Part shown: one piece after another, positions 1 through 64,000 of the stretch | Layout: each line of letters starts with the position of its first letter | Position numbering within the stretch: the first letter of the stretch is position 1 | Assembly (NCBI RefSeq): GCF_947623445.1 | Contig: NC_135244.1 | Coordinates: 13,014,860-13,078,859 of the forward strand | DNA length: 64,000 nucleotides | Source of the DNA: Clavelina lepadiformis | Taxonomy: Eukaryota | Direction: 5' to 3' | Notes under the pieces: model-generated | Told to the model about the DNA's origin: nothing | What the model saw: only the letters and a program-made list of their open reading frames with translations | Databases searched by the model: none | Made by a program: the position numbers and the translations under genes

Positions 1-445
1 TGCAAGGTAAAGGGAGTTTCCAAAGTATTGCAGCTAAATAAAACATGAATGAAATAGTTTTATGCAAAAGTGAAAAACGAATTAAAGAAGACCAGCCTAT
101 TATTAGCAGAATTCAAAAAACTGCTCTCAGTCAGAAATTTGAAAATGAGTTAGCTTGGAGTTAGTTGTTAGAAAGCATGTACGTGACTGCAATATACTCA
201 GCCAATTCATATATGATTTGCTAGGCACTGGATAAACTTGTTTATAAAAAAAATCTAGCTGAAGAAGGCAAACCTGACTGGTGCAGTGCGAAAGTCAGCT
301 ACAGCAAATCCTGTTATAATTTTTCATTTTTAAGAATGCGTCAATAAAATAAAAGAAGAGAAGAATTTCGGACCAGAGCAAAGTGGAACTGTGATGAGAG
401 TGATTTTTGAATTGATCCACAAAAATGCATAGTAGTGAGCGGTAC

Positions 446-565
446 TATGACACTTTATCGAACGACACTTTATCGAACGACAATTAATCGAACCGACAGA
501 TAATCGAACGACAGTTTATCGAACGACAGTTAATCGAACCGACAGTTGATCGAACGACAAACTTT
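446..565 (+). repeat. tandem array, ~15-16 bp unit (CAnTTnATCGAACGA) x ~8
   Basis: cactttatcgaacga / cactttatcgaacga / caattaatcgaaccga / cagataatcgaacga / cagtttatcgaacga / cagttaatcgaaccga / cagttgatcgaacga, read directly. Confidence 0.85.
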
Positions 566-1239
566 GACAATAGCTTCAAGCAAGATTTATGATATCACAC
601 TGATGAATTATATTATAGGTGTAACATCTTAAGCCTCAGTGTCATTTTAAGCCTCGGATCTTAATTGCGTGTTTCTCAAACATTGAGACAATAAGCCATT
701 GTGATGTGCGGTCTTTGTAATGGTGTGCATTAATGAATTGTGATGTATATATCATAAAGTTGACGATTTATATCTTATATCTCTATTTTATATTTGTATC
801 ATAAAGTTGACGATTTCGCATGGCGGCCGGCCCGCCATGCGAAATCGTCCGGCCCGAAACATATTAATAAGTTATCACAAGAATACGGACCGCCGTTTCT
901 TATTGAGTTTCAAACTGCAGTGTTAACACTGTTTGAAAAAATTGTGGTATTGTTACGCCACGCCCCCGCTGTGCGGAAAACCAGCTGACCGCGAGAAGAG
1001 AACGAAAGAGAATAGTTAGTCAAGTTATTGGTGCGTAAATGAGTAATATGCTTCAATGCGGAGAGAGAGCAAAATTATATAAATATCACAATATCTCAAA
1101 AATTACAAAATCCAACTTTATCAAACAAACATGGACAGATAGCTGAACATTTTTTATGAAAAGTCACCAAATTTCAATTTTCTACAGCAAACAATGCAAC
1201 TGTATGCCACGTTTTGCTATGACTGTGTGCGGGAGAAGC

Positions 1240-1320
1240 AACAGTCGATTCGATCAACTGTCGGTTCGATTACTTGTCGTTCGATCAGCTGTCGTTCGAT
1301 AAACTGTCTTTCGATTAAGT
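1240..1320 (-). repeat. inverted copy of the 446-565 tandem array
   Basis: tcgttcgataaactg etc. is the reverse complement of the cagtttatcgaacga units. Confidence 0.85.
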
Positions 1321-1364
1321 GTCGCGTCACGGTAGTGAGCATTCGTGGGTAAACGGCTTACAAA

Positions 1365-1800
1365 GTGACATGTGCTGCAGATCGTGACAACGCTAGCAGT
1401 TTGCATTGCAATAGGACACTTTTGCCAGAAAGAATCTTTAGAACAAATGCTTTGCCTGACACATTTTATGGCATCAGTAAAAATGGTTGGATGACCACAG
1501 AAATATTTTATGAATGGTTTATCAAGTGTTCTTGCCTGGTGAAAGACAGACCACTACTTATTTTCTGTGGCTATTTAACTCAATAGAAATGATACAAAAA
1601 GCAATAGCAGAAGATATTGCTCTAGTGAGCTTGCTGCCTCACATCACTGATAATTTGTAGCTTGCTTTGGGCCACTTAAAAGAGAGTGGGAGATTATGCT
1701 TAACATTTGGAGGACAAAGTCGTCAAAGCTGGGTTTCTGGCTACTGGAATATTTCCATTGGATCCTTTCAAACTTCTCAAACACTGATTTGACCCACTTC
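1365..1800 (+). pseudogene. pogo/Tigger-like DDE transposase C-terminal fragment, degraded
   Basis: Translation contains NGWMTTEIFYEWF and a KAGFLATGIFPLDP tail, typical of the pogo/Tigger DDE_1 C-terminus. The DDE third-residue block is degenerate (LLIFCGYLTQ). It is 5'-truncated with stops between fragments. Confidence 0.5.
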
Positions 1801-2679
1801 TTAAGAAAAGATATGATGCCTGGGTGAAAGACTACAAACCAGAAGAAAATTGGGAAGAAATCGCTCTTGCTATGTCAACACCAAAGAAACCTGCTTGTCC
1901 ATGTCAAGCTACTGCGCCAAAAAAAAAACAGACACCTCTCAGACCTATAGCCACTTCTTCTTCATCAACTTCTCGCTCTGTTTCTGCACATCCATCCACA
2001 TCGTTGTCAAATGTACCCAGATCCAGTGTCTGTGCTAACCTTGGTCCAAAGCCAGCGCCTGTTTTTGGTAAAGAATGGATCGTTACATGGGCACTTATCG
2101 ACAAGGTGCCATCGTTAAACCATCCTGTCTACCGAAGTTTTCAAGAAATTGTGCTTGACAAAATAAAGGGGCCTGAGAGCAAAAAATGCAGTTTTCGATT
2201 AAAAGTTAAATGCTTGAGAATCCCACTAGTTGAGTTTTTCCTAAGTTTCACACCCGTTAAAGGTTTGCTCACACCCCTGGATGGGAACCAATTTTACTGG
2301 TCAACAGAGTTTTTATGCCGGAGATGTTTTATCGATTTTGGGGTATGTTTAGGGCGCTGAATCCGAAAATATGGTTGCTTTTTCCCAATTCACTTTAGTT
2401 TTTGAAATATTTTCAAATTTTGGTTCAGAAATAGCGAAAAATGGTAAAAATTGCCAAAAATTTTGTGATGTATTCTCTTTTGCTTTTCTGTTGTATGTTC
2501 CAAGTACTAACCTGGCCTGAGGTTGTTGGACTTCTGAGGTCGGGTAACACTTACTGTATAAAAATTTTACTGTAATTCTATTAGCTATGATACCTGTCTC
2601 AAATTCATGCCAGTATTATGTTTACTGTACATATTGCTTTTACTCAATTTAAGCCTAATGTTATTTCATTACTGTGTAG

Positions 2680-2804
2680 GTAATCTGGGTCGTGTGGATT
2701 ACATCACAGAACATGAATATGATTTATTTATTCGACCTGATACTTGCAACCCAAGGTTTCGGGTGTGGTTTCACTTTACTGTAGAAAATGTTCGTCCGGA
2801 TCAG
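2680..2804 (+). CDS. AGBL4: AGBL4/CCP6-like cytosolic carboxypeptidase, N-domain exon (GNLGRVDYITEHEYDLFIRPDTCNPRFRVWFHFTVENVRPDQ)
   Basis: Acceptor tgtgtag|, donor CAG|gttatt. The translation matches the conserved CCP N-domain (FESGNL..EYDL..RFRVWF.F.VENV). Phase chain is consistent with the downstream exons. Confidence 0.8.
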
Positions 2805-5464
2805 GTTATTTATACTTCTGAGTTTCGACAGTATATTTAGTATACTCTATTTTGAATGTGTGTAAATTACAGTAGTTGGTCAGAAATTTAATTGCACATA
2901 AGATTTAAGGCAAAGTTTTTATATTTTTCAAAACTTTATTGCCCTAACTAGCTCACTGCAAACTTGTTTTAACTGACTTGCTTTAGAATATGTATTACTG
3001 TGGAACTTTGTTAAAAAACTAACATATTCACAACTGTACCTCGTAACAAAGTGCCACCGTAATGCTGCAGCATGTGTCTTCAAAAGAAGGCATGTATGTT
3101 TTGCTCACATGTGCCTACTTACTATTATCACCCTGTGCAGTGTTTTGATGTGTTATTGAGGACTGAAACGGTATCTCAAAACTTATGGCTCACTGCAACT
3201 ACAGCAGAAAATTACCAGTTTGTGTTTAAAAGTTGCCCTAATATAAATTAATGTTGTCAAAGTCAAACTTTAAAAAAATGTTATTCATATCCACTTAAAC
3301 AACATCTGGTCTACATTAGCAACTCTTTTATCCTCGAGAAGTAATTAGATGTTAAAATTGTACAAGAAGTTGGATATTTTCCATCAGCGATGGCTTTTTA
3401 GTATGTTGTAATTGAGCTACAGAAACCATGTAACAAATGAAAAAATCTTGTAAAGGACAAAGTCCAGACCATTTCACGAAATAGTTACAATCTTCGGCCT
3501 ATGATAGCAGGACACATCTTGCGATTACTTACTGTAAAAATGATCATGTAAAAATAGAAGTGACCTGGGTACTAGATGGGAAAGGAAAGGAGGCTGACCA
3601 CAGAATAATTAAAAAGAACCTTTAAAAGACACCTAAAACAGTTCAAGAAGAATTCGGTACCAGTGTTAATTGAGACAGTAGATAAAAATTATGAGGAAAA
3701 TGGGAGGCTCTTGAATTGTACCTTTATTACCTATGGTTTAAATTGTAAAAAATATGAAAACTCAACATAATCCATTTGTTTCAATCACTCCTATTAAACT
3801 ATGTTGCCCCAGTGAAGGTAAAAAGCTCTTGTTGTGTTTTTGGGTACATATTTTCTTCAGAAAAGGTTTTAGGACAACGTGAGCTCACAATAAACATAAG
3901 GGAGTTGAAAATAGTAAGATTGAAGATACTGTAAGCAGTTCTTACAGTATATATTATTTAAGCAAGGATATCTTTATCAACTTAGTTTATTTATAGTTAT
4001 CATGTTTTTACCAATGCTGCTAGATATTGTTGTATATGTTAACAACACTGGTATAGAAACGGTCATCATAACACTTGCTTACTATTAGTTTGTTGAGTAA
4101 GTTTTGATAACCAACCAAAGGTACATAATTATCTCACATACCATATTGTGTTGCCTCAAGGTTATCAACTTATCTCACCTTGACAAATAGTTTGCACTAT
4201 AGAGTGATGAATATTTATTTCACATGAAAGTGATTCATTGGTGTACTATGTCAAAACACACAATGGCATAAATTAGCCGTCTAACTAACACTTGAAAGCT
4301 GTTAAAAGAGGCAAAAACCTGTCATTTATACAGGTTGGGTTTAAAATTGAATATTCGAGCAGTTACAGTGACAATTAAATGATGCTAATTTTCAAATCGA
4401 GTTTGAAATACTTTGAATGGTATTGGAGTTAATAGTTGTTTTTCAACTTTGTCATTCTTGTGGACTGGTAAAAGTTGAAGAGATGCTTTGTAAATACTGA
4501 TAGTATAGAAATGTGATTAACTCATTATTATAAATTGAATAAATTAAAAGAATTGAGTGAATCCACATGTGCAACAACAATCATTTTGGTAAGAAATTTT
4601 CAAAGTTTCTTGTCTGTGGCCCAATAAGATCTTTTGATTATGTAATAATATCTTCTCATTGCAATATTAAAAAACAAAACCAGAGAAGAGAAAAAAGTGA
4701 GAGAGAGGGAGGGAGTAGAGTATGGTAGCTTTTGAGATAAAATGAATGGGTGTTAAATATAAGTAAACAAAATGAATTGTCATTTGTCAAATTGAATGAA
4801 ATGAGCTAAGTAGCAGAAAGTCTTATTGGATTTACAAAATTTTAAATTTCTGCAAATAAATATATCGCAACCTTCCGATGCTATCACTCTTTCCATATCT
4901 ATTTTATATTATCTAATTGTAAGCTCTTGCGGAAAATTGAAGTTTTGGCATTTAATTTAATCAATATAAACCAATAATAATACAAAGGTTGGTAGTTTTG
5001 TGTCTAGCAAAGAAAAGTTTTTAATTCAGACAGAATTTTTTTTCAGAGAATCTTATGTTTTGCTGTAAAAGGCATCATCAGTTTCTGAGCAGAAAGCAAG
5101 CAATAACCCAACTCAAAGTAACATGAAAAACCTGTGCAATAATAATTCCAGCGATTCGAAATAATTTCATTAGCCATATAATGTTTAAATATAAATAATC
5201 TACAACGTACGACGCCTGTATTACTGGTATGTAGTAATCATACATTACCCAATAAATAAAAGACTTACATGAACTAAAACTGGGAAAACGTAAAATATCT
5301 TGTTCTGTATAGAAAGTAAAACACTGAAAAGGTTAAAAAAGTTGTTGCTGGTAAAAAGAACCTTCAAAACAAGAAAAAATTATTTTTATGCAGTTACACT
5401 TAAAAGGTCTGGTTAAACTTTATTTTAAAAATTCATTCAGTGCATTATATTGTGAATTTTACAG

Positions 5465-5559
5465 CGAGTTATTTTCAACGTTGTCAACTTCAGTAAAACA
5501 AAAAGCTTGTACAGAGAAGGAATGTCTCCGGTTGTGAAATCAACTAGTCGTCCCAAATG
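5465..5559 (+). CDS. AGBL4: AGBL4-like exon (RVIFNVVNFSKTKSLYREGMSPVVKSTSRPK-W)
   Basis: Acceptor ttttacag|, donor TG|gtaaac. Near-identical to the CCP6 motif RVIFNIVNFSKTKSLYRDGM..VKSTSRPKW. Confidence 0.8.
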
Positions 5560-5642
5560 GTAAACAAAAGATAAAAAAATTTTATCGCTAAATAAATAAA
5601 AAGGTAGTGTACACTCAGAATAATCATTATTTAATGCTGCAG

Positions 5643-5865
5643 GCAGCGAATCCCATCAAAAACTGTCTACTACTATAGATGCCCAGATCACAGAAAGAAT
5701 TATGTCATGTCTTTTGCATTTTGTTTTGATCGAGCTGATGAGAATGAAGTGTATCATTTTGCATATTCATACCCTTACACATATACAAGGCTTCAAGGAT
5801 ATTTGGATAGATTGGAAAAGAAGCAGTTACCTTATTTAGATCGACACCTTCTTACACTGACCGTG
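5643..5865 (+). CDS. AGBL4: AGBL4-like exon (W-QRIPSKTVYYYRCPDHRKNYVMSFAFCFDRADENEVYHFAYSYPYTYTRLQGYL...)
   Basis: Acceptor ctgcag|, donor GTG|gtaaga. Contains RCPDHRKNYVMSFAFCFD and FAYSYPYTYT, hallmarks of the CCP family. Confidence 0.85.
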
Positions 5866-6256
5866 GTAAGATGTGAATCTAGGGCAGGGGTGTTCAAATG
5901 ATTTCTGCCATGATCCACCACAACCAAACCTGACAACGTGGTGATCCACTAAATACGAATAGTAAACATATTGGACATGCTTTAATTTTAATGGTGCTTT
6001 ATTTATGTAAATGTACCCTACATTGTAGGGCCTACAACATATTTATAACTTTGTAAAAGTCCAAAGTGAAGTGTGCTATAGCTGCAACATTGTTTCAAGA
6101 CTACATTGGAAGATCCAGACAAAAAGTTGAAAAATCCGGATCGAGATCCGCCATTTGAACACCCCCGATCTAGGGTATTGTTGTGATTGGCAACTTCCAC
6201 CCATTTTGTTTTGGAACACTCTGTATAGGTGACTTTCATTGTACTCTGTTTTGTAG

Positions 6257-6386
6257 CAACAAAGAAGGCTTGATCTTTTAACCATAACATCACCTGAAAA
6301 TTTGAAAGAAGATGCAAAACATAATGTAGTTTTTCTTACTGGAAGGGTTCATCCTGGGGAATCACCTTCTTCACATATAGTTCAAG
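6257..6386 (+). CDS. AGBL4: AGBL4-like exon (QQRRLDLLTITSPENL...FLTGRVHPGESPSSHIVQG)
   Basis: Acceptor ttttgtag|, donor CAAG|gtatcc. Contains the zinc-ligand motif HPGE of M14 carboxypeptidases. Confidence 0.85.
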
Positions 6387-6880
6387 GTATCCCATGCAAA
6401 GTACCATACTTAAAGTACTCATCTTATTACTCATATCTGTACTCATATTCTCTTTATACCTTGCTTTTACTATAATTTACTGCACATTTCTATTGTGGTA
6501 GAGTTGCAAAGTTTGTAATACTTGGAATGAATTTTGCAAAGAAAGTCAATATATGGTATTGGCACATGTTCCTATAAAAATAACTTTTGTTAGAAGCGAC
6601 CATTTGTATCTCGCTACATACAAAAACTGAAGCACATTAAATGCAAACCACACTGCTATTCAGAATGCAGTATGCTACATGTTTACTTAGGTTGCTCCAA
6701 GTCACGTCCACATGTGAAGTGATGAAAGAATAAGACGTTGTTGCAAATTCATCATTTGTTAAATTTTTTAGAAGCAAAATTTCACTTTGCATGCCTCAAT
6801 AACTTTAACAAATGTTTGTAATAGCTAAATGGCATGATAAAGTTTTGATTTTTATGTTTATAAATAAGACATACTTTGTA

Positions 6881-6995
6881 GGGTTTATCGACTTCCTATT
6901 AAGTAATCATCCTATGGCATGTGTTTTACGAGACAACATAATTTTTAAAGTCGTTCCTATGCTTAACCCTGATGGCGTGTATTTGGGGAACTACA
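6881..6995 (+). CDS. AGBL4: AGBL4-like exon (GFIDFLLSNHPMACVLRDNIIFKVVPMLNPDGVYLGNYR)
   Basis: Acceptor ctttgtag|, donor AG|gttaga. Contains the PMLNPDGV..GNYR motif. Confidence 0.85.
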
Positions 6996-7214
6996 GGTTA
7001 GAAATGGATTAGCACTACATTTTCATCAGCAAAGTTGTTGAAAAAGTTCTGGTTTAATTGTTTGATGTTATTGCATTATGGTTGCATAATTTTACTTTTC
7101 TTGTAGCAGACTATGATTTCTTTCTAAACAAAAGTTAACAATATATGGCAATTCAGCACCATTTCTATGTCTTTTAATTTAAGTAATTAATTTTGTCAAT
7201 AAAACATACTGCAG

Positions 7215-7326
7215 GTGCTCTTTAATGGGATTCGATCTAAATCGCCATTGGCAAGATCCATCTCCCTGGGCTCATCCTACACTCCATGCTAGTAAACAGT
7301 ACCTCATGAATTTACATTCTAACATG
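7215..7326 (+). CDS. AGBL4: AGBL4-like exon (RCSLMGFDLNRHWQDPSPWAHPTLHASKQYLMNLHSNM)
   Basis: Acceptor tactgcag|, donor ATG|gtacaa. Contains GxDLNRxW. Confidence 0.8.
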
Positions 7327-7459
7327 GTACAAAAGATCATTTGTAAACAAAATGCACTTGACTAAAGATTGACAGTATCCTGGATAATGCCATGATTGAA
7401 TTATTTTATTGCCAGTGTATTACCGTATTATGGCAAATTGAACTCTGCATTATATGTAG

Positions 7460-7665
7460 AATATGGACATAGATTTCTACATTGACGTACATGCACATTC
7501 TACCCTAAGCAATTGCTTTATGTATGGAAACATATACGATGATGAGGATAGGTTTCAAAGGCAAGCAGTATTTCCAAGATTGATGTGCAGCAATGCAGAG
7601 GATTTTAGTTTTGCAAACACTGCTTTTAATCGGGATGTTGTGAAGGCTGGCACAGGGCGAAGGTA
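7460..7665 (+). CDS. AGBL4: AGBL4-like exon (NMDIDFYIDVHAHSTLSNCFMYGN...RFQRQAVFPRLMCSNAEDFSF..VKAGTGRR)
   Basis: Acceptor tatatgtag|, donor AG|gtaaga. Contains the second zinc-ligand His (DVHAHS) and the VKAGTGRR motif. Confidence 0.85.
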
Positions 7666-7939
7666 AGACTACTACAAAGCCAGGTTATTGATTTATTTTG
7701 TGGTGTTTTTTGGCATTGTACAATGCTTCTTAAACTTAAAGTATCTTTAGATTCTTTACCTTAACTATTTAAGGGATTTTTCATGTGTACTAGCAGCCTT
7801 TTTCAGAAACGCTTAGTTTACAAGTCAGCATATTAATTGATTTAAACTTGAAGTAAGTGTTTCTGTACTAAGTGTAAACTAACTGAGTGTAAACAAACTT
7901 TTAGTAAAAAATTTTGCCAGTAAAATGTTATTTTGTTAG

Positions 7940-8052
7940 ATTTCTGGGTGGAATTCTAGATGAAAGTTCATACTGCTATACCCTTGAAGTTTCCTTTTAC
8001 AATTTTTTTAATGGGCTGTCACCGAATCCTATACCTTACACTGAGGAAACGT
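7940..8052 (+). CDS. AGBL4: AGBL4-like exon (R-FLGGILDESSYCYTLEVSFYNFFNGLSPNPIPYTEET)
   Basis: Acceptor tttgttag|, donor T|gtatgt. SYCYTLEVSF carries the catalytic Glu context of CCPs. Confidence 0.75.
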
Positions 8053-8135
8053 GTATGTTGTTTGAACTGTGTTTTTGATCCTGTACAAAGCAGACCTCTG
8101 ACAGGTTTAAAGAGTTTTTTTTACAAAATTTGCAG

Positions 8136-8235
8136 ATATGAGAGTTGGTCGAAATCTAGCCAAAACCTTTATGGATTATTACAAACTTGGATCACAGCTT
8201 GCTCCAAAACCTACAGGATCTTCTAATCCAGCCAG
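8136..8235 (+). CDS. AGBL4: AGBL4-like exon (Y-MRVGRNLAKTFMDYYKLGSQLAPKPTGSSNPA)
   Basis: Acceptor aatttgcag|, donor AG|gtgtgt. Matches the CCP6 motif YMKLGRNVARTFLDYYRLN. Confidence 0.8.
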
Positions 8236-9621
8236 GTGTGTTTTTATGGTAGGATAACAGTTTACTAGGAACTGCCATTATAGTGGTAATGTTAAAACCG
8301 ATTGGGTTGTTTAAAATAAATTGGGAAAAGCTGAAGTTATATCTACTTAATTAACTATGCATAGTAATATTGTAAAAAAACACGACTGCATTAATATGTG
8401 AAAATATAATCTTCCATTAAAATATTAGGACCGACAAACTGGAGGGTACAAAGCCTTCATTTGATTTCATATTATGTAGGTCATTGTAGTTCTGTTATGA
8501 GGCTTTTGCTTATAAAAGAAAACAATATTTTTTACGAATAATCACAGATGAATAAGCGGAGTCTGTACTGCTGCTTATCCTACGGTTTTGTTTATTTTCC
8601 TTTGCAATAATGTACTAAGCAGGCGCAATCGTTTAGGAAATCAAATCATATGACAATAAGTTGAACTTACAAACGACTAAAAATCATGCTCATGCTTTTT
8701 GAACTCTTGCAAATAGAAATATGATGCCCATTAATTATGCTATCGAATTTATGGCTATCCCTACCGATTATAGGCTCCCTGGACACTTTTCAGACAAACA
8801 GTTCTTTTTCATGAAAGCCGACTTGCAGACGGCTGGGAGAGCTTTCTTGACAGTAGTCAGAACCTAAAGTGAGAGTGAAACTCACCTTGACTCCTTACGA
8901 GGTTGCATGTCTTTCATGGTAGCACTCCCGAAAAAATCGATTCGGCCAGCACTTAACAGAATAAAACTGTATTGAACCGGTAACCTGAGAAAGAAATGTA
9001 GAGCTGAGTGTATATAAAGCAAAGCAATCAACGTGAAATTAACTAAGGAATGTAAAAAATTTTGTCAAATAAAGTTGTCCGATGGTGCCAGCCGCCACAG
9101 TTTTATTGAAGACTCGCTAATGCAAACACCTGAAAAATCATAATTGAAAGGGACGGATATGTTTATTGAGTTTGCTATTTCGATTTTTAGCAGTAAACCT
9201 CCACCATTGTGTGATGTTAAGCAACCCAAGATTTGTTTATGCAGCCCATATTTTGGTATTGAATGATGTCGTGAGTAATAGAGAAATTACGCTAATGTTT
9301 GTTTGTCCCAACCGTACAGTTTTGCAATTTTCTCCCTTCAACTTAGAAGAATGGATGTAATTAATTCATGTCAATTTTTTAATATGTTATCGAAGGTGCT
9401 ACATGAGGCTTTTGAACATTCTTGCTCAAACTTAGCTTGTGGTTGACTTCGTATGTCGGTTTCATTTGCGTTGATTTACAGTGTATAAGAATATACGATA
9501 ATGTCCGTCATCTGCCATTACATATCAAGAATACTATACGGATAGGTTATTATTATATATATAGCCTGCCTTTTATGCACTTCAACAAATTTATAAATAT
9601 ACAAGGAAATCCTTCATTCAG

Positions 9622-9757
9622 ATCTAAAGAAAAGAATCTGCTGTCGAAGAAAAAACCGACTCGCGTATCTGGAAGTTCTTCCTCAAGCAACGGTGGTTCC
9701 AGGAATACTATCCTATCACCGGTTCCGAAACTTCGACAAGTGGATTATTTTACATGA
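9622..9757 (+). CDS. AGBL4: candidate terminal exon of the AGBL4-like gene (basic/Ser-rich tail, stop TGA 9755-9757)
   Basis: Strong polypyrimidine acceptor ccttcattcag| at 9611-9621. Phase-compatible with the exon ending 8235 (AG+A=Arg). Low-complexity K/S-rich tail like the vertebrate CCP6 C-terminus. No conserved motif to confirm. Confidence 0.35.
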
Positions 9758-10029
9758 TAGCTTTAGATATTCTGTGTAGACCCTGATCAGCCTTTCCGAA
9801 CGCTGCATTTCTTTTGCAGTTGTTCATAACTATCACTGTGTGACCCGAAAAAGAGCTATTGTTATGTACACGAATGGTTTCATTAAAAGCATATATTCAT
9901 TTTTGGTATTCTTGTATTATTTCTCAGTTATTGCCTGTCTTGACGTTAGGAATTATTTCTTTTAAGTATAGCTTGTGGCAATTCTACGTCACAGGTTGAT
10001 TAGTACTAGGTAGAACGTTAAGACGATGA

Positions 10030-10620
10030 ACCTTCCATTTGCTGGTTAGGAGTAACCTGTTTCTGGACTGGTATCGGTGGTCATCTGGCCGGCGTTCCAC
10101 CGTATTGCCTTCCATTATCGTTGCCTCTCCTCCTTGGCCGAAATGGTGGTTCATACCCTAGCTAACCGCGCTGGGTGAAGTTGTATCGTCGCAGCAGCGT
10201 TAATCGTAGTAAAGAGCACCCTTTTCCGAAAACCTCGAGCAGACTTCCAGAAAGCAACGGTCTCAGGTAGGTGTGTGTTTCCGCCATTGCGCTACACCGG
10301 CAAGCAATTGATAAAGGCAGGTAATTCAGGACACTTCTCGTGCAAGTGGACGGCTGGATCATTTTCTTTAATGCAACTCACTGTTTGTCCTTGTGCTTCA
10401 ATCTTTTTCTCTTCTTGTCAGGAGCTCGCGTTCTGCTCTTCAGCTTCCCTTTCCTTACGAAGGCCTTCTTGGCACGGCCTTCTGTCTTATCAACTTTAAT
10501 TTAAATTGGACTTCACGTTTGGCCTGCTGCGCAAACCATCGTTTCCCACTCGCTTCAACCAACTTCGCTATTCCTCCATTAAAGACGTAGTCGTTTGTTT
10601 AACGTCTAACCCATCTGATT
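10030..10620. other. GC/CpG-rich island in an AT-rich background (possible promoter or unannotated exon)
   Basis: Local GC is clearly elevated with many CG dinucleotides (ggccggcg, ccgcgctgg, gcgcaaacc), unlike the flanks. Confidence 0.4.
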
Positions 10621-13600
10621 GGAACACGATTTCCTCAACCTTGAACGCCACGTTGGTTAATCGACCACAGTAAAAACGAATGATTTCAGTAATGATATCC
10701 CAAACGAAGGCGTTAGGCGTTTCGGAAGAACGATTTTTTTACTGATGTCCAAACGGACAAGCTTTCAGTACGCTTACAACTGCAAAACTGGCATACCCTG
10801 AAAATCTACGTGAACAGCTTATTTAGCACGCGAAGACCCGCTTCAGGCAGAAAATAAAATGAGCTCATGGCTTACTGCCTCACGTGTGAAACATAGTGAT
10901 TGTAACATTGTAGTAAAACGCAAACACTGATTTTGAGTCTATGTGAAAAATAGCCCTTGGCTTCTAGGCGTTAACTCAAAAATGTTTTGTAAACACGCGA
11001 TTTAAGTTAATAAGTCTGGCTGCTTGCAAATTGTGATTAGCCGCTTTCATAGAAAACATTGAGCTGAGCACAAAATTAAATATGACTTTTGGCCTGTATT
11101 CAATTTATTAGAAGTTACGATACAATTTTTAATAAGACACCTTAAAGTGGCATTTTCGATGTTACTAAAAAGAAAACATGGAGTTTTAAGTAAGCTAAGT
11201 TGTTACAAACTTAACGTTTGAGGACACATATTGCCCTGATGCTTCAAAGCACAGTATAGTCTTAGCGAACAACCAAACACTAGAATAATAGCAATTAAAT
11301 TTCCACGCCTAAAATTTTATGTTGTGTGAAATTTAATCATTTTTTGTGGAAATTCTTCAGAGGTATATATTTACAAAATATACAGTTTTAGCGAGTTGTT
11401 GTTGTAATTTAAAATCTATTGAAAGTTATGAAGCATTTCGGTATTTAAAAGACATATTTTATTTTAGTAAACCTTATATGTGAAGTGAAAAACAAAGTAC
11501 ACAAGACAGATTTGTGTGATGTCGATTAATAATGAAAAACTGCAACATTACTTCTAAATAACTTAAGATATTCACAATGCAATGCTTAAGATCTTCACAA
11601 AGTGCATCTGGAGCAATTAATTTCCATAACTTGTCAAGTGGTGTACAAAATCGATTCACCATAAATCAAAATAAACAAACGCGTTTTTATTAGAAAGTAA
11701 GCACAAAGACGGTAATTGATGAAGACGCGGTCCTAAAAAGACAAATGGCACCAATGCCTGAAATATGACTCTTTGCAACTCAAACTTCTAATTGAAGCAG
11801 TTTGTCCGGCAATTCCTGCAGTTAATTCTGATTCGAAATCTTTGCATTCGTCGAATGCCTCTTCGTTTTCTCCGTAACGATACTTGGGTTTTTAGTTCCG
11901 ACTGGTTATTTTTAGCAAAATTCTCCGCATCAGGTACTGAAAGGAAAACGGATATTATAGTTATAGCATACATAGTAAAAATAAACTATACTTCCACCTT
12001 TTAACACTGGTCATTAATTTTGTTCACTAGAACCTAAAATCGATGCTGTTCATTGTCACGTTGATTAAACAAAGTTGATAAGATAATGGTGAACAGACGG
12101 AATAGTTTTATGTTCTTCATTGCTGTCCCACACTAATAAATTTTTTACAGATTGACGTCCATTATTACTTCCAATATTACAACTAAATCAAATGATATAC
12201 GTTCTCCATTGGTATAGACTATAGAGTATAGAGTGTCGGCTAAAGTTCTAGGACCTAAATCACCGGCAGAAAAAGGTGTAATTAGCTCCCAGGGAAACAC
12301 CCTCGTGATTTGCGAATAGATTTTATCTGATTGATAATGTCGTGAACCCCTGAATAACTTTACCTCAGTCACGATAAATAAAAGCAGCCTGGACTTCATG
12401 ATCAGCAAATAAAAATTTCACATACGTGTTTTTCATAGGCCGTAGCTTGTAGATTAATAACTGTAAGTGAGCACCGTATTGATAATAAAACACGTTAGTT
12501 CGTTTCAGTACGCTTCACGCTACTTGGTTCGCAGCTTATGTAATGATTTTTTGACTAATCAGACACAAGAATTTTGTAATGTTAACACGACTTTACAAGA
12601 GTAACAGATTTCCTACCTTTTCTATAGACTGGAAGCTAACTTTGTTAACAAAAAACAAATTTAACACTAGGGTTTTTTCTTTATAATTTTTACTAGTGAC
12701 TAGTGTCATTGTAACGTTGGAAATGATTTGTTTGCGATGTAAAACTATAAGAACAGTTATACACAAACGTGAACCTACAACGACATTCATGTGCGCGACG
12801 TTCTGTCGTCTTATTAAGTGACTGGAGCCAAAAAAGGCGATTGAAATACTGTTATTAAGCCTACCTTTAATATTTCAACTCATGCTCATTATAATCTGAT
12901 TACAGTCTACTATACATTTCACGACAGCCAACACATTTTCTTGAAACCGGTAATGTCAGAAATGACATTTGCAGATTTCTTCTAACAAACTAAAAGTTGC
13001 GACTTAGACTTAATTTACAATTTTCCTAGGAAAAAACTAAAGACACTTACGGCTTCGTTTCGAAAGGCCCATAGAATATTGACAAGGCCGATATAAGCGC
13101 TTCCAGCATCTTCGACATATTAATTCCCTGAAATGGAGCTTGACCATACCCCCTTTCCTTCTCGCTTCGTTATACTGTGCTTTTAACACAAGTACCAATA
13201 GCAAAAGTATTAAATAGTTTAAGCACAGTTTCATAGTCTTCCGCTTTCGGTCATATTCCATGTCCTTCAAACTGTTATTTTTACTGACAAAAAATAAGTT
13301 TTCGTCAGTTACCACAAGTACGGTACCAATGAATTTTACAATGCGAACACAGAGTTCATTACAGGCGGATGCTTTTTTATGCCTGATCTGAATTTTTTTC
13401 GTTTTCGCCTATATGACAGCCTGGCACAGCCAGCTTTAGGCTTATCGCTGTCACGTTATACTTTGCCCGCCGGCCATGTTGTGGCATTTCAATATTCCCG
13501 CTGAAAGCTAACATGTTTGAATGTAACAGAACCCCACGAGGGTAATTTTTTGTACTCAAAATTCACGTTTACGCAACGTTCATCTACTTACGATACTTTT

Positions 13601-15797
13601 CTATGTTAACTACTATCAAAGTGCTATTTTTTTAATTTGCCTTTTTACGGTAGGTATTAGGAAGTTAGAGTAAACTTATTCCATCGAATTCATATATACA
13701 ATAAAATACACAAATAAAATACAAGTACACAAAGCCTACTGTACATGAAATGATACCAACCTACAAATATCACGATTTATCAGAGTCAATATATATTGTG
13801 GACTTGTTGTTACTATGATCACCCACTATTTCTACTACTGCGTACAGGAAAAGGAAAATACTCCTATTTCAATAGCATTGCTTAAGCAAATGAAAACATG
13901 ATATCAGGCGCATGTTTCGCTGTGATGCCACTTCATTTGGTATTTTCAGTGAAGTAAAGGAAACTCCCGGTTGTAAACCGACCCTACCAGCAAAATAAAA
14001 TGCAAATGTGTAACGCAAAAACAGCAAGACGTGACTCACCAACACCTGCTTCAAGGTCTAAACTCTAAAAGTTATATACGGGCGTTGGAAACATGCCCTA
14101 GAGCGCTTATTCGTAAAGCCATATTGCAGTAACTACAGATGTTCACTAAGCATTACCTTTTCATAGCAGTTCTTTTTGTGTCGGTTTTGTTAAGTTAATT
14201 ACTAAAACCTGTGTCGAAAGCATATGACGCATGCCATGGCAACCAGATATTTGAGATCATGAAATGAAGGTTAATGACAGATTCGATTGTTGCACTTTTT
14301 TCAAGATTCCGTAATGGAATCGTAAAGCCTATAACGGAAATACCAACCTTTTTTCCTTTACAGTTTGTCTCTAATTTAAGATCATAGCTATAGTTTTCAT
14401 GTCGGGTCTTTTGATATTTGTGCAAGTTGTTTTCTGGGTGATCTCCCTTATGCCTGATGGGGTCTCCGTGGTAATGCAGTCATGAGAATTCCATTCTCTG
14501 GGATTGAATACATACACATTTACACATCAGAGGCTAGCAAAAACAATGCAAAAAATCTTCTTTAACTATTGTGTGTAGTTTTTCGTTATTTCTGCTTGGA
14601 ATAAAAATCGTCACTAGGACTACGCTGTTTGCAATCCTGTGTACTGCAAATATAACTCGTAATTTAACAGTTATGAAAAAAAAAATCTGCTCATATCGGG
14701 TCGGTAGCGTAGTCGTTAAAGAAAGAGCATTGGGTATATTTTCAGCAAGTTTATACCCAATGTTCCCCGCTTCTCGAATTTACCGAATCCTTCCTCTTTC
14801 CCAACCGAATTTCAGCAAAATTGCATGTGAAGAAGTGCTTTTCGGTACAGTTTCGTATGTATCGCACAATGATAACTTGCAGCCATTGCATACTTGAATT
14901 AATCTCACTCCTGAATGACCTCTAGCGTTAACATAATTCAGATTCTCATTAAACTAGATGACACAGGCGCCCGAGCGCATTTTTATACATTCCAAGGTCA
15001 AATTTTTAGAGACGATTTTCGGTTTTGTTCTCGTACGGAAGTAATGTTTCAATGTTACACGTCGAGAGAGTGCATGTATTTTAACGGAAGCATGGGAGTG
15101 GCCTTCGAACTAAAGCAAACATCTTTCTGCAACAAAGTGACTTTCTGATTTCAAATGTATGCCCTGGCATTTTCCAAACAGGTGCACCTCTTCAATAAAC
15201 GCACGCTTAAGTGTTCCAGTCGCTGCAAATATTGACCTATTACCAACATTCTCAAGCAGAATACAGGGCTTTATAAAATTTGTCCTCCTACGTCTCTTAA
15301 ATCAGTCGTTTCCCTCTGAGAAAATATTAAGCAAAATTCTATAGACAATAATTTATATGAAAGCGCCATGATGTTCGTCAAAATGTTGTTTTTATACGCA
15401 TGATTCCAGGAAACTTACAAAACAAAAACGTAGCCTACAAACGTTTATATTGTCCACTGACTTACCATGGTTAATTTTTTGAAAAATTTGGGTGGTGCGA
15501 TGGCCTTGCTACGCCCCCGTAGTCAACCCATATGTTAAATAAATTGAATCGAATCCCTGAAACACCTCAACACTTGCGGAACTCCTCTATGTGCAAAACA
15601 AACATTATCTGGCCTCAAACACGTACATAAATAAAACAATGTTCATTTACAAACTTTGCATCAAAAATGTTAAATGGCAAAATTCATCAAGCAATGCATA
15701 ACTAAACTATACATATATGAATTATATCGATGTTAATAAAGGGGTTGACGTGTACTGCATAAAACTGAAGAAAGACCAGCTGCTATAAAAATGCTCT

Positions 15798-17153
15798 CTA
15801 TATATGTGCAGAGGTGGGCAGTCGGTAGATTAAAGATAAAGGTGCCGGGACTTGAAAAAGAATGTACTGAGGGTAACGGTATTCGGCACCTTTTCAAAAC
15901 AGGACTTTGGTAGTTAGTCGGTACTCTGTACTTTTTATACGATTGATCCTGCTAATAATGCAATTTTTGCCCTTAATATGGCCAAGTTACATGATACCTT
16001 AAGTCGGCGGTGCCCAAACTTCTTTCACTGGGAGCACTAAAAGTTAACGAGTGAGCGGCACTAACTATCTGTGAATACCGCTGCTATGCCTACAACGTAA
16101 TGAAAGTCGAGAAGAACATTCACAATTAGCGTTGGCGGTAAAATCCACTTTGTAACCGAAAATGGTAAACAGTAGGCCTAGGTCTAGAAAACATCTCTCC
16201 AAGTCACAAAATGTAACGACTCGCTTGCCTACTCTAATATGTACTGTGGCCGTCTGCGTTTGTACGTGTTGAAGATGCCCAAAATAACGTAAGCTATTTA
16301 TGCCTCCATATATTGTTTAAGGTTAAAAGTTCATCTCGGCATTGCAAATGCTCAGCAGAACAGCTAACAAATGAAAAACTGATTAAACTTTATTTACGAA
16401 CTTACAAACGTAATGTTAAGTTAGGTACTCGGTAGTCAACCAAATTAGAAACGGAACCGTACATAAAAAAGCAATTAACGCAAAACTGTTAATTAAGGAG
16501 GAAAACGAAAAGTTAACAGGAAAATGTCTGAAGCATGGCGCTTGCCGCCACAGTACCACAAACCCTAAGTCTACCCAGCACTACATAACACAAAAACTAA
16601 TAGAATTGTTCTGATGATTTTACTCCGAATATGGGCGGACATCAATAAAGGACGACAATTTTTTATCGTTCGTAATGGGAGTAGCTATGCAAAAATACGT
16701 CACATACAGTATTGAAGGTCACAAGCCATATTGAAATAAAATTTGTTGGTTTTGGACTCTCAAATGTTAGTTTCATATTTCTTCATTTAAAGTTACGCGT
16801 GAACACGATGATGATGGGCCACTAAAAAAGAGGTGGTGGACAGCAGCTGGCTCTCGGGCTATAGTTTGGACACCCCTGCTCTAGGTCACAACATATGTAA
16901 ACTCTAGACATTTATGAAAAAACAGCCAATGTTGAAAGTAGGCATTAGGGTTTAATTCAAATGAACTTTAGAAATATATACTTCTCAAAACCTTTGCCTT
17001 AATTACCTTAAAGGTACCAAGTACTGGGACCGACTAAAACTTCTTGAAAAAAGGAATTTGGTACATTTTTTCAAAAGTGCCAACAGTACTGGTTTCAGTA
17101 GTGAAAAATTACCGCGGTACAATAATTCAGTACTATAGTACTGCCCACCTCTG
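15798..17153. mobile_element. DNA transposon remnant with ~130-bp imperfect TIRs beginning CAGAGGTGGGCAGT
   Basis: CAGAGGTGGGCAGT at 15798 and its reverse complement ACTGCCCACCTCTG ending 17153. The subterminal regions share GGTRCC, AGTCGGTMC and TTTTCAAAA blocks (~70% identity). No clean TSD, so the element is old. Confidence 0.5.
16015..16878. mobile_element. nested hAT-MITE-like element (family A termini, degenerate)
   Basis: 3' end GTTTGGACACCCCTG (16864-16878) matches the family-A TIR. The 5' CGGCGGTGCCCAAAC at 16015 is a degenerate copy. Flanks CCTTAAGT and CTCTAGGT are only 5/8 identical. Confidence 0.3.
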
Positions 17154-17400
17154 AAATATATGATACACAAACGAACCTGAATCATCATGGAAAGACACAA
17201 AACAGAAAATAATAATTAATTGCTATTCATGTCAAAATGAATACGAGACAAGAAACAGAGAACTATATGAACCATTCTACGCATAATCAAAAAAGACAAA
17301 TATACAAAACTATAAGTAAATAAAAATGCAGTCTTGATTCTGAAAACTACAATACAGAAAGACCTTTGTGTTGATTGAAGCTTGAAGTACTCTATTATCA

Positions 17401-17499
<99 letters not shown>

Positions 17500-19585
17500 C
17501 TAAAAAATTAAGACTAAGTTTTAAAAATGCCAAATTTTAATAGCTTTAAAATTGATTATGCCCTAGCTTATAGATTATATTACATACCAAAATTAAATAA
17601 ACTCAAAAATTAGTGTGTCAAAACACACATTAAAAACAACAAACTTCAGAAAATTGATGTTTGTTGCTGTACTGGTAACTGCCCTTTGCACAGATATTGA
17701 AGCTAATAATAATTCTTACAATGAAATTAATACTAGTAATAACAAATTTCAAAATAAAAACACAACACCAATTCATGTGGATAGAATTTCGTACAAGATA
17801 TTTACTGTACATATATATTTATCACTATCAAACTCTTAAATCATCAATGTCGCACCCATAGGCATCATGGGGCCCTGTTAGAGGTTTTCATTGTTGTGTA
17901 TGCCCAGTAATGACAATACTCTTCAATTAAGCAGTATACAGTTATTGGGAACACTCTGGCCAGTGGCAATTGATCGAAACAAACCAATTTCACATAAGGA
18001 TTGTACTGATTGGGATAATATAACAGAGAGTGGTATAGAATTTGCATTTGTGGTATTTTTCAGAATTGCAGCGGCAAGCAGGTTGTTACATTAGTGTGCT
18101 CATATATTGCAAAACTTATTTAAAATTGCATAAAACCAATCATTTTTGACTTATACTTAGTGTTAAACTTAACCAAGTGTAAAACAATTTATTCATTGTG
18201 CAGCTTGTATTTGAAAAATAAATTGAAAATTGCTGTCTTAGATCATGAGAACAGAGCAGACCTATGTTATGGTACTACCACAGGTAGAGTCCTTTGTGGA
18301 CTTGATTAAAGTTACTGTATTTATAGATTATTATTAGATAGTATATTTGGAATTATATTTTAATATAGTTATTCAGCAATGCGGCTAAGAACTCAATGTA
18401 ACTGCCACAATGAAAGAGGGTTTTGGGCTAAAAAAATAACAAATAATGGGGATTGGGGTGACAGACTTTAATTGCCCAGCTTTTGAAAATAAATAAAACA
18501 AACATAGAAAAGTTCTTAGTAACACTGAACAGACCCGAAACTTCAACCACTATTTTGTCATAAAACAAGATGTGGCAGTATGAAGATGGTAAGTTAAGTG
18601 TCTATGCACCTGACATGTGAACAAGCTCTTGTTGGAAAATGTAGGATATCAGCATCAGTGGAGCTGCATACCTACCCTACACCAATTGGAGTTGATCCAT
18701 GGCGAAGGGGCACTAAGTCTTGAAGCAGCTTTCCAAGAATGTTTCATGACCAGAAAGAAAAAAAAATGAAAAAGACTAGTACAAACAACAGCAAAAATGA
18801 AAGTAAAAATATCATCAAGGGAGAATGAAAAAAAAACCTACAAAACTAAAGTGATGGCCAACAAAAGTTTACAATAATCGATAATGATGACAGAAAACCT
18901 TACTGCGATGAACAAATGTTGGTAAAAAAGTGTAAAATTTCTAAACAATTTTTTACAGACACTGGAGCTAGAGTATTGAAACGGATGGCCACTTTTAGTG
19001 CAGGCACAAATCATATGCCATGTCTTCAAACCTCTTGGTATCATTAAGCCATGTGGATGCAATTGGTTTTATAGATAAGTTATATAAAACATTTTCTTTG
19101 TTATCATTTTTATACTACCATTGTAGTATTTATATGGCCTACTGAGTACTATTATTTTATGAATCTGCCCTCCTTGCAATATCTTACATTGCCTCCTCCT
19201 TACATATGAGAAACTATGATATGAGAAATCATACTTCATGGGTGGGAAAATAGCTATGACCCACCATGCCGATCTTCATCTGTGCGCAAACGATGTATGC
19301 ATAACGTACGTGTGTTAGCATAACAAAAGCACGTATGCAGAAAACTCACTGCGTTGTTGCACAATAAAACATTTAGCGTAATCAAAGCAATTATCCACGT
19401 ATGCATATGCATGAATAAATATTTTTGTTTTATCACAATGCTTTGTCTTTGCATCACTCACACTACACGTTTGTGAATACAAGCAACCCTGTTCTGTTGT
19501 TCAAAAGCTTTAGCTTGCAGAAGGTAGCATCAAGGTACTTGGCAGTTTCACCTTTGATGTCTGTGTTTAGTATTTACTGTAGTTA

Positions 19586-21663
19586 CAGGAGTTGAGTTAT
19601 TTGTAGTAATTAAGCATATATGTACAATATTTATTCAAATTTTTAGCAATCTTACAATGTTGGCAAAACGAAGAAAAGTTGATGCTGAGTGCCGAGGTTT
19701 TAATGAAGTATGGGAGAACAAGTACTTTTTCACTAACCATTTTGGTAGACCCACATGTTTGATTTACAAAGTTTCTGATGCTGTAAACAAGAAATTCAAT
19801 ATAAAGCGCCATTATGACACAAAGCATGGCAATTTTTCCATTGTTCACAGGTCAAACAAGGAAAGACAGACTGAACCAACTTAGAAATAGCTTGAATCAG
19901 CAGAGTTTGGTATTCCAAAAACAAACCATTAAATCAAAAAATATTACTCTTGCTAACTACAAGGTAGCAAAATTAATAGCAGAAGACAAGAGACCATTTA
20001 CTGATAGGGAATTTGCAAAAAAATGTATGATGGCTGTTGTTGAAACCATTTGTCCGGAGAAAAAAAGCTATTTTCAGATGTCAGTCTTTCAGCAACAACC
20101 GTAACCCGACAATAGAAGAGCTGTCTGAGAATGTGAAATCTAGCCAGAAAGACTGCTTTGAAGATTTACAGTTTTTCTCAATAGCAATAGATAAGAGCAC
20201 AGACATGACAGATTTGCTAGCAGTATTTGTGTGTGGAATAAACGAAGAATTTCATGTTGTTGAGGACTTTGTTCAATTGGATCCTATCAAGGGTACTACT
20301 GCAGGAAGCAATATTATGAAGGCATTACTTCAATGTCTTGAAGTCATGAATCTGAATCTCTCAAAACTGGTGTCAATAGCAACTGATGGAGCACCGTCAA
20401 TGGTTGGGAAAAATAAAGGTGTCGTGTATTGGCTTCAAAAACACATAGAAAGCCAAGGAATTAATATCAACATTTTGGAATTATACTGTCTCATTCACCA
20501 GCAGGCCTTGTGCGTAAAAGTGCCAAGCTTGAAGGACGTAATAGTGAAGTCTGTAAACTTCATTCTGTCTCGAGGATTGAACCATCATCAATTTCGCCAA
20601 CTACTAAGCAGAGAATCAGTATGGTGACTTGCTTTATTTCTGCAAAATCCGCTGGCTCAGTCGAGGCGATATTCTACAAAGAGTGTACACACTGAGAGAA
20701 GAAATAGCAACCTTCCTTGAAAATAAAAACATGAAAGCTGAAAAATTTTGCGATCCAGAAAGGGTTTCTAATTTGGCATTTCTGGTTGATTTAACATTGC
20801 ATTTGAATAAGTTGGACTTGCAGCATCAGGGGAAGCATCAAATGATACACGAGATGTGGAGATACGCACATTTGAGACAAAACTACGACTCTGGGAAAAG
20901 TTAGCTGGAAAATGCAAATTATGCTCACTTTGCTACACTGCGAGAGAGCAAACCTACAAGCAGTACTTTATTTATTTCTTTGATACGACATTTAAAAACT
21001 GAATTTTCATCCTGCTTAGTTGATGTTCGTTCTCTCAAAAATGATATCAAATTATTCAGTAATCCATTTGATGTACAAGTGGATGCAGTACAAGAGAAGT
21101 ATCAAATGAAACTAGTCGAGCTGCAATGCAGTAACAACTTAAAGTCAAAATTTCACACCATTATCATTGCATGACTTTTATAAGAAATATCTTATACAAA
21201 TATCGAACAATATCCCAACTTGATCAATCATGCCAAAAAGACGGCATCAATGCTTGGTAGCACTTACACGTGTGAACAACTACTTTCGTCAATGAAACTC
21301 ACCAAGAGCAAGCTTAGAACACAGCTTACTGATAACCACTTGCAAGATGTTATGCTTCTTGCCTCATCCAACCTATCGCCTGAGCTTACAAAACTTTCTA
21401 GCATGAAGCAACACCAAATATCACATTAATTTTATACTGTCAATAAATGTATTTTGTGTTTTCGTTATGAATTGTTACTACTTTTGTTAGGATTAATCTA
21501 TAGCTAAGTAAGGTGATAATTTCATAAAAATGACTTAAATTCGCGAACTTTAATAGAATCATAAAAAGGGAAGGAAACGGAATTGTTAGTGGAAAATTAG
21601 TATAGTTGATATCTTGCAGAGTTTGGTTTTGGCCAGCGGCTAGAGAAAGGTTGCCAACCCCTG
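19586..21663. mobile_element. hAT-superfamily DNA transposon, autonomous-type copy with decayed transposase
   Basis: 3' terminus ...GGTTGCCAACCCCTG ends at 21663 and is rc-related to the 5' CAGGAGTTGAG at 19586. Flanks CTGTAGTT and CTGTAGAA are 6/8 identical. Internal transposase ORFs are listed separately. Confidence 0.55.
19657..21429 (+). pseudogene. hAT transposase, frameshifted into >=7 ORF pieces
   Basis: N-terminus KRRKVDAECRGFNEVWENKYFF, as in ZBED5/ZMYM6/FAM200-type domesticated hAT. Downstream fragments FVCGINEEFHVVEDFV, SIATDGAPSMVGKNKG and LYFCKIRWLSRGDILQRV are hAT dimerisation-region-like. Three frames are used, so it is not intact. Confidence 0.7.
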
Positions 21664-23608
21664 CTGTAGAAAATGTTCCAAACTTTCACCAGTTATATTT
21701 GATCATGCGGCTGATCAGCAAACACTTTTGATCTTTGATCAACAGTTTTTTCCACATAGAAAATAAACTGGATTTCCACTGCAGCTGATGTGGGCTAAGC
21801 TTTGTGTAGAAACACACCTGTAGCTTGAGGAATGTTTGAGCTTGAGAAGTTTATTATTGTTTCCTGATCTCAATTGGCAAACAGTTGCAACAGTTGCTTA
21901 AAACAGTGAGAGGCAAGTCCAAAAACAAGTTGGCCTTAAGTCAAATAGTTGTCCGGTCAGTGTAGTGGGAAGCTGCTGTAAACAAGTTACCCATCTGGGA
22001 AACACATGTTCCGAAGACGACAGCAAGCCAGTGTCACAAAAATCTTTAATGCAGCATTTGTTTTAAATTGTTGTCACTTTTGCAGTTATTAAATCTGTAT
22101 CGATGTTTAAATAAGCATACAACAACAGAGTACAATGGTAATATGTAGGTAGCATGCATTAAAAAAAGAGATAAAATTACTTTAGTGTCTTGCCAGCAAG
22201 ATTCATGCATCAAGCAGCATCTGTCAAAATGCTACAAAGTTTTTATTCAGTGTTCCGATTACGCGCAAGGTATCATCATCAACAATAGTATCAATTATGA
22301 CACTGTTGTTAACACTTTCGTCAAGGAAAACTCAGTTAACGAAGAAGGTTTCTATTGGAGTCTTCAAGCTTCTCACATGTACTTCAACATACATTTTCTA
22401 AGCAACATCAGCTTTATCTATGACCAAAAATACCTCTTTTCATCAAGCACTTTTTCACTTCCTTTTTGCGAGGCTCGGTTGGCAACGCTTGCTGGGGTAG
22501 CATTTTCAGATGTTATCACAGAGTCAGGTTTTATTGCAGCATGATTCAGCTCGTGAAGAGTCAAAAATGTTGAGATTATCTTATCAATACATTCATGTGG
22601 TTGCACTTGCTTGATGAATGTTTGTTCTGCATTCAATGCACTTTAATCTGTCTCTTTAATCCAGCTTGATGTTGCTTTTTATTTTGATGACTTTGTACAA
22701 AGTTTTTTTATTGTACTTAATTAAAGCTTCACAAAAATTGTGTCTTAAATCATCCCCAGGATTGGTAGTAAATTCATTTTGGAACTTTCTAAAAATCTGT
22801 CTAATAAGATAATTTACATTGGTTAGGCATTTTGCTACTATACAGTTTTTATAATAAGTCTAAACATAATGTATTTTCTGAAGAGAGCGTGACATAACAA
22901 AAAAAGATAATGCTATGTAAGGATGTGCCTTGAGGAATTTTATTTGGGTTCATGCAAACCCGAATATCATACAGGTTGACACATGCGAATCCAAAATCTA
23001 TTTGCATCAACATCAATAAATGATCTTGATTGCGAGGAATCTAAACCTTTTTTAGCTTAGCCACCAAAGTTGATAGGTTTACAAATAATAACGTATTCAA
23101 GTTTGTCATTCTTGGACGTTCATCTTTGCCCGAATCTTCCAAGCAGGTTATATTCACGAGTTTGGGTTTGTTTAAGTCCGACCCTATATTTGAGTATAAT
23201 CAGAAACAAAACTGAAACAACTTCAACACCTGTAGATGATAATTTCACACAATGAACAATTCTTAGTTGGATACAGTAATGTTAAGTTACAGTGTTTGTT
23301 GACTATATGTGTTTGTTTTTAATTTGAAATGTTTTTATTGTATATTAAAGATTAAATTATTTGCCAGGCCTTAGGGTTGCTTTTCTGGATGTTTTCATTA
23401 CCTACCTACTTGTACTATGCATTCATTGTATAATACAAAAAATAGCCATATTAGAGACCAAATTAAATACCGTCAACTGTACCCTTTCTATGTATGTTTT
23501 AGGAAATTGCAGTTTTTCCCAAATTTAGCGCTGTCCACCAAAAACATTGCACAAGCACAAGCTTAACGCAATCCAAGGGCATTATTGCTATGGAGTAATA
23601 ATTAATTA

Positions 23609-23851
<243 letters not shown>

Positions 23852-24002
23852 CTAGATATGAACGCATGAAATGAAACAATATCTTTAAAAAGTCACAAAA
23901 AGCCATCTATTCATAATGTCAAAAGCAACCAACAACCATGACAAAATTTGGCATATAAGTAGCGAGAAAGAAGAATGTATGCTGCATTAATACGGTAATT
24001 TA

Positions 24003-24272
<270 letters not shown>

Positions 24273-24739
24273 CTAGGTATGTAGCACTCGTTTGTAGTAC
24301 TTACATTAGAACGTAAATTAATCTGTAATTTGAGATATATGAAACAAAACAATCAAAACTGATATGGTTTCATTAACAGGATGTACTAAATCAACTTCAT
24401 TTCTGGGTTAATGTAAAACATGGTGAGGATTCTTCGTTAATTAATCCTGACACCATATTTCAATGTACATAAATCTGTTTTATTTAATGTCTAACTTAGT
24501 CTTGTTCAGGATGTTTTTCATTCTATTTCATCTGGGTAATAATAATTTAGCCAAGGTTTACCAACATGCAGCCCAGCGGATGACATGCAGTTTGAGCAAA
24601 GTTCAAGTGAAACTTGATGTCATGTTCAAAAGTCAAGAAATGTGTTTTTCTGGAGAATATCAAAAATCAAACTAGTTTACACAACTTAATCAGCAACATG
24701 TAGACTCGATGTAAGGCAGTTTAAGTAAACAATCACAGT

Positions 24740-25700
24740 TTGGCGATTTTAACACTAAAAATTTACTATCAGAGACTACTACTACCAGAGATCTACTTCG
24801 TAAAAGCAGAAGGAACAACCAACCTTACCATTTTATTAGCAACAAATTTTAAAAAAGCTTTCGATTCTATTGACCATAAATGGTTCTACCATGTGCTCAT
24901 GAAAATGAATTTTCCCACACATTTTGAATTCGGTTCAAGATATTAACACTGATGCAACATTGAAAGTTTTAGTCAACAGCTTCATGACAAACAAGATAGA
25001 ATTAAACAAAGGAGTTAGACAAAGTAACACGCTTAGCCTCTACTAATTCCTCATTACAGTGCATTGCAACCACTTATTTCCCACGTAAATCAAAATACCC
25101 TAATCTGTGGAATTAACAGTACAGGCAAAAAATAAATTAAACGGTTTGCTACGCCGATGATACAACCTTTTTACTAAAAGATCAGCTTTCGATTAATGAA
25201 ACAATTTGCACTCTGGAAAAATTTACCCTCGCATCTGGACTATACTTGAATGCCTAAAAAAACTTACGTTTGACGTCAGCACATGTCCAAATTAACTGGA
25301 CAACTTCTTTTCTGCAACTTTTAGGAACATTCATTGGCCACAACAACATTGACGACGTATGGGCTGTCCCGTTAAAAACTTTCAAGAAAAAAATAAAACA
25401 CATTTCCAAATTTTATAATACCTTTGAAGAAAAAAATGTTCCCCTCAAATGAAAACTTTATCCTTAACTTCCTATCAAGCACAGACCCGTCCACTTCCCA
25501 TCCAAGTTAGACATAAACTAAATAAACTTGTCAATCGTTTTATAAGTTTTATAACCAAAAAAACCCATACAAACCTAACGTTAGCAAATTTTCAAAACCC
25601 ACTGGACAAAAGCGGTTATAATGACCTCAATATTGGTATTTATGCTAACCTTTTTTTTAAAAAAAACAAATTACCCATTACATTTATAATAGGCTTTTTT
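24740..25700 (+). mobile_element. non-LTR retrotransposon (LINE) reverse-transcriptase fragment, degraded
   Basis: RT motifs KAFDSIDHKWFYHVLMKMNFP, GVRQSNTLS, and FAYADDTTFL (gtttgctacgccgatgatacaaccttttta near 25141-25170), interrupted by stops and frameshifts. Confidence 0.6.
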
Positions 25701-25994
25701 ACACCCTTTTAATTTTCAGGACAAAATTATAGACGTGCAAATTGGCAGAACATTTCCTCCCACTTCAAATTATCCGTCCTTAATGATTTACAGCAATCTG
25801 CAGTCCCTCTACTTCACTTTCACCACCTTCTCAGCATTACTAAAACTTACAAACTAACTTACAAAATAATTGCTGCTTTTGAAGTGCTGTGTGTTTGCAA
25901 CACAATCTTGTGTAACTTTTAAAATCTTACGACAATTTACTTGGGTCGCAAGTTTTTATAAATCTGAATTTTTTCAAAAAATGGGTCGCCTTAA

Positions 25995-26014
25995 AAACGT
26001 GTTGGGAACCACTG
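25995..26014. repeat. terminus of a CAGTGGTTCCCAAC-family TIR element lying to the left (reads ...TTGGGAACCACTG)
   Basis: rc = CAGTGGTTCCCAAcacg. The subterminal sequence shares GCGACCCAAG and AAATGGGTCGCC blocks with the 45911 copy. Confidence 0.4.
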
Positions 26015-26425
26015 ATCTAGGCTACTACCATAGTCGAGAGTATCATGCTAACCCGCAAATACTAACCTATCACATTATACTACTTACATAGAAAATAAGA
26101 TTTACTAATCTCTTACATGGTTATTGGAATTTAATTTAAAAACCAGTAAACTGCGACCTGTCTACTAAACAGCTACTAGGTAAGAATAAAATGTCATAAA
26201 ATACCAAAAATAGGCCTAATTGCAGTGAAAAAACAGACATCAAAACAAAAGGACCAAAAAGGAGAAAAAAGTTTAGAATCAGTGAAGCGTGACTTTGACC
26301 AAGCACAGAGGCCAAGAAAAAGTATCCAGTATAAAGAGTCATAGAAAACGAAGATGAATATGTGAAGCTCACTGTCGACTGCGTAGGTGGGTCCCCTTGT
26401 AGCATTACAACAAAGGGCGCTAGAT

Positions 26426-26445
26426 CAGTGGTTCCCAAGTTTTTG
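26426..26445. repeat. 5' terminus of a second CAGTGGTTCCCAAG-family element extending rightwards
   Basis: cagtggttcccaag begins right after the flank gcgctagat, facing away from the 26014 terminus. Confidence 0.4.
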
Positions 26446-27180
26446 ATACATTCATCCCTTTACATATTTTTAACTTATCATTTCCCCTAAATAACATAAA
26501 AACACTGATAACTTTACCAATGATGGGTCAGTTTAAGTGAGGTAACCAGCTTGCCTCAAATATATGACATTTTTGACAAGTTGCATATAATTCAAAAATT
26601 TAGATGCCATATATTTTGTATTTCTATGTTAATGACTGCTGTGTAAAGGTTATTGAAGCCTAAAATGCTACTATGTGATGAGCAAGAGAAGAAATATAGT
26701 GTTACATAATTGCTTCTAAAGCTGCATCGATGCTTGAATCAATTAAGCAAGCTTTCACGAACATTGATTTTATTGTGACATCACAATTCATATCAACATG
26801 GACAAAACCAGATGAAAAATATTTCAATTTTTGGTATTTATTCTGGAAATGACAAATGGACTCCAATATTTTGCTCACTAGTCATTGCTCCTAAGTTTAA
26901 TTACGTTTATTATCATGTATCTATTTTTTTAGTTTATCAAATTAAACATATGTGAATGTAAATAACAAAAAGCATTTGCTTTGTCATGTTGGACAACACG
27001 CAAAACTTTTATTCCTTTCTCTTGTCAATCTGTTTGTTTTTATTTATTTATTGGCTGGTACTTACAACATTATTTGTAAGTGGGTTTAAATGTAATACTA
27101 CTCATGTTTTTCCCCAACAAATGGCAAGTATGTATATTTAAATTTTAATATAGATTTATAAGATAAGTATAATCAACTCA

Positions 27181-27336
<156 letters not shown>

Positions 27337-27870
27337 TCAACTATTGGTTGCAAAACTGGTAAACAACACAACTATGTTATCTTCCTCAACTGAAACCTTC
27401 CAAAATAAAACAAGTTTAAATAAAGAAAATAATTTAATAATATTTAATATTACAAATCTAAATATTAGAAAATATTTACATATCAGGATTGGCTTTACAA
27501 AATGTGAATTTCAGTAATAGTAAAGCATTGACTAATTTTAAAATTTTTTAACAAAATGTTTATCATGAACACAGCGATGAATGGAACAGCTAATTGTTAT
27601 ACACACTGAAAACAGGCAAATCGACCTTAATCCAAGTTCGTTGGTAGAGACGTAATAAACTATTTATAGTGGCAGTTTTTAAGTGGTGGGAAATTTCGCA
27701 AGTAGAGGTGGGAAATAAATAACCGAGCAAATCCTTTGTAAACAGAAATCTAAACACAAAAAATATTGTTTTAAATACAAAGTATATATATAGCATAGGC
27801 TACAGCCTATCACTTTATATGCATTTTGCAGTGTACCAATTGCTCAATACACCAACGAGATGCGCACCAA

Positions 27871-28127
27871 CTCACAGCCAATGTTCCCTCTAAGCTGCGC
27901 GCGTGCGCAAATGCGCACTGCTGTCACAGTCTCCGCGCACAAAAAATCTGTGCTGCGCACAAGAAAAAAATCCAACCTGAATTGAAAATAAAATAAACGC
28001 ATAATAATGGCCACAGTGCGCACTGCGCACGTCTGATGTTGCTCACAGTGGACCAGGGGACCGCTCAGGGAGTTAGTGTGTTTGCTCAGACTCGTGAAAA
28101 ATTAGAGGGAACATTACTCACAGCTCA
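27871..28127. mobile_element. MITE-like element with 14-bp perfect inverted repeat AATGTTCCCTCTAA and internal TGCGCAC repeats
   Basis: Left cacagccAATGTTCCCTCTAA (27873-27893), right TTAGAGGGAACATTactcacag (28102-28124). At least 7 copies of GCGCAC/TGCGCAC lie between. Confidence 0.4.
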
Positions 28128-29819
28128 ATTGAACAATCAAGTATATGGATATGGATATAGTAATATGGAACGTAAACGTAACTTTTTTTAAACTTAAAAA
28201 ATACAGCGGCAAACGAGTCGCTGTAACAGCATCAAATTACACTGGCCAACAGCAAATTATAACCAGAGAGGGCTTTACGTGTTCCCGAAAGCATTTCTGT
28301 TGCTTATTTTAAAAATGTCATCAATTTTTTCCGGCACATCAGGTATTTCAAATATTCTTATTCTTCTGTTTTAAAATTGGACCTACAATAACTTGGGCAT
28401 TGCAGATTTTGCTATACATTGTAATTCCGCTTTGATATTTCAGAAGGCATTCGGTCTGTGGCTGAACTGATAAAGAAAGAAATATTTGATAAGAAGCAAG
28501 TATTTGCTAAATAAGTCAATTATTTAGTAGTTAAGGCCATATGTGATATGCTATAGGACTTTAATTTTCGGTAGTTTTAGTTGTTTGTTGCGTTGTTTGA
28601 TTAAAACGCGGAAATAACGATCTATTTTATCAGAGCTATATACGTGCATTAATTTGATTTCTGCATAGTGTATATACATTGGTTTCATCACCATCATACC
28701 AAGAAAGTGCAAAAATACTCCAGACTTGTTTTGTTACATTTTCGTTAGTTTTACAATTACAACTCAATGACGAGGCATCAGTGCAGATCCAAGAAAGCTA
28801 TACAAACCGTACTGCAGTTGTCTGTTGGAAGATGAAGACAAGCAGTGGGCTCCGCATCAAATATGTACTTCTTGTTCAAGCGGCTTTAGTAATTGGCTAC
28901 ACAAACAAACACCAGCAATAATTTTTGCTGTTCCTATGATATGGAGGAAACCTAAAGACCACTTTCAAGATCATTAATTTTGTCTTATAAATGTAAAAGG
29001 TTTTTCCTCAAACATGGAAGCAAAATTATCTCAAATCTAGAATCAGCACAAAGACTTGTTCCACATCACGCATCAAATGCCTGTACCACTTTCCCTTCAA
29101 GATGGACTTGATACTGCTACTGATGAAGTTGATGAGGTTGGTGATGAAGTATTTCTGGTCTGAGCGCTTGAACAAAAAGAAAGCTTGAAACCTATTCTTT
29201 TTACCCATGGATGCTTAAATGATCTTACAACAGGCCAAACCCTGCTCAAGCAAAAGACAAAATTGCTAACATCAAGATTAAAAAGAAAAAAAACTTGTTC
29301 GAGAAAGATGTGGCGGTTAGCCATTACAGAAAGCGCAATATGGGTCTATTAGCGCTCAGCAATACTCACAGTGGATGGACCACTCTGTTACAGCCATAAG
29401 TTCAAAAGTTGGGAAAGAAACACATAGCAAGTGGCGTATTTTTCTGTACTCCTCCAAAAGAAATCTCAAAGGTGTTCTTCTCCGCAATGGTAATAAAAAA
29501 TACTCTTTCAGTTGCACATTCTGTACATTTAAAGGAAACTAATAAAAGTACAGAAATAAATGCCACTCAGTATGGTGATTATAAGAAATATTTGGGAAAA
29601 CTTTTAAGTCATTGGCATTCTAATGAGAATGTAAGGAGAATTCACTAAACACTGCTGCTTTCGGTGTCTGTTGGATAGTCCCGCGACTGCTTAGCATTAT
29701 AATAGAAAAGAATGGATAGCAAGAGTCTCATAAAGCCGAGAAATTTTAGCTACTAAGTTTCTACAGGAATTTTAGCTAACCATGGGTGGAGGAGTTAAAA
29801 GCAGTGGGTTTGTCTAGAA

Positions 29820-30287
29820 CAGGGTGGTCCAAACCCAGGCCCGCGGGCCACATGTGGCCCGCAACATCATTATATGTGGCCCGCAGAACTTCATTTAATT
29901 CAGTGATTAGTAAAACTGATTACTAAACTTTTTCTTTTCAAGTACCAGTACATTAGTAGGCTACTGCTACTCGTCAGTAGGTTGCAGTATCACAGTGAAA
30001 AGTTTTGGGTTTTCGTTGATCAACGTGGAGTGTTGCGTCATAAACGCATGAAACCCGAATAAAGTAATTGTCACACAATCCTCTCTGCGTATTTTGAAAG
30101 TATGTATTAATCTTTAAGTGATCAATAAACAGGAAAGTTGTTTGAATTGTTTGACTATGGTTTAATGGTTTTCGTGTAAAATAAACTTACGTTTTCTTAG
30201 CACTGATGTAGCCTACTATGTGTGGCCCGCGAACAACGCTCAAAATAATATTGTGGCCCCAGATGCTGGCAGACTTGGACCATCCTG
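29820..30287. mobile_element. hAT-type MITE (family A) with perfect 8-bp TSD GTCTAGAA
   Basis: TIR CAGGGTGGTCC... at 29820 and ...GGACCATCCTG at 30277-30287. TSD GTCTAGAA at 29812-29819 and 30288-30295. Internal motifs GGCCCGCGGGCC and TGGCCCGCAAC. Confidence 0.8.
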
Positions 30288-30717
30288 GTCTAGAACAACG
30301 ATTTGCAACCTGCCTTAGTGCATACTGCAAGTGTAATACCACTGATAAAGTAAGAGCAATGTTGGAAATTGAGAAGATATATCTGCAACATTTCTGGTTA
30401 ATTTGTCATTTCTCTGGTTCAAAACACTTGCACAATATACAAAATATATCCGGAAGCTATTTAAGGAAGATTTTCAAAACATTCTGATCATATTAATTTG
30501 AAACAAAGTTTGTTTAAATCAAAAATAACAATAAATGCATAAAATATTAAAATGCAAATATCTTGAATTTGAATTGAAAACACAATGAGTTGAGGATTTT
30601 CACATTTAAAGGTAAAGATTAACTACATTATAACCTGGAGGTTTTAAATGTTTCCTATAGAAGTGTTCTATGGAAAAGTATAGTACACAATATGTGTATA
30701 GTCTATATAGTGTATAG

Positions 30718-31209
30718 CAGGGGTGGCCAGACCTGCTTCATGCTCGAGCCGCATATAACAAATTCCAGTTTTAAAAGAGCCACAACAGAAAACAATAAAA
30801 AACACGAATTTATTCACTTACAACGAAGTGTAGCTATTGATAAACATTAGTGCTGCGTGGTGATACTATGAGTCTCCACCTGGGCTTCACCAACTCTTTT
30901 TGCAATTATTGGTATAACCGTAACCAAGACTTAAAACTAGGTCAGCCCTGACGTACAGCTTCAATTTGACAGTTTACTTAACTACAGTGTACAAGTTAGC
31001 ACACTTCTGTACAATAATGTACTTTTTGGAGTGTAATTTGATTATTACTAACAATGAGTCCATTGTTACTACGTGTGATAGGACGCATTGTTTCATAATC
31101 TGATCAAACAACTCGTCTAGACCGGGAAAATGCATGTCTAATTCAACAATGCTAATTCATTAAAGAGCCGCAATCAAAGGCTCAAAGAGCCGCAGTTTGG
31201 CCACCCCTG
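30718..31209. mobile_element. hAT-type MITE (family A) with perfect 8-bp TSD GTGTATAG
   Basis: TIR CAGGGGTGGCCAGACC... at 30718 and ...GGTTTGGCCACCCCTG ending 31209. TSD GTGTATAG at 30710-30717 and 31210-31217. Confidence 0.8.
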
Positions 31210-33494
31210 GTGTATAGTATAAAAGTCTGTTTCCCTTTAGAAGGGTGTTTATGTGCTATTGAAAAAGTTTGCATTTAGAGCAATAAACACGTAGATCATA
31301 ATTGAAAAGGCAATCAAGAAAGACTTTAACACTTCTTAACGATTTATTTTCAGAAACAAAGTTGTATTGTAGACGTTATACAAAACGTGAAAGCTAGCTT
31401 TCATAAATTTGTTTAATCATAGTGTTGACATCAACAAAAACAATTGAACTATCTAGATTGCAGAAAAAGAACCTTAGTAATATTTTAATCTCTTAGTATA
31501 CCTGAAGAAGCAAGCTTATGCTTGCGAAAGATCATGTATAAGAATCAAAATTAAACATAACCAGCAGAGTGCCAACTTATATCTTGTTTTTATTTTACTA
31601 GAAAGAAATCTAAAAGATTATAGCAAATAAACCGAAATCTCTGTGGTCAATAGTTGTAATCAGAATAATACCAGTTCCAAAAATAAGTACCGAATAGTTT
31701 TGGATTCAGTTCTTAAAGATCGTTTATATCTTAAAATGCATATCGCCATAGGCACCTAACTTTCTACAATCCAGGAGAGGTCTTTATATAAATTGAGGAT
31801 TCCTCTAATTTAAGAAACATTTGTACTACTTAATTTTGAAATGTAGGATATATATGTCATATGATTTTATTGCAAATATAAAATTAACATGAAAACGGTA
31901 GTAAGAGACAATAAAATGGAATCAAAATTTATAACAAGTCACCTGATCTGACTTGACCGCAAATTTTCAAGAGTCGCATTTACAGTTTGCATTATGAAAT
32001 AAAAGGTAATGGTTGGTTAGTTTTCAAACTTCATTTGTTACCATTGCGTAACAATAATGAGTACAGTTTCATTGTTACCGCTATTGTCATGCAATAAATT
32101 CATTGCATGAGTTTTAATAACACTGCTTGAAAGACAACAAGACAAACGAACGAAAAGATAAACACGAAACCTGGGGTTTCTACTGTGAAATCTTTTTGAT
32201 CATGAGTTATGGCATAGAAAACACAATATACACAATAAACCAAAAATGGTCAGCTTCACCTATTTCCTTTTTTCATATGCTTATGCCATTAGTTTACAAG
32301 GCAGGAAAAGGACACTCCCAAAGGCCATAATAATATAGTACAGGTTGGGGTACAAGAGAAAAATGTTAAAAATGAATAAAATTCAAAACTTTCTGAAAAT
32401 TGCTAGTTGCAAAGTTGAAAACAGCAAAGTACAGTATTGTACAGTCAGATCTCGTTAATTCGAACCACTCTCTGTCGTCAAAAAATCTCGGTTTAGACAG
32501 GCATCTCGATAATCGAAATCTCGATAATCAAAAATGGGGCAAACTTTTTCATGGTGAATGTCAGACCCTACTGCTGTACTGTGACTGTAGGCCTAATGAT
32601 TTGACATTCGAGCCTATTAGAGAAGTTCTAGGAGTGAGACTGCTACTTTCATTGCGTATAGACAATTGGCTATTGTTTTCGTCATTTACAACAAACGCAC
32701 AAAAACTTGCAGTCACAATCAATCTTTTTCGCTCCACTTCATCATTCGGTTTGTCAGATTTTTTTCTATTAAATTAGTATATCTGTTGTGTCGGTGTCGG
32801 CCAGCAGGGTTTCTGAATTAAAGGGATAAAATGCATGGGAAGAAATCCTTTCCCTGCAGTTTTGTGTCGAATTGCGGGATTCCGGTACTTTGGATTAATG
32901 AGGTCTGAGTGTAACAAGTCAGACATAAAAGCATAGACTATAAACTAAGACAACGTTCACCTTATGTAACTTATTTTTCTTGGGCCATGAGTCACAGTGT
33001 ACACCGGCTGCTTCCTTACACACCGAAATGCTTAACTGCACTCCAAGATCTCAGCGAAAATTGCCCTACTCTGCAGTCCAGCCAATGCTAGTCACCATTA
33101 GTGCAGTAGCCAGACTGCAGATTATGGAAGGAGCACACCCGAGAATGTAGATTTAGGTTAGGCTTAGGTTACTGTGTTATAAGATTCAAGTTAGGTTAAG
33201 ACTGCAAAAACTAGCTTGAACGCACGATTTTTTCTGGCGAAATTAGTGGCAACCTTAACGATTTGCAGATAGCATTATCCTACTGGCAGGGGCCAATAAA
33301 AAACTAAAATTACCTTGTTTCTATTACGTAAACCTAACAAGGAAAAAGTACCATAATTCTAAAATTTGGCTACCAAAGACGCCAAGCTACCTAATTCAAA
33401 CTTATGGCAATTCTGGACCTTGGTTTAAATTGTTTTCAAGGAAACCGCAACGGTTGCTATATGCAGTAAGTCATAGACATCTAAGAATAGAATT

Positions 33495-34215
33495 TTGGTA
33501 GAACCCTAGCAAGATCATTGAACCCAACACAACAAAAGGACAACGCGATGCGTCAGAGATGCACGTAAACGCATAGCAAAGCAACATGCGTGATTTAAGC
33601 ATCCATACCAGAGGTGGTGAAGCATGAACTACAACGAAATAATGTAAAATAGTGAGTAAATTTCTGTTAATATTAGCAAATAAAAAAGTGGGAACACGGA
33701 GTTAAATTTTTCAGCAGAATTGATTGAAATTTTGGGTCGAATCACTGCATTTTTATCGCATCGTGCTTGGATCATCATTTTGAGATACAACTTAATTAGT
33801 CCAAATTACTACTAATTCTGGCCAATTGGAGAGAGAAAATTGGATACCATCGTAAATGTGAGTAAATTTCTGTTACTATTAGCAAATAAAAAAGTGGGAA
33901 CACCAAGTTAGATTTCTCAGCAGAATCGATGAAATTTTAATCAAATCCCTGCATTTCCTGTCACGCTGAGGGTGGATGGAGTGTTGTTCGCGTACCTGAT
34001 TGGTTCATCATATCATAGTTGATCATTTTTTATATTGTTTACCGATTTTATGCCTTATATTTTACATTACTTCGCTGTTGTTCATGCTTCACCACTTCTG
34101 ATATGGATGATTAAGTCAAGCATGCTGCTTTGCTACTCGTTAGTGCACGGCCGTGCCGCGTCGCCTTGCTCTTTTGTTGCTTTGGGTTTACTATGATCTT
34201 GCTAGGATTCTGCCA
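33495..34215. mobile_element. foldback-type element: ~150-bp inverted terminal repeats enclosing two ~110-bp direct repeats
   Basis: 33507-33650 is the reverse complement of 34058-34200 (e.g. CAGAGGTGGTGAAGCATGAAC..AATGTAAAATA; GCATAGCAAAGCAACATGCG vs CGAGTAGCAAAGCAGCATG). Internal direct repeats at 33651-33760 and 33860-33960 (GTGAGTAAATTTCTGTTAnTATTAGCAAATAAAAAAGTGGGAACAC...). Confidence 0.65.
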
Positions 34216-37200
34216 GAATGACGGTGGTTATATGGGGACAAAATTCGTGGACAAATTAATAGTAGCCTAAGGTGGGTTCCAACCAACTTCCCCTTACGAG
34301 CGTTTGATGAAGCGTTGTAGTGCGACGGAATCCTGTGTGACGTAACCGTCACAGTGACTGCTTTAATTACATTACGATGCCCGTATTTGGTTGCAAATCT
34401 TAGTAATTGCATAATATTTACCTTCGAGCAAGTCATATTTCAAACTGATTTTACAACGTATTTTTGCTATAAAGGCTATGTCTTCGAGGTATGTAAAAGG
34501 AACATATTTCTGTCTCACGAACACACCTAATTTTTTTCAACAGTTAACTCAGAAGAAGCTGGCCAAAATACGACCAGAAATCATTACCAAGGTCCACCTT
34601 GGCCAAACGTAGGCCGTAGACATGAATGCTTGTTGCATTAATAAATATCATTCAGACATACTTTTTGTTTGTTTAGAATTGAAAATAACTTATATTTAAA
34701 CAACGTGACTGTTTCACCGTATGTATAGGACCCGTATGGCCATTCTAGAGTCTATGGTTTATGGGATTTGGTGGTGGTGTAATGGTCTAGGGATGGCCTA
34801 AGCCAAACCCAGTCTTTCACCCAGATAGCACGTCGCTCGAGGGCCGACGTCGAGCCGCTAGCTTGCTTTTGGCGGCCCACAAACGATAATCGCTGAAGGG
34901 CCAACTTCGTTTTGTCCAGCGGGCCTAGGTCGGGTAGGGAGCAACAAAATCTTTGTCGGACCTCGGTCGGCGAGTTAGCTACGATCTCCTACGAGCCGAC
35001 TTTGGGCCTACCAACAATCACTAACACACAGGGTTTTTATGCAGTTCAGCAAAAAGTTTATTTTTTCAAATTTGAAAGTTCTACCAGCAAACACAATATT
35101 TTATTATAATCACTATCATCATCCGCTATCATCACTTGTAGAAGATGAGTCGAAATTCATGAAATACAATTGTCTGTGCGTGGCTTCATCTTTCCGCTCT
35201 TTATCTAAAACATTTTTGTAATGAACTATATTGCATAATGTTTCTTTACTATCTACAAAATTAAAAATGCAAAGTAAAACGTTCTGCAATACATGATATG
35301 AACATCACACACGCATGCCACACAGCTTACCCATTTTGTTCTTCATTCTTTTTAGCCGTCCCCCTTCCCTATCACTAGCATTTTTTAACCATTTCTTGAT
35401 CTCGCAGATACTCTCTGCTTCCTTAATACCCGATTTCTTGGCAGCATCTAAAGTATAATGACATAAAAACAAAATACTGGAGTAAACATCATCGACAGAT
35501 AGGCCTAATAGTAAATAAAGCAAATGACGCAGCAGTAGGCCTAGTCGAAAAACACACGTACTAAGCTACGTGACTAAGGCCATTAGCCTATACCAAACTC
35601 TTTACGTAGCCTAGCGTGCAGACAGACGCACATTAACCAATCAACGAGTCTCGTGCATGTGTATGTTTTATGATAAGATCTAATCCAACTACAATTGGTA
35701 CATATAACATTTGGATTTGTATCAAATCTCTAACCACTTATCAGCAGCAATACTATATAATAAACCGAACTATGGTTTAAAATCCACCAGAAAACAATTT
35801 TTGCCTGCCTTCATATCTTTTAAATGTTACATCCTCAATCCAAACTATTGTATCGTACTATATCCTATCTCATTGTTCAAACTAGACGGCGACAATCAAA
35901 CTTGCTGACGACCATAGCCTCAAAGCAGAAAAAAACATTAAAATGATATCGATTTGATAACTTAGAAATAAATGTTTATTTAATTGTTAAACAAAAACTC
36001 AGAATAAACAAAGAAGTATAATACGTATTATATTCAAAATATCTGAATAAAAAAAGCCAGGGGTGTTATTACTATAGGAATTACTATAATTATTATAATT
36101 GTTAGTTTGTTACCAACATTTAGTGATAAAACCTTTCCGACTGTTACGAACCTCATTAAATAATAACATTTATATTTTAAAAATATTAAATAAAACTAAG
36201 TTATGTATGTTTAATCATTATTTTGTTCTAAACGGTTTTATGGCATCATCTAACATCACTAATGGACCTCCGTCGGCCCGACAAAGATCTTTTGGACAGC
36301 GTAAAAACACCGTGTCTAGCTTGCTACCCATTAGCGGCAGAGGAGCTACAATCGCTATAGCGAGAATAGCTCGTTGTAGTTGTCGGACCGACAACTACGT
36401 GCTATCTGGGGCAGTTTTATTGTCTGACTCCTATGATTGTCTTTGACTCCGTTGCGTTTACTGTCTCTATTCTGCTTCTTAAATCAACACCAACTTCGTA
36501 AGTTCAAATTGATATATTGTCCGAATAACTTGTCCGAATTAGAATATTTACACCATGATTCCAATTCCCAATATCTTAGCAATTACTTCAATTTACAGGA
36601 ATAACTCAGAAAGAAAGAATTTCTCCGAGTCTGAGAAGAGAGAAGCGAAGAGAGCGATTTAATTCCAACATTTGTTTTTATACTAAAGTATTGACCAATC
36701 AGCGCTTCCAAATTAACTTCGCTATCATACGTGTACATGTCCATGTTATTCTAAGCTTTTTATCACAAGGAATTCAATCGATTTAGACCAGTACAGAAAA
36801 CCACTTGACACACTTAACTACACCACAGGTCAATTGGAACTGCTTTTATGACTACCATTTGCTAGAACAATACCTTTTGCTACGTACAACTATTATACGA
36901 TCAATACAACGCTACTTGAAACACTTCAATCTACGTCAGCCCGCTACAAGCTTTGCACATTATTATCTGCCTGGAGAGAAATCAAAACTTATGCATGCCA
37001 ATATATATAACTAATTGCAATTTCTACATGATCCCCACAGGTTTATGAGATTCCTAACTCTTTTTAAGTATCATAATAACCCCCTTCAACAAAGTTACGT
37101 GACCTAATTTGTGAACTCACTTAACTTTATAAAGCCATGTGACCTTAAAACTATAAACTGTTGTGGAACCCCGGACCCAATGAACTCATTTGACCTTATA

Positions 37201-40200
37201 AAGTCGTATGACCTAAAATGTGTTACTAACACCATGTTATGTACTACTAGCAAGTGATGTTTATAAACGTTTGCCTTTGTTTCCTTTTATATTATGCAAA
37301 AAAATTCTTTGGAGTCTATTTTGACTCGATCTTTTCTATTTTTTGACCATTTTATTTAAAATTTCTTTTTATAATGTGTACGTTATACGTTAGTGTATTA
37401 ATACAGGAGACGTTTTAACGTTGTCCGCAATGGCTATTTAAGTTTCAGTTTTTTCAGAAAGATGAACATTACAGTATTTATTCACAGTCTCTTTCCCCTT
37501 GGTGGTGGGGCTGTTATATTCAAACGGATCGTTCACTTTTTGATGAGCAGAAAAGTCATAGGCCTATTTTATTTCTGTAGATTGGCGGCTATAGCGGAGA
37601 ACTAGAATCTATCGATTTCTTTAGCTGTCCTGCTACGTATAATCTCTCGTGTTACCTTTCAATAATAATTTAATTAATCAGAAGCGGTCAACGAGGCCAT
37701 GTATATTACACAAATTTTGAAATTTGTTTTTCATTATGTGGTCTAACTTTTATTGTCGAGTTGAAAACGGCTGTATCTGCGTTCCAATAGTTTTGCCAAG
37801 TAGCCTATCTTCATTATGGAATAAGTATCTTCATTTGCCTGGTCAATCAAACGGTGGCACTTCAGGAAGCAATTATTTTTACGTTTTAACACGTTGGCTG
37901 GAAAATTTGTTTGAACAAAATTTCAACTAAGCATATCTTCTTGTATCGGTTTTTATCTATGCGGTAGTTTTAAAACGAATTGCAACTTGCACGAGGCCTA
38001 AGCAGTGGTGGTCAAAATAACCACATATTTATTTAAGTAGAAGTATTGTTACTCCCGAAAAAAATCTACTTTACTACAAGTATAGAAGTATTGCTGTTCA
38101 AAACTATTCTAGTAAAAAGTATTTATCGATCTAAAGCGTAAGGCTGTAAAAGTAAAAATTCCCACGAGCTCGTTAAAAGCATTACAACTGCAGGGAAATG
38201 CATAATTTTATAAAGCTAAGTGCCTTGTGGCTGCAATCCCCACCCATGGAAAAGACTGAAGCAGAGTTCTATAATCACTAATCTGGTGTTATATTTTTAA
38301 CCCGAACCAGGCCCAAAAGTATAAGACCGAGCCAGAAAGTTGATTTGAAGCCGTAAGGTTAAATTTACCGAATGAGTCACAAAGCCTATTTGCATGGCTG
38401 AGACAGATTGACTTTCAAGCCGACTTGAAATGACGCCATGCCTCCTGCGCGCGATTCAACAAAGCGTTCGATTTCCGTGGTCAGTTTCGGATCGGACTGA
38501 AACTGTGTGAGGCGAGTAACTGCTTTCCGCGTCGCTTTATATTTAGAACCTAACCAAATTTTTATTAATAAAGCTTTGTTGTAAATGTAAGTCAAAGATA
38601 AGCATTTGTTGTAATGGTCACTAGACCAGGTTATTACTTCAATCCGACTCAAAAAACCAAACATTTTATCGGATTGCAGCAAAAGCGTTTCAAATCCGAC
38701 GTGCTTTTTTCTTTTCGCCAAAAACGAGGAAGTTGGATTGGCGAGTCGGTATCGAATCCTTTTTAAACGCTCACCTAAATGGGATTAAAGTCATCTTTTG
38801 ATGTCACTCTTTTTAAAATTGCGTTTTGCTCCCTGCGGGACGAGTAGCAGAGTTAATATTTATTTAACTATTAAGCCACAATGCTGCTTTGTTTTCGTCG
38901 TCCCAAGACACACCACTATTTAAACTATGCAGATTTGTTTGCAATTCCAACCTTTTTTAGCATTTTTTTGATGTGTTGGTTAATAAACCTACCGATTAAG
39001 AAGTTAAAACCCAACTGGTTCTTAGGCCTATAGGTAGATTTATTAAGCGAACTCTACTCCCCTATATTGCATGATGTAATCATAAGTTTTGAAATAAATT
39101 CCACTATATTTTGGATAAACCATTCCAGATATTCAGGAGAAAACATCCAGAAAATCTAGTAGATCTGTCCTCAATCGATTTTTCTCTTGATGAAATTAGT
39201 ATTGTGTTCTGTGGAACATGTAGAAGAAAAACTCATGAGAAAAGTATGGTGCAAAGCTGATGAATTTGGTATTTTGGAAAAACTGGAAGACAGAATGAAC
39301 TGCTCTGTTTTATGTGATAAATCATTTATTTTTAAACTTCCAATTTAGGTTTTGTTACCTTGGTAATCTTCTATCGTCATAACACACTATTCCATTTAAT
39401 ATCTTGCAACTTTTAATCTCTCGGAGATTATAATAACTTTTTCGTTTACTACATTCCCGTGAGCATTGCTTTCGTTTATGCTAGCTATCAAAACGGTTAT
39501 AATCCTGCATTTTTCTTCGCCATTTTTATTCACGGATACAATTCAGAACTTCCGACACACACCAACTGCCAGTTTAAGCCGAAAGAAAAACCCTGGAAAC
39601 GCCGGCAAGGTGCTCATCGCTCCCAGTCGATGGACATAGTACCTAAATTCGTTCGTCTATGGACCGATGTCTGTACACGCTTTTATTTATGAAGGTGAGA
39701 ATATAATAGAGAAACGAATATAACGACAATTACATGGCACACAAACAAATTAACAACAAAGAAAGATGTTAAGACTATATTGCAAAATATAGTTGTTGGC
39801 CAATCAGAAGACATCAAACAAGTTATTCCTTTGTTTTAAAGTTTTTTTTATTAAGTTAGTTATCAATTATCATTGTAACATATTGTTTTATCTATAAAGC
39901 ACGTCTTAAGCATTAGATGTTAGCATGTTGCAGAACAAGGTCCAAAGTCTATGTAATATGGCGATTGTAATAGTGGATTGTAATAAGTTATATAATTGGC
40001 ATTTTAAGAAGCGATTGTGTGTTCTCCAGTTGGATGAAATGTAACATTTAGAAAGCTTTATTATCCTTGGTTAATCATGTCATGCAACCACTGAACTCCG
40101 AAAGCGACATATTTTACCCATTATATAAGTGTTTATAAGTTACATCACATTTTAGAGTGTATGAAGTTTGATGGTACTTGTGGTAAAGAACCTCAGTGAC

Positions 40201-40248
40201 ATAGAATATGTTTCATTTTAATTATTATTGTAAAAATACTATCTATAC

Positions 40249-40577
40249 CAGGGGCGGGCAACATACGGCCCGGGGGCCGGACCCGGCCCGCAACGGGATT
40301 TTGAGCGGCCCGCAGACAGTTTCCGGTCTTACATGATAAAACAAACATGGAGAGATAGCTGAACATTTTTTAGGAAAAGTCACCAAATTTCAAGTTTCTA
40401 CAGTAAACAATGCAACTGTACGCCACGTTTTGCTGTGACTGTGTGCAGGAGAAGCCACACCTAGTGAAAACAGGGTTAAAGTTTACATTAAATACGATTT
40501 GTATAGGTGGATAAATGCACGATTAATGTATCGATTCAGGAATCCGGCCCGCCGACCGAAGAAGTTGCCCGCCCCTG
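40249..40577. mobile_element. hAT-type MITE (family A) with perfect 8-bp TSD ATCTATAC
   Basis: TIR CAGGGGCGGGCAAC... at 40249 and ...GTTGCCCGCCCCTG ending 40577. TSD ATCTATAC at 40241-40248 and 40578-40585. The termini closely resemble the 3' end of the hAT at 21663 (GTTGCCAACCCCTG). Internal 40335-40460 is about 90% identical to 1127-1250. Confidence 0.8.
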
Positions 40578-41046
40578 ATCTATACGTATCAGGATGCAAG
40601 TAAAATGTCTTTCGCTGATTGGCTCATATAGCGATATAAAAGCTTAGGCTTGGTTTAAACCGCTCTCTTTTTCCCTTCTCGCTTATTCATCATTCAATTC
40701 AAGTGATAACTCTATCCGGATGAGAAATGGATATGAAATTGTTTCAGGTGTGACTACGACTATATTTTGAAAAATAGCCTATAACAAATTAGACTTTATG
40801 AATGTTGTGCTAATTTAAAGAAACAATCAGAGATAGCACATGCAACGGAGTCAAAGATAAAATAGTCAACAGTTTTAAAAGAAAGACTAAAGCCTTTCGA
40901 TTTAGGCCAACCAATCAAAAAATCAACATCAACAATCAACATCGCCATTCCCACAGTAATATCATTTTTATGGCCAAAATGCATCAAAACTTGCTTACGA
41001 AACGAGGTGGTTCATGAAACAAACTCACATTTCCAAGACTGTCGGT

Positions 41047-41165
41047 CTCATTTGCTTTCATTTGGTCTCCATTCTGTCTCATTTGGTTCCATTCGATCCC
41101 CATTCTGACCCATTTGGTCTAAATTGGTTTCACGTGGTGACCATTCGGTTTAATTCGGTCCCATT
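41047..41165 (+). repeat. tandem repeat, 11-bp unit CATTYGGTCYC x ~11 (degenerate)
   Basis: catttgctttc / catttggtctc / cattctgtctc / catttggttc / cattcgatccc / cattctgaccc / catttggtcta / aattggtttca... Confidence 0.7.
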
Positions 41166-42215
41166 TCAAACTATAAAAATAGCTTCTAACCCAACATTTC
41201 TTCCGGTGAAATAAACTAGTGGCAGCTATAGTTTTTAAGTAGTACCGGATGTTTAACCAGCAGTGTGCGACATTTGCACCAATGTGGTAATGCAAAAAAT
41301 GAATTTGATGCTCATTGAAGCTGGTTTCCCTCTTTCCTGATAGGTTAATTTTTGTTTTATAGACATCACATATTTATTAATTTTAAAGCTTTGCCCGAAA
41401 CCTTTGCACTAAAAGGAATTCGTCAGACAACATTTGCTCTGTTCTTGGAACGATATAAACGTGTTTTATATCTTTCGTTCTTTAGTGTGCTAGGCTATAA
41501 TGATTGGTGTTGCAATTTTCCCTCCGCGCATTAAGTGACGAAAAATAAGCAATGTTATACGATATAGGCCTACTCCGTTGAGTTGGCCTAATACCTCCCT
41601 TAGAAAAATAATGAACAGAAAAACAAGTAGGCCTAGCAGAGGCATCAGATGCTGCCAGGCTTTTGAGTGGAGACAAGAAGCTGTTTCGACCGAGTATCTG
41701 AAGGGATTCAAATGAGAACGGATAGAGTTGGCCTTGCAGCCTTGACAATTGGACGTGGCTGCCACCAAGTAATTACGCTTAAAGAAGATTTTAACTAATT
41801 CCAAGTCACTTCTCAGAAGGGTAAAGGAGTTTTGAATTTATACATGAATGCGTGGCATATGCTTTCAGAGCAGTAGCCCTACACAAGTCGCTACAGATAA
41901 CCCAGCGAGTAAAGTCTTGATTTCTCTAAGTATAGCCTACTGATAATAAAGCTAGGGATTTTACAGAAGCTTTTACACGGTGCATCCATAATATACAGGT
42001 TCACTTGGATCGTTTGAACTGCTTGAGCTGTAAAATTAAATTGAAAGGTTTTTGAAACTATTCATTGAGTTAGGTGCTCCTACAGTATTTTAAACATATT
42101 TTTAAAACTTGCTGCTAATAAAGCACAAATTTTCACATTGATGTTCAATTGATGTACGTGTTGTTCCATCTTGGTTTAGCATGGTTGTTGAAATGGTACT
42201 CCTCGTATTCTAAAA

Positions 42216-42275
42216 CAGCGGTCCCCAACCGATCCGTGAACGGTTTTCACCTGGGCCGCAAACGGTTTCACACAT
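42216..42275. repeat. 5' terminus of a CAGYGGTYCCCAACC-family element (CAGCGGTCCCCAACCGATCCGTGAACGG...GGGCCGCAAACGG)
   Basis: Same terminal and subterminal design as the 54662 copy (CAGTGGTTCCCAACCGCCAGTCCGCG...GGTCCGCAAAC). Confidence 0.35.
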
Positions 42276-45200
42276 AAAAGATTAAACACGATACTCTTAT
42301 CGGATAGATGAAAAATAAAAATAAATAAAATATGAAATAACCAAACGAACATGAATCATAAATGGTGACACGCAATATGTACTATATTGCGTGTCATTGT
42401 TGATTGCAAAAAGTTGATTTTTGGTTATTTAGGATTTAATTGTCAAAGTTAAACTTATATTAAAAAGTAAATTTAGGTATGGTTTAATTTGCTATATTAT
42501 ATATAACATTTAAGTTAAGATAAACTGTGAAATATAGCTTTGAATAAACGAATATTTCTAATGCCATAGTTGCAGCTTGATATTTCTGCTTGGCTGTATC
42601 TTCAAATAACTTTTTCATCATGAACAAGTAATGAAAACATTGTACGAAAGTGGCATCACAATACAGCTTATTTTTAAACTCGCGACAGTGCAATCGCAAA
42701 TTTTAATGAAACTGAGTTAATTTTTATGTTATCCATATTTTAATGAATCCATAGCGTTCCTCTGGAGTAGGCTGATTTTATTTGTCGAAAATTTTATGTC
42801 CGAAATATCAAAACACGTAGCTTACATATCTTTTATCCTAAAAAGGGCAAGCCACACTGTCTAAATTGCGAGAAAAATGCCTTTGTTGTAATGTCATTTC
42901 GACCTGAATAGACTAAATCCTGAGACAATAACAGCGGACGTTCCCAATTGGCATGATGTCAACCGGACAATAAAACAAATTTGACCAACAAACAAAGGAG
43001 TGTACTTTAAGTATTGCCACATTTGTGATGTCCATGATTTATTTTGCACCTATTTTGATTAACCTCTCGTTAAAAAGAGCGTAACCGTGGGAATGTGCTT
43101 GCGTTTTTACCTTGCACTCTGTCCAATTGTCCGCCTAGTTTTGATTATTTAGAACAATGATACAACCTCATCATGTACAAAGTGTTTAATATAGCTTTTG
43201 CACAACGTTTAAATGGAAACCAACTTACCATACATCTGAATTAGATGCGAACAAAATGAAGAGTTGACAGAACAGCACATAGTTTTTCACACCGAGTAGG
43301 ACTAAGAGAATGTTAGTATACTAAATCTATTAATTTAAGAACGTCAGTTGAAAGCAAAGTTGTTTTTAGTTTGGAAAATCCCCAACTTTTAATCGGCCTG
43401 GAAACACCCCCCTGTCAAAGATCAAAGTCGGCAAAAAGCAGAATTTTAAGTTATTTAGCCAGCGTTCTTGTCAACATTATTAAGCATACACCATATGTTT
43501 TATTAGCTGTTGCTTTTTTATCACTAAGGTGATGTTGTTATTTTGAATTTAACCTCCTGATGGTGAAAATTCAAAAATTAAACTTTAATGAGCACTAGAC
43601 TTAAAAGTTACACGATCTTCAGCAGTAGCAAAATTAAAATAATAAGGGGTAGGCGATTCAGAATACTGAATCTGGAGAATTCGGATGCTGAACTATCCGA
43701 ATCCAAAATGTCAATTTGAACCAGGTGATAGGATTCGGTTTACCTTTCTTAAATAAGCATTTTTCTTTCTATCTCAGTAACATGTTCGTGTATTCCTTTT
43801 TATGTTTGTGTAAACTGAAACATGTGCTCATCCCATCATTCCTGGACTGCATGCGATGCAACGGGTTGTGCAGCAAGCACAATAGACTTATTTGTAATCA
43901 CAGTCAAACAGAAGGAAATGCCTTTTATGCCTCAGAGTATAGTTGCTTCGGAATAAGGAAATTGAAAAAGACAACTAAATGGTTGCACTTGCACCGATTT
44001 CCACATGTTGCATGGTATGAAAATTGCAATCTGTGATGCCAATTGAATGAAAAGAAATATGAATACCACTTGGAGTATACGCTAGTTGTAATGGCCGAAT
44101 TGTAACCGATTGTCTACAGGCTACTGCATTAAAAAAGGTTAACTAGGTCTATTAAACTTAATATCTATTTAGCTATACGCAACTATGTTTGTTATTGTAA
44201 TTTTATAGCGGACTGGGCACTGGGTCATAATATGCAGGAGTTCTAATTAAGTATATGTGCAGTTGTGCACGTTGTGCACGTTGTTGCATTGGATGGTTGC
44301 CAAAACCATAAGGCTGTTTTACCATTGGACCAGCAACGATCAATAGGAAAGACAGTTAGACTATTTTCCACTCAATGTCACCACATCAAGGGCATGTTTT
44401 CAATAGAACGACAAAATGATGAAGTAAACAATACCAGTGAGTAGTGACAATGACTTAATACAAGTACTGTTCCCATCCCTGGACAATCTTATATTACTTT
44501 CCAGGTGTCTACATGGCACTTTTGACAAAGTTTGTCCTGATTAGATCAGCTTCAACAGTTGCTCGCATGCTCCTTTCGCAAAATGAGTTTGACAATATGG
44601 CCGTGCTTTGCGCAGAACTTGCAACACTCCAATGTTTCCACACTTTTCTTCATTTTTGGTGTCATGTATTTCCTAGTTTTTACACTTTCAAACTTTTTAA
44701 CTCAAGAATTGAATGCTTTTGGTTTGGGGTTATTTGCCATTTTTACTGAAACTTAAGTATGTTATTGTGCTTGCTTTGATAACATGATCACAGAAAGGCA
44801 TTTAGGACGATTATATCACTATCAGTCACAATCAATTTGCTCTTGTTTAATGTTACCATGTATTGGTTATTGTGCTGTGAGAAGATGGATTCTTTCACGT
44901 GTCAATCAAGCAGCGGCCTCATTTAATAAAGACAAGGCTACAAATTGAACACCAAATGAAAATGCATTTTAAAATTTTTTCTGAATATTCGGGTTTGACT
45001 GTTTGCAAGATGTAAAAATTACTCATCTCACCCACTCAATATTATTCGCTTTTTTCAAACGGTCATGAAAGCGGGTGCTTTCCGATAGAAGTGATCTCTG
45101 CTAAAACACATCAAAACTATTTTCTGATTTTGCTGTCATCAACAAAAACGTTGTACCATCATACTTGTTTCAATCAAGTGTTTATATCGGTTTGAAATTA

Positions 45201-45910
45201 TGCATTGATTTATAGGCGCTGGATGATTTCAAGTTTCTTAATTTTTTGAAAAATGTCAATTATAGAAATGTTTTTAGTTTGAGTGATCCGGATCAAGTGT
45301 TGTAATGCCTTACCTAAAGGCACTGCATCGACATCACATGCATCTAACCTAGTTTTTCGTGTTTAAATTATTTCTGAGACTATCATATTCTCACTGGTCA
45401 ACTCACTATTCAACTTTTCCAAGATTTAAAAATAAAAGAAACATTACAGGATTTGAACACTAGTATCACAACAATCCTTCATGCAAATGTTAACCTTTTT
45501 CTCTTCAAGGGTCAATGCATAAATTTGTTCATTCACCATCATTAGCGAATTGCTGTAGAAAGGGTGGTCAATAAGTAGACCGTTTGCAGGTTTTTATTAT
45601 GTTTTTTTCGTGGTGTGAACTTTTACACTTTGTATAAAATAGGCCAACTTCTAAAGTTGTCTTCTCATTATCACAATACCATAATAAAATCTATTTTATC
45701 TTCATACTCATAATCACATAATCATAAAACGTTTGCAGTATGACCTATAGTGTTTTTTTAACGGAAGAGAGCAAAAGTAGGACATCAAAAATATATGTCA
45801 AAATGCATTGAAGGCAAGTTTGATAACTTGGGCTAAGGTGGTGAGGAATCATCGCCAAGTTGTGCAATGATGATTCTTTGTGTTGTGGTAAATGTTGCAA
45901 TACCATAAAG

Positions 45911-46000
45911 CAGTGGTTCTTAACCCCTGGGTCGTGACCCAAGCATTGGTCGCGGAGCCTTCGAAAATGGGTGGCAACTGGGTTCTGGTCACGACACTGA
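45911..46000. repeat. 5' terminus of a CAGTGGTTCTTAAC-family element with subterminal palindrome GGGTCGTGACCCAAGCATTGGTCGCGG
   Basis: Read directly. Related to the 26014 and 26426 termini. Confidence 0.35.
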
Positions 46001-46367
46001 AAGTGGATATTTCTATATCTGTTGTATACGATACGCAACAGGCCTCCAAAATAAGTATATTATACTCAAAAATTCAAAGTGTTTAATAATGGGGCTGATG
46101 CTAAGACCACACGCGCACCCGAAATTCTCTGAGATGCGTTCCACGCTGTCGTATCGCACATCAATATGGCTGGTTATATGTATAACTTCAAACAAGGTGT
46201 GAGCCAATTCATTTGCCTTCCTTCCGTTTTATACTTTTTGGTACATGTCTTAGAATGACCTATTTTGCTAGAACTTTTTAACTTTTATGACAATAGCAAG
46301 AAACATTTTTATTTTTAATAGATTGTTGGCAACTCAAATTATTATTTTTTTATAAGTTGGTTTGTGC

Positions 46368-47960
46368 ATGAAGACAATGGCTGCAGAATTATATTCTAAT
46401 CCTTTGCCTCCGGAGATAGAAGATGAATCCTCTACACTGGTGAATGAACCTTTAACAAATGCTGACTTTCGTAAATTACTTTCAACCCCACGCCAACTAG
46501 ATGCTAAACCGAACGAAAAAACTCAAAGGGGTTTTGCTGTGCCACGTGAATATACCTCTACCAATGACTCAGCTGCTGAACAAAGGCGAAAGAAAAAAAG
46601 CTTTTATGCTAAACTTAAAAAGCAGGAAATGGAAAGACAAGCTGAACTAGCTAAAAAATATCGAGATCGCTCAAAAGAAAGACGAGAAGGTAAAGGAGAC
46701 TATACGGATGTAGAATTAATAAGCACCACAGCTGACTATAGGGCAGTTGGTCCTACATCTGAAATGGATAGGACATCTGCTGAAAAAAGGCGTCAAGTAA
46801 TTCAGGAGTCAAAATTCTTGGGTGGAGATATGGCTCATACCCATCTTGTGAAAGGGTTAGATTTTGCTCTTCTGCAAAAAGTGAGAGCTGAAATTTCAAC
46901 CAAAGAACGTGAAAATGAAGAAATTCTTGACGATATACTGGAAAAAGATCAAAAATCTGAGCCTACTCAATGTGATAATGTAGTTGATTCAATGAACAAT
47001 AAAATGGCAAAAAATGTTTATAGAATTTTATTTCAACAAAAAATTCCCATTAGAAATGAGACTTTTTTACCTGGTCGTATGGCATATGTTTTTGAGCTTG
47101 AGGATGAGTATGCTGATTCTGACTTGCCTACGACGTTAATGAGAAGCAAAATGGATTGCCCTACTTTAGAAACACATACAACACTGTCTACAAATGACAT
47201 TGTCATTAACAAATTAACCCAAATACTTGCTTACTTACGTCATGGTTCAAAAGATAAGCACAAAAAGAAGAAGGAAAAAAAATCAAAAAGTGAAATCCAC
47301 AAGCCAGCTGAAGCCGACATGAATATATTTGATGACGTTGGAGAATATGTTCCGCCAAGTAAAGCATCTAAAAAACACAGCAAACATGGTGTTGGTCCAT
47401 ACTTTGAAAAGTCAGAATTGAAAAAGGAAGATGAGAGATTGGCATTATTGAATGTAAGTGCTAATGCATCTGTTAAACAACTTGTGCAAAACATTCATGA
47501 ACAACAGTCTACAAAAGAAAAAGTTCTTAAAACTGAAGCAGAGGCGAAGGTTAAAAAATCAGCAGGTAATCCACTGCTTGGAGGAAACGTCAATGCTCCA
47601 GACAGCTATGCGGAATGCTATCCATCCACTCAGTTTAACATATCTGGTATGGGTGAGGATAGTGATGAAGAGGCAGATTATTCCAAAATGGACATCGGAA
47701 ACAAAAAAGGCCCAGTTGGACGATGGGATTTTGATACACAAGAAGAATATAGTTCTTATATGTCTAAACGAGAGGCAATGCCTAAAGCAGCTTTTCAGTA
47801 TGGCATTAAAATGTCTGGAGGCCGCAAAACTCGGCGCACTCGCGAACAGAATGAAAAGCAGAAACTGAACAGAGAGTTGCAACAAATTCAACAAATTATA
47901 ACCAAGAGGAAAGGGTCATCAAAAAATGATGGTGATAATTACAAAAAACCAAAATATTAA
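46368..47960 (+). CDS. IK: protein Red (IK cytokine / RED) homolog, intronless, no RD/RE repeat
   Basis: The single ORF is collinear with human IK along its whole length: TNADFRKLLSTPR, RRKKKSFYAKL, AKKYRDRSKERR, ELISTTADYRAVGPT, SAEKRRQVIQESKFLGGDMAHTHLVKGLDFALLQKVRAEI, FLPGRMAYVFELEDEYADSDLPTTLMRSKMDCPT, NDIVINKLTQILAYLR, PEADMNIFDDVGEYVP, SYAECYP, YSKMDIGNKKGPVGRWDFDTQEEYSSYM, PKAAFQYGIKMSGGRKTRR, ITKRK. First ATG at 46368 or 46377 (the track's start at 46362 is TTG). Stop TAA 47958-47960. Confidence 0.9.
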   Translation: MKTMAAELYSNPLPPEIEDESSTLVNEPLTNADFRKLLSTPRQLDAKPNEKTQRGFAVPREYTSTNDSAAEQRRKKKSFYAKLKKQEMERQAELAKKYRDRSKERREGKGDYTDVELISTTADYRAVGPTSEMDRTSAEKRRQVIQESKFLGGDMAHTHLVKGLDFALLQKVRAEISTKERENEEILDDILEKDQKSEPTQCDNVVDSMNNKMAKNVYRILFQQKIPIRNETFLPGRMAYVFELEDEYADSDLPTTLMRSKMDCPTLETHTTLSTNDIVINKLTQILAYLRHGSKDKHKKKKEKKSKSEIHKPAEADMNIFDDVGEYVPPSKASKKHSKHGVGPYFEKSELKKEDERLALLNVSANASVKQLVQNIHEQQSTKEKVLKTEAEAKVKKSAGNPLLGGNVNAPDSYAECYPSTQFNISGMGEDSDEEADYSKMDIGNKKGPVGRWDFDTQEEYSSYMSKREAMPKAAFQYGIKMSGGRKTRRTREQNEKQKLNRELQQIQQIITKRKGSSKNDGDNYKKPKY

Positions 47961-48411
47961 ACATTTGGAAAATCAATTATTATTGATATATTCTAAGTAA
48001 TAGATTGATTTTAGGTTAATAAGGGAGTAATAATAAGGGAGTTGACAATGCTCAGTTTGTATATACTGTACATGGTATTTGATGAATATGTTATGTAACC
48101 TTTTGTTTATTTGCTTGCTTGCTTAGTTTTCACTTTAAGAATTATGTCATGCCTTGGTGAAAACATACTATGATTAATTTTACTACTCACGAAATAATTT
48201 GAAGTTAAATTCAATCTTGAGTCGCATACATTTGCTGCCAAATATATGTTATTTTCTTTGACAAAATGATGACATATAGTAGTATTTTATTTCAACACTG
48301 CACATGTATACAGCATGCATGTAAAAATTTAATCTGTGTTTTACTATTCTTTGACCATTTCAATTTGTCGTTTTTGGTAGACTTTTGTGCAGCTTAGGAT
48401 TAGTGAATAAA

Positions 48412-48530
48412 ATGGATTCTTATGTGGTTCAAGTTACAAACGTAGCTCCTACAGCAACTAAAGAGCAAGTTCACACACTATTTAGCTTTCTTGGAAGCAT
48501 TGATGAGTTTGCTTTATATCCAAATAATCC
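48412..48530 (+). CDS. SREK1: SREK1/SFRS12-like splicing regulator, exon 1 (MDSYVVQVTNVAPTATKEQVHTLFSFLGSIDEFALYPNNP)
   Basis: ATG at 48412, donor CC|gtaagt. Matches the vertebrate SREK1 long-isoform N-terminus MDSGVVQVTNVSPSASSEQMRTLFGFLGKIDELRLFP. Confidence 0.8.
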
Positions 48531-49415
48531 GTAAGTTGGAGCTCACATAAGTATTTTGTGGTATGTTTAACATTTTCATGTACTGTATATATGCCAGTAT
48601 CATGAGAGATTATATTGGTCATATCTTGAACAGTGGATAAAGTTTTGATATTGTGGAGAGAATGATTTATTATTATAGTTATATGGTATAATAATTGTTA
48701 AATAATCTTTTGATTATTATTGACTGAAGCAAGCAGAAGCATTAACGAAATCTTTTTTAACACTTCCGCTGACTCCAGTATTCTAAGCTTATCATTACTA
48801 CTTCTATAATGTTTATTGTAAGTGTTGAATTTTTGTTTTACCCGCCGTATTTTGTACAATATATGAAACCAACTTGGTGTTCCATCTTTTAGGAGAGAGT
48901 GACGCCAAACCAAAGCTGTGAAGGGGCGCACTTAACAAAATTACGCTAAAATTTAAACATTGTAATCTTAAATGCATATATCGTTTATTACTTATCCCAC
49001 TGTAACCATTGGAAAACTATGGTATAAGTTTAGTCATAAATCTGAATGGGATAGCAAAATTTTTTTTACTGGCTGCTCACTATTTATTTTGAAATTTTGG
49101 TTGTTCTATATGTGTATATATACAAGATATAAGTTTTGTGTAACTTAGAATGCCCCCCTACTTGGCTAACATGAACAAAATTATAACAAAAGAACCAACC
49201 AATTTATTCTTTGGCCCTGACATGTTGTCTGTACCACGAGCTGCATTGTATTTCATTGCATTTATAATAAATTTTTATGCACGTAATAACGTAAACAATA
49301 TCGCATGCGGGCCACATTAATTTGTCTGGGGCCCTGGATGCGCCTCACAGGTTGGGCATAGTTTGCATTAAACAATAAGTAATATTTCAGCACAACTTTT
49401 TACTGTTGTTTTTAG

Positions 49416-49546
49416 TGATCCTGCTAATCCTGGAACAAAGGTGTGCTTTATTAAATATAATGAAGGGGGATCTGTTGGAGTTGCACAACACTTGACAAAT
49501 ACAGTTTTCATTGATCGTCCTCTAATTTGTGTTCCATACACGGAAG
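49416..49546 (+). CDS. SREK1: SREK1-like exon 2 (DPANPGTKVCFIKYNEGGSVGVAQHLTNTVFIDRPLICVPYTEG)
   Basis: Acceptor gtttttag|, donor AAG|gtatag. Matches SRVCFVKFHDPDSAVVAQHLTNTVFVDRALIVVPYAEG. Confidence 0.85.
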
Positions 49547-50824
49547 GTATAGCATACTTAACAATTTATGCCAAAATTATAATAAGAAATATATGTAATT
49601 ACTGTCTCTTTAAACAAACAATACTTTTAAGTATGCAATAAGTAATACTGTATTATGTTTCTTGTTTGTTTTGTATTGTTCATCATTGACTATTGGTGTC
49701 ACTGCAACAAGGGATTCACTGTGATTGTTCAGCACAACTAAAGGTTATTTTCTGTAAATAGTCACAGCTTAACCTATTAATGAGCTAGCCTACTGATGTC
49801 TTATTTAAAATATTAGTGACACTATTAATAAAGTGACTGCATTTTTCAATCCTGGTAGCTTAAAGTTTATTATACAATATACAAGCCAAGTAATATTCCA
49901 ATTTATGACAGCAATACTTGAGTATAACTATTGGCATATGTATATATATATTACCATTTAATAAATCTATTTCTTTTTAACGGTTCTTACATACTTAGAT
50001 AACTAATGTGACCCTGACTTGTATTTCTTACATTTTGTATATGTTTTTGTGCATTATTGTTCAGCTGAAAGTTGCTTCCATGCTCTAACTGTAAACTTAT
50101 CTGAACATAGTGGAACTGCTGATGTTATACACCATGAAGTGTCATCAAATCATCATGCTTTCCCCTTATAATTAGGTCCAAAGACCATTTTGTTATTTTT
50201 TTTGCAGATAAGGATAGAATGTGCTTTTGGAACCCATTTAAAAAAAACTCATTTAGTACTAAATTTAATTAGTAAACTTATAAACATTCACTTTGTGACA
50301 TCTTGGAGCGGGACTTTTCAACAGACTGGTTTTAATCAATCAACATATTAATTATGTTAATGTTAATAATTATAATAATTAATATATTTACAAAGTTAAT
50401 AATTATGTACATGTTAATTACGAACCAACATGTATATCATAAAAAGTATTTTCCTTAATATTTAGTAATAATTTATGATCTAAAACTGTCACAACTTAGG
50501 TTTAGGATAATAATAATAACAGATTACAAGTTGATGTGATATTTGTTTATGATATATAGTGAAAAAATCTTCAATGTGCTATGTCATACCATGTTGATCT
50601 AGCCCGATGTGATGATAGGCTATTTGATTTTGTTACATTGTGTGTATACTTGCCTTGGTTTAGTTTGGCTGTTCTTTATCAGCACATTGCGCAAATATGG
50701 TAAAGCTTAGTATGTAGTGATGTTTATATTATGGCTCTTTATTCAACTATATGGTTTATTTATTTATACATATAATGTTTTAGCTTTGTGTTTTACTTCT
50801 CAGTAAATGATTTGTTTTTTGTAG

Positions 50825-50886
50825 GAATCATACCTGATGAATCGGTGGCAATGCAATTTATTGCTCCAGCGAATGCAGCAGGCAGT
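50825..50886 (+). CDS. SREK1: SREK1-like exon 3 (IIPDESVAMQFIAPANAAGS)
   Basis: Acceptor ttttttgtag|, donor AGT|gtgagt. Matches VIPDEAKALSLLAPANAVAG. Confidence 0.75.
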
Positions 50887-51731
50887 GTGAGTGTTATTTA
50901 TTCATAACATGTTAAAATTAGGTATGGGGTGAACATATTGCTGAATTAGGAATACAGTACTATATATTACTGCAAAACTGTTTCTATTGTCAAATTGATT
51001 TCATTTTTGATACATATGTCACCCACCATCCTAATATGGTAAAAATTAAAACAATAATTTAACTTACAATCAAAAGATCCACAACAATAGAAAACGTATG
51101 TATCTATTTTCCATGTATACTGTCAAATTTGACCACCTTATCATGTAGTTGGTTGCTTTGCTTGGATTTGATAGAAAGCAGAGTTGGCCAACTTGTCCCC
51201 AAGTTTGAACGTTCACTAATGAAGTCATGTCATATGCTATAACTATACCTGAAGCAAGCATGATGAAAAGACACCATATTTAATATTGCCGCAAACTGAT
51301 GTTTACACAACCGATTTTTATTTTCAACAAGCACTCATAAATAAATTTTATGAGGTAAATAAACATGATAATCCACATTGCGGTTGAAAAGCAAGTGATT
51401 GTGGTCCAGACTTTAAAGTTTCTATCTGGAACTAGATTGCATGTAACAGGTAGAAAAATTTGGAACTTTTAAGCAGTCGTTGTGTAGCTTAGGCAGCCTT
51501 GTTACGTAACTGGTCATCACCCAATGTTTTACTGATTAACTGTAACAACTAATAATTACTATTTATTTATCACATGAGCTTCCTTTGTTTAGCATATGGT
51601 TTCCAATTTTAAGTTATTTTTTATTTGTTACTTTTATGAGAAAATCTTAGTTTTCATAACCTTAATCTTTTGGTTACAGTGTATCATAAAATTTGGTCTG
51701 TGTCTCTGTTATTATTGTTAAAATTACTTTA

Positions 51732-51803
51732 GGGTGGAAGCATGGATCCAGCCAAGCTAGACGAAATAAGACGGACAATTTATGTTGGAAATCTTGATTC
51801 AAA
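51732..51803 (+). CDS. SREK1: SREK1-like exon 4 (GGSMDPAKLDEIRRTIYVGNLDSK)
   Basis: Acceptor tactttag|, donor AAG|gtagta. Matches GNVDPSKIDEIRRTVYVGNLNSQ. Confidence 0.8.
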
Positions 51804-52249
51804 GGTAGTAGTCTTATTTCTTTTTATCGCGATTTGTCAAGCATGCAACATGTTTGTTATACAATATTTCCAAAGTTTCTGTAGGGTATTATTAACTTTT
51901 TGTATAATTCACTTACTGTAAATATATTGATTTTCAGTCTGATCATTTCCTTAGGAACATCATTTCACTCCAGCTTTGTTATGTCTTTTAACACTATCAA
52001 AGTCACAACTTGTATATTTCCTGTAAGCAAAAAGGCACAGGCCTGAAACCATATCGTAATTGTAGGGAGATGGTAATGCGTTGCAGCCAAAAGTTAAGCA
52101 TTTAAGTTTGGGTTGGTACTTTAATAGTTTACGGGATAACAGTAGTGTAAACAAATTACTTGGCCTTGATTGAATTAATCATCAAAAGTCAAAATATTTA
52201 TTTTTCATTTTGTTGTATGTGCTTGTTATGTAACCTTTTGAACCTTCAG

Positions 52250-52428
52250 ACTGCTACCGCGGAACAACTTATGTCTTTTTTCTCCACTTGTGGTGAAGTG
52301 AAGTTTGTTCGAATGGCTGGTGATGAAACTCAGCCAACTCGATTTGCATTTGTAGAGTTTGCAGATGTGGAGAATGTGCAAAAGGCCATACAACTAAATG
52401 GTGTTCTTTTTGGAGAACGTCCATTAAA
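52250..52428 (+). CDS. SREK1: SREK1-like exon 5, RRM (TATAEQLMSFFSTCGEVKFVRMAGDETQPTRFAFVEFADVENVQKAIQLNGVLFGERPLK)
   Basis: Acceptor ccttcag|, donor AA|gtaagg. KFVRMAGDETQPTRFAFVEFAD is identical to human SREK1. Confidence 0.9.
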
Positions 52429-52686
52429 GTAAGGCAAATTACTTTACTTTAAGTTTCTTATCATTAAAAGTAAGAAAATTACTTTTTAATTTAACTTTTT
52501 TAGCAATTTTCTAACATAACTAATCATATGAAAGTAACATTATAATCATCAATTTACATTTAATTAGTTATGTTTTCTAATAAACAACAATTCATTCAAC
52601 ACTAGCATCATGCTAAGCTTGTAGTAAATATATTTTCTATTTCAATGCCCGTAAACTTAACTATATAACCACTTTGGCATACACAG

Positions 52687-52829
52687 GATAAATCACTCAA
52701 ACAATGCCATCGTAAAACCTCCTGGTAAAAATCAGGATGCAACGTCACGTGAAATAGATGAGGCTATGCGACGAGTTCGTGAAGCACAGTCTTTAATTTC
52801 AAAAGCTTTGGAACCTGATCGTAAATCAA
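52687..52829 (+). CDS. SREK1: SREK1-like exon 6 (K-INHSNNAIVKPPGKNQDATSREIDEAMRRVREAQSLISKALEPDRKS)
   Basis: Acceptor acacag|, donor A|gtatgt. Matches KINHSNNAIVKPPE...MKRVREAQSFISAAIEP. Confidence 0.85.
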
Positions 52830-52935
52830 GTATGTTTTATGAATTAAACTTAATAATTGTTTTTATTATAGTTCCACGAAAACGTAAGGAAGTTTACGGT
52901 TTTGATTGCAAATTTGACTTGAATTACTATTGTAG

Positions 52936-53071
52936 CCCGAAAAAGGTCTCGCAGTCGATCTCGCTCAAGGCATCGGCGCCATCGATCACGCAGTAGGGAT
53001 AGATCACGCCGTCGTAGATCACGTTCCAGATCCCACGGAAGATCTCGTCGATCCAGATCTAAAGATCGAAG
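52936..53071 (+). CDS. SREK1: SREK1-like exon 7, RS domain (RKRSRSRSRSRHRRHRSRSRDRSRRRRSRSRSHGRSRRSRSKDRR)
   Basis: Acceptor tattgtag|, donor AG|gtagct. The alternative acceptor at 52871 runs into a stop, so 52936 is preferred. Confidence 0.7.
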
Positions 53072-53159
53072 GTAGCTCATAACTTCTAAAACTACTTATA
53101 TGTTTCTGGGAGAACAATGGTTGCCATATCGTCACTTGCTTTGTCTTGTGCATTTGCAG

Positions 53160-53261
53160 AAGAAGCCGGCGGAGTAGAAGTCGAAGTAGGGACAGACGAC
53201 GCAGAAAATCAAGATCGCGTTCACCACGTCGAAGATCCAGCTCACGTTCGCCAAACAAAAA
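53160..53261 (+). CDS. SREK1: SREK1-like exon 8, RS domain (RRSRRSRSRSRDRRRRKSRSRSPRRRSSSRSPNK)
   Basis: Acceptor catttgcag|, donor AA|gtgaat. Read-through would end as ...PNKK* 5 nt later, so a short isoform is possible. Confidence 0.65.
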
Positions 53262-53419
53262 GTGAATCATCATGCTTAGTTTAGTTGGAGATTGTGTGGA
53301 ACAATAGCCATAGGTTCCACGTGTCTTATAATTATACAATCCAAGAATCTGTATGAGTTCATTCATTTAATTAGCGATTTTGTACTTCATGTTTTCATTC
53401 TGCTTATATTGGTTATCAG

Positions 53420-53579
53420 GGGTCACCGAAAAGATCGCAAACGTGAAAAAGATCATAAACGCAGCAGTAAACATAGAGAACGCAGCAAGAATACATCGGA
53501 TAATGAAAGTGTAGAGGAGAAAAGTGAGAACAAGAAACCCTCTCAAAATGGAAACGGCGTGGTAGAAGCTAGTACCTAA
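53420..53579 (+). CDS. SREK1: SREK1-like exon 9, terminal (K-GHRKDRKREKDHKRSSKHRERSKNTSDNESVEEKSENKKPSQNGNGVVEAST*)
   Basis: Acceptor ggttatcag|, stop TAA 53577-53579. The nine exons sum to 1104 nt (367 aa) with all intron phases consistent. Confidence 0.7.
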
Positions 53580-54453
53580 CTGCCGCAGACAACAAAGTTG
53601 GAAAAGCAATCTTCATTGTGTACTGCCGGCTGGCTCATTTTACAAAATACGCTTCAACCCAGTTCGTTCTAGCCAAAATCGAAACTGGTTGATATGTTGT
53701 ATATAGTCATGACATTACTTAACAATTTTTCTCTTTTGCACTGCTTTAGTGTTTGAGGACTGTCATTTCAAATGAACCTTTTTTTGAAAAATTGCTAGTG
53801 TGCTTAGTATCTATCTAGTATCCGATTCTCGGCATAACACAGAACAAGCAAGTCTGAGATAACCATACCATAAATTTATAGAACCACTAAATTCCAATTT
53901 TTAGTCCAGCGATAAATGACGGGCTTGGCAGATCGTGACCCTAAGGATTAACACGCACTGTGGTTGGTTTCAGTGTACAAGTATTCGAAATTAGAATTGT
54001 GTTTCAGCTGTTTGGCGAATGATAAACGCACGTTTTTAATACATCAAAGTGAACACATGAACTGTTCAGTGTTTGAATATAGAAAGTATATTTAATGAGG
54101 TTCAGGTTGCAAGTGGTTATAATAGTCAGACCCATGAGTACTGTTGGTCGATAAATGTACAAGCCACACAATTTCTATTAACCAGTCTGGTTTATTTATT
54201 CTTTTCAGTTATTTCATCAACGATCACTGAGACTTCATAGTTGTTGGAATTAATTTTATGTAACAGATGCAAGCCTTTTGAAGTTATGGCACAAACATAT
54301 TTAAAAATTCATTAATATACGATATATGTAAATTCTATAATTAGAACATAAAATGAAACTTATATACATATTGCCACCACAAAATTGCTCTTCTAGCAAG
54401 CCCGCACAAATAATGATAGAAACAATATAACTCAAATAACTATTGCATCGTGT

Positions 54454-54595
54454 TTATGATTTCTGACTGTAAGAAGAAGAAACGCCAGTGGTTGGAGCTA
54501 CACGCAAAGCTTGTTTTGACAACTGGTTGTCTGACAGAACACCAATTGCCCCATAGATTTCCTTCATCATCAGCAAAACTGTATCTTCGCTATTC
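54454..54595 (-). CDS. DDHD2: DDHD2-like terminal exon (W-NSEDTVLLMMKEIYGAIGVLSDNQLSKQALRVAPTTGVSSSYSQKS*)
   Basis: Acceptor ttttttgtag|, stop TAA 54454-54456. Matches WESEDTVLLVLKEIYQTQG. Confidence 0.8.
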
Positions 54596-54969
54596 CTACA
54601 AAAAATAGTTTCTGTTGTCAGCATTCACATATCTTCATTTATTTATCATTGTCGCATACAACAGTGGTTCCCAACCGCCAGTCCGCGTAATTTTTTTGCC
54701 GGTCCGCAAACTATCTTGCTTGCTGCCTAGCTAGTATTGATATGAAATCATAAGTATTGATATGAAATCATAAGCATTGCAAAGTTTGTTACTCCCTGTA
54801 AAACTGGCGTATCTCGCCTTCGTTGATACAGTAAAGTCGTAAATGCAACGAACAAACTTTGGCTAACAAAAAGATTACACATATCTGTTCTATTCACTAC
54901 GAGCTTGATTTATTTCCAGAAATGTGTGTTAAAAATTTGGTCCACTTACTGATACATACTAGAACTTAC

Positions 54970-55114
54970 CAGTAGCACAAGTGACTTTGAAATGCAAATA
55001 AATAGTCGTTGAAACTTTCCAAGGGTCTCTCTTGAAGAACATAGTCAATTCTTTTACCATCATTCAACTTTCCAAAACCCATATCTTCCAGTATAGAATC
55101 GGAAGCTGCAGACG
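54970..55114 (-). CDS. DDHD2: DDHD2-like exon, DDHD domain end ([49 protein letters not shown])
   Basis: Acceptor ttcattcag|, donor TG|gtaagt. Near-identical to human [30 protein letters not shown]. Confidence 0.85.
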
Positions 55115-55453
55115 CTGAATGAAAACGGAATCATTGATATGGCCGCCCACATAACTCCAAATTAATATGATCAACACGGGCCAAAATCAAAAGTATCAGA
55201 ATAACACCAAAGGCATAATTGTAAATTGCTTTCATGGATATATTTAGATCATTTTGAACCTACCCTGGTACTGATATTATTGTATTAATTTTTATTGATA
55301 AAAATGCATCCCCATCGATATCTTACTTAAAAGGGTCACATGATATACAGATATGTTTAAAAAATCGGTTTTAACAATTTAATTTAATTTTAAAGTAATA
55401 ATTTGTAGGCAGTCATCTTAGAAGTTGCAACAAAGTTTTATCATGAATGGAAC

Positions 55454-55532
55454 CTGTTTCATCGGCATCAACAGTATGACTTTGTTGTTCACTAATTATT
55501 TGCTCTGTCATACTTTTTACCTCTTCCTCGAC
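55454..55532 (-). CDS. DDHD2: DDHD2-like exon (VEEEVKSMTEQIISEQQSHTVDADET)
   Basis: Acceptor attttcag|, donor ACAG|gttcca. Acidic linker as in the human protein. Read-through would terminate at ...LLR*, but splicing to the next exon restores the conserved C-terminus. Confidence 0.6.
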
Positions 55533-55641
55533 CTGAAAATAACCATCAAATAAGAGCATTAATTGTCTTTCTGTCCATGTAACCTTAAATAAACTGGAAA
55601 CACATGTATTGTTGCACGATAACGATATTTCAAAAACTCAC

Positions 55642-55772
55642 TTCAGCGTTTTGCTGTGCTTGACTCCAGTGAGACTGCGCAAACTTTTGCATACTACCAA
55701 TGGCTAACCGCACAGACCTCATAATACCTTGTTTCAGTTCCTGACCCATTCGACCCAGGCTCTCCTTTAGTT
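55642..55772 (-). CDS. DDHD2: DDHD2-like exon (E-LKESLGRMGQELKQGIMRSVRLAIGSMQKFAQSHWSQAQQNAE)
   Basis: Acceptor atttgcag|, donor GAA|gtgagt. Matches [28 protein letters not shown]. Confidence 0.75.
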
Positions 55773-55984
55773 CTGCAAATCAAAAACTAAAACTAATCAG
55801 TCATTAAAGATATAACTAAAAATCAAGGAGGCATATTACACGGTTCTAACCAGGTTATTTGTTTGTATTTTTAGTGAGGAGCTGAGTTGCATGAACATAA
55901 CAACAGAGATGACACAGTGCAGAAATTAACATCATAAGTAATCATAACTAACCAACAATTTTATTGTTTCAACCTTTCACTAAC

Positions 55985-56087
55985 CAAGATGCAGGCGTTT
56001 TCTTCCCTTATAATGAGGAACCTGTACTGGTTTCAAGTTGCATTCTGGATTAATGAGGGGTTCTATTCTGTAAGCTACAGGATCAAA
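55985..56087 (-). CDS. DDHD2: DDHD2-like exon (FDPVAYRIEPLINPECNLKPVQVPHYKGRKRLHL)
   Basis: Acceptor tatattgcag|, donor G|gttagt. Matches FDPVAYRIEPMV...PMLIPHHKGRKRMHLEL. Confidence 0.85.
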
Positions 56088-56296
56088 CTGCAATATATTA
56101 TAAATTTTTTTGGGCTTGCATAATACCTAATAAGGATGTGTAATATCTACTACACACACCTCAAAGTGAATGTCAAAACTTGATTAAATTATGTAACAAA
56201 GATAAAGATTAGTGGTTTGAAATACTGGTAAACAATTTCTCTTAATACCTACTGGTATTTGCCTTTAGCTTAAAGTTAATGACGTAAATTACTCAC

Positions 56297-56385
56297 AGGA
56301 TGAAAAACGTTGATGAAGTTTTGACAGGTTGGAAGAAAGAAGTCTTCACCAAGTTCAGCAATACCTCTAACAGTGAGGAACATGC
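56297..56385 (-). CDS. DDHD2: DDHD2-like exon (G-MFLTVRGIAELGEDFFLPTCQNFINVFHP)
   Basis: Acceptor tttgaatag|, donor CCT|gtgagt. Matches [29 protein letters not shown]. Confidence 0.8.
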
Positions 56386-57302
56386 CTATTCAAACAAAAC
56401 CGGAAATAAAGAGGCCGTCAAACAGGGAAAACTAAGATCTCTGTGATTTTGTTGGAGTCTTACATAGGGCTTTAGAAAACCTGTTTAGACCAATCAGAAG
56501 GCAGCATGGTTGGTGTTATTTTCTAGTCTGGGAATTACCCTAGCAGTCAGCGTGCTTTAATGTCCTAGGTCACGTACAGAATTAGGCTAAAATTGGGTTT
56601 TTAAACCAAAAATTCTGGTGTAGATTTTGTGATTCTGCACACTGGATGCGATTGCGTCACCAAACAGCAACACAGTCGCATGGCATGGTCAACCACACAC
56701 ATTCGCAGTTGTCTGCATGTTGAATGTATCAATAATTAATCGTATTCACAGGTGATGATAACTACGTTAAGCGACACAAGGATTTGGCCAACAAACCTGA
56801 TACTGTAATGCAATCGAAATGTCAAGTCTCACAATTAGCTAGCCAACTTTCATTTTCCAGTTTAGCTACAAGCTTGTGCATTTGTTACCTTATCATCATA
56901 TACTTAGACTACGTGGACCAAACTGAAATCCATGTGTTTGGCAACTTAGTTACTCAATAAAAGCCTGTAACGCCATCTTTCAACTTATATAACTTCATCT
57001 AGTACAGTTCTATGTTGTCTTAAGAATTACTATCCCAAGCATGACAAATGACCAACTACATTGTTTGAATTATATTGTGGTGTGAAAAAACAAACATGTT
57101 TGTTCCTGTGCGATTGCTGGTAAATGCGCTGACGTGCCCAATGATGTTTAGTGTACAGAGAAAATTGTATTCATTGAAACACAGACTGCTAAAGTTAGGT
57201 CAGATGATATTTTTCGTGTGAATCGCATCCAGTGTGCAGGCACACTACTGGTATATAGGTTAGCATGGTTTCATTTATGTTTTACAATTACAAAATTACA
57301 AC

Positions 57303-57453
57303 CTATAGGTGATCCTAATGCGAACAGAACTTGAGGAGAGAAGTCCAGCTTAGGATAGCATACAGCTGGTTGGCCCGTTCCACTGTCAAACTGTTGGAAA
57401 TCAACATGCACGTTGGTAGCAAAGGATAAGAAGTTGCCAGCGTCGAATTCCTC
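57303..57453 (-). CDS. DDHD2: DDHD2-like exon, DDHD domain start (EEFDAGNFLSFATNVHVDFQQFDSGTGQPAVCYPKLDFSPQVLFALGSPIG)
   Basis: Acceptor catatag|, donor G|gttgta. Matches PRLIYKPEIFFAFGSPIG. Confidence 0.7.
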
Positions 57454-57639
57454 CTATATGTATGATATGTAAAGCAAAAGGTTGAACACATTTATGAAAA
57501 ATGGGTACCACAATAAAATGCAGGTAACTGAAAAGAACACTCACACTTAGGCAACTCTTAAGATCAAGATCACAGTGTTTTGGTTTGAATTGACCATGGC
57601 CAATGACCTAAGAATAACAAGTTTCACGGAATGTTTTAC

Positions 57640-57825
57640 CTCTGCTTTGGAAGGGATACTTTGTGTATTATCTTCCTTCAGTGCAGCAAAGACACTTTGC
57701 TGTATTTGTTCTTGCTCTTGATAATTTTTCTCCTTCTCTTGCTTTTGTTTAAGGAAGCTCAATAGTTTTTTCCTTGGCCCTAATGGCAACCCAATATCTT
57801 TAAAATCACTCTCAGTGCACATGAC
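57640..57825 (-). CDS. DDHD2: DDHD2-like exon, SAM domain (VMCTESDFKDIGLPLGPRKKLLSFLKQKQEKEKNYQEQEQIQQSVFAALKEDNTQSIPSKAE)
   Basis: Acceptor ttttacttgcag|, donor GAG|gtaaaa. Matches [25 protein letters not shown]. Confidence 0.8.
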
Positions 57826-58270
57826 CTGCAAGTAAAATACATGATCAAATAATATTATGAGTGAGTATTATATTACATTGAAACCTCAATTGACATAGTT
57901 TACGGACCAGTTACGCTCGTTTTTGGTTAAAATATGGGATTAGCATGCCTAATTGACCTACCAATGCAGACCTAGAGCCCTTTGTGTCAGTTTGATTGGC
58001 CCACACTTTCAATCAGAAATTACCTTTAGCAAAGATATCACCAAATTGGAAAAATGTACCCCAACAATAGTTCAACAAGAGGGTGCAATCTCAAAGATGT
58101 CATAATACAAAAAAGTTCATATTCTTTGATTGTGCCTAAAGTACTGCCTAGGGAGTCCCCAAGCCTTTTCAAATTCAAAAATAGTGAAAACATGAAGCAT
58201 CAAGTAATGTTGGGCAAACTCATAAAACTGATTGAAATAAACATATTTAAAAAATATAATTGGCACAAAC

Positions 58271-58530
58271 CAGTGCATCCATGTCAATCTGTTCTGCCTC
58301 AAAGTTTTGTTGGAAGCTCTCAAGGTTTAACTTCTGCAGTAAGCTTTCCAAAGTAATGACTTCCTCTTTATCATGTGATGCTTGTGAAATTTCTATGGCT
58401 CCGTTACTTTGCTTAGGTAGGTCAGACGAGGACTGAGAAAAGGAGGTGTCAAAAGACTCATTTTGTGGAATATTTTTGCTGTTGTCTGATGTGGTTTGGT
58501 GACTTAACAAATCAAACAATATCAATGAAC
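58271..58530 (-). CDS. DDHD2: DDHD2-like exon (G-SLILFDLLSHQ...ESLLQKLNLESFQQNFEAEQIDMDAL; start of the SAM domain)
   Basis: Acceptor ctttttag|, donor CTG|gtttgt. Matches SLILFDILTNQ...[23 protein letters not shown]. Confidence 0.8.
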
Positions 58531-58627
58531 CTAAAAAGCAATTGCGAAAAATCATTCTTTCATTTCCTTCAGAAAAATCAAATCATGACTTGTCAATAAC
58601 AACCATGGTAGGCTATCATATGCTTAC

Positions 58628-58836
58628 CAAGACTATGCCCAATCAATGACACACGTCCTGAAAACGTGGGATTTCTTGTCAAAAATCTGTCATATAAAGC
58701 ATTTATCTCATTGCCAACAGTTTCTGCAATAGTTTGACAATACACCGGACTAGAGTAGAACAATATATCCAATAATGTTTCATTTGTAAAATGGCGCAAT
58801 CTTGAAATACTAGGTAGTGTCAAATGACGAATGTTC
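58628..58836 (-). CDS. DDHD2: DDHD2-like exon with lipase motif GHSLG ([71 protein letters not shown])
   Basis: Acceptor tttttcag|, donor G|gtaagc. Near-identical to human [36 protein letters not shown]...GVSIAGHSLGS. Confidence 0.9.
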
Positions 58837-58901
58837 CTGAAAAACAGATCAACTTTAAGACTACTGAGCATAAAACGTCAACACTAAACGAAATTCCACA
58901 C

Positions 58902-59043
58902 CTGTCAACTCCCGTAGCATCTCCATGAAGAGCTTGATGCCAGTGCACAGGTAAGAATTCTATTCTTTTAGCCTTTTTAGACTCCGCAGCATCTTTGAAG
59001 TGGGACTGTAACAGCTTTAAGTGAATTGATCTAAAGTCGTCCA
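58902..59043 (-). CDS. DDHD2: DDHD2-like exon ([47 protein letters not shown])
   Basis: Acceptor tttaaag|, donor AG|gtgtgg. Matches [45 protein letters not shown]. Confidence 0.8.
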
Positions 59044-61420
59044 CTTTAAATAAAGTAAAACACAGTCAACTTACTGTACAATGTTTCCAGTACTGACAAT
59101 CACTCTTTAATTATGAAAAGAGAATACTAAAATTTTCCAAATTTATGTCAAGTTAAAAAAGTACAGGTGACATAAACTAATCTCTGTTCTATGTTCGCCA
59201 AAAAAAACTTATAAATAAGAGTTATCACACCTGTTACCCTGCTGTTAGCTTGACTTTGTTTGGGGTGATGTCATTGAAAATTTTATCTTTGTAATCCAAC
59301 AACAATTAAAACATGATGTAGTAACTAGTAAGAGCTGTCAGACTGGCAATTTTTTTAGGAAACTTTTGCAAGTGACTGCACAACAACAGCCAAATTAAAG
59401 TTCAATTGCATGGTTGTAATTTGTAAAATTAGCTTCTAAGTGTTGAGGATGTGTTAAAAGACGCAATTTATTTTCGCATCTAGGGATTGGTCAATCAGAA
59501 CCCAAACCCGAGTAGGTTTGCCGAATATCACCTGTGTGAAACATTCGGGTGAACACGAATACTTACAATAGCGAACCCGAATATAATATTACTTATAAAT
59601 GTATTGACTTAGAAAAGAACTGATGATCTATTTTCCTGGCTAAGCTAAACTGGATTCAACATGTCTCAGTAGTTTAATTTTTGTTCCTTCCAAGTCCACA
59701 CAACAGTCAAACTAAAGTTGTCAACTATGCTGCAGGAAAACAGGCAGATAAAACAAAGCTTCGAAATTTGAAATACTTATGTATATTGACAGATTAATCT
59801 CTACTATTACAGTAAAGAGCTTTCACTATACAGTAGAAAACACTATAAAAAAATCTTCAAATTGTATCTGTCATAAATGATGACGATATACAATAAACTT
59901 TCACTATCTTGGCGTTATCATGTATGTAGGTGTGTGTGTCTTGCTGTGTTGCGTTATTTATGCGTCCATTTAGAACTGCTCATCAAGCTGTTTTTAAAAA
60001 TACACTAGCCTAATGTAGTTACTATGTACAAAAATACACCATTCAGCAAATACTGTTATGTAGTTACGTATTTGATTAAGTTTTTTTTGAAGTAAAGGAG
60101 AAATTTGCTTTTTAATACAAATGAAATAGGTAATAGCAAACTGCTAATTCCATACTTCCAATAATATTGTGGGAAAAATCCTTCAGATGTTAAACCTAAA
60201 ACATGACAGATAGAAATCATGTTTTCATGTTACTATATTCTCGAATACAGTGACTTTCGCTTTAACAACTTCAGGGCAAATGCCAAAATTGCACATGCAG
60301 CAGGATTTGCAATACAAGTACCAGTATGGAGTACCATCAAAGAACCAAAATACTTCTTTGAAACAGTACCAATAGTGGTTCTCCCTGACACAAGTACCTT
60401 TTTTGCAAAGTACTGGGACCGTTACCGACGTTACTTTTATACTACCGACTGATCAGCTCTGAATATAAGCGTTACATTTAGCTAAAAATTAGCCAAGAAA
60501 ACGGTTTACGTCTAGACCATGTGTATGGTAGGTGAAATATGTTGCCTAACAATAAAAGGACTATTATGTTAAAGATCAACAAACAAGGCCTTTGGACTAT
60601 GAGCACCAATCAAACAGTATAGGGGGAGTCGCATAAGGATTCACTTTGTGAAATTTTCATTATGGACAAATCAATAAAAATATACAAATTTGTTCAATAT
60701 TAAGACACAAAGCAGATCAGTGATTTCAGTGTTAGTAATTGCTTTCGATGTCATGCACCACCTATGTAAGCAGTACAAATCGCAACAAATCGTTCTTTTA
60801 AAACTAAAATAAAGGTCGCCTACTACTTCGCTTCATTGTTGACAAAAACGAGTTTTGCTTTGCAATTTGGGGATATACAAATTCGATTGCTACCACAAAT
60901 TCACGCATACCTGAAATAACTATCAGCAGTATAAATATATTAACTGTGTTCAAGAAATATCACCGCAAACAAACATTGTAACTCTAGGTGGGGAAAAATG
61001 TACCAATGTAGGTTTTCTAACTAGCCCAATCAACAACTGATGAAAAAAAATGCTGCATTAATGCACACTACCATACTCATGCCCAATAAGATCACAAGTA
61101 CAGAATTTCTGCAGTACCTAAACCGATTAAAGGACATGGTATTTAACGGACACCATGGTGCTGTTTGCATACAAATAACTCATACTTGAAAATAACTGCA
61201 GAATTCTAAGGGTTAATTGTAAGATCTGTTTTAAGCAACTTTTTCGGTAGCAAGGTTCAGAGAAGACAGCTTGCTTAATTCAGCCTAAAGAAACACAATC
61301 CAATATATTTTCCGTGATATTTGTTCCATAATAAATTGTGAGCTTCAGATTACAGAATTCCAAAAAGTCAAGATTGTATTGCTAGTCTGTACTTATTTAT
61401 ATAAAATTTTAAAAACCTAC

Positions 61421-61510
61421 CACATTCAACGATGCTGCGTGAACGAAGATCACACACAGGTCCAACCCCATGGCAGACAAAAATAATATGATCAGGTAAA
61501 CCACTTTCAC
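61421..61510 (-). CDS. DDHD2: DDHD2-like exon ([29 protein letters not shown])
   Basis: Acceptor aattttctag|, donor G|gtaggt. Matches [25 protein letters not shown]. Joins in phase to the next exon giving ...SIVEC-V-DDFRS. Confidence 0.75.
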
Positions 61511-62088
61511 CTAGAAAATTTTGAGACAAAAAACACATTTAAGAAAATAGTTTTACTGCAAGGTTGATACACATCAAAAATAATAAATACATAGTAGGCC
61601 CATTTAATTGAATTAAAATAAAATAAATAATACAGTACAATAAAGCGTTTTTGTAAAAAGAAATCTCAGCATACTTTTCACAAAAAAGTACACAATTAAA
61701 GCTTGTTAACTTCACTTTGTTCAACTTTCAACTTTAGATAACTCCAAGTAACTTCACCAACCCCAGTAGGTTGTCCATTAAAATGCACATAATAAATGCT
61801 AACTCAAAGTTCATTAACTTAGATTGTGTATATGGTGCTCACAGCATAATAACAATAATTAGCATGATGCAAGCATGCTTTGAAAATGGGCTGACATGTT
61901 AACTTTTTAACCAGGGTCCTTCCACACACGTTTTCTGCCAGCTTTACCCACTTCTAACACTTCAGAAAGTAATTTAATATGTCCCATCCAAGTTCCAACA
62001 TTATCCCTATGAACTTCAACATTACATTGCAAATATGCAGTCAAAGTATATGTTACATTATTATTTTTAAAGAGGCACATAACAACCT

Positions 62089-62199
62089 ACTTTCGGGGAT
62101 TTCTTTTGCGAAGTCAGTAGAATAAATTCCTCGTTTCACTATTTTGGTTTGTGGCTGATTTTCATGTGTACTGCCAAAACCATCTTTATGGGGCACAGG
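62089..62199 (-). CDS. DDHD2: DDHD2-like exon (PVPHKDGFGSTHENQPQTKIVKRGIYSTDFAKEIPES..); 3' splice donor unresolved
   Basis: Acceptor ttttcatacag|. Matches [37 protein letters not shown]. The only in-phase donor candidates are weak (T|gtgcct), so the low coordinate is approximate. Confidence 0.45.
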
Positions 62200-62330
62200 C
62201 TGTATGAAAAACTTAATTAATATAAATTACTTGTTAAACTTAAGTAATTGCTTTAATCTAAATTTTTTAAATCATATAAATATATACCAACAATATGAAA
62301 TTTGCATTGCAATAAAAACAGTTTTATTAC

Positions 62331-62438
62331 CTGAAAATGAACTATCAGTTGAGGATTATGAACTATTACAGCTTCACCATGTGGGAGTTCAATACGTTTA
62401 TGCCACAAACCATTCTTCACAATATTTTGATATTCTTT
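62331..62438 (-). CDS. DDHD2: DDHD2/SEC23IP-like phospholipase, WWE-region exon (KEYQNIVKNGLWHKRIELPHGEAVIVHNPQLIVHFQ)
   Basis: Minus strand. Acceptor gtaatgaaacag|, donor CAG|gtaata. Matches human DDHD2 [29 protein letters not shown]. Confidence 0.6.
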
Positions 62439-64000
62439 CTGTTTCATTACAAAAATACATGATTCAAGAGTACAGCACAATTGTGGTTAAGTTTAAAGTG
62501 TGTGGCAAGTACTTGTCAATAGTTTTACTAGTGAAAAGACTTGTACTAATATGTAGTGGTTAAGTTAAGTTATTGCCATTATAAATAAGTGACAAAAAAC
62601 GCCAATTCATCACTTAATTATGACGAGGATGGCGGTTCTTATTACATTACAATACAAGAAACAATAGGGATGATTCAGGTATTTGGATCAAATATGAAAA
62701 GAATGTTTCCCGTGACAGACATGAAAAGAGTAACAGGTACAACCATAGCTTAACTTTATAACAGGGAACATTTTGCGTTAAATAAGCCTTAGAAACCAAA
62801 TTACCATTGGTGTATTTGTATTGTTTAATGTCAATGCTAACCTACAGTAAAGTTCAATCTTGGCTGTTGGTGCTAGCTTTGTCCGATATCGGTAACTGTG
62901 GTAAAAACAACAGTGGTTTACTAGTTTATATGCTGCCATCAGGATAAATGGACCTTCATGTATAAGGTTTCCATGTTGTGATTTAACTTGAGGTTAATAT
63001 AAAGACTTTGTTCATCAATAAAATTAGTCCCTAAGATTTTATTAGCAGTGTGTGCATAAAAAAGAAACATTGAGAGCTGGAAGTTGGCAGCAAAGCTAAA
63101 TTAAATACATACAACTAAAAATAAGCAAAAATTATCTTAAAGAAAATTGTTTTCAAGAGGATACCAAGTTAATGGTCGGATCGCGCAAAACCAATGAAAA
63201 GTATTTCAAAAATTTTTATTTCATTCATTAACCCTAATCCACTCCTCATAACTTCCGATTCTATGCGGATACAAGAAAAGGGCACATTCTTGTGTCCATA
63301 ACAGCACCTGACTACTTTTCACTTGAATATAAAGCAACGAGATAAGCCGTCGCCTTGTAATGACGTGGTATCAACATGTTCTGTTACTTTGCTGTTGTTT
63401 TTTCTTTGCCACTTAAACATTTTGCCATACTTTCTCTAAAATAAAACCTTCTCTTTCAACAGTGGTCTTATTCTTAGAAGTTGTATTGACAAAACTGGAT
63501 TTTCTTTGTGATAACTGCGCGACATACATTACGGATGAGCTTGTTTCGACCATGGCCCGATGTGAGGGTAAGCATGAAAATGCCATACTTTCACAACCAA
63601 TCAGTGTTGCTTAAGAATAACTGAAAATCAGAGAGACGAATTTCATCTGCAGTTCATCCTCACAGTGTTCTTCATCTGCACTAGATTTTTTTCTATATGC
63701 ACTAACTAACGAACGCAATATATTCTTCTTGGGTACATATACGAAATGCTAATTACAGGATTACCAACTGTTTCTGCTCTCTAGTTTGAAACACATTTGT
63801 TAATCTTGAACCGCAGTACATTATGGGCAAAAGTTATGAAAAGGCATCGCTCAATGCCAAAGCATTTCTCACATGTGTGCTTACATCAGGTTGGGCCTAG
63901 TAAGGAACAAATACAGTGATAGCAGAAAGTTTCAATGTAAAATGTTATTTTCTTGCATGATACGATACTGTCAAATTTTTTATGCTAGCGCTCAATGTTA

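Follow-up and report, generated by a model that had tools for sequence, protein, structure and literature searches.

The window analysed here is a 64-kb stretch of DNA from the ascidian Clavelina lepadiformis. Near its left end, an 891-bp element (441-1331) lies between two copies of the 9-mer GTAGTGAGC and has inserted into the remnant of a pogo-type transposon that was there before it. The features of the locus are as follows.

384-431, plus strand: left part of the pogo-type (DDE_1) remnant, including 'WNCDESDF'; colinear with P0220 122-140 and P0229 175-193 across the junction
432-440, no strand: left target-site duplication (TSD) copy, GTAGTGAGC; two occurrences in the window; encodes 'VVS' in the pogo frame
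441-448, plus strand: terminal motif A, GGTACTAT (family consensus GGTACTAC); the 5' or left end when coding relatives are read along the transposase sense strand
449-559, plus strand: left subterminal array, seven units of 15/16 nt (GACA-NTTN-ATCGAAC) and then a partial unit; from TRF, repeat families, pattern matches and the unit logo
560-1238, plus strand: non-coding interior, Clavelina non-autonomous subfamily only; from identity to loci L121 and L126
809-849, no strand: perfect 18-nt palindrome with a 5-nt loop, a copy-specific inverted duplication in the interior
1120-1243, plus strand: 124-nt module matching a hAT-like MITE at 40336-40459; stops exactly where the right array begins on its inner side
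1239-1323, minus strand: right subterminal array, five clear units with degenerate ones further in, in inverted orientation to the left array; from TRF, repeats and pattern matches
1324-1331, minus strand: terminal motif B, CGTGACGC (GCGTCACG on the plus strand); the 3' or right end
1332-1340, no strand: right copy of the TSD, GTAGTGAGC; from the repeat match and the empty-site alignment
1341-1800, plus strand: right part of the pogo-type remnant (…NGWMTTEIFYEWF…, …KAGFLATGIFPLDP…), with stops and frameshifts; from translations and BLASTP

Insertion into a pogo-type remnant

Exact matches to the 9-mer were found at 432-440 and 1332-1340 and nowhere else in the window, as the preliminary description of a perfect 9-bp direct repeat had it. 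The match stops at 9 nt and does not extend to 10 nt. In a shuffle control, 3 of 100 shuffles contained at least two matches to the 9-mer anywhere in the window. Chance recurrence is thus possible, and within the window the arrays occur at one locus only; both observations would suit a structure that is not mobile, namely a local inverted minisatellite duplication with a chance 9-nt direct repeat. Against this reading, the 9-mer sits exactly at the outer edges of two terminal 8-mers that are conserved among related copies, and reconstruction of the empty site yields a colinear pogo protein alignment.

The empty site was reconstructed by deleting 441-1340, and the product aligned without gaps to two DDE_1 proteins. 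The alignment scored best with one 9-mer (100 bits), compared with 90.5 bits with none and 95.5 bits with two. Moreover, 'VVS', the product of the 9-mer in the pogo frame, is present in exactly one copy at the matching position in pogo homologues. The gap-free alignment therefore shows the 9-bp duplication directly and, together with the end of the match at 9 nt, shows that the 9-mer does not belong to a longer host duplication. It also means that the pogo remnant was interrupted by the insertion rather than 5'-truncated, as had first been proposed: its frame runs at least 19 codons to the left of the insertion (about nt 384-440) and aligns across the junction.

Continuity of the remnant was judged by BLASTP against full-length DDE_1 homologues. 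In a Pfam search across the junction the DDE_1 model begins to the right of it, so Pfam says nothing on this point. The pogo flank itself matches Pfam DDE_1 below threshold (E=0.003-0.013, 15.5-17.7 bits where the cut-off is 22). Over 115 aa, however, it has 43-48% identity (BLASTP, E=3e-30 and 2e-26) with P0220 and P0229, which are clear DDE_1 (PF03184) members at 91.8 and 61.7 bits. A tblastn search with the joined pogo peptide against all retrieved loci found no relative. The insertion site is about 1.3 kb upstream of a cytosolic-carboxypeptidase exon.

Inverted arrays with asymmetric ends

Arrays of a 15-16 bp unit in opposite orientation had been noted at 446-565 and 1240-1320. TRF placed them at 449-559 (period 15, 7.3 copies) and 1239-1324 (period 15, 5.6 copies), and the two arms are inverted, with 60 nt at 88-90% complementarity. 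The unit GACAGTTAATCGAAC, allowing up to 3 mismatches, has 12 matches in the window, every one within the two arrays (1.8 expected), and unit arrays were found at no other locus of the 64 kb. The sequence GACACTT(T/A)ATCGAA is the first array unit at either end. The inverted termini reported previously (..GACACTT) therefore hold for these first units and not for the outermost 8 nt, which are not inverted repeats of each other: GGTACTAT (motif A) at 441-448 is faced by CGTGACGC (motif B), the reverse complement of 1324-1331. The difference between the ends is conserved across the family and is not the result of decay.

The interior (560-1238) contains no open reading frame (ORF) with a family match, and a search for structured RNA gave no Rfam match at E up to 1. 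L121 4693-4897 and 5267-5554 match it at 93-96.5% identity, and L126 at about 80%; L121 and L126 are two further Clavelina loci that were obtained through protein look-ups. The interior is absent from the copies in metagenome contigs. The second arm of the palindrome at 809-849 is missing at the homologous site of L121 (3780-3815). A spurious 69-aa ORF crosses the right array; a word-indexed protein search with it returned no candidate copy.

A segment at 1127-1250 had been described as about 90% identical to the interior of a hAT-MITE at 40335-40460. The match was confirmed at 92.7% over 124 nt, between 1120-1243 and 40336-40459. The MITE site lies inside a 329-bp element (40249-40577) with the terminal inverted repeat (TIR) CAGGGGCGGGCAAC and a perfect 8-bp TSD, ATCTATAC. 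The module is also 99.2% identical to L121 5436-5559; L126 has only window 1090-1150 in common in this region. Capture or recombination between element families had been suggested from this match. The module is indeed common to both families, but since L121 carries it at 99% identity it was not captured by the window copy in particular, and the sharing, which may have run either way, is between families.

Dispersed copies and an array-associated transposase

A pattern of two adjacent units was scanned against metagenome contigs and matched more than 120 of them, yielding more than 100 related copies dispersed in different flanks. Among 115 non-redundant array ends, 33 were A-type (GGTACTAC) and 33 B-type (CGTGACGC), and all 14 non-redundant complete copies carry one end of each type. 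The array architecture of the window copy recurs in the 13 other independent copies. Flanking repeats in the 14 complete copies are mostly 9 bp (10/14; perfect in five, with 8/9 matches in three and 7/9 in two) and sometimes 8 bp (perfect in two); in the remaining two no TSD was recognisable. At a fixed site, 7/9 or more matches are expected by chance with a calculated probability of about 0.0013. The dispersal of the family and the differing TSDs that flank the thirteen other complete copies (2 of the 14 lacking a recognisable one) refute the reading as a local minisatellite duplication, to which we assign a negligible probability.

In L126 the order is AAGTAACCT, GGTACTAC, the body of the element, GCGTCACG and again AAGTAACCT, so that both complete Clavelina copies, this one and the window copy, have perfect 9-bp TSDs. 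Motif A is found at the left end of L126 and also upstream of the transposase in L123/L124. Motif B ends the L126 copy in identical form, as it does the array that follows the Clavelina transposase gene on its 3' side (L121 7586-7593). The rearranged cluster in L121 additionally holds a pair of B ends without a TSD (3524-4690). The arrays of relatives range from 3 to more than 100 units, and an alignment of about 2,000 units yields an 11-nt core that hardly varies (ATCGAAC·GACA), plus a variable spacer of 4-5 nt; the core offers itself as a candidate binding site of the FLYWCH domain. An end bias extends to the first one or two units as well, being GACAATTC-type with A and GACAGTTT-type with B. 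Spacings of 15 and 16 occur in runs; a fixed 31-nt (15+16) super-period in helical phase was ruled out, as 15 and 16 do not strictly alternate.

Intact genes for a 449-451-aa FLYWCH+MULE transposase were found flanked by arrays of the family unit, in Clavelina as in other contigs. The ORF at L026 8605-9963 lies between arrays and matches FLYWCH (8e-14) and MULE (6e-9) above the gathering scores, with 51.9 bits for PF04500 FLYWCH and 36.6 bits (cut-off 27.6) for PF10551 MULE. Its Clavelina homologue, P0123 (CAK8697796.1), is 84% identical and carries precomputed annotations of PF10551 and PF04500. In L121 an array ending in motif B starts 41 nt past the stop codon of P0123; this gene sits in the rearranged cluster, with a B end 3' and without a 5' array of its own. 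L126 joins a window-like interior, a 717-nt 3' fragment of the transposase (95.5% identical) and A and B ends within one TSD-flanked element. Residues D173/D235/E368, W350 and the FLYWCH C2H2 residues are invariant. The transposase genes are under purifying selection (dN/dS about 0.25; range 0.22-0.26). The only PDB relative is 2RPR, a FLYWCH domain, and the other homologues are FLYWCH+MULE proteins of molluscs, crustaceans, rotifers and insects. Look-ups of the Clavelina paralogues P0215, P0216 and P0217 returned no record.

Three long complete copies were considered as autonomous members (L098, 4.3 kb; L040, 3.1 kb; L055, 2.8 kb), and none has an ORF longer than about 110 aa. L122 and L123 were likewise rejected as independent coding insertions: the homology between them continues into the flanks for more than 1.5 kb, and the coding copies L026/L122 and L123/L124 are therefore one ancestral insertion seen twice. 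The termini of these copies have diverged, and the flanking repeat is only about 7 bp.

These observations bear on the superfamily. MULE-type identity had been proposed from the 9-bp TSD and the inverted subterminal tandem repeats, and the related copies bear it out with their 8-9-bp TSDs and the FLYWCH+MULE ORF between arrays. MULE TSDs are 8-11 bp long, and Phantom elements include some from Tunicata (PMC6446971). The window copy has a perfect TSD of 9 bp, the typical MULE length. The (sub-)terminal inverted repeats, with arrays of 75-110 nt in the window copy, are common to coding and non-coding members, as in MULEs, since the same unit and B terminus adjoin the Clavelina transposase gene, and the coding members L026 and P0123 encode a MULE-domain (IS256-like DDE) transposase. 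The ends are also Foldback-like, consisting of inverted short tandem repeats that vary in number (seven against five units in the window copy). PF04500 stands beside the MULE domain, and on this domain architecture the transposase is assigned to the Phantom-type Mutators. Phantom is taken here in the sense of Marquez & Pritham 2010 (group 20 in Dupeyron et al. 2019), with the definition as quoted in PMC3169594.

The window element could also be a Foldback-like member of another superfamily (P, like Galileo, or hAT or Merlin), in which case the MULE genes would be unrelated nested insertions. P, hAT and Merlin elements give TSDs of 7-9 bp (P 7-8 bp, hAT 8 bp), and 8-bp TSDs were seen in two copies. 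Such ends have arisen in more than one superfamily (Galileo in the P superfamily, PMC3688188; discussion of Tm1, PMC3169594), and Clavelina yielded no complete autonomous copy in which canonical ends of both types go together with a clean 9-bp TSD. However, the FLYWCH+MULE ORF lies between unit arrays at three loci in two species, always in the order A end, sense transposase, B end, and conservation between the species is confined to the coding sequence and the arrays. The transposase fragment of L126 is itself inside a TSD-flanked element with A and B ends. None of the copies contained an ORF of the THAP, hAT or Merlin type, which speaks against a P element with its THAP transposase; and the predominant 9-bp TSD (10/14) fits a MULE rather than P (7-8 bp) or hAT. 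A hAT element would have an 8-bp TSD, short TIRs and a hAT dimerisation domain, in contrast to the 9-bp TSD and FLYWCH+MULE transposase observed; the single connection to hAT is the 124-nt interior module in common with the MITE at 40249-40577. Membership of another superfamily is largely refuted and very improbable. With high confidence, 441-1331 is regarded as non-autonomous, a deletion-derivative copy from an ascidian family of Foldback-like DNA transposons in the Mutator superfamily.

Known relatives, proposed mechanism and significance

By design, the closest known relatives are Muta1 and Muta5 of Aedes aegypti and Tm1 of Meloidogyne. Muta1 and Muta5 are 'type 2 Foldback' elements of the MULE superfamily (PMC5499845), which Dupeyron et al. 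2019 assign to the Phantom clade. Muta1 combines a FLYWCH+DDE transposase, a 10-bp terminal motif, nine copies of a 12-bp repeat with 3-4-bp spacers and an 8/9-bp TSD, and Muta5 has an 8-bp terminal motif and nine copies of a 15-bp repeat (PMC5225508). They share with the Clavelina family a FLYWCH and DDE/MULE transposase of about 450-550 aa, a TSD of 8 or 9 bp and a short terminal motif followed by about nine subterminal tandem repeats (in Muta1 with a period of 15-16 bp). They also have hundreds of non-autonomous derivatives with common ends only and heterogeneous interiors (PMC5225508, PMC5499845). Unlike the Clavelina family with its different 8-mers A and B, Muta1 has one imperfect palindrome at both ends. 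The units have no detectable DNA similarity, and the hosts are insect and chordate, respectively. The Clavelina transposase, apparently a single exon of 451 aa, differs from that of Muta1/Muta5, and the relatedness of the proteins was judged by Pfam domains.

Tm1 is a Mutator/Foldback element with a Phantom-like transposase, and it carries asymmetric terminal motifs outside TIRs made of tandem repeats, with a 9-bp TSD (PMC3169594). Its similarity to the Clavelina family extends to the TSD range (8-10 bp), the motifs outside the inverted repeat (A1/A2, 7 bp, one per end), the variable number of 13-15-bp tandem repeats in the TIRs, and the predominance of non-coding, MITE-like copies with a rare FLYWCH+MULE coding copy. 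An occasional Tm1 copy has one motif at both ends (PMC3169594), as does L121 3524-4690. Tm1 differs in its extra motifs B (GGA) and D (GA-rich), which were not seen in the Clavelina family, in terminal motifs of 7 rather than 8 nt and in unrelated unit sequences. The end bias of the first one or two units further sets the Clavelina family apart.

Other Foldback-type elements have part of this design. Drosophila Foldback (FB / FB-NOF) has a 9-bp TSD and long inverted ends of short tandem repeats in variable number, and most copies are non-coding; its ends are considerably longer and organised in repeat hierarchies of 10/20/31 bp. Galileo, with a transposase of the THAP/P type and a TSD of 7 bp, contrasts with the FLYWCH+MULE and 9 bp of the Clavelina family. 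Its long repetitive TIRs contain tandem repeats with several sites to which the THAP transposase binds (PMC3688188), and therefore support the general idea that such arrays are arrays of binding sites. The resemblance is convergent in design, and the window element is not a member of Galileo. The sea-urchin TU elements, reportedly described by Liebermann, Hoffman-Liebermann and colleagues in the 1980s, are said to be foldback elements with outer inverted domains of ~15-bp tandem repeats, an 8-bp TSD and modular middle segments that are found elsewhere in the genome. If so, these middles are reminiscent of the 124-nt module and may offer a lead; a literature search for sea-urchin TU/foldback elements found nothing among the papers searched.

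A mechanism may be proposed from Muta1, in which more repeats give stronger transposase binding, cleavage requires the motif and a repeat, and a hairpin forms on flanking DNA (PMC5499845). By this analogy, a transposase from a coding copy elsewhere in the Clavelina genome would act in trans and bind the terminal motif, and the repeated subterminal units would recruit it cooperatively, probably as oligomers. Cleavage would then occur at the boundary between element and flank by way of a hairpin on the DNA of the flank. With their 3'-OH now free, the element ends would attack the target with a stagger of 9 bp (sometimes 8 bp), and repair would leave the TSD. The anatomy of the element runs from the 9-bp TSD through motif A (GGTACTAY, 5'), a unit array, the non-coding interior, the inverted array and motif B (CGTGACGC, 3') to the second TSD.

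Alternatively, the element may be a true MULE relic whose family is extinct or whose transposase has been domesticated, as host-co-opted ORFs, with the window copy immobile. The intact ORFs of L122 and L123 at one common (orthologous or duplicated) locus, with a dN/dS of 0.22, would suit this, as would the L121 gene without a 5' array, the 4-20% divergence of copies and the match of only about 88-90% between the window-copy arrays. On the other side are the perfect 9-bp TSDs of both complete Clavelina copies, the 99.2% identity of the module between two copies, a transposase fragment 95.5% identical between chromosomes and at least five transposase copies or fragments (at least 90% identity) on different chromosomes. 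Moreover, arrays and terminal motifs are conserved beside the genes, and a domesticated gene would not need them. Extinction or domestication is thought unlikely, though it deserves to be kept in mind; it bears on present activity only and leaves the identity of the element as a Foldback-like MULE unchanged.

No new mechanism comes to light with the element, which is an ordinary example of a transposon type already known, although its family seems to be undescribed in tunicates. What was an anonymous 0.9-kb repeat is now a defined family with exact boundaries, the terminal motifs GGTACTAC (A) and CGTGACGC (B), the unit GACA-NTTN-ATCGAAC, a known TSD length and the transposase CAK8697796.1 with its paralogues; this makes it possible to mask its copies in ascidian genomes and to count them. 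The Phantom/Foldback-type MULEs gain a well-documented lineage from the chordates (tunicates), of which the 2019 survey knew a single sequence only, from Ciona savignyi. After the nematode Tm1, the family is also the second clear case in which asymmetric terminal motifs are conserved outside TIRs made of tandem repeats. As a tentative extension, which we consider doubtful as a whole, the two ends may be functionally non-equivalent, and the family, whose intact transposase genes lie under selection on several chromosomes and whose TSDs are perfect, may still be active in C. lepadiformis. The 5' GGTACTAC with GACAATTC-type units and the 3' CGTGACGC with GACAGTTT-type units would then each be needed once per element, and the FLYWCH-MULE transposase would build a synaptic complex that is ordered and asymmetric, like those of phage Mu, Tn7 or the P element, in contrast to a symmetric TIR pair. 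If true, the family would represent a native, tractable cut-and-paste MULE of a chordate.

The insertion, its target site and its surroundings

The element under study (window 441-1331, 891 bp) is a eukaryotic class II element, in a window with 35% G+C and a CpG observed/expected ratio of 0.70. The 9-bp direct repeat of the preliminary description was found at 432-440 and 1332-1340 and at no other site when the whole 64 kb was searched for GTAGTGAGC. It stops at nine bases, the tenth being no match. With slashes marking the boundaries, the left end reads ...CAT A/GTAGTGAGC/GGTACTAT GACACTTTATCGAAC... and the right end reads ...GATTAAGTGTC GCGTCACG/GTAGTGAGC/ATTCG....

Features of the window copy (arrays from Tandem Repeats Finder)
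441-448: motif A, the left terminal motif, GGTACTAT
449-559: left array, period 15, 7.3 copies
1239-1324: right array, period 15, 5.6 copies
1324-1331: motif B, the right terminal motif

Tandem Repeats Finder thus confirmed the 15-16 bp arrays, and their opposite orientation was borne out by 60-nt inverted arms with 88-90% complementarity. The unit GACAGTTAATCGAAC, with up to three mismatches, had 12 matches, all inside the two arrays, against 1.8 expected by chance; no further array of this unit was found elsewhere in the 64-kb window. The related inverted termini described earlier hold from the first array unit inward, where the inversion between the element ends starts, but not for the outermost 8 nt (GGTACTAT vs CGTGACGC in reverse complement), which are not mutual inverted repeats.

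The adjoining pogo fragment had been described as 5'-truncated by the insertion; it proved instead to be interrupted, since the alignment is colinear across the rebuilt empty site. Removal of 441-1340 (the element plus one 9-mer) brings the left flank in frame with the right pogo-like ORF. The Pfam DDE_1 model starts right of the junction and hence covers no junction sequence. Full-length relatives were obtained by exhaustive search with the 77-aa pogo ORF, and two of these, P0220 and P0229, are genuine members of the DDE_1 family (91.8 and 61.7 bits, respectively). The joined translation aligned to both, and no gap opened at the junction (E=3e-30 and 2e-26), pairing WNCDESDF.IDPQKCIVVS/IRG.TAYKVTC with WNCDESGFPHDPKNCRVVSVKGKTAFKVTC, and the 9-mer encodes VVS in the pogo frame. 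Keeping one copy of the 9-mer gave a score of 100 bits, while keeping none or two gave 90.5 and 95.5 bits and a 3-residue gap at the junction. The pre-insertion target carried a single GTAGTGAGC.

This nest of MULE and pogo sequence lies ~1.3 kb upstream of the first recognised carboxypeptidase exon, which places it in an intron or the 5' region of that gene.

Other genes and repeats of the window
about 2680-7663, +: cytosolic carboxypeptidase (AGBL/CCP-type) exons; N-domain PF18027 at ~2680-2810 and Peptidase_M14 at 6257-6390, both weak
23609-24272, -: EF-hand pair protein exon (PF00036/PF13499), calcyphosin-like by eye
41045-41116: tandem repeat, 31-nt unit x2.3, unrelated to the element
46377-47957, +: RED/IK gene, one unbroken 527-aa ORF, apparently intronless, with 100% identity to 'protein Red-like [Clavelina lepadiformis]' (NCBI)
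52151-52429, +: RRM-domain host exon
54733-54779: tandem repeat, 20-nt unit x2.3, unrelated to the element

Repeat unit, ends and duplications across the family

A spurious ORF through the array recovered no relatives when used as search bait. Relatives were sought with the pattern ATCGAACGACANNTNATCGAAC, two adjacent units long, which matched more than 120 contigs concentrated in a few JGI metagenome samples; these are evidently eukaryotic host DNA. About 2,000 units were found in 120 metagenome loci (920 kb), in arrays of 3 to more than 100 units with many convergent pairs. A logo from 2,033 metagenome and 43 Clavelina units showed 90-100% conservation at positions 1-4 (GACA), 7 (T) and 9-14 (ATCGAA), with positions 5, 8 and 15 variable, and in Clavelina 6 as well. 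Units are spaced 15 or 16 nt apart equally often, each spacing occurring in runs. Read across unit boundaries, the core is 11 nt (ATCGAAC-GACA), with 4-5 variable nt between cores. The subterminal repeat is expanded to satellite-like DNA in the metagenome species, where one-directional arrays comprise 55-104 units and reach 1.7 kb. Such expansion is reported for other foldback elements.

Very long one-directional arrays of the 15/16-nt unit (metagenome loci)
L021, 782-2450
L010, 1583-2648
L077, 10508-11999

End motifs were read from the sequence outside every array. Two types were found, motif A (GGTACTAC) and motif B (CGTGACGC), each directly abutting the first unit. Of 115 non-redundant array ends, 33 were A and 33 B, the remainder being mostly cases in which the detector skipped a degenerate first unit. 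Bias by end type extends to the outermost one or two units, with GACAATTC... beside A and GACAGTTT... beside B. Every complete copy has one A and one B, and the element ends are thus asymmetric and conserved across the family. The window copy has A and B placed as in its relatives, therefore the boundaries implied by its 9-mer are exactly those of the family.

Target-site duplications in 14 non-redundant complete copies of 587-4334 bp (the window copy, Clavelina locus L126 and 12 from metagenomes)
9 bp, perfect: 5 copies
9 bp, 8/9 matching: 3 copies
9 bp, 7/9 matching: 2 copies
8 bp, perfect: 2 copies
none recognisable: 2 copies

By our own calculation, a match of 7/9 or better at one given position has a chance probability of ~0.0013. 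The refuting condition set at the outset, different flank lengths in other copies, was thus not borne out: 9 bp predominates (10/14), with 8 bp in 2/14 and no recognisable duplication in 2/14.

Transposase genes and copy interiors

The long complete copies are non-coding, and a transposase was sought among ORFs lying inward of an end at all loci. Metagenome locus L026 was found to encode a 453-aa ORF (8605-9963) between arrays of the element's unit; the FLYWCH and MULE domains of this ORF (E=8e-14 and 6e-9, respectively) both exceed gathering scores. Among its homologues is CAK8697796.1 of Clavelina lepadiformis (451 aa, 84% identity), and four more transposase copies or fragments with at least 90% identity are present on other Clavelina chromosomes. 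The FLYWCH C2H2 residues, the invariant D173/D235/E368 set and W350 are retained, and dN/dS is 0.22-0.26. The sole solved structure among relatives is that of a FLYWCH domain. Between the metagenome species and Clavelina, conservation is limited to the CDS (88% nt) and the arrays. In metagenome loci L123 and L124 an A-type end lies upstream of the gene, giving the orientation A - sense transposase - B.

The element at Clavelina locus L126 is flanked by a TSD (AAGTAACCT/GGTACTAC...GCGTCACG/AAGTAACCT) and has a 717-nt transposase 3' fragment (95.5%) between window-like interior stretches, which directly links the non-autonomous and coding forms. At Clavelina locus L121, which carries the CAK8697796.1 gene, the array 3' of this transposase gene has the window copy's B terminus; the gene is without a 5' array of its own. 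Two more partial copies there are 93-96.5% identical to the window element's interior. The region 3524-7593 of this locus (CAUIVY010000003.1) is a rearranged cluster of family members, and similar sequence (AATCGT..AG.CTA) immediately flanks the B ends at 5680 and 7593 on the outside, hinting at local duplication or aberrant transposition.

Coding and clustered loci
L121, 3524-4690: B...B pair, no TSD
L121, 4691-5680: 5'-truncated window-like copy abutting the B...B pair; next comes the transposase gene, with an array on its 3' side only
L121, 6001-7356: transposase gene, inverted array 41 nt downstream, ending ...TGTCGCGTCACG
L122, 4385-8077 vs L123, 373-3895: shared transposase locus, both genes intact FLYWCH+MULE

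The flanks of L122/L026 and L123/L124 are homologous, so these represent one ancestral insertion. The L122 and L123 transposases share 89% aa identity (dN/dS 0.22), and flank homology runs more than 1.5 kb past the element ends. The shared locus could be explained by segmental duplication, or by the contigs coming from two haplotypes or two species, and could be a long-lived or domesticated copy.

The similarity first seen between the element interior and a hAT-like MITE is real (1120-1243 vs 40336-40459, 92.7% identity by self-BLAST). Over this 124-nt module, the window copy and L121 are 99.2% identical, and identity to the hAT-like MITE is 92.7-93.5%. Because the module is kept in L121, it belongs to a Clavelina MULE subfamily, and sequence capture as a private event of the window copy does not hold. 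L126 shares only window 1090-1150 (61/61 nt) and diverges beyond. As the left part of the module is native to two diverged MULE lineages, movement from MULE to MITE is slightly favoured. The element interior had no Rfam match and was absent from the metagenome species; this restriction to Clavelina fits the heterogeneous interiors of Muta and Tm1 derivatives.

hAT-like features of the window; the MITE is identified by its TIRs and perfect TSD
40249-40577: MITE, 329 bp, 14-bp TIRs CAGGGGCGGGCAAC/GTTGCCCGCCCCTG, CGGCCCG-type subterminal motifs, with the shared 124-nt module (40336-40459) as its centre
40241-40248 and 40578-40585: its TSD, perfect 8-bp ATCTATAC
19558-21426, +: decayed hAT-type transposase over several frames
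19558-19881, +: Spin-doc-type zinc finger, weak
21184-21426, +: hAT C-terminal dimerisation domain, PF05699, 21.5 bits, just at cut-off

The decayed transposase may be a coding relative of the genome's hAT-like MITEs. In the metagenome species, the L122/L123 homology stops at a TIR resembling that of the MITE (CAGGGGTGGGCAG). Within the element, a perfect 18-nt palindrome with a 5-nt loop lies at 809-849 (GACGATTTCGCATGGCGG CCGGC CCGCCATGCGAAATCGTC). The homologous L121 site has the first arm only, so the palindrome is a templated inverted duplication specific to the window copy, such as foldback repair leaves behind. A nearby direct repeat (743-769/790-816) also differs between copies.

Known relatives and proposed mechanism

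The Mutator/MULE design proposed at the outset was borne out by 8-9-bp TSDs in 12/14 copies and by the FLYWCH+MULE ORF between arrays. TSD length, MULE-domain transposase and long sub-terminal inverted repeats are those of MULEs, and the FLYWCH+MULE architecture is that of Phantom, an assignment by domains rather than by a tree. The element does not qualify as a hAT or P/Galileo element.

The overall design matches that of experimentally studied Muta relatives. In Aedes Muta1, which encodes a FLYWCH+DDE transposase, a 10-bp terminal motif is followed by nine subterminal repeats of 12 bp with 3-4-bp spacers, and TSDs are 8 or 9 bp long. Muta5 combines a terminal motif of 8 bp with nine 15-bp repeats; each of the two has hundreds of non-autonomous derivatives with only the ends in common (PMC5225508). 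In vitro, Muta1 transposase binds the terminal motif, extra repeats increase binding and yield oligomeric complexes, and donor cleavage requires motif plus repeat; this cleavage runs through a hairpin on flanking DNA and is followed by joining of the 3'-OH ends to the target (PMC5499845). By analogy, the window element would be mobilised in trans by the Clavelina FLYWCH-MULE transposase, with the arrays serving as putative binding sites and the A/B 8-mers setting the cleavage sites.

Asymmetric terminal motifs are already known from nematode Tm1, in which 7-bp motifs (A1/A2) lie outside TIRs built of 13-15-bp tandem repeats; Tm1 also has a Phantom-like transposase, a 9-bp TSD and rare copies with the same motif at both ends (PMC3169594). 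In a 2019 MULE survey a Ciona savignyi sequence was the only chordate one, and Tunicata were listed within Phantom (PMC6446971). A literature search on Clavelina transposons found nothing beyond the genome note. The mechanism of such elements is already well understood, and the Clavelina family is probably an undescribed family of a known kind. The conserved A/B asymmetry may stem from ends that differ in function, and the family may still be active.

What the first reader, a model, noticed from the sequence alone, without database searches (positions are those of the whole stretch)
46368..48530. Intronless RED/IK homolog lacking its RD/RE repeat, sitting ~450 bp head-to-tail upstream of a nine-exon SREK1-like gene
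In vertebrates IK is a multi-exon gene. Here the full-length homolog is one uninterrupted ORF, while every neighbouring gene in the window has 1-2.6 kb introns. The arginine-aspartate/glutamate repeat that gives 'Red' its name is absent. An unrelated K/S-rich linker (KASKKHSKHGVGPYFEKSELKKEDERLALLNV...) occupies that position, with flanking blocks PEADMNIFDDVGEYVP and SYAECYP intact. The TAA at 47960 is only 451 bp from the SREK1-like ATG at 48412, same strand. Both products are spliceosome-associated, IK/Red as a spliceosomal B-complex factor and SREK1 as an SR-related regulator. This could be a retrocopy that replaced the parental gene, an ancestrally intron-poor gene, or a co-regulated or polycistronic pair. 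I saw no poly(A) tract or flanking direct repeats, so the retrogene signature, if any, is eroded.
Basis: partly seen in the sequence, partly recalled or inferred. Interest (0 to 1): 0.7.

Follow-up and report, generated by a model that had tools for sequence, protein, structure and literature searches.

The report
Intronless sea-squirt Red/IK splicing gene
This is the normal, working copy of the splicing factor Red/IK in the sea squirt Clavelina lepadiformis; it lost all its ancient introns long ago, as its relatives did, and sits unusually close to another splicing gene, so the two may be read as one transcript, which is common in sea squirts.

Summary
Window 46368-47960 (+) is one uninterrupted 530-codon ORF, 100% identical to NCBI 'protein Red-like [Clavelina lepadiformis]'. 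It has RED_N and RED_C and aligns end to end with human Red, except for the human RD/RE repeat. A SREK1-like gene of about 9-10 exons starts 451 nt downstream on the same strand.

Most of the apparent oddities are ordinary:
- All 17 tunicate-type Red proteins found lack the repeat. So do about 90% of diverse homologues, and its length varies widely in vertebrates.
- Only about 8 residues replace the repeat. The 'linker' after it is homologous to human Red.
- The intronless state is old. Trichoplax (19 coding exons) and a bonefish (20) share at least 12 intron positions, so the ancestor was intron-rich.
- Three long genomic contigs of related ascidians, and probably a Styela-like one, also carry single-exon Red. 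dS is saturated and dN is about 0.15.
- No second tunicate Red appeared among the 120 best hits.

The best reading is an ancient cDNA-mediated loss of all introns. Red is the sole functional orthologue.

The SREK1 adjacency is absent in relatives. The layout fits Ciona-type operons, 60% of which have a single-exon first gene, but no transcript data could be reached to test this. Interest is low.

The parts
46368..47960 (+). Single-exon Red/IK coding sequence, 530 codons plus TAA. The likely true start is ATG 46377.
   Evidence: ORF. RED_N and RED_C. End-to-end alignment to human Red. 100% identity to NCBI protein Red-like [Clavelina lepadiformis]. Start comparison with relatives.
46310..46367 (+). 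T-rich tracts ending in AG at 46320-46321 and 46355-46356, just upstream of the Red ATG. These are candidate trans-splice or 5'UTR-intron acceptor sites; this role is inferred only.
   Evidence: Sequence read. No transcript data.
46989..47141 (+). Codons about 208-258, which align to human Red aa 207-257, the SMU1-binding middle region. About 60% identical to human.
   Evidence: Alignment. The region is defined in PMC10943123.
47376..47396 (+). Site where vertebrates carry the RD/RE repeat. Here about 7 unaligned residues (KHSKHGV) sit between conserved VPPSKASK and PYFEK.
47956..47961 (+). ATTAAA overlapping the Red stop codon. It could be a poly(A) signal giving a very short 3'UTR. It is not conserved in relatives, most of which use TGA.
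47961..48411 (+). 451-nt spacer at 28% GC between the Red stop and the SREK1-like ATG. It holds no AATAAA except at 48406-48411, abutting the ATG. It also holds a 12-nt tandem duplicate at 48017-48042.
48360..48392 (+). Acceptor-like AGs at 48379-48380 (after tcgtttttggt) and 48391-48392, lying 31 and 19 nt before the SREK1-like ATG. These are candidate trans-splice acceptors or the cistron boundary; this role is inferred.
48412..48531 (+). SREK1-like exon 1 (MDSYVVQVTNVAPTATKEQVHTLFSFLGSIDEFALYPNNP), followed by GTAAGT.
48412..53579 (+). SREK1-like gene with about 9-10 coding exons. After exon 1, the further exons lie at approximately 49417-49551, 50824-50886, 51736-51810, 52247-52429 and 52685-52822. 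These are followed by a probable micro-exon, two RS-rich exons, and a last exon ending at TAA 53579.
   Evidence: tblastn with SREK1 homologues. Frame reading. Two RRM_1 stretches. Homologues named SREK1.

Best explanation
The ORF is the sole, functional Red/IK orthologue of the ascidian Clavelina lepadiformis. Red/IK is a spliceosomal B-complex protein and the partner of SMU1.

Its ancestor had about 18-19 introns in the coding region. All of them were removed in one sweep by a reverse-transcribed mRNA, before the ascidian lineages sampled here diverged. This could have been retroposition followed by loss of the parent, or recombination of the gene with its own cDNA. Any poly(A) tail or target-site duplication has long since decayed.

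The RD/RE repeat was not lost from this gene in particular. It is a low-complexity insertion of variable length that tunicates, and most non-vertebrates, do not have. The SMU1-binding middle region and both Pfam domains are kept.

The position 451 nt upstream of SREK1 is a juxtaposition seen in the Clavelina lineage but not in relatives.

For expression I commit, at about 0.55 and by inference only, to a Ciona-type operon resolved by spliced-leader (SL) trans-splicing. One promoter would lie upstream of Red. The Red mRNA would end at, and the SREK1 mRNA be trans-spliced at, an AG around 48380-48392.

Shown: identity, intronlessness, conservation, ancestral intron-richness, the distribution of the repeat, and the non-conserved adjacency.
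Inferred: the cDNA mechanism, its timing, and the operon.
For: - Identity: (100% match to RefSeq Red-like of Clavelina).
- Functional constraint: dN 0.15-0.17 against relatives with saturated dS (one estimate 2.9, ratio 0.05). The SMU1-binding segment is conserved (PMC10943123).
- Ancestral introns: Trichoplax has 19 coding blocks and bonefish 20, and 12 of 18 Trichoplax intron positions coincide with bonefish ones.
- Old, shared intronlessness: single uninterrupted Red ORFs on genomic contigs of 1.07 Mb, 0.51 Mb and 24 kb from related species with 77-79% identity. There is also one on an 8.98-kb contig of a Styela-like species that begins with a truncated tRNA-like sequence, so it is probably DNA.
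- Single copy: among the 120 best hits, all at least 49% identical, each named tunicate has one Red.
- Repeat: 0 of 17 tunicate-type proteins and 8 of 80 diverse representatives have a run of 8 residues or more. In vertebrates the run ranges from 0 to 34.
- Operon: the two genes are on the same strand with a 451-nt CDS-to-CDS gap, while the other recognisable genes in the window lie kilobases apart. The upstream gene is single-exon, as in 60% of Ciona operons (PMC2760879). Ciona operons have no intercistronic DNA, and 16 of 18 lack AATAAA near the upstream 3' end (PMC1488885). Here no AATAAA precedes the acceptor-like AGs.
Against: - No retrogene hallmarks are left, so the cDNA mechanism rests only on the all-or-none pattern of intron loss. 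Stepwise loss in intron-losing tunicates cannot be excluded.
- Ciona, Phallusia and Styela gene structures could not be read. Several tunicate contigs are short and may be transcripts.
- Against the operon: no transcript data exist for this locus.
- Absence of AATAAA is uninformative. 61% of shuffled spacers also lack it, and relatives and the SREK1 3' end also lack it.
- ATTAAA at the stop could give a short 3'UTR. That would leave about 400 nt, enough for a promoter plus an outron (the stretch between the transcription start and the trans-splice acceptor) of typical Ciona size, which has a mode near 100 bp and a mean of 438 bp (PMC4691747).
- The adjacency is absent within 10 kb in three relatives.
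Confidence: 0.55

Rival explanations
1. Two independent, tightly packed transcription units. Red is polyadenylated shortly after its stop, for example via the ATTAAA at 47956. SREK1 has its own promoter within the roughly 400 nt that remain, with or without trans-splicing of a short outron. The neighbourhood would be a chance product of tunicate genome rearrangement.
For: - ATTAAA overlaps the stop, with a CA about 23 nt downstream.
- Ciona outrons peak near 100 bp (PMC4691747), so the spacer has enough room.
- The adjacency is not conserved in L001, L002 and L004.
- About half of Ciona genes are monocistronic and trans-spliced (PMC1488885).
Against: - The 451-nt gap is far shorter than the other distances between recognisable genes in this window.
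- The single-exon-first arrangement is the signature of Ciona operons.
- The ATTAAA is a by-product of the codons TAT-TAA-A and is not conserved.
Confidence: 0.33
2. Nested or host-gene arrangement. SREK1 transcription starts upstream of Red, from a 5'UTR exon or promoter before 46300. The AG at 48380 or 48392 would then be a cis-splice acceptor, so Red would lie inside the first intron of SREK1 or borrow its promoter.
For: - Acceptor-like AGs lie directly before the SREK1 ATG.
- No obvious coding exons were seen by eye among stop-free stretches of 45 aa or more in the roughly 16 kb upstream of Red. No domain or similarity search was run on that region.
Against: No donor site or upstream exon was identified. 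In a trans-splicing organism an unpaired acceptor is more simply explained by SL addition (PMC1488885).
Confidence: 0.07
3. A recent, lineage-specific retrocopy, with the intron-containing parental IK gene that carries the RD/RE repeat still present elsewhere in the Clavelina genome.
For: The coding region has no introns at all.
Against: - The same intronless, repeat-less gene occurs in several ascidians that have diverged to saturated dS.
- Only one Clavelina Red appears among the best 120 hits.
- There is no poly(A) tract or target-site duplication.
- Purifying selection is strong.
Confidence: 0.03
4. The gene was never intron-rich. A single-exon Red would be the ancestral chordate state and vertebrates gained their introns later.
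For: None beyond the tunicate genes themselves.
Against: A placozoan and a teleost share at least 12 intron positions, so these introns predate chordates.
Confidence: 0.02

Closest known systems
Human protein Red / IK (PDB 5O9Z chain R, 6Q8I), spliceosomal B-complex partner of SMU1
   Same: RED_N and RED_C are present. The proteins are colinear from residue 6 to the C-terminal KPKY. Identity is about 52-57%. The SMU1-binding region (aa 207-257) is conserved.
   Different: There is no RD/RE repeat (human 335-381). The gene has one coding exon, against about 20 in vertebrates (bonefish). It is not head-to-head with NDUFA2, as it is in bonefish.
Red proteins of other tunicates (Ciona intestinalis XP_002129642.1, Phallusia mammillata, Styela clava, and unnamed ENA/Logan contigs)
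   Same: 63-79% identical (Styela 63%, Ciona and Phallusia 73%, unnamed ENA/Logan contigs 77-79%). All lack the repeat and share the same short ...KHSKYGVGPYFEK junction. The ORF is single-exon wherever genomic DNA was available.
   Different: Their neighbours differ. No SREK1 lies within 10 kb in L001, L002 or L004. A BEACH/WD40 ORF lies upstream in L005.
Ciona SL-resolved operons (KH operon set; Satou et al. 2006, 2008)
   Same: Same-strand pair, a single-exon 5'-most gene, a short gap, no AATAAA before the putative boundary, and AG acceptors just upstream of the downstream ATG.
   Different: The defining evidence is not available here: abutting mRNA ends, SL on the downstream mRNA, and a dicistronic precursor. 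The species is different, and no study of operons in Clavelina came up in the papers read here.
Orphan retrogenes, meaning a retrocopy that survives after the parental gene is lost, and cDNA-mediated intron loss
   Same: All ancestral introns are missing from an otherwise full-length, constrained, single-copy gene.
   Different: No poly(A) remnant or target-site duplication survives. A change of locus cannot be demonstrated.

Membership tests
Red/IK protein family | RED_N domain (PF07808) | tested here: met
   E 1.4e-91, covering profile positions 1-234 of 234.
Red/IK protein family | RED_C domain (PF07807) | tested here: met
   E 4.3e-50, covering profile positions 1-108 of 112.
Red/IK protein family | Middle region that binds the SMU1 N-terminal dimer (human aa 207-257) | tested here: met
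   The region aligns without gaps and is about 60% identical. It is defined in PMC10943123. Binding itself was not tested.
Red/IK protein family | RD/RE dipeptide repeat, the feature that gave the protein its name | tested here: not met
   No R-[DE] run of 6 or more residues. The repeat does not define the family: only 8 of 80 diverse homologues have a run of 8 or more, and 0 of 17 tunicate proteins do.
Processed retrogene | Lacks all introns of the ancestral gene | tested here: met
   One ORF, against 19-20 coding exons and at least 12 shared intron positions in the outgroups.
Processed retrogene | 3' poly(A) remnant | tested here: not met
   No A tract follows the stop.
Processed retrogene | Flanking target-site duplication | tested here: not met
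   The only flanking pair is a 13/16 match at 46228 and 48364, at chance level in AT-rich DNA.
Processed retrogene | Located away from the parental locus, or a parental copy is identifiable | tested here: inconclusive
   No NDUFA2 neighbour as in bonefish, but that linkage is not shown to be ancestral. No second tunicate Red among the best hits. The whole genome could not be searched.
Ciona-type SL-resolved operon | Adjacent genes on the same strand | tested here: met
Ciona-type SL-resolved operon | The upstream mRNA 3' end abuts the downstream trans-splice acceptor (less than 100 bp between the mRNAs) | not testable with these tools
   No Clavelina transcript contig was retrievable.
Ciona-type SL-resolved operon | The downstream gene is SL trans-spliced at an unpaired acceptor | not testable with these tools
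   Acceptor-like AGs exist at 48379-48380 and 48391-48392. Their use is unknown.
Ciona-type SL-resolved operon | No canonical AATAAA within 40 nt upstream of the boundary (true of 16 of 18 Ciona operons) | tested here: inconclusive
   None is present. But 61% of shuffled spacers also lack it, and so do non-adjacent relatives.
SREK1 (SFRS12) family, for the downstream gene | Two RRMs, the INHSNNAIVKPP motif and an RS-rich C-terminus | tested here: met
   Two RRM_1 stretches. Exon-by-exon tblastn gives 58-75% identity. RS-rich frames are seen. Hits are named SREK1.

The most novel reading that the evidence does not exclude
Red and SREK1 form a real dicistronic operon in Clavelina that couples two splicing regulators. 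It would have arisen when the intronless, cDNA-derived Red gene came to lie in the outron of the trans-spliced SREK1 gene, between its promoter and its trans-splice acceptor. If so, this locus, together with the tandem pair of a single-exon BEACH gene and a single-exon Red gene in L005, would illustrate a general route by which intronless genes become the single-exon first cistrons. Such cistrons make up 60% of Ciona operons, and Satou et al. 2008 left that observation unexplained.
Probability: 0.2. Interest if true: 0.45.

Novelty: new member of a known kind. Interest (0 to 1): 0.2.

Why it matters
It matters little on its own. The gene is already annotated, intronless genes are common in tunicates, and the missing repeat is the norm outside vertebrates.

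The locus does have modest value as a clean example of an essential spliceosomal gene that lost about 18 ancient introns all at once and has stayed single-copy across ascidians.

It also has value as a candidate operon. A single-exon gene sits in front of a multi-exon gene, which is the arrangement that dominates Ciona operons and whose origin is still unexplained. If RNA data confirm co-transcription, comparing this locus with relatives, where Red has other neighbours, could show how such operons are assembled.

Tried and rejected
- Exact-protein look-up of the Clavelina Red locus found nothing on record. The same was true for lamprey Red.
- A homologue search with concatenated SREK1 exons returned only short proteins and no Clavelina model. 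The RefSeq exon structure could therefore not be recovered.
- SREK1 exons were searched against five related loci with no hit. tblastx of the window against relatives, and of relatives against each other, found no conserved flanking exons.
- Short tunicate contigs L003 and L008 were inspected for a spliced leader or a poly(A) tail. Neither was found, so they do not say whether Red is trans-spliced.
- The poly(A)-signal analysis was uninformative, because canonical signals are rare after all these genes.
- dN/dS could not be computed properly, because dS is saturated.
- Rfam over 44.0-54.5 kb and tRNA scans of the window found nothing.
- A direct-repeat search for target-site duplications gave only chance-level matches.
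It was found next to bonefish IK but nowhere in the window.
- A literature search for the run and assembly accessions, meant to name the related species, found nothing. Spartz et al. 2004 on SMU-2 is not held.
Full report
**What is there.**
The window comes from the ascidian Clavelina lepadiformis. The ORF at 46368-47960 (+) translates to 530 residues that are 100% identical to NCBI 'protein Red-like [Clavelina lepadiformis]', found on a 24.6-Mb record. It carries complete RED_N (E 1.4e-91) and RED_C (E 4.3e-50) domains. It aligns with human Red from spliceosome structures (5o9z_R) over residues 6-336 and 344-530, matching human 6-334 and 382-557. The coding sequence is therefore full length and uninterrupted.

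The stop is at 47958-47960. An ATG at 48412 opens the first exon of a SREK1-like gene on the same strand, 451 nt away. That gene has two RRMs, the INHSNNAIVKPP motif and RS-rich C-terminal exons. It has about 9-10 coding exons, and the first five introns measure about 0.25-1.3 kb.

**The missing RD/RE repeat is not special.**
None of the 17 tunicate-type Red proteins recovered has an R-[DE] run. This set includes Ciona, Phallusia and Styela. Among 80 diverse cluster representatives of at least 450 aa, only 8 have a run of 8 or more. Named repeat-less examples include a mayfly, a barnacle and Trichoplax, whereas a mantis shrimp has a repeat.

In vertebrates the longest run ranges from 0 to 34 residues. 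An elephant isoform skips it exactly (...TTKTP|HSYFEK...). The repeat is a variable low-complexity insertion at one point in the protein.

Clavelina PYFEKSE...VKQLVQNIHEQ aligns to human SYFEKPK...KELIKSINEKF, and only about 8 residues occupy the repeat's position. Human Red aa 207-257 is the one ordered part of the protein in the B complex, and it binds the SMU1 dimer (PMC10943123). That segment is conserved here.

**The gene was once intron-rich.**
The Trichoplax sp. H2 Red gene spans 4.2 kb and has 19 coding blocks. The bonefish (Albula) gene spans 8.6 kb and has 20. Mapped onto a common alignment, 12 of 18 Trichoplax intron positions coincide within one column with bonefish positions. Three more lie within two columns. 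At least a dozen introns therefore predate chordates, and Clavelina has none of them. This refutes the 'ancestrally intron-poor' reading.

**The loss is old and the gene is the working copy.**
Uninterrupted Red ORFs of 523-530 aa lie on genomic contigs of 1.07 Mb, 0.51 Mb and 24 kb from related species that are 77-79% identical to Clavelina and 84-92% identical to one another.

An 8.98-kb contig from a species whose Red is 75% identical to that of Styela clava also has a single-exon Red. It begins with a truncated tRNA-like sequence, which suggests that it is DNA. The Rfam score is weak (16 bits, E 0.9).

Synonymous sites are saturated in almost every comparison, while dN is 0.15-0.17. The only finite estimate gives dN/dS of 0.05. 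Among the 120 best database hits, all at least 49% identical, each named tunicate contributes one Red.

The simplest account is a single cDNA-mediated event before these ascidian lineages split. It could have been retroposition with loss of the parent, or conversion of the gene by its own cDNA. Either way it leaves the sole orthologue.

No poly(A) tract or credible target-site duplication remains. The vertebrate neighbour NDUFA2 lies head-to-head with IK in bonefish but is absent from the window. That linkage is not shown to be ancestral, so relocation and in-place conversion cannot be separated.

**The SREK1 neighbourhood.**
No SREK1 exon is detectable within 10 kb of Red in three relatives or on two shorter contigs. 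No flanking coding similarity exists between the window and the relatives, or among the relatives. The juxtaposition is therefore not shared by the relatives sampled.

The pair is nevertheless striking in this window. The other recognisable genes are a carboxypeptidase-like gene near 2-6 kb, an EF-hand gene near 24 kb and a SAM/lipase-like gene near 58 kb, and they lie kilobases apart.

In Ciona about 20% of genes are in SL-resolved operons. These operons have no intercistronic DNA, 60% have a single-exon first gene, and 16 of 18 lack AATAAA before the boundary (PMC2760879; PMC1488885). The Clavelina pair fits this pattern:
- a single-exon gene comes first;
- the CDS-to-CDS distance of 451 nt is a plausible sum of a 3'UTR and a 5'UTR;
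- AG acceptors preceded by a T-rich tract sit at 48379-48380 and 48391-48392;
- no AATAAA lies upstream of them.

None of this is discriminating:
- absence of AATAAA is expected by chance in 61% of shuffles, and it is also seen after Red in relatives and after SREK1;
- an ATTAAA overlapping the stop could end the Red mRNA early;
- Ciona outrons are typically about 100 bp (PMC4691747), so an independent SREK1 promoter would fit in the spacer.

No Clavelina transcript contig was reachable. From Ciona base rates I judge an operon somewhat more likely than not, at about 0.55. This is inference.

**Verdict.**
This is an ordinary, already annotated and strongly constrained Red/IK orthologue. Its intronless structure and lack of the RD/RE repeat are shared by the other ascidians sampled here. 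Its closeness to SREK1 is a local juxtaposition of a kind that is common in tunicate genomes and may be an operon. Interest is low (0.2). The most novel reading still open is that this is a genuine operon created by an intronless gene settling in the outron of a trans-spliced gene. I put that at about 0.2 probability and moderate interest.

Noticed in passing
L005:1-7249: In a Styela-like tunicate contig (Logan SRR25569784), a truncated tRNA-like 5' half lies at 1-34 (-). It is followed by an uninterrupted 1619-aa BEACH/WD40 ORF at 167-5026 (+). The intronless Red ORF at 5708-7249 (+) follows 680 nt later, with a strong tttttcAG acceptor 45 nt before its ATG. Two large single-exon genes in tandem make this a candidate operon with Red as the downstream cistron.
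   Followed up: partly
window:46368-46379: Two in-frame ATGs. RefSeq uses 46368, whose context is weak (gtgcATGa). ATG 46377 has the context acaATGg and aligns with the N-termini of all related Red proteins (MATEMY, MASEIY, MTSEAF), so the real protein is probably 527 aa.
   Followed up: partly
window:48406-48414 and 47956-47961: The only AATAAA between the two genes directly abuts the SREK1 start codon (AATAAAATG). An ATTAAA overlaps the Red stop codon (TATTAAA); the same overlap occurs in relative L003 but not in the others.
   Followed up: partly
window:48017-48042: Perfect 12-nt tandem duplicate TAATAAGGGAGT, with two bases between the copies, in the Red-SREK1 spacer. Its meaning is unknown.
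   Followed up: no
window:19558-21171: Four consecutive + strand ORF pieces in different frames look by eye like a decayed hAT/ZBED-type transposase (for example ...SIATDGAPSMVGKNKG...CLIHQQAL...). Pfam gave no significant hit.
   Followed up: partly
window:2562-5898: + strand exons of a cytosolic carboxypeptidase (AGBL/CCP)-like gene. Pfam Pepdidase_M14_N gives E 6e-4, just below the gathering score.
   Followed up: partly
window:24003-24272: - strand exon encoding an EF-hand pair that looks calcyphosine-like (EF-hand_7, E 8e-13).
   Followed up: partly
window:57550-58877: - strand exon pieces with a GHSLG lipase-type motif and a weak SAM domain (E 4e-4), resembling a DDHD/SEC23IP-type phospholipase gene convergent on SREK1.
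   Followed up: partly
window:45850-46200: A stretch that looks more GC-rich than its surroundings (not measured), about 170-500 bp upstream of Red. It has long overlapping ORFs on both strands and no homology found. It could be a promoter region or a repeat element.
   Followed up: no
L007:497-1015: In bonefish, the first NDUFA2 exon lies head-to-head about 400 bp upstream of the IK start codon, which suggests a bidirectional promoter. This linkage is absent from the Clavelina window and from the Trichoplax locus flanks.
   Followed up: partly
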